NCBI GenBank assembly: GCA_964247135.1
Contig: CAXTTL010000183.1
Coordinates: 1 to 10,000 of the forward strand
Origin: an uncultured Deinococcales bacterium
GTDB lineage: Bacteria; Deinococcota; Deinococci; Deinococcales; JAAFIG01
DNA: 10,000 bases
Reading direction: 5' to 3'
Shown: positions 1 to 10,000 of the stretch, piece after piece
Layout: every line of letters begins with the position of its first letter
Numbering within the stretch: the stretch's first letter is position 1
The notes under the pieces: model-generated
The model's database searches: none
What the model saw: only the letters and a program-made list of their open reading frames with translations
Told to the model about the DNA's origin: nothing
Program-made: the position numbers and the translations under genes

Positions 1-517
1 CAGCCTTTAAGAATTGGTCACGCACCTCGGGTCCCACGGCGTAATGCTTCAAACAAATGCCAGGTCCAATCGCGGCACGGACCTGCTCGAGGTTTGCACC
101 AAGCTCGAGCATCTGTCGCAGGGTGTGATCGAGAATTTTGCCGACCGTCCCGCGCCAACCGCAGTGTGCCGCGCCGATCACACCGTTGACGCGGTCCTCG
201 AGCAATACCGGGTAACAATCGGCGGTTTCGATCACCAAGGCAATACTGGTTTTGGCGCTCACCAGCGCATCACCCTCGAGCACCACGCCTGGAATTGCCT
301 GAACCACCTGACTCGAGTGAATTTGGCTCAGCCTTGCCAGCGATTCTGGCTTCAACCCAAGCCTACTTAAGGCTTGCCCACGATTCTCGAGCACGCGGTC
401 TGGGTCATCACCGACCCGTTCGGAGAGGTTTAAACCGGCAAAATCTCCGGCGCTCGAGCCTCCAGCGCGGGTCGAAAAACCATGATTGCTCTGTAAATTC
501 GGGGCGTGTAACCACAT
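1..517 (-). CDS. pgeF: PgeF/YfiH (LACC1-like) purine nucleoside phosphorylase / peptidoglycan editing factor; 3' end lies beyond the left edge of the window
   Basis: Hand translation from ATG (cat at 515-517): MWLHAPNLQSNHGFSTRAGGSSAGDFAGLNLSERVGDDPDRVLENR...SQIHSS...EGDALVS...VIETADCYPVLL...GAAHCGWRGTVG...AAIGPGICLKHYAVGPEVRDQF. It has the family motifs HGFSTR, QxH, ADC, AHxGWRG and IGPxI..YxVG. The ORF track probably missed it because no stop codon lies in the window. Confidence 0.93.
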   Translation of the reverse strand, partial: MWLHAPNLQSNHGFSTRAGGSSAGDFAGLNLSERVGDDPDRVLENRGQALSRLGLKPESLARLSQIHSSQVVQAIPGVVLEGDALVSAKTSIALVIETADCYPVLLEDRVNGVIGAAHCGWRGTVGKILDHTLRQMLELGANLEQVRAAIGPGICLKHYAVGPEVRDQFLKA

Positions 518-524
518 CGCGCCC

Positions 525-530
525 AGTTTA
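525..530 (-). promoter_or_regulatory. -10 element (TAAACT) 7 nt upstream of the pgeF ATG; probable leaderless promoter
   Basis: Minus strand reads ggggTAAACTgggcgcgATG, with no Shine-Dalgarno. Confidence 0.65.
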
Positions 531-716
531 CCCCAGGACCTGAGGATTTCTGAGTTTGAGGCATCAAGTGACACCCAAAATGGTCTAGAAGAGAATTACC
601 TCGTTCTCGAGGGGCTTTTTTTGAGTTAAAAACCTTGGGTTGCTTGGCGTAAAGGCACTTGGTGAGGGTGATTTGATCAGATAAGCCAAAAAACCACACC
701 AGGCAATGGGATTCTT

Positions 717-725
717 TGCTACACT
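717..725 (+). promoter_or_regulatory. Candidate extended -10 promoter (TGcTACACT) for the 865-2706 gene
   Basis: TG-n-TAnnnT match in the divergent intergenic region; no clear -35. Confidence 0.45.
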
Positions 726-864
726 GGATTCTTAATGAAACGTTACTTGCAAGACAATCATCAATTTGCGTTCTTTATGGGCTTTGTGGCTGTTCAAAAG
801 GGGAGGCTAGATCAAATCCGTTTGGGTTTGAAATCCAGCTCGAGTCTGATTTCGGGGGAGCATC

Positions 865-2706
865 ATGGATGAAAACATTACACCGTTAGCCAAGAAGCTG
901 GCGGAAGAAAACTCGATAGATTGGCGTTTTATCAGGGGCACGGGTCCGGCTGGCAAGGTCATCGAACGTGACATCTTGAGTTACTTGGCAAGAATCATGT
1001 CCGGCGAATTGGATTTGCCCGCCATGCCCGACGCTTCAGAGCCGGCGGGTCCTGCGGCAGGTTCCGCCAACATGCCCGACATGGGGCAAGTCGCCAACTT
1101 TGATTTGATGAGCGCCAGCATGGCTAAAGAGGGCGTCGACTTAAATTCGATGCTGGGTGATTTCGCTGCACCCGCCCCAGCTTTGGTACAGACACCGCCA
1201 GTCCCCGAGTACGATTTTTCGATGCCAGTCACCCCGGTCTCGAGCGTCAACGATGATGTCGTGATCTCGAGCCAGGTTGCCGCCGTCTCGATGCCTGAAG
1301 TTGCTGCGCCAAGTCCCAAAGCCCTCGAACCAGACGATACCGTGTTCGAGTTTGACCTTGACGACATTGACGACATTGAACCAGTCTCAACCTTGCACAA
1401 CCCAGACTTGTTCCCCGCCGAAATCGCGGCACCTGTCAACGCCGCGCCAAGCTCGAGCCTGGACGAGGATCACATCATGACCGTCACCGACGACCATGAC
1501 ATGGTTGTACCGTCCGATGAGGTCACCCTCAGCCCAGGGGACGATATTTTGGTGCACGTCAGTGGCGAATTTGAACCTGTGCCCGATCCACTCGAGAATG
1601 TCGCATTCGAGTTGGATGCGCAAAGCCATCATGAACCCGCCCAAACATTGATTGTTGAAGATGCGATTCTTGCGCCCGAACCAGAATTGGTGGTCGACGA
1701 TGTTGCCACCCCCGTCGCGCATCAAGAACCCGCCGGTGTGTCGCTCGAGGGTCTAGCCGCAGTTGGTGCCGGTGTGCTGGGCGTTGGTGCGGCATTGGGA
1801 CATGTTGGACATACGCCAGTTGTCAACGATCTCGAGCTTGATTCCCCAGTGGTGGTCGCGCCAGCCGTCACCCATCTCCAACCCGAACCGCTGGTTGCCC
1901 CAGTCATGAGCGAGCCTGAGATTGCCACAGTCATGACCGAGCCAATGATCGCACATTTTGATCCCGAACCGATTCATGTCCAAGCCGAACCGGTGGTTGC
2001 CCCCGAACCTGAACCGATTCATCCTGAACCTGAAATTGTGGTTGCACCCGAACCAGTTCACGTCCCCGACCCTGTTGTGGTCGCACTCGAGCCTGAAGCC
2101 GTTCATGTCCCAGCACAACCAGAACCAATGCCCGTTGTCATCCCAGCCGCAATTGAACCCCCAATGCATCTGGACGCCTCGAGCCAAAACGTGGCTGTAG
2201 TTGCCCCCAGCTCGAGCGTGCACAAAGATTTTTTCAACACCAACATTTTGCGCCGTCAGTTCAATGCCAGCGCCCTGATGGACATTCGGACGCAAATTTC
2301 CAAAGCGCTGAACGGACGCGAAGTTCAACTTGGGGTCTTTGTCGGACGCGCCGCGCAACGCGGACTGTACCTGCTCGGCACCACCGATGCGGTCACGCTC
2401 AACAAACTCGAGGCGGGACTGGTGCCGCTCAGTACAGCAGGTTTGCATCACAGCTTTATCGAGGCGGTCCAAAGTGTCAACCATGCCGATGCGGGAACGG
2501 CAAACGGTTTGGCGGTGCTCGACGCATCCAGCTTGGGCGTGGACGATCTGGTCTTGCCCGCCAGCGGTGCGCTGCTCGCCTTGGGACAGATCAGCAACAA
2601 CGTGGGAACACTGACCCTATCGGGTGATTTCCCAGCCAAAGCTGGCGCGGAATTCCTGGCACAGGTTGCAGGGGCGCTCGAGACGCCGGTCGGACTGGTG
2701 CTCTAA
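865..2706 (+). CDS. E3-binding (PSBD) domain protein with long acidic Pro-rich linker and degenerate 2-oxoacid dehydrogenase E2-like C-terminal domain (613 aa)
   Basis: N-terminus ITPLAKKLAEENSIDWRFIRGTGPAGKVIERDI matches the peripheral subunit-binding domain pattern. C-terminus LTLSGDFPAKAGAEFLAQVAGALETPVGLVL mirrors the E2 ending (LSLSxDHRxxDGxxxxxFL...LExP..L) but lacks DHR. SD-like GGGGAG precedes the ATG and a terminator follows. Confidence 0.85.
   Translation: MDENITPLAKKLAEENSIDWRFIRGTGPAGKVIERDILSYLARIMSGELDLPAMPDASEPAGPAAGSANMPDMGQVANFDLMSASMAKEGVDLNSMLGDFAAPAPALVQTPPVPEYDFSMPVTPVSSVNDDVVISSQVAAVSMPEVAAPSPKALEPDDTVFEFDLDDIDDIEPVSTLHNPDLFPAEIAAPVNAAPSSSLDEDHIMTVTDDHDMVVPSDEVTLSPGDDILVHVSGEFEPVPDPLENVAFELDAQSHHEPAQTLIVEDAILAPEPELVVDDVATPVAHQEPAGVSLEGLAAVGAGVLGVGAALGHVGHTPVVNDLELDSPVVVAPAVTHLQPEPLVAPVMSEPEIATVMTEPMIAHFDPEPIHVQAEPVVAPEPEPIHPEPEIVVAPEPVHVPDPVVVALEPEAVHVPAQPEPMPVVIPAAIEPPMHLDASSQNVAVVAPSSSVHKDFFNTNILRRQFNASALMDIRTQISKALNGREVQLGVFVGRAAQRGLYLLGTTDAVTLNKLEAGLVPLSTAGLHHSFIEAVQSVNHADAGTANGLAVLDASSLGVDDLVLPASGALLALGQISNNVGTLTLSGDFPAKAGAEFLAQVAGALETPVGLVL
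1880..2165 (+). repeat. Degenerate coding repeats (EPEPIH / PVVAPEP / PEPVHVP units) in the linker
   Basis: Protein: DPEPIHVQAEPVVAPEPEPIHPEPEIVVAPEPVHVPDPVVVALEPEAVHVPAQPEP. DNA gaaccgattcat occurs at 1966 and 2011; gtggttgcmcccgaacc occurs twice. Confidence 0.7.
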
Positions 2707-2724
2707 AAACGTTTAACCGTGGTC

Positions 2725-2759
2725 ACGGATGGGTTTCGAGTGAAACCCATCCGTTTTTT
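2725..2759 (+). terminator. Intrinsic (Rho-independent) terminator
   Basis: Perfect 13-bp stem ACGGATGGGTTTC-gagt-GAAACCCATCCGT followed by TTTTT, 18 nt after the stop at 2706. Confidence 0.9.
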
Positions 2760-2920
2760 AAGCCAATTTGCAGCTTGGGCTTTTCATTCGCATTGACTCT
2801 CGTGCTAACCTGTCAAGACTGTGCCGATTGGCACTTGAGCGACCAATACTCTTGCTGTATGTAATAGAACGTATTTTCACGCGCCATGCATGGTCGATTC
2901 AACGAAGGAGGCTTTCACCC

Positions 2921-4135
2921 TTGATTACCGCCAAACCCCAAGATGCCTTTGAAAAGGCACGAAAATTCAACCGAGCCGAGGAGGCTCATGCGGCAGGGTT
3001 GTACCCCTACTTTAAAGCCATTCAACACCATCACGGTGGCAGCGTGATGGTGGACGGCGAAGAATATGTCCTGACTGGCAGCAACGATTACTTGGGTTTA
3101 ACCCAGGACGAACGCATCAAACAGGCGGCTCGAGACGCGGTTGAGACTTACGGCACCAGTTGCACAGGCTCGAGGTTTTTAACCGGCACGCTCGACATTC
3201 ACGAAACCCTGGAGGCTGAACTTGCCGAGTTTTTTGGTAAAGAACAGGTGCTGGTTTTCGCCGCCGGTTTTCTGGCTTGCGCCTCGAGCGTCGCGGCGTT
3301 AACGGGTCGCCACGATTTGATTTACTTTGACCGCGAAAACCATGCCAGCCTTTACGACGGTTTTAAACTGGCGAACGTGCGCAACGAACAACTGCGCCGT
3401 TTTGATCACAACGACGCCAACGATTTTGAACGCCTCTTAAAAGAGGACGAGGGCAAACCAGGCGGGCGAATCGTCTACACCGAGGGCGTGTTCTCGATGA
3501 GCGGGCATATCGGCGTGGTGGACAAGATTGTTGAGGTCGCCAAGCGTTACGGTTGCCGCGTGGTTTGCGACGATGCCCACGCGACTGGGGTTCTTGGACC
3601 GCTCGGGCAGGGTGCCCATTACCATTTCAACATTCAAAATGATGTCGACCTGGTGGTTGGAACCTTCTCGAAGTCTTTTGCCAGCGTGGGCGGTTTTGTC
3701 GCCGGCGAAAAAGAGGTGGTCGAATGGATCAAACACACCGCGCGACCGTTTATTTTTAACGCTGCACTGCCAGGACCCAATGCCGCCGCGACGCTCGAGG
3801 CGTTGCGCATCATGCGCAGCGAACCGGAGCACCGCGAACGCATGTGGAAAAACGTCAACTTTATGCGCGATAACCTTTTGACCCTCGGTTTTGATTTGCT
3901 CGGCTCGGACAGCCCGATCATTCCGGTGCTGGCAGGCGACGATGACACCGCCATTTTATTCTGGAAGGGCTTGTGGGCTGAAAAAATCTTCACCACCCCA
4001 AGTCTGCCGCCAGCCGTTCCCAAAGGGCAGAGCATCATTCGCACCAGTTACAACGGGGCGCACACCCAACCGCAACTCGAGAAAACCTTGCAGGCTTTTG
4101 AAAAAGTTGGACGCGAACTCGGTGTGATTTCTTAA
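2921..4135 (+). CDS. PLP-dependent alpha-oxoamine synthase (BioF/KBL/SPT family), most similar in motifs to bacterial serine palmitoyltransferase (404 aa)
   Basis: Motifs GLYPYF, GSNDYLGL, YGTSCTGSRFLTGT, NHAS, EGVFSM, DDAH, GTFSKS (PLP lysine at 3671-3673) and PPAVP..IIRTS. Start moved from 2768 to TTG at 2921, 9 nt after AGGAGG (2906-2911). Confidence 0.88.
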   Translation: MITAKPQDAFEKARKFNRAEEAHAAGLYPYFKAIQHHHGGSVMVDGEEYVLTGSNDYLGLTQDERIKQAARDAVETYGTSCTGSRFLTGTLDIHETLEAELAEFFGKEQVLVFAAGFLACASSVAALTGRHDLIYFDRENHASLYDGFKLANVRNEQLRRFDHNDANDFERLLKEDEGKPGGRIVYTEGVFSMSGHIGVVDKIVEVAKRYGCRVVCDDAHATGVLGPLGQGAHYHFNIQNDVDLVVGTFSKSFASVGGFVAGEKEVVEWIKHTARPFIFNAALPGPNAAATLEALRIMRSEPEHRERMWKNVNFMRDNLLTLGFDLLGSDSPIIPVLAGDDDTAILFWKGLWAEKIFTTPSLPPAVPKGQSIIRTSYNGAHTQPQLEKTLQAFEKVGRELGVIS

Positions 4136-4152
4136 AAACAGATTTTAAGTTG

Positions 4153-4187
4153 AAGCTCGAGAAACGCTACTGTTTCTCGAGCTTTTT
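4153..4187 (+). terminator. Intrinsic terminator between convergent genes (possibly bidirectional), with CTCGAG in both arms
   Basis: 13-bp perfect stem AAGCTCGAGAAAC-gctact-GTTTCTCGAGCTT with a T run at 4183-4187, lying between stops at 4135 (+) and 4200 (-). Confidence 0.85.
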
Positions 4188-4199
4188 GATGCCCTTGCA

Positions 4200-4652
4200 C
4201 TACGGTTTTTGAATCGGAACCCAAATCTCAAAATTTGGATTTTCGTCGCCAAAATCCTGCCCGTAGCGTTCCAAATCTGGTGCGTCCCCTCGAGTGAAAC
4301 CAGAACCAGGCAACCAATTGGCGTAGGCGTGGTTGAAGACTTGCGAAACGTTTTCCAAATTGGCTGGGAACACCGCGTAATCGCAGGCTGGGATTTTCCA
4401 AAGCTGCATCGAAGGCGGTATCTCAAAATCGTTACCGACTGCTTCACCCGCCATGTAATGCAACACGCCACTCGAGCGCTCAAGCTGCATCACGCCGTAA
4501 CTCACGCCTGGTTCGGCTCGGGGTAAATCAGGTTTGGATTGCCCCATAAAACGTTGCCAAAGTGCGCCAACCTCTGGTGATCCTGGCGTGGTGTCGATAG
4601 CCGTGCCAACAACGGCAAAAGCCTTGTTCGAGACAATTTTTGGTGATTCCAT
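4200..4652 (-). CDS. Stand-alone GyrI-like small-molecule-binding domain protein (AraC effector-binding/Cass2-like), 150 aa
   Basis: Pattern P.IV....F.VVG ... LWQRF ... YG ... YMAG..V ... IPA.DYAVF ... WLP.SGF ... DLERY ... EIWVPI; SD AAAGGAG 7 nt before the ATG. Confidence 0.88.
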   Translation of the reverse strand: MESPKIVSNKAFAVVGTAIDTTPGSPEVGALWQRFMGQSKPDLPRAEPGVSYGVMQLERSSGVLHYMAGEAVGNDFEIPPSMQLWKIPACDYAVFPANLENVSQVFNHAYANWLPGSGFTRGDAPDLERYGQDFGDENPNFEIWVPIQKP

Positions 4653-4673
4653 CGGGTTGCTCCTTTGGCTCAG

Positions 4674-4679
4674 ATTCTA
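4674..4679 (-). promoter_or_regulatory. Candidate -10 (TAGAAT) for the GyrI-like gene, directly abutting a CTCGAG
   Basis: Minus strand: ggtttctcgagTAGAATctgagccaaaggagcaacccgATG. Confidence 0.5.
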
Positions 4680-4712
4680 CTCGAGAAACCAAAAACAATT
4701 CACTCAAAAATT

Positions 4713-4738
4713 GAAAAACACCTGATATTTCAGGGCGC
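4713..4738 (-). terminator. Possible weak terminator after the lipoprotein gene
   Basis: Minus strand gcgcCCTGA-aata-TCAGGtgtttttc; short stem extendable with G-U pairs, about 50 nt after the stop at 4790. Confidence 0.35.
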
Positions 4739-4789
4739 ATGACCATGCGCCGCCACGTTTTCGGATTGAATTCCTGGTCAGTCGAGTCT

Positions 4790-5251
4790 TTACCTGTTGC
4801 CAGAAATCCGCTCGAAAATCGTGCTGATGTAATTAAACGTTTCAGTCTCGAGCTTATCGAGTTTGGCTGGAATCTCGAGGTTGGAGGTCGTTACGGCGGA
4901 GAGCGAGAAATAATAATCCCCACGATCCCGTATCGTCCAAACGCTGTGCACCGTGCCAGCGCTGTTGTTTGCCTTGGCGGCGAACACCAAACGGGCGTAA
5001 GAATAGGTGATCAGCGATTCGTTCGCCTGGTATTTCAGGCGCTCGAAGCCCGTCACATTGCTCGAGTTGAGGGCGTCAATCAAAATCACGGCAATCTCTT
5101 GGGTGAACGAACTTGAGCGGTTCTCAAACGACGGTTTGTTGAGCGAGCGGTACAAGACCTCGCCAGGGTTTGGTGTGACCAAATTTGAACTTGGGGCGCA
5201 AGAAAAAAAGATCAAACTGAGCGCTGTCATCAGGATCAAAAACCGTTTCAT
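4790..5251 (-). CDS. Hypothetical lipoprotein, 153 aa
   Basis: MKRFLILMTALSLIFFSC-APSS: basic n-region, hydrophobic h-region and Cys18 in a lipobox-like FFSC. It fills the gap between flanking genes, and TAAACT lies 6 nt upstream of the ATG. Confidence 0.75.
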   Translation of the reverse strand: MKRFLILMTALSLIFFSCAPSSNLVTPNPGEVLYRSLNKPSFENRSSSFTQEIAVILIDALNSSNVTGFERLKYQANESLITYSYARLVFAAKANNSAGTVHSVWTIRDRGDYYFSLSAVTTSNLEIPAKLDKLETETFNYISTIFERISGNR

Positions 5252-5257
5252 GAAAAA

Positions 5258-5309
5258 AGTTTAACGCGATTTGATGAAAACATTCTCGAGACAGACAATC
5301 AGATAAGCT
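5258..5309. promoter_or_regulatory. Back-to-back leaderless promoters: TAAACT (5258-5263, minus) and TAAGCT (5304-5309, plus)
   Basis: Each hexamer is exactly 6 nt from its ATG (5251 minus; 5316 plus); neither gene has an obvious Shine-Dalgarno. Confidence 0.65.
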
Positions 5310-5315
5310 GGGATC

Positions 5316-6188
5316 ATGATTTTGGTAACTGGAGCCACGGGAAATGTTGGTTACGATGTACTGCGCGGTTTGCTTGAATTTCAAGTACCCGTTCGCGCGG
5401 CAGTCACCGACCTAACCCGTGCTCGCGCCACACTGCCCGAAGGCTCAAATGTGGAGCGTTTTGATTTTAATGACCCAAGCACGTTTGCGGCTGCCCTTGA
5501 TGGGATCACCCGTGTTTTTTTGATGCGCCCTCCGATCATGGATGATCCAAAAGCCTTCAAACCTTTTTTAAAAGCGCTGGCATCCAAAGGGCTTGAACAA
5601 TTGGTTTTCCTATCCTTGCTTGGGGCACAAAACAACCCAGTTGTGCCGCACCGCAAGCTCGAGCTTGTCATTGAAAAGCTCAACATTCCGCACGTGTTTT
5701 TACGTCCTAGTTTCTTCTTGCAAAATTTTTCGACAACCCATCGCTCGGACATCTGCGAACGCAACGATTTGTTTATCCCAGCCGGTACTGGTCGCACAAG
5801 TTTTATTGATGCCAGGGATATTGCCGCCGTTGCTGTGCGTGCCTTGACTGTGCCGCACATTGTCAATGGTGGGCTTGACCTGACTGGGGGTCAAGCCCTG
5901 ACATACTCGGAGGTGGCAACGGTTTTTAGCCAGGTGCTTGGGCGAACCATCACGTACTCGGACCCCCTGCCATTAAAGTTTGGACTCGAGATGCAAAAGC
6001 GCGGTATGAAACCTGCGTTTGTCAACATCATGATCTTGATTTACAACACAAACCGTTTTGGACTGGCGGCTCAGGTCACAAACGACGTAAGGCGCATTCT
6101 TGGGCGTGATCCGCTGAGGGTTCAGGATTTTGTGCGCGATTTCAAAGACCTGTTTTCCAAGACGCCAGGCTCAGGCGAGACAACCTAA
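5316..6188 (+). CDS. NmrA-family / atypical SDR NAD(P)-binding oxidoreductase, 290 aa
   Basis: MILVTGATGNVG Rossmann motif, LVFLS, H...E, LRPSFFLQN, SFIDARDIAAVA, LTG..ALTY.EVA...S.VLGR.I.Y. Confidence 0.9.
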   Translation: MILVTGATGNVGYDVLRGLLEFQVPVRAAVTDLTRARATLPEGSNVERFDFNDPSTFAAALDGITRVFLMRPPIMDDPKAFKPFLKALASKGLEQLVFLSLLGAQNNPVVPHRKLELVIEKLNIPHVFLRPSFFLQNFSTTHRSDICERNDLFIPAGTGRTSFIDARDIAAVAVRALTVPHIVNGGLDLTGGQALTYSEVATVFSQVLGRTITYSDPLPLKFGLEMQKRGMKPAFVNIMILIYNTNRFGLAAQVTNDVRRILGRDPLRVQDFVRDFKDLFSKTPGSGETT

Positions 6189-6303
6189 TCAAAACCTTCT
6201 CGAGACGCGATACTTCACGTTTGATACCAGCAGTTTCGCGGTTCAAGGTTTCCTGATACCTGCCGATTGAGTGGCGCTCAGCCCAAATTTAGATCGCCAG
6301 AAG

Positions 6304-6312
6304 TGATAGTAT
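6304..6312 (+). promoter_or_regulatory. Candidate extended -10 (TGaTAGTAT) for the cox cluster
   Basis: TG-n-TAnnnT 35 nt upstream of the coxG ATG; SD AGGAGGA at 6334-6340. Confidence 0.4.
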
Positions 6313-6347
6313 TTTTGGAGTCAGAACAAAAACAGGAGGAATTCACC

Positions 6348-6797
6348 ATGCTTCTCGAGGGAAGTCATTTCATTCATTTGCCCCCAAATCGCGTTTTTGC
6401 ACTTTTGAACGACCCCGACGTGCTTTCCAGATGCGTGCCAGGCGTCAAAAGTTTGGTCGTTGACGGTACGGATTCTTACAAAGCCCAAGTTGAGGTGGCG
6501 ATTGGTCCTGTCAAGGGCAAATTTGACGGCAAAATTGCCATCACCGAAAAGGTGCAAGACCAAAGCATGACTTTAAAAGTCGAATTTAAATCGCCGGTCG
6601 GCATTGCCAACGCGCTCGGAACACTCAAACTCGAGCCTGAAAATGATGGCACCACCGTTCACTGGGCGGGCGAACCACAGCTCATGGGCATGATCGCCAG
6701 CGTCGGCGCACGGCTTATTGGTGGCGTGGCAAAAGTACAAGCCGATTTGTTTTTCTCCAAACTCGAGCAAGAGGCACAAACCCTTGCCAGCATTTGA
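6348..6797 (+). CDS. coxG: CoxG-like SRPBCC domain protein, 149 aa
   Basis: MLLEGSHFI...VFALLNDPDVLSRCVPG...IGPVKGKFDG...GMIASVGARLIGGVAK.QADLFF is typical of CoxG. Start moved to ATG 6348 after AGGAGGA; directly upstream of coxS/coxL. Confidence 0.9.
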   Translation: MLLEGSHFIHLPPNRVFALLNDPDVLSRCVPGVKSLVVDGTDSYKAQVEVAIGPVKGKFDGKIAITEKVQDQSMTLKVEFKSPVGIANALGTLKLEPENDGTTVHWAGEPQLMGMIASVGARLIGGVAKVQADLFFSKLEQEAQTLASI

Positions 6798-6888
6798 AGG
6801 TCGCAGGAGTGAATCCGCATGAACACAAGTTGAATTTCACCTCGAGCGGCGCAGGTTTTGAATTGTTTATTTTCAAGGAGGCTAGAAC

Positions 6889-7401
6889 ATGGCACAAGTG
6901 GTTGCAGTAACAATGACCGTCAACGGCGTGAAATCCACACACCATCCCGAACCGCGCACGCTCTTGGTGCATTATTTGCGCGAAAAACTGGGTTTGACCG
7001 GCACGCACGTGGGTTGTGACACCAGTCAATGCGGCGCGTGTACCGTCCATGTCGACGGCATGGCGGTGAAATCGTGCACCATGTTTGCGGTGCAAGCCGA
7101 AGGTGCTGTCATCACCACCATCGAAGGCATGGGCGAGGTTGGGCATTTGCACGCCCTGCAAAGCGGTTTCTGGGAAGAGCACGGTCTGCAATGCGGGTTT
7201 TGCACCCCAGGCATGATCATGAGTTCCGCCGATCTGCTGAGTCATAACCCCAACCCGAGCGAGTCTGAGATTCGTCACGCGCTCGAGGGGAATTTTTGCA
7301 GGTGCACGGGTTATCACAACATCGTCAAAGCTGTGCAAAATGCGGCACATAGCATGGCGCAGACGACAGCGCACAACATGGCGCAGGCGGCAGACGATTA
7401 A
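6889..7401 (+). CDS. coxS: Two [2Fe-2S] cluster small subunit of a xanthine-oxidase-family molybdoenzyme (CoxS/CutS), 170 aa
   Basis: [12 protein letters not shown]...[11 protein letters not shown] and CRCTGY cysteine motifs; SD AAGGAGG upstream. Confidence 0.96.
7345..7392 (+). repeat. Degenerate 24-nt tandem duplication at the coxS 3' end (AHSMAQTT / AHNMAQAA)
   Basis: gcacatagcatggcgcagacgaca vs gcgcacaacatggcgcaggcggca, 19/24 identical. Confidence 0.7.
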
Positions 7402-7428
7402 GCCAAAACCTTTTGCGACGACCTCAAA
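7398..7428 (+). repeat. ~30-bp dispersed element, copy 1 (overlaps coxS stop)
   Basis: TTAAGCCAAAACCTTTTGCGACGACCTCAAA; 26/31 aligned identity to 9908-9937. Confidence 0.7.
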
Positions 7429-7529
7429 GCTCAAGATTGATAACAAGTTTGAAATTGAAAAAACCCGAGCTTCAAGTTTTCACCGCTCGAGCACTTTGGT
7501 TTCTCGAGACAGCGTTTAAGGAGAAGTCC

Positions 7530-9896
7530 ATGACCGAAAAATTTTTTGGCAAAGCCGTGAAACGCGTCGAAGACCCGCGTTTTATCACGGGCGCAGGAAA
7601 TTATACCGACGATATTGTGCTCCATAACATGACCTACGCGGCGATGGTGCGCTCGCCCTATGCGCACGCAAAAATCAATTCGATTGACGCCTCGGCGGCT
7701 TTGGCGCTGCCTGGTGTGCTGGCGGTCTTGACGGGCAAAGATTTGGTGGCGGCTGGCATCAACCCGATTCCGCCAGGTTGGTTGCTGCCCGACATCAAAA
7801 TCTCGGCGCACCACGCAATCCAACCCGAAAAGGTCAGCCACGTCGGCAACATTGTGGCTGCCGTGATTGCCGAAACCCGAGCGATTGCCGAGGATGCGGT
7901 CGCATTGGTAGACGTCGATTACGAGATGCTGCCCGCCGTGGCATTGGGCAGTACCGCATTGGCTGAGGGCGCATCGCAAGTGCATGAAAATGCACCTGGC
8001 AACGTGGCGTTCCAATGGGAAATTGGCGATTCCGCCGCCGTGGACGCCGAATTCGCCAAAGCCTTCAAAACCGTCGAAGTCAAACTTCGCAACCACAGGC
8101 TCGTGCCAAACGCCATCGAACCACGCTCGAGCCTGGCGGATTACAAACGCGCCGGCGATGAGTACACGCTCTACACGACCAGCCAAAATCCGCACATTCA
8201 CCGCGTCATGCTGGGCGCGTTTATCATGGGCATCCCAGAGCACAAATTGCGAATTGTTTCGCCCGATGTCGGCGGCGGTTTTGGCAGCAAAATCTTCCAA
8301 TACCCTGAAGAAGTAATTGTGCTGTTTGCCTCCAAAAAAATAAACCGCCCTGTTAAATGGACGGCGACCCGTTCGGAATCGTTCGTTTCCGATGCGCAGG
8401 GACGCGACCACGAGACGGTTGCTCAAATGTGCGTGGACGCCAACCACAAGGTGCTGGCGTTGCGCGTCAAAACCATCGCCAACCTCGGCGCGTTCCTGAC
8501 CACCTTTGCGCCAGCCGTGCCAACGTACTTGTACGGCACACTCATGAACGGCACGTACAAATGGAAAGCCATTCACTGTGCCGTGACTGGCACGTACACC
8601 AACACCGTCGGCGTGGATGCCTACCGTGGCGCGGGACGCCCAGAAGCCACGTATGTGCTCGAGCGCATCATGAGCCGCATGGCGCTCGAGCTTGGTGTTG
8701 ATCCGCTCGAGTTCAGGCGCAAGAATTTTATTCAACCCGACGAATTCCCGTATCAGACTCCAGTTGCGTTGCAATACGACTCTGGCAATTACGAACCCGC
8801 GATGGACAAAGCCATGCAGATGCTCGATTACGCAAAGCTCCGAGCAGAGCAAGCCGAAGGGCGTAAAAACGGCAAATACATCGGCATTGGGGTTTCGACC
8901 TACCTCGAGGCTTGCGGGCTTGCCCCAAGCGCCCTGGTGGGCAGCCTGGGCGCTCAGGCGGGGCAATGGGAGTCGGCACTCGTTCGGGTCAGCGCCACGG
9001 GCAAGGTCGAGGTCTTGACGGGTTCGCACAGCCACGGGCAAGGTCACGAAACCGCGTTCGCGCAGGTGGTTGCCGACGAACTGCAAATTCCAATGGAAGA
9101 CGTCAGCATCGTTCACGGCGACACCGCAAGACTGCCGCACGGTTGGGGGTCTTACGGCTCGAGAAGCGCCCCCGTGGGCTTGAGCGCGATCAAAATGGCA
9201 TCGGACAAGATCAACGACAAAGCCAAGAAAATTGCCGCGCACCTGCTCGAGGCGAGCGTGGACGACATCGTTCACGAGGACGGCAAATTCCAAGTCAAGG
9301 GCGTGCCCGAAAAATCCAAATCCTTCTTCGACGTGGCACTCATGGCGCACCTGGCGCACAATTACCCAGCCGACCTCGAGCCAGGACTGGAAGCCACGCA
9401 TTTTTACGACCCGAAAAACTTCGTCTATCCGTTCGGTACGCACCTTGCCGTGGTTGAAGTGGATGCCAACACCGGACACGTTCAGCTCATTCGTTACGTC
9501 TGCGTCGATGACTGCGGTCCGATTATCAACCCACTCATCGTCGAGGGGCAAGTTCACGGCGGCGTCGCCCAAGGCATGGGACAGGCACTCCTCGAGAACA
9601 CCGTTTACGACGACAACGGACAACTGACCAGCGGCTCGTACCTCGAGTACACCATGCCGCGAGCCGACAACATGGTTCAACTCGAGATAGGTCATACCGT
9701 CACGCCCAGCCCGCACAACCCGCTCGGCTTGAAGGGCATCGGCGAGGCAGGCACGATCTCGAGCACTGCCGCGATTGCCAATGCCGTGATCGACGCGCTC
9801 GAGCCGTTTGGCGTGAAACACCTCGATATGCCCTACACCGCCGAGAAGGTCTGGCGGGCGATCAGCTCGAGCCTGCCACAAGCCGCAAACGACTAG
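7530..9896 (+). CDS. coxL: Molybdopterin-binding large subunit, xanthine dehydrogenase family; form II CoxL/CutL-like (788 aa)
   Basis: KRVEDPRFITGAG.Y.DD, RSPYAHA, VGGGFGSK, AYRGAGRPEA (AYRGAGR at 8619-8639), HGQGHET, GSRS, EGQVHGG..QG.G, KGIGEAG. Start moved to ATG 7530 after AAGGAG. Confidence 0.95.
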   Translation: MTEKFFGKAVKRVEDPRFITGAGNYTDDIVLHNMTYAAMVRSPYAHAKINSIDASAALALPGVLAVLTGKDLVAAGINPIPPGWLLPDIKISAHHAIQPEKVSHVGNIVAAVIAETRAIAEDAVALVDVDYEMLPAVALGSTALAEGASQVHENAPGNVAFQWEIGDSAAVDAEFAKAFKTVEVKLRNHRLVPNAIEPRSSLADYKRAGDEYTLYTTSQNPHIHRVMLGAFIMGIPEHKLRIVSPDVGGGFGSKIFQYPEEVIVLFASKKINRPVKWTATRSESFVSDAQGRDHETVAQMCVDANHKVLALRVKTIANLGAFLTTFAPAVPTYLYGTLMNGTYKWKAIHCAVTGTYTNTVGVDAYRGAGRPEATYVLERIMSRMALELGVDPLEFRRKNFIQPDEFPYQTPVALQYDSGNYEPAMDKAMQMLDYAKLRAEQAEGRKNGKYIGIGVSTYLEACGLAPSALVGSLGAQAGQWESALVRVSATGKVEVLTGSHSHGQGHETAFAQVVADELQIPMEDVSIVHGDTARLPHGWGSYGSRSAPVGLSAIKMASDKINDKAKKIAAHLLEASVDDIVHEDGKFQVKGVPEKSKSFFDVALMAHLAHNYPADLEPGLEATHFYDPKNFVYPFGTHLAVVEVDANTGHVQLIRYVCVDDCGPIINPLIVEGQVHGGVAQGMGQALLENTVYDDNGQLTSGSYLEYTMPRADNMVQLEIGHTVTPSPHNPLGLKGIGEAGTISSTAAIANAVIDALEPFGVKHLDMPYTAEKVWRAISSSLPQAAND

Positions 9897-9907
9897 AGCT
9901 ATAAGCC

Positions 9908-9937
9908 TTAAGCCAAACCCTATTGCGCCGTCTCAAA
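9908..9937 (+). repeat. ~30-bp dispersed element, copy 2 (11 nt after coxL stop)
   Basis: TTAAGCCAAACCCTATTGCGCCGTCTCAAA; matches 7398-7428. Confidence 0.7.
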
Positions 9938-10000
9938 AAGAGCAGAAGCCTGTCCTAAAACGAATGCAAACCCCACTCAGAAAATTCGAGTAAATGCTTT

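Follow-up and report, generated by a model that had tools for sequence, protein, structure and literature searches.

Highly iterated palindromes (HIPs) have so far been described in cyanobacteria only. The closest known systems to the motif analyzed here are HIP1 (GCGATCGC) and the alternate HIPs GGCGCC, GCsGC and rCCGGy, which the available sections of the respective studies describe as short GC-rich palindromes enriched more than 15-fold in all reading frames and in non-coding DNA, with sites conserved between relatives beyond background, common one-off variants, a lineage-wide occurrence with exceptions in sister groups, and an unexplained function (PMC4390886, PMC5861425). The hexamer CTCGAG shares these features and extends this kind of motif to the Deinococcota; no earlier report of its hyper-abundance in Deinococcales was found in the literature searched. 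It differs from the HIPs in its host phylum, in the word itself and in its density of ~6,660 copies per Mb, compared to the 500–2,500 per Mb quoted for HIPs in the consulted part of PMC4390886. In addition, deviations from CTCGAG do not accumulate at the outer positions as they do for HIP1.

Further described systems resemble CTCGAG in part. The XhoI and PaeR7I restriction-modification systems target the same six bases, but such targets are normally avoided, as CTCGAG is in a Deinococcus-like sister family, whereas it is enriched 25–58-fold in the genome studied here. Chi sites and the Dcm/Vsr-associated CCWGG are likewise short self-associated words enriched through repair or recombination. 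Chi is asymmetric, strand-skewed and enriched only a few-fold, and very-short-patch repair is limited to one T:G position and depends on both Vsr and Dcm; neither these enzymes nor a depletion of neighboring words was seen for CTCGAG. Known uptake sequences are 9–12 nt long, non-palindromic and occur about once per kb; CTCGAG is a 6-bp palindrome and ~6–7 times denser than the DUS of Neisseria and the USS of Pasteurellaceae; it also does not form the inverted pairs of terminator stems. With DUS and USS it shares a slight enrichment immediately past the ends of genes and, judging from the available text of PMC2817400, a genome-wide and family-shared excess, a rough doubling of the encoded peptide, a preference for genes and residues under weak constraint, and the foreign look of motif-poor genes. 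Finally, the orphan CTCGAG methyltransferase of Nocardia has a non-defense role and a target that clusters at the origin, according to the part of Blow et al. (2016, PMC4752239) considered here, whereas our CTCGAG sites are spread over the whole genome and a matching methylase was not found.

CTCGAG sites in the analyzed window

The window (the whole stretch of 10 kb of DNA analyzed) contains 58 exact matches to CTCGAG, of which the first is located at 86–91 and the last at 9866–9871. A preceding reading of the letters without database searches (the sequence-only reading) had estimated ~58 copies over the same span of 86–9871. In 200 dinucleotide-preserving shuffles of the window the mean count was 1.77 (sd 1.32, largest 5), and none of the 200 reached 58; the ~20-fold excess first proposed was therefore conservative, given 58 sites versus 1.8 expected in the window and 25-fold over composition in the genome. 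The sites start at positions 86, 104, 197, 275, 312, 386, 453, 606, 839, 1239, 1266, 1452, 1591, 1744, 1831, 2086, 2178, 2211, 2407, 2677, 3129, 3169, 3283, 3794, 4076, 4156, 4176, 4289, 4471, 4680, 4847, 4874, 5061, 5285, 5658, 5985, 6199, 6354, 6630, 6762, 6841, 7282, 7486, 7503, 8126, 8658, 8685, 8706, 8904, 9158, 9246, 9375, 9591, 9642, 9681, 9758, 9798 and 9866.

Every one of the nine genes or ORFs of the window carries at least one site, and all three reading frames are used, as had been noticed before (CTC-GAG, 32 sites; xxC-TCG-AGx, 15; xCT-CGA-Gxx, 3). The individual examples given at that time are also correct: the site at 1239–1244 (plus strand), within the gene of an E3_binding-domain protein (865–2706), reads xxC TCG AGx and encodes Val-Ser-Ser, the one at 3129–3134 (plus strand), within an aminotransferase gene (2768–4135), reads xCT CGA Gxx and encodes Ala-Arg-Asp, and the site at 3169 encodes Gly-Ser-Arg. 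The gene of a CoxL-type molybdopterin dehydrogenase (7413–9896, plus strand) contains 16 sites, and CTCGAG spells 11 of its 12 Leu-Glu dipeptides. Eight sites are intergenic (606–611, 839–844, 4156–4161, 4176–4181, 4680–4685, 5285–5290, 6199–6204 and 6841–6846) and share 0.9 kb of DNA, or 11 sites share ~1.36 kb if the doubtful ORF 4790–5251 is counted as non-gene, in agreement with the first estimate of ~10 in ~1.3 kb. The site at 4156–4161 lies 21 bp past the aminotransferase stop codon.

Genome-wide enrichment of a bare hexamer

In the 5.09 Mb genome (386 contigs with a median length of 9.3 kb; 84% complete) CTCGAG occurs 33,925 times, which amounts to 4.0% of all bases, 6.7 sites per kb or about one site per 150 bp. 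It is present on every contig, and all 825 non-overlapping 5-kb windows carry at least eight copies; the excess is thus not confined to the analyzed window. Expectation was exceeded 24.7-fold under base composition, 35-fold under a first-order Markov model and 58-fold under a site-masked dinucleotide model. An order-4 (maximal-order) Markov model yielded an excess of just 1.24-fold, but this result is circular because most CTCGA pentamers (88%) and TCGA tetramers (62%) are themselves part of a CTCGAG site. Synonymous-codon shuffles within genes retained 3,918 sites compared to 28,385 observed (~7.2-fold excess), and dinucleotide-preserving shuffles of intergenic DNA retained 150 ± 11 compared to 5,338 observed (36-fold). 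The excess thus withstands both kinds of shuffle by which the sequence-only reading had proposed to refute it. The genic sites were distributed over the three frames as 17,675, 4,196 and 6,514, with 62% in the CTC-GAG frame, and the density was 7.34 per kb in non-coding and 6.54 per kb in coding DNA. As the sequence-only reading had argued, codon usage alone does not explain these numbers: the excess acts at the level of the DNA and not of the codon. CTCGAG, which is palindromic, more than 15-fold enriched and present in all frames and in non-coding DNA, is hence a true HIP-like motif outside the cyanobacteria.

The sites are bare hexamers. Their flanks are nearly uninformative (the strongest preferences being G at −1 with 39% and A at −3 with 37%), and the lengths of extended palindrome arms are those expected by chance, with arms of at least 3 bp at ~2% of the sites and of at least 5 bp at 20 non-coding sites only. 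In this genome-wide analysis of flanks and arms no sequence conserved past the core word, as would mark a REP- or MITE-like dispersed repeat, was found, and neither inverted pairs in terminator stems nor extended palindromes around CTCGAG were seen. The distances between neighboring sites are nearly exponentially distributed (CV 0.96), the number of sites per 5 kb is over-dispersed (variance/mean ~1.9), and genome-wide the density is highest, about doubled, within 40 bp downstream of stop codons.

Distribution among the Deinococcota

The trait was found in all 19 genomes of the uncultured Deinococcales family, which represent five genera; these genomes are metagenome-assembled and 57–94% complete, and composition-based binning may have dropped motif-poor contigs and exaggerated the uniformity, against which speaks the closed 5.1 Mb chromosome of family member G011 with its 23,515 copies. 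Meiothermus-like genera show a weaker enrichment (1.4–3.4 sites per kb), and at named Meiothermus loci the observed/expected ratio was 5–11, which bears out what the sequence-only reading had stated about Meiothermus. In the Deinococcus-like sister family CTCGAG is depleted to 26–1,193 copies per genome.

Conservation and turnover of sites

In comparison with a relative from the same genus, 1,434 of 1,815 CTCGAG sites (79%) were conserved, compared to 44% for other hexamers; in non-coding DNA the values were 160 of 209 (77%) versus 42%. The region of the window showed the same trend across genera. Because the sites are conserved above other hexamers, something genome-wide maintains CTCGAG, as had initially been suspected. 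Losses occur at ~0.27 times and gains at ~4.5 times the background substitution rate; this ~17-fold asymmetry translates into a scaled strength of ~2–3. Single-base differences at the sites are transitions spread evenly over the six positions (22–33 each), and the same-genus comparison revealed no excess of C-to-T changes at either cytosine, which argues against unrepaired m5C. One-mismatch neighbors occur at 0.7–2.5 times expectation with no position-specific depletion, and TTCGAG (1.9-fold) and CTTGAG (1.6-fold) are not depleted.

Conservation barely depends on the distance to the next site (75–82%; the confidence interval of the coefficient includes 0), and this result together with the near-exponential spacing shows that the sites behave independently of one another. 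Among lost sites, 18.4% had a site present only in the relative within 60 bp, versus 12.5% for random positions, and none of 200 random sets reached the former value. Taken together, these results show that a weak directional force on the whole DNA word preserves CTCGAG at the individual sites.

Footprint in the proteome

CTCGAG spells 77% of all Leu-Glu dipeptides genome-wide and ~80% in every expression class, and CTC makes up 15% of the Leu codons where the following residue is not Glu. Leu-Glu has an observed/expected ratio of 2.34 in the proteome and ranks first among the 400 dipeptides, compared to 1.01 for Glu-Leu. Constrained or highly expressed genes contain fewer sites at the same synonymous saturation; in ribosomal protein-like genes, for example, the density drops from ~7 to 3.4 per kb with unchanged synonymous use. 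CoxL orthologues contain 8–12 Leu-Glu in the family, 6–9 in Meiothermus and 4–6 in Deinococcus, and in this protein Leu-Glu is derived and the sites arise at poorly conserved residues. Of 2,038 long genes, 45 are poor in the motif, and many of these have an atypical GC content. The force on CTCGAG saturates the synonymous opportunities, and pushes the amino-acid sequence towards Leu-Glu where protein constraint permits.

Methyltransferases and nucleases

The sequence-only reading had proposed, among other systems, an XhoI/PaeR7I-like orphan methyltransferase combined with a repair bias, and our searches did not support this proposal. The genome encodes at least ten DNA methylases, of which several are long-resident judged by their own CTCGAG content. 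None of six resident methylases is family-wide, as orthologues with at least 70% identity occur in only 2–6 of the 18 other family genomes. In another five genomes of the family no methylase class proved universal: a PF01555 gene is missing from the closed genome G011 and a C5 methylase from G008, C5 methylases are patchy across the family, and among the PF02384 proteins pairwise identity is mostly 25–41%. A nuclease of the XhoI family (Pfam PF04555) was absent from all 19 family genomes and present in one of the 31 genomes searched, namely G021 of a sister family, whose nuclease had no tblastn match in the genome studied here. Homologues of the methylase encoded beside it occur in 15 of the 22 Thermus-like genomes and 13 of the 23 f4 genomes, whereas none was found in the 18 other family genomes or in 16 genomes from the Meiothermus-like genera g13, g22 and g24; the best match of this methylase in the genome studied here has 26% identity. 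Vsr (PF03852) was not detected in this genome at 84% completeness. By orthology, from which target specificity is not readable, the occurrence of the trait thus does not appear to follow that of a cognate methyltransferase, an XhoI-type nuclease or Vsr.

Possible origins of the CTCGAG excess

Our leading, albeit tentative, explanation is that CTCGAG serves as a self-DNA tag acting in natural transformation, homologous recombination or both. The word would be recognized by a DNA-handling activity conserved in the lineage, alleles with CTCGAG would be transmitted preferentially as for an uptake sequence or Chi site, and the word would accumulate by molecular drive. For HIP1, the consulted parts of two reports describe an increased transformation efficiency and propose an uptake or Chi-like signal (10.1101/2024.09.10.611283, PMC13756078); unlike HIP1, the tag would seemingly be independent of one vertically inherited cognate methyltransferase. 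An uptake tag is suggested by the doubled Leu-Glu, the location of sites at weakly constrained genes and residues, and the atypical GC content of motif-poor genes (compare the available text of PMC2817400). It is also suggested by the occurrence of the trait at family level and its weaker form in related genera. Cultured Thermus and Deinococcus are naturally competent and polyploid. ComEC was found in the genome, but is non-discriminating since it was also matched in 10 of 14 control genomes. Against an uptake tag, DNA uptake by Thermus is reportedly sequence-unspecific, a 6-mer discriminates poorly, and there is no receptor or nuclease candidate to name. Moreover, at 6.7 sites per kb a kb-sized fragment carries several copies, so that the marginal gain of one more should be small and drive to such a density is hard to model. 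The conservation and the gain/loss pattern do not single out a tag, as selection, biased gene conversion and motif-directed repair predict the same.

We favor such a recombination- or uptake-linked tag over a methylation-linked role as put forward for HIPs (Elhai-type), which we consider possible but doubtful. CTCGAG would then be the target of an orphan methyltransferase, and methylated sites would be selected or created, with mismatch-repair strand choice, replication control, gene regulation or self-marking as proposed roles. The available text of PMC4390886 reports a cognate methylase for every cyanobacterial HIP or alternate HIP, unlike our failure to find a conserved one. Enzymes with the appropriate target exist: besides the Nocardia orphan, an m5C CTCGAG methylase is described for Halorubrum in the consulted part of PMC8112702, and the accessible part of a hot-spring meta-epigenome preprint names methylated CTCGAG and TCGA as common to one host–phage subnetwork, with the phylum unstated. 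The numerous and partly long-resident methylases of the genome also fit, and gene-content tests are blind to non-orthologous or undetected enzymes. This role is opposed by the patchy distribution of the resident and the XhoI-linked methylases, by the lack of a C-to-T excess, and by a spacing that is random and not even as a repair-guiding mark would need.

An array of binding sites for an abundant nucleoid or chromosome-organizing protein, maintained by weak per-site selection for compaction or domain structure, is in our view improbable. Xu et al. (2018), in the available part of PMC5861425, proposed a chromosome-organizing role for HIP1 based on its conservation in coding and non-coding DNA, and described a 10–90 kb periodicity of its site density. 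CTCGAG is conserved in both types of DNA too, its palindrome fits a dimeric DNA-binding protein, and the weak compensatory turnover within 60 bp agrees with such a function, although this signal is confounded by local rate heterogeneity. Conservation is nearly independent of local site density, spacing is near-random with over-dispersed 5-kb counts, no candidate protein is known, and individual selection on 34,000 sites would be a heavy load.

Still less probable is a purely mutational origin, in which motif-directed mismatch correction (a generalized very-short-patch repair) resolves near-cognate mismatches to CTCGAG without benefit to the cell. The Dcm/Vsr-driven CCWGG excess in E. coli is a precedent, and the polyploidy and frequent gene conversion of Deinococcota would amplify a repair bias. 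Such a process would act alike in coding and non-coding DNA, site by site, slowing losses and speeding gains. However, neither Vsr in this genome nor a conserved C5 methylase was found, a Vsr-type enzyme fixes one T:G position whereas six positions are kept equally here, and no one-mismatch neighbor is selectively depleted.

Trivial causes were tested and rejected as practically negligible, be it a bias in codons or dinucleotides, a family of dispersed repeats or terminator hairpins, or an artifact of assembly or binning. CTC and GAG are common codons and make up the prevailing frame, the order-4 model leaves little excess and the density doubles past stop codons, but the excess survives the codon-preserving and intergenic shuffles, CTC is infrequent unless Glu follows, flanks and arms carry next to no further signal, and the motif is found again in 19 genomes of the family, one of them a closed chromosome, as well as in named Meiothermus isolates.

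Abundance of CTCGAG

The window contained exactly 58 copies of CTCGAG, spanning 86–9871, where a sequence-only reading had claimed about 58 over the same span, compared with an expectation of 1.77 and a largest value of 5 in 200 dinucleotide-preserving shuffles. Across the 5.09 Mb assembly of the genome (G000; 386 contigs, 52.7% GC), in which the window belongs to contig C183, we counted 33,925 copies, which corresponds to a site every 150 bp and to 4.0% of the genome's bases. No other hexamer came close to this degree of over-representation. The excess was 24.7-fold over base composition, 35-, 14- and 3.4-fold in Markov models of order 1, 2 and 3, respectively, and 58-fold in a dinucleotide model with masked sites. 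Only the maximal-order (order-4) model gave a low value (1.24-fold), which we discarded as uninformative since its sub-words occur mostly within the motif; this figure is circular, as CTCGAG accounts for 88% of the CTCGA pentamers and for 62% of the TCGA tetramers in the genome. All 825 non-overlapping 5-kb windows contained at least eight sites (mean 33.3, sd 7.9), and the density among contigs of at least 5 kb ranged from 2.6 to 10.5 per kb.

The flanks of the sites were nearly uninformative, with G at −1 (39%) and A at −3 (37%) as top preferences, and the lengths of extended palindrome arms matched the chance distribution. The sites are therefore bare hexamers and not fragments of repeats or hairpins, and a role of CTCGAG as the centre of a terminator hairpin or longer palindrome was rejected. 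One-mismatch neighbours occurred at 0.7–2.5 times expectation, with no position standing out. An Rfam scan of the window found no RNA family.

Coding and non-coding DNA

A self-trained caller predicted 4,273 genes (85% coding) in G000, and its calls within the window were consistent with Pfam hits. CTCGAG density was 7.34 per kb in non-coding and 6.54 per kb in coding DNA. Shuffling synonymous codons within genes yielded 3,918 sites (10 shuffles, range 3,780–3,983) versus 28,385 observed, and this null model is conservative because codon usage is already inflated by the motif. All three frames contributed to the excess, with 17,675 observed versus 3,064 shuffled sites for CTC-GAG, 4,196 versus 284 for xCT-CGA-Gxx, and 6,514 versus 570 for xxC-TCG-AGx. 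The 2,908 intergenic segments held 5,338 sites versus 150 ± 11 (largest 173) in dinucleotide-preserving shuffles. The sequence-only reading had named these two kinds of shuffle as the check on its claim of overabundance; the excess persisted in both as well as in the spelling of peptides (see below), and the claim therefore stands. Trivial causes of the excess are excluded.

The density profile along genes was flat except for a dip within the first 20 bp of the coding sequence, and site density peaked 2-fold in the first 40 bp 3′ of stop codons. The minus strand of the window (7431–9881) holds an open frame of 816 aa opposite the CoxL gene (827 aa). CoxL uses almost no TTA, CTA or TCA codons (0, 0 and 1, respectively), which accounts for this frame as a shadow ORF rather than a real gene.

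Effect on proteins

In G000, 77.1% of the 22,929 Leu-Glu dipeptides were spelled CTCGAG, compared with just 15.1% CTC among Leu codons not before Glu and just 32.2% GAG among Glu codons not after Leu. Among tripeptides that fit the other two frames, [ASPT]-R-[VADEG] carried the word in 42% of cases and x-S-[SR] in 49%. Leu-Glu was also the most over-represented of the 400 dipeptides (O/E 2.34, versus 1.01 for Glu-Leu). A motif that spells 77% of Leu-Glu with one hexamer distorts codon and dipeptide statistics, and it would mislead composition-based gene finding, detection of horizontal gene transfer, and binning.

Site density was negatively correlated with ribosomal-protein-like codon usage (Spearman −0.25, n = 3,073 genes), with 3.4 sites per kb in the top 2% of genes and 7.0–7.6 per kb in the lower classes, and the share of CTCGAG among Leu-Glu was 0.71–0.84 in each class. 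Since the ribosomal-protein operon (L16, PF00252) was missing from G000, an 84%-complete MAG, ribosomal-protein genes were taken from relatives; those of the same-genus relative G005 carried 2.24 sites per kb, and 17 of their 20 Leu-Glu were CTCGAG. The CoxL protein contained 12 Leu-Glu in G000, 8–12 in seven orthologues from the family, 6–9 in six from Meiothermus and 4–6 in six from Deinococcus, and at most Leu-Glu positions of G000 the outgroups had Val/Ile/Met/His/Gln-Glu or Leu-Arg. The constant share of CTCGAG and the CoxL pattern thus indicate that synonymous opportunities are saturated everywhere, and that genes differ in density according to the room that protein constraint left for Leu-Glu and the peptides of the other frames to arise.

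Of the motif-poor genes with normal GC we examined nine, and six of these encode ABC-transporter binding proteins and permeases; such almost CTCGAG-free solute-binding and permease genes lie at C1:85083–86447, C18:28886–31276, C101:6270–7430, C105:7990–9093 and C90:9284–10246 of G000. Two of the nine, ranked by codon usage, have zero Leu-Glu (C1:85083–86447 and C18:30356–31276, both with a high ribosomal-protein-like rank). We rejected the idea that highly expressed genes avoid the motif, as the motif-free ABC-transporter genes lack Leu-Glu and synonymous use is the same.

Site conservation and turnover

In the window region, CTCGAG was retained above other hexamers in all comparisons within the family but two (loci L023 and L024), where 3 of 16 sites each were retained, equal to background. 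For G005, 350 kb were taken, of which 251 kb aligned to G000 at 85.8% identity. Here 1,434 of 1,815 CTCGAG sites (79%) were conserved versus 44% for other hexamers, whatever the codon phase, and non-coding sites were conserved to a similar degree (160/209 or 77%, versus a background of 42%). The sites private to G000 and G005 numbered 381 and 277, respectively. Single-base differences at sites were transitions in even numbers, with 22–33 at each of the six positions, and no excess change at the CpG cytosine was found in this alignment. Judged against phase-matched background substitution tables, differences from the motif to a one-off word occurred at 0.27 times and those from a one-off word to the motif at 4.5 times expectation, a roughly 17-fold loss/gain asymmetry (ln 2.8) that is an unpolarised, rough estimate.

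The spacing of sites was near exponential (CV 0.96), with a deficit below about 18 bp. Conservation ranged from 75% to 82% across nearest-site distances (95% CI of the coefficient includes 0), a test for density dependence was not significant, and the weak signal of compensatory turnover was confounded by rate heterogeneity. Conservation, gain and loss, and spacing together demonstrate a directional force on DNA that is weak and pervasive and acts, site by site, on the entire word. Selection and biased conversion fit the conservation and gain/loss data alike and cannot be separated by them.

Distribution across Deinococcales

The CoxL of G000 was 81–98% identical to records of ‘Deinococcales bacterium’ MAGs and ~72–75% identical to those of Meiothermus and Deinococcus; judged by these relatives, the lineage belongs to an uncultured family of Deinococcales (“the family” hereafter). 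At orthologous loci, the O/E of CTCGAG was 15–33 in the ‘Deinococcales bacterium’ MAGs (GAGCTC 0–1), 5–11 in named Meiothermus, and 0–0.5 in most Deinococcus loci (including L039, L042–L046 and L064). Most outgroup loci had values of about 0.3–2.4; three others reached up to 4.3, and a single short locus had 9.1.

In a survey of 161 genomes of the order, with rounded genome sizes, all 19 genomes of the family (5 genera) had 4.3–6.8 CTCGAG per kb, bearing in mind that composition-based MAG binning may under-sample motif-poor contigs. Densities were 1.4–3.4 per kb in the Meiothermus-like genera g13, g22 and g24 of family f5, 2–2.6 per kb in several genera of family f2, and about 0.6–1.1 per kb, close to the reversed word, in the Thermus-like g9. 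The 40 genomes of the Deinococcus-like family f3 held just 26–1,193 copies each. The direction in which CTCGAG is driven is thus opposite between sister families; despite the depletion in f3, no XhoI-family nuclease was found in the three f3 genomes searched. Enrichment in Meiothermus, which the sequence-only reading had mentioned and for which no source paper could be traced, is borne out by both the named loci and the Meiothermus-like genera. CTCGAG enrichment is an old trait that is graded and specific to certain lineages. An assembly artefact is impossible because it recurs in independent assemblies, including the closed 5.1 Mb chromosome of a relative, G011 (23,515 sites). A search of sequencing runs returned only two contig-level records (shares 0.06–0.07) and no raw reads.

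Three genomes outside the family, G019 and G063 (f2, g6) and G147 (g36), combined 1.5–2.1 CTCGAG per kb with near absence of GAGCTC (62–145 copies), a pattern that resembles a weaker form of the family's. G019 also carries a stop-interrupted homologue, 54% identical, of the methylase on contig C36 of G000.

Search for a cognate methylase

G000 encodes two C5 methylases, one Dam-like and two MmeI-like enzymes, a type I HsdM, a methylase-SNF2 fusion, and four or five beta-class N6/N4 methylases. Overlapping parts of an N6/N4 methylase at the contig ends C4:2–397 (C4a) and C207:3–827 are probably a single split gene; their identity of 91% over 47 residues, and not 100%, points to mixed strains or a pair of paralogues within the MAG. 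Neither a compact TaqI/PaeR7I-type gamma-class methylase nor Vsr was found in G000. A beta-class methylase (258 aa) with an overlapping 260-aa ORF at C189:4077–5632 (L078) had 38–40% GC and 0–1 CTCGAG in surroundings of normal CTCGAG density, and the two are probably a recently acquired restriction-modification pair. The other methylases show the genome's own signature.

Orthologues of six resident methylases were sought in 31 genomes. Among the 18 other family genomes, we found those of the C36, C207 and C14 methylases in 2, 4 and 3 genomes, respectively, of the C178 methylase in 2 (at least 79% identity), of the Dam-like enzyme in 6 (4/5 in the window's genus, 1/8 in g5), and of the C4b methylase in 3, two of them with in-frame stops. 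The interrupted orthologues of the 466-aa C4 methylase, on G005:C76 (L112; one TGA and one TAG) and G012:C72 (L113; two TGA), are probably pseudogenes. No universal methylase class was found in five further family genomes: the closed G011 lacked PF01555, G008 lacked C5 methylases, and the PF02384 proteins present in all five were mostly 25–41% identical (one pair 82%). The XhoI nuclease family occurred in one of the 31 genomes, G021 from a sister family, adjoining a PF01555 methylase. This nuclease had zero hits in G000, and the best match of its methylase there was the recent C189 gene (26% identical). Homologues of the G021 methylase were present in 15/22 Thermus-like and 13/23 f4 genomes, and in 0/18 other family genomes and 0/16 genomes of g13, g22 and g24.

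The XhoI/PaeR7I-like orphan methyltransferase suggested by the sequence-only reading thus found no support, with neither a family-wide methylase nor an XhoI-linked homologue in the genomes searched (MAGs 57–94% complete), bearing in mind that a methylase sequence does not reveal its specificity. Considering the orthologue counts, the XhoI search and the one-mismatch neighbours, a single inherited cognate methylase, XhoI-type restriction-modification and Vsr-type patch repair are unsupported within this set. Methylation-guided repair has been proposed in earlier work on highly iterated palindromes (HIPs; PMC4390886). With the patchy methylase distribution set beside that precedent, we consider a methylation-linked role of CTCGAG unlikely.

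CTCGAG as a highly iterated palindrome

By all sequence-level criteria CTCGAG qualifies as a HIP. It differs from the cyanobacterial HIPs in phylum, word, and apparent lack of a conserved cognate methylase, and its density of about 6,660 per Mb compares with 500–2,500 per Mb quoted for HIPs in PMC4390886. With the uptake sequences described in PMC2817400 it shares three proteome signatures: doubling of the encoded peptide, placement of sites in genes and residues under weak constraint, and a foreign look of motif-poor genes. Newer studies of HIP1, the cyanobacterial prototype, point to a role in transformation, through uptake or Chi-like stimulation of recombination (10.1101/2024.09.10.611283, PMC13756078). 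These three lines lead us to prefer, tentatively and with somewhat less than even confidence, the reading that CTCGAG may be a transformation- or recombination-linked self-DNA tag accumulating by drive. The word would spread through transformation or recombination drive or, alternatively, through biased gene conversion. ComEC is present, and is too widespread to count as evidence. Conceptually, what speaks most against the drive model is that a 6-mer carries little information and occurs at very high density.

Chromosome structure has also been proposed for HIPs (PMC5861425), and an array of nucleoid proteins on CTCGAG would be a related, rather improbable explanation. A motif-directed repair bias toward CTCGAG would be a per-site force on DNA, and with Vsr missing from G000 we regard it as very doubtful.

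In a full-text literature search that covered the articles proper, we found neither a prokaryote described as hyper-abundant in CTCGAG nor a HIP outside cyanobacteria; supplementary methylome tables beyond this search (PMC4752239 and a hot-spring preprint) may hold Deinococcota methylation data. Returning to the self-DNA tag, it is conceivable, and we say so with reservation, that CTCGAG is the first HIP outside cyanobacteria, depends on no dedicated cognate methyltransferase, and as a 6-bp tag spread by drive (or biased gene conversion) overwrote 4% of the genome and measurably rewrote the proteome.

To our knowledge, no function of HIP1 has been agreed upon in the roughly 30 years that it has been known, and all examples are from one phylum. 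The independent, denser case in Deinococcota shows that the phenomenon is not peculiar to cyanobacteria. Because its word differs, no cognate methylase is obvious and culturable Meiothermus carry a weaker form, it offers a second system in which methylation-guided repair, an uptake or recombination tag, and nucleoid structure can be tested. The gradation over 161 genomes suits phylogenetic profiling for the responsible protein, and, if the tag reading is true, its range from extreme through moderate and absent to avoided is a natural experiment on the reader protein and the purpose of HIPs. On unmodified DNA from these organisms, XhoI would cleave at intervals of about 150 bp.

Other word biases

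Words of the type GRGCYC, which match a BanII-type recognition sequence, were nearly absent from G000: GAGCTC occurred 0 times, GGGCCC once and GAGCCC/GGGCTC 10 times, with ~1,400–3,000 expected for each in 5.09 Mb. The window had zero GAGCTC, and most family genomes had 3–25 copies (exceptions 114, 161 and 568). Because GAGCTC is absent, no two CTCGAG sites in G000 lie 6 bp apart. A link between CTCGAG excess and GAGCTC absence was rejected on genus means (rho = −0.01, n = 27); the correlation was −0.64 within f5 (n = 39, related genomes) and −0.27 for f2 and f5 pooled. The absence of GAGCTC is part of a separate avoidance of GRGCYC.

Many further palindromes were extremely rare in G000, including GGCC (380 copies, O/E 0.016), CTAG (O/E 0.07), CGGCCG (3 copies), AGGCCT (4), CGTACG (5), GGATCC (7), CCGCGG (11), CAGCTG (15), GCATGC (17), ACTAGT (18) and AGATCT (25), a depletion that far exceeds usual restriction avoidance. 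CGATCG had just 47 copies, so there is no HIP1 in this genome. The A-rich words CAAAAA, AAAACC, TCAAAA and CAAAAC and their complements were 4.5–5.8-fold over composition, with about equal densities in coding and non-coding DNA.

Follow-up and report, generated by a model that had tools for sequence, protein, structure and literature searches.

The gene at positions 865 to 2706 of the window (the whole stretch of 10,000 nucleotides that was analysed) encodes a 613-aa protein, and the evidence supports reading it as an E2 paralogue that is catalytically dead, has no lipoyl domain and carries a genuine PSBD. We tentatively take this protein to be a multivalent adaptor for E3 or E1 that is free-standing, E3BP-like in its logic and independently arisen; client and role are what we infer, and we give this reading slightly less than an even chance.

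A solitary gene for a three-part acidic protein

The open reading frame at 865–2706 (+) is the sole long frame that fits here. Its product consists of an N-terminal PSBD, a disordered linker of ~360 aa and a C-terminal domain of ~158 aa, and it is very acidic, with 92 Asp+Glu vs 19 Lys+Arg. The locus carries the following features.

854–860, + strand: Shine-Dalgarno-like GGGGGAG, 4 nt upstream of the ATG, read from the sequence
865–2706, + strand: coding sequence of the putative lipoyl-less, catalytically dead E2 paralogue of 613 aa (ATG start; intact orthologous frames in relatives; dN/dS)
877–1008, + strand: putative specialised PSBD, aa 5–48 (Pfam E3_binding, AF2, Foldseek, residue counts)
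1108–1155, + strand: conserved motif B, aa 82–97, MSASMAKEGVDLNSML (alignment A2; AF2)
1156–2229, + strand: predicted disordered acidic linker, aa 98–455 (composition; low pLDDT beyond aa 100)
1333–1380, + strand: conserved acidic-hydrophobic motif C, aa 157–172, DDTVFEFDLDDIDDIE (alignments A2 and A4)
2230–2703, + strand: putative trimmed, catalytically dead E2 core, aa 456–613 (AF2, Foldseek, VIA, hhalign)
2245–2262, + strand: first beta-strand ILRRQF with R463 and R464, in predicted contact with D560 of the neighbouring subunit
2533–2559, + strand: LGVDDLVLP with D560 and D/E561, in the predicted trimer interface
2611–2655, + strand: E2 active-site motif remnant LTLSGD---FPAKAGAEF, aligned with LSLSFDHRLVDGAEAARF in the true E2 of this genome
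2677–2703, + strand: C-terminal LETPVGLVL, equivalent to the LExPxxLLL end of E2
2725–2760, + strand: intrinsic terminator, a 13-bp stem (7 GC pairs; 2725–2754) with a 4-nt loop, then TTTTTT

By its signals, the gene is a solitary transcription unit. As a preliminary description of the sequence had claimed, it has its own terminator and stands apart from the genes of the complex it resembles: no E1, E2 or E3 gene lies within the window, and none was found beside the family gene in the 21 loci examined. The same genome holds a single E1-alpha/E1-beta/E2 cluster on contig C2 and Lpd on contig C8. The neighbours of the family gene vary by lineage, with PgeF in all nine f1 loci, a Leu/Val-type dehydrogenase adjoining the gene in four Deinococcus-type loci, and UvrB or an M29 peptidase alongside it in Thermus-type loci. 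Because these neighbours are conserved only within families, we set genomic context aside as a clue to function.

Both chemistry modules of E2 are missing

Alignment A1 comprises 83 sequences, the C-terminal piece of the window protein and 82 family proteins. Set against LSLSFDHRLVDGAEAARF, the active-site remnant has His-Arg-Leu (HRL) deleted, and its G587 is invariant. A DH pair at the former DHR motif occurs in none of the 83 A1 sequences, and a His stands at the Asp position of that motif in 2/83. At the catalytic Ser/Thr position, hhalign pairs an Asp with the Thr of SVTNMG in the true E2. The lipoyl domain is likewise gone. The PSBD begins at residue 5 of the window protein, which has no Pfam match to Biotin_lipoyl, and across the 83 A1 sequences this domain is absent from the only three Pfam families matched at E ≤ 0.01.

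The preliminary description had correctly called the catalytic His and the lipoyl domain absent and the PSBD (at aa ~5–42) present, and the HMM scan that it suggested matched E3_binding in the window protein and left both 2-oxoacid_dh (PF00198) and Biotin_lipoyl unmatched. Among the A1 sequences PF00198 matches a single one (1/83, E 0.0028), and a genome-wide search with it found the gene on C2 alone. That gene is the genome's true E2 (L003:703–2199, 498 aa). Like the family protein it has a PSBD and, after it, a CAT-like core with LExPxxL at its end, but it differs in having a lipoyl domain, the PSBD Arg triad, a DHRLVDG motif and a full core of 230 aa (PF00198, E 1.3e-86), and in sitting in the E1-alpha/E1-beta/E2 cluster.

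The C-terminal domain is predicted to be a trimmed E2 core

AF2 modelled the C-terminal ~158-aa domain at a pLDDT of 93.9. In Foldseek, the top rows for this model are all E2 cores (E 3.5e-10 to 6.7e-7, TMq 0.64–0.75). The 15 best rows of VIA are E2 cores, E3BP and the E2-like domain of OdhA, with Z 14.2–18.1 and rmsd 2.2–3.5 Å over 152–162 aligned residues, and identity to E2 is 13–20%. More distant folds score lower, CAT at Z 12.2 and NRPS C domains at Z ≤ 10.5. The domain is therefore predicted to have the E2/CAT fold over its whole ~158 aa, closest to the cores of E2 and E3BP. The structure prediction thus extends a resemblance that had been claimed for the end of the domain.

The homology of the core to E2 is indicated largely by predicted structure, and sequence methods alone barely detect this core. 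A Pfam scan of it gave no match even at E 10. A PDB sequence search with the core-only profile A3 returned no E2, its single row being haemoglobin at E 0.96, and BLASTP against the true E2 core of the same genome was not significant, the best match, over the motif, having E 3.8. Profile comparison does better: hhalign aligned the family core with the 30 true E2 cores of the phylum at 80% probability (E 1.4e-5) over 148 collinear columns, and the full-length family profile found mammalian E2 weakly but collinearly and the E3BP 6h60_A at E 3.9e-4.

The core is ~50–75 residues shorter than a full E2-type core. Compared with true E2, it is missing the N-terminal arm, helix H1 and ~50 internal residues. 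The C-terminal end of E2 serves as an inter-trimer 'knob', and the equivalent end here is strongly conserved (L605 and P608 in 83/83, L611 in 82/83).

A family-specific interface is predicted to hold a homotrimer

Three copies of the core were predicted to assemble with an ipSAE of 0.90 (runs 0.90, 0.91 and 0.90), where the best of three controls reached 0.00. At least 85% of contacts are common to the runs, and the partner pLDDT is at least 89. The mark used for ipSAE was reached by 20/30 proteins whose solved structures are pairs of one chain and by 1/23 with single-chain structures, a calibration set from which the trimer prediction differs in using its own alignment and three copies. Since E2 trimers have already been solved, the score may also partly reflect likeness to them. 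The core is, at the level of prediction only, an E2-like homotrimer.

The contacts predicted with the lowest error run from R463 and R464 to D560, which are the most conserved charged residues of the family. Among the A1 sequences position 463 is Arg in 82/83 and 464 in 69/83; D560 is present in 80/83, and Asp or Glu stands at 561 in 83/83. True E2 has Asp where the family has R464, and Phe-Pro at the site of D560.

The PSBD appears to be a specialised subtype

Pfam E3_binding (PF02817) matches aa 5–38 at E 4.4e-10, with 40 bits vs a 23.7-bit cut-off, and the fold agrees. The AF2 model of aa 1–175 is confident for aa 1–50 only (pLDDT 87–97). There it has two helices, the second prolonged to a conserved M45-S-G47-E, and the signature residues are K10, E14, W20, E34, D36, L38 and L41. 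The best 25 Foldseek rows listed for this model (ranks 1–27) are all PSBDs, with TMt 0.55–0.87 and rmsd mostly 0.8–1.8 Å; all but one have a probability of at least 0.99, yet every E-value exceeds 0.001. Searching the PDB with the full-length family profile gave a similar picture: almost every row at E ≤ 0.001 is the PSBD of an E2 protein, headed by mammalian E2p (E 1.1e-8). The search also matched 7qjm_A, an alpha/beta-hydrolase with a PSBD, at E 6.7e-4.

Residue counts set the family PSBD apart from the true E2 PSBDs of the phylum. An Arg triad is present in 30/30 of the latter. In the family its second position (14) is Glu in 75/77 PSBDs and Asp in the other two; its third (31) is Arg or Lys in 37/77, and Gln, Met, Ser or Thr in the remaining 40, which include the Deinococcus-type sequences shown. 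Glu34 stands where true E2 has Val, Met or Ile. Leu at +2 after the universal Asp (L38) occurs in 75/77 family PSBDs vs 1/30 true E2, Leu at +5 (L41) in 77/77 vs 8/30, and the Gly47 that closes helix 2 in 76/77 vs 0/30. Two residues past Gly47, Ile, Leu or Val is found in only 9/77. These residues make the family PSBD a distinct subtype, unlike any of the true E2 PSBDs examined from the phylum.

Helix 2 also appears to resemble that of eukaryotic E3BP, whose Leu at +2, hydrophobic residue at +5 and terminal Gly are described as E3BP-specific in excerpts of PMC10156792. The same excerpts describe an Arg adjoining the loop Gly as universally kept in E2 and E3BP PSBDs; about half of the family is without it at position 31. 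On the other side of the loop Gly, the family sequences inspected by eye, and not counted, have no Arg.

We considered the loss of the Arg triad as an argument against E1 or E3 binding. It is softened because mammalian E2p PSBDs, the best PDB matches, also do without the second Arg; that of pig E2p has Ser at this position.

A variable acidic linker carries two conserved motifs

The linker (composition of aa 97–455) is rich in Val, Pro and Ala besides acidic residues, and its length varies widely: orthologous frames span ~360–765 aa, and one g9 genome has a protein of 336 aa. Motif B, which is also present in that 336-aa protein, is predicted to form helices at 79–88 and 93–96 with a middling pLDDT of 66–72. 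It looks like half a PSBD, helix 1 plus loop. Motif C has the consensus DDAxFELDLDD in alignment A2 and FELDD in A4 and is a candidate short linear binding motif.

The family is phylum-wide in Deinococcota and under purifying selection

A profile of the C-terminal domain matches in 324/364 Deinococcota genomes, mostly as a single copy, and in 239/263 of those of high quality. The phyletic profile that the preliminary description had proposed is thus phylum-wide, and the pseudogene-like decay that it named as a counter-argument is not seen. Orthologous frames are free of internal stops in all matches listed; one Thermus-type genome, G212, has a frameshifted copy. In four of four congeneric pairs, dN/dS is 0.02–0.04 for aa 1–100 and 0.06–0.08 for the core, and 0.19–0.26 for the linker, which also has 17–36 gapped codons. 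These ratios indicate a family under strong purifying selection and not a relic. Databases list identical proteins under the names Thermus thermophilus, Meiothermus taiwanensis and Deinococcus.

In genus g6 the core is absent from all genomes (0/3). Each of the two g6 genomes scanned for PSBDs, G019 and G261, has an additional PSBD match in a frame of ~265 aa, and in G019 this frame fuses a family-type PSBD to a coiled coil; the coiled-coil tail occurs in 3/3 g6 genomes and in none of the others among the 364. A paralogue, moreover, couples the same core to a different N-terminus. Genus g6 has thus swapped the dead core for a coiled coil, and the core would be exchangeable as an oligomeriser. 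Genus g22 has no detectable copy (0/3) and three E2 genes, with three PSBD matches each in the two of three genomes scanned; the complexes therefore work without the family protein. Genomes that carry the family have 1 to 4 true E2 genes.

A proposed adaptor and its alternatives

We propose that E2 (dihydrolipoamide acyltransferase) was duplicated early in Deinococcota and gave rise to a pseudo-E2. This copy would have lost the lipoyl domain and the acyltransferase active site and kept, in altered form, two protein-protein modules. The trimmed core would build an E2-like homotrimer, held by the family-specific contact of Arg463/Arg464 to Asp560. From this hub would reach three long acidic disordered arms, each ending in a specialised PSBD and two short motifs. 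Because two interaction modules are kept and both chemistry modules are lost, the pseudo-E2 would be a free-standing multivalent adaptor, not an enzyme. Its likeliest clients would be the PSBD-binding E3 (Lpd) or E1, which it may gather or hold beside the true E2 core much as eukaryotic E3BP does, but without being built in. The preliminary description had raised the idea of a bacterial E3BP analogue. That idea is partly supported, as far as a dead, lipoyl-less E2 paralogue with a PSBD, conserved under purifying selection and encoded by a gene that stands alone; a version built into the E2 core is weakened, because the Arg/Asp pair of the predicted interface is absent from true E2 and g6 has made its coiled-coil swap. 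The PSBDs of Thermus true E2 already bind E3 (PDB 2eq7, 2eq8 and 2eq9), so an extra E3 binder is not required.

As a more specific and distinctly tentative version, we suggest an E3BP-like homotrimeric hub that Deinococcota evolved independently and that, in contrast to all E3BPs known, is free-standing, with ~350-residue acidic tethers, maybe in a higher assembly, that organises a shared E3/E1 pool or a supercomplex around 1–4 E2 cores. The FELDLDD-type motif may here dock on basic true-E2 PSBDs. If this holds, the swap in g6 would mean that selection keeps multivalency and not the E2 fold.

The same trimer and tethers may instead have been exapted, the altered, less basic PSBD and the acidic motifs binding a client outside the 2-oxoacid dehydrogenase complexes, probably one with a basic surface, so that the family would no longer belong to 2-oxoacid metabolism; we consider this possible rather than likely. 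The Glu or Asp found in 77/77 family PSBDs at an Arg invariant in true E2, Glu34, the third Arg lost in 40/77 and the marked acidity of the protein (92 Asp+Glu vs 19 Lys+Arg) would all suit such a client, as would the missing linkage to OADH genes in 21 loci, the 1 to 4 true E2 genes among carriers and the replacement of the core by a coiled coil in g6 and its joining to another N-terminus in the paralogue. The domain is nevertheless still a well-scoring PSBD whose matches are mostly E2 PSBDs, led by mammalian E2p at E 1.1e-8. To our knowledge, nearly all characterised PSBDs bind E1 or E3. The family PSBD also bears traits reported as E3BP-type in the excerpts of PMC10156792. A decoy or regulator is improbable, though hard to tell apart: a free trimer would compete for E3 or E1 with the PSBDs of true E2, thereby setting the occupancy of the cores by peripheral enzymes. 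The structural evidence for it is that of the E3 or E1 adaptor, from which sequence alone leaves it inseparable, and it draws also on a protein that is free-standing and no part of the core; with its own Shine-Dalgarno-like site and terminator, the gene could be expressed separately. Single-copy conservation across the phylum and a very low dN/dS, however, fit a constitutive structural role at least equally well.

Incorporation as in mammals, the dead core replacing E2 within trimers or docking as trimers into a cube or dodecahedron, would be a true E3BP-type arrangement, and we think it very unlikely. The E2-like fold, human E3BP at Z 16.9 and the conserved LExPxxL C-terminus (L605 and P608 in 83/83) are what one would expect of it. 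But the N-terminal arm, H1 and ~50 further residues are absent, identity to E2 is just 13–20%, and g6 has a coiled coil in the core's place; true E2, moreover, has Asp and Phe-Pro in place of R464 and D560, and the predicted pair would therefore be missing from mixed trimers. Hardly credible, finally, is an acyltransferase that still works through other residues, or a decaying relic. Two of the 83 sequences show a His where the former DHR motif had its Asp, and the copy in G212 is frameshifted; against catalysis stand the deleted His, the replaced Ser/Thr, the absent lipoyl arm and a PF00198 match in 1/83 (E 0.0028), and against decay the dN/dS of 0.02–0.08 and the lack of internal stops in the matches listed.

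The adaptor for E3 or E1 would add to the scheme usually given, as far as we know, for bacterial 2-oxoacid dehydrogenase complexes, in which E1, E2 and E3 are the only components. It would be a fourth one, E2-derived and non-catalytic, and it is kept in 239/263 high-quality Deinococcota genomes under strong purifying selection. If E3 or E1 is bound, an E3BP-type adaptor evolved convergently, and the family offers a minimal system in which to study why adaptors of this kind arise; if another client is bound, a PSBD and an E2 core have taken on a new task. In both cases a pseudo-enzyme family is concealed behind the database name 'E3 binding domain-containing protein'. No paper on a bacterial family member came up in literature searches; proteomic or Tn-seq data in supplementary tables, which these searches did not cover, could include the gene. 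Since identical proteins are recorded under the names of Thermus thermophilus and Deinococcus species, pull-downs, knockouts and cryo-EM would be straightforward.

Comparison with known systems

Mammalian E3BP (protein X, PDHX) is likewise an E2 paralogue with a PSBD and an inactive E2-type core, and 6h60_A superposes on the family core with Z 16.9 and rmsd 2.2 Å over 152 residues. E3BP has a full-length core and substitutes for E2 units in the 60-mer. The family protein, in contrast, has a core that is shorter by ~50–75 residues, an acidic linker of 360 aa and a predicted trimer interface of its own. In the excerpts of PMC10156792, mammalian E3BP has Leu at +2, a hydrophobic residue at +5 and a conserved terminal Gly in helix 2 of its PSBD, as the family does, but keeps the E2 domain topology including a lipoyl domain, which the family protein lacks; there, too, E3BP is argued to be a eukaryotic gene. 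In its logic the family protein is a bacterial analogue of E3BP, but it falls outside the eukaryotic E3BP family. An independent origin is most likely, because the family sits in a bacterial phylum, and all labelled taxa that carry it are Deinococcota.

Fungal E3BP (PX) has a lipoyl domain. As described in those excerpts of PMC10156792, it too is a PSBD-bearing E2 descendant with a reduced E2-core remnant that trimerises, as is predicted for the family, but its reduced domain lies inside the E2 core and is bound to it.

Actinobacterial E2 variants, the trimer-only E2p AceF and the E2o-like domain in OdhA, likewise depart from the cubic or dodecahedral paradigm. VIA gave Z 16.4 for 6zzl_A, compared under these variants, and Z 14.2 for OdhA (8p5t_A), an E2-type domain without lipoyl domain or PSBD. 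The actinobacterial domains are catalytically active, whereas the family core is without the catalytic His. In the alpha/beta-hydrolase 7qjm_A, a PSBD likewise sits on a body that is not E2; that C-terminal body is an enzyme, whereas the family's is predicted to be a dead oligomerisation domain.

Genomic setting of the gene

The gene is an ATG-started open frame of 613 residues, set among the following features.

2-574, minus strand: PgeF/YfiH homologue, divergent, upstream of the 613-aa gene
Ahead of the start of the 613-aa gene, plus strand: Shine-Dalgarno-like GGGGGAG run
865-2706, plus strand (frame +1): the 613-aa gene
2725-2760, 3' of the stop of the 613-aa gene: terminator hairpin, 13-bp GC-rich stem and T-run
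2768-4135, plus strand: alpha-oxoamine synthase gene, next downstream

The preliminary description had credited the gene with its own terminator and with no E1 or E3 genes nearby. The GC-rich hairpin agrees with the former; as to the latter, none of the window's other genes belongs to a 2-oxoacid dehydrogenase complex. In the source assembly (5.09 Mb, 386 contigs, 84% complete; the window is contig C183), the only E1-alpha/E1-beta/E2 cluster lies on contig C2 and holds the sole PF00198 gene; the lipoamide dehydrogenase is on C8. Most genomes of the window's bacterial family (f1) have just one PF00198 (E2) gene, against three in the majority of genomes from other searched families.

The neighbourhood is kept within bacterial families only, not across them. 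PgeF neighbours the gene in 9/9 loci of f1, a Glu/Leu/Phe/Val-type dehydrogenase and uridine kinase accompany it in Deinococcus-type loci, and an M29 peptidase and UvrB do so in Thermus-type loci. The adjoining amino-acid dehydrogenase gene is divergent in four Deinococcus-type loci (L050:4975-6081, minus strand; clustered homologues in L051, L061 and L062); should the enzyme prove to be a leucine dehydrogenase, it would tie the gene, weakly, to the metabolism of branched-chain 2-oxoacids.

A distinct peripheral subunit-binding domain

The N-terminal peripheral subunit-binding domain (PSBD) proposed earlier is borne out: aa 5-38 match Pfam E3_binding (E 4.4e-10), an AF2 model of aa 1-175 has block-mean pLDDT of 87-97 over aa 1-50, and the best 25 of the Foldseek rows listed are all solved PSBDs, mostly at ~1 Å rmsd and all with E-values above 0.001. 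C-terminal to it, two motifs are conserved: A(K/R)EGVDL (aa 82-97), which resembles one half of a PSBD, and FELDLDD (aa 157-172), which is acidic. Residues 98-455 form a disordered acidic linker (16% Val, 15% Pro, 12% Ala); over its full length the protein contains 92 Asp+Glu and 19 Lys+Arg.

We compared 77 family PSBDs with 30 from true E2s of the same phylum.

Residues at PSBD positions in true E2s (n = 30) and in the family (n = 77)
Position 10: true E2, Arg 30/30; family, Lys 63, Arg 13
Position 14: true E2, Arg 30/30; family, Glu 75, Asp 2
Position 31: true E2, Arg 30/30; family, Arg 31, Lys 6, other 40
Position 34: true E2, Val/Met/Ile/Ala; family, Glu 75
Position 38 (+2 after the universal Asp36): true E2, Lys/Arg 28, Leu 1; family, Leu 75
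Position 41 (+5): true E2, Leu 8; family, Leu 77/77
Position 45: true E2, unconserved; family, Met 75
Position 47: true E2, Gly 0/30; family, Gly 76

By sequence, the family PSBD is a subtype of its own, apart from those of true E2s. The three Arg positions (10, 14 and 31) correspond to residues of the basic 'zipper' in the Geobacillus PSBD. A review (PMC6270654) describes a proposed PSBD binding site formed by basic residues around helix 1. In a paper on fungal E3BP (PMC10156792), eukaryotic E3BP PSBDs are distinguished from those of E2 by a solvent-exposed Leu at +2, a hydrophobic residue at +5 and a conserved Gly (at +11 in animals) with which helix 2 ends, and an Arg beside the loop Gly is said to be universal. 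The family shows all three E3BP-type traits (Leu at +2, hydrophobic +5, helix-ending Gly) and conforms by half to the universal-Arg trait; the case for a client among E3 and E1 is therefore suggestive and mixed.

A trimmed E2 core without catalytic residues

Residues 456-613 have no Pfam match even at E 10. An AF2 model of this region, built on 83 family sequences, reached a pLDDT of 93.9. In a VIA-align search of 48,161 chains, its best 15 matches were E2 catalytic cores, human E3BP or the OdhA E2-like domain (Z 18.1-14.2, rmsd 2.2-3.5 Å, 152-162 residues aligned), followed by chloramphenicol acetyltransferase at Z 12.2 and NRPS condensation domains at Z ≤ 10.5. Foldseek agreed (E 3.5e-10, TMq 0.70-0.75). 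Profile-profile alignment against the cores of 30 true E2s from related genomes gave 80% probability and E 1.4e-5 over 148 columns, and the full-length family profile found collinear but weak matches to mammalian E2, with E3BP 6h60_A at E 3.9e-4. The core-only profile retrieved no E2 from PDB sequences, and BLASTP against the window genome's own E2 gave nothing significant; homology to E2 therefore rests on predicted fold and profile alignment, which point to an E2-type core domain. The C-terminal ~160 aa had been described as ending like an E2 core, with a non-E2 fold as grounds for rejection; the predicted structure instead has E2 cores as its top matches.

In the structural alignment the model pairs with E2 core residues from 28 onward (8eqn_A 28-233): it has neither the N-terminal arm nor the first helix, and ~50 internal residues are missing as well. 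The active-site motif, LSLSFDHRLVDGAEAARF in the genome's true E2, reads LTLSGD---FPAKAGAEF in the 613-aa protein: His-Arg-Leu is deleted, and an Asp aligns with the Thr of SVTNMG in the true E2. A DH pair occurs in 0/83 family sequences, and 2/83 have His at the Asp position of the former motif. E3_binding matches 69/83, the lipoyl family 0/83, and PF00198 gives one weak match (E 0.0028). Both absences noted earlier, of the catalytic His and of a lipoyl domain, thus extend to the family. By model and alignments, this is an E2 core that has been trimmed and is catalytically dead. The protein keeps both E2 interaction modules and has lost both catalytic ones.

A widespread family under purifying constraint

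The core retrieves 123 clusters (50% identity) among 1.84 billion proteins, and in every one of the matches listed the match reaches the last residue or two of the protein. One is named 'E3 binding domain-containing protein [Deinococcales bacterium]' by NCBI. Proteins identical to translations from related genomes are on record, all with the same generic name, under the species names Thermus thermophilus (336 aa) and Meiothermus taiwanensis and those of Deinococcus species. The phyletic profile proposed earlier was run with A3, a profile of 21 core domains: it matches 324/364 genomes of the phylum, or 239/263 when those of high quality are counted, and in almost every case there is one copy per genome. 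Members labelled to taxon fall in one bacterial phylum only, Deinococcota. The family is real and widespread. Our literature searches turned up no study of a bacterial member, though supplementary proteomic or Tn-seq tables may mention one.

Across four congeneric comparisons, dN/dS was 0.02-0.04 in residues 1-100 and 0.06-0.08 in the core; the linker stood at 0.19-0.26 and also carried 17-36 gapped codons. None of the matches listed in the A3 search has an internal stop. Pseudogene-like decay, named at the outset as a refuting outcome, is thus opposed by end-domain dN/dS of 0.02-0.08 and stop-free matches listed, with one frameshifted copy. In that genome (G212), a Thermus-type orthologue at L068:758-1914 lies in two overlapping frames (758-1522 and 1432-1914), a frameshift or assembly error.

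Predicted trimer and replacement of the core

Three core copies, predicted with alignment A3, gave trimer ipSAE of 0.90, 0.91 and 0.90, against 0.00 in each of three controls with unrelated proteins; the runs shared at least 85% of contacts, with partner pLDDT of at least 89. The ipSAE mark was reached by 20/30 proteins solved as same-chain pairs and 1/23 single-chain proteins, a calibration from which the trimer run departs in its author-built alignment and three copies. E2 trimers are already solved, so this pass may be partly memory.

In the predicted interface, the first strand (ILRRQF) and last helix face residues around LGVDDLVLP of the neighbouring subunit, and the lowest-error pairs join R463 and R464 to D560. 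The family's most conserved charged positions are these three (Arg in 82/83 and 69/83, Asp in 80/83) and 561 (Asp or Glu in 83/83). True E2s have Asp and Phe-Pro at the aligned positions; the Arg-Asp contact is therefore private to the family, and a mixed trimer with a true E2 would lose it.

The A3 search found the core in 0/3 genomes of one Deinococcota genus (g6). Two of these were scanned for PSBDs, and each has one additional match, located in a frame of ~265 aa. One such protein (263 aa; G019, L075:1446-2237, minus strand) joins a family-type PSBD and acidic linker to a C-terminal coiled coil, which has many weak coiled-coil Pfam matches (for example HOOK at 2.1e-5). The tail occurs in 3/3 g6 genomes (also L077, L078) and 0/361 others. 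Family f1 also appears to have a paralogue with the same core and its RR and D-E signature, a different short N-terminal motif and no PSBD. Some f1 genomes have a second core match (G004:C142, G007:C9, G009:C66, G010:C417, G013:C57). Five PSBD-less proteins of the representative library (P0025, P0027, P0033, P0037, P0038; alignment A5) carry the same core after a conserved ~40-aa acidic motif, LE.DL.D.LDPD.FES...IDE.G.FL.WL, and are presumed to be the paralogue behind those second matches. The window's own genome, at 84% completeness, yielded no copy of it. Given the coiled-coil swap and the paralogue, selection at the C-terminus therefore looks like selection for self-association, not for E2 chemistry or E2 docking.

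Candidate function

Our leading, if tentative, reading is a free-standing trimeric adaptor with E3 or E1 as its most likely client; long acidic tethers would project from the predicted trimer, with a specialised PSBD on each of the three. Its putative role follows the logic of E3BP: an adaptor that descends from E2, is inactive and bears a PSBD. Unlike E3BP, the family has no lipoyl domain, and whereas E3BP is argued to be a eukaryotic gene (PMC10156792), family members labelled to taxon all lie in one bacterial phylum. Of the E3BP analogy proposed earlier, the inactive, PSBD-bearing E2 descendant stands by sequence and model, and E3BP membership fails on the lipoyl domain.

A client outside the 2-oxoacid dehydrogenase complexes, to be set between the acidic residue at PSBD position 14 on one side and the E3BP-type traits on the other, seems rather unlikely, yet comes next. 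We consider a competing decoy improbable. A subunit built into the E2 core, as in mammals, is very improbable; it would use the E2-type fold at the cost of the family's Arg-Asp contact. Residual catalysis or decay is hardly credible, with two His-bearing sequences and one frameshifted copy on its side, and the missing DH pair and constrained end domains against it. The trimeric adaptor stays our preference.

Other features of the window

For the alpha-oxoamine synthase, the top-scoring family is serine palmitoyltransferase (NF047600, 4.3e-124, a score under that model's cut-off). Its listed TTG start at 2768 lies only 8 nt past the terminator T-run, and family models match only from residue 62 or later; translation probably begins further downstream, perhaps at ATG 2944-2946. 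A GyrI-like gene (4200-4652, minus strand) is the divergent neighbour of a 125-aa ORF (4739-5116, plus strand) without a Pfam or NCBIfam match. At 6267-9896 (plus strand), a CoxG-like gene is followed by genes for two subunits of an enzyme of the CO-dehydrogenase/xanthine-dehydrogenase family (TIGR02416, 2e-221, under the model's cut-off): the small [2Fe-2S] subunit and the large molybdopterin subunit. The window contains no FAD-binding medium subunit. An 816-aa open frame antisense to the molybdopterin subunit gene (7431-9881, minus strand) is most likely a codon-bias by-product of the sense gene and no gene.
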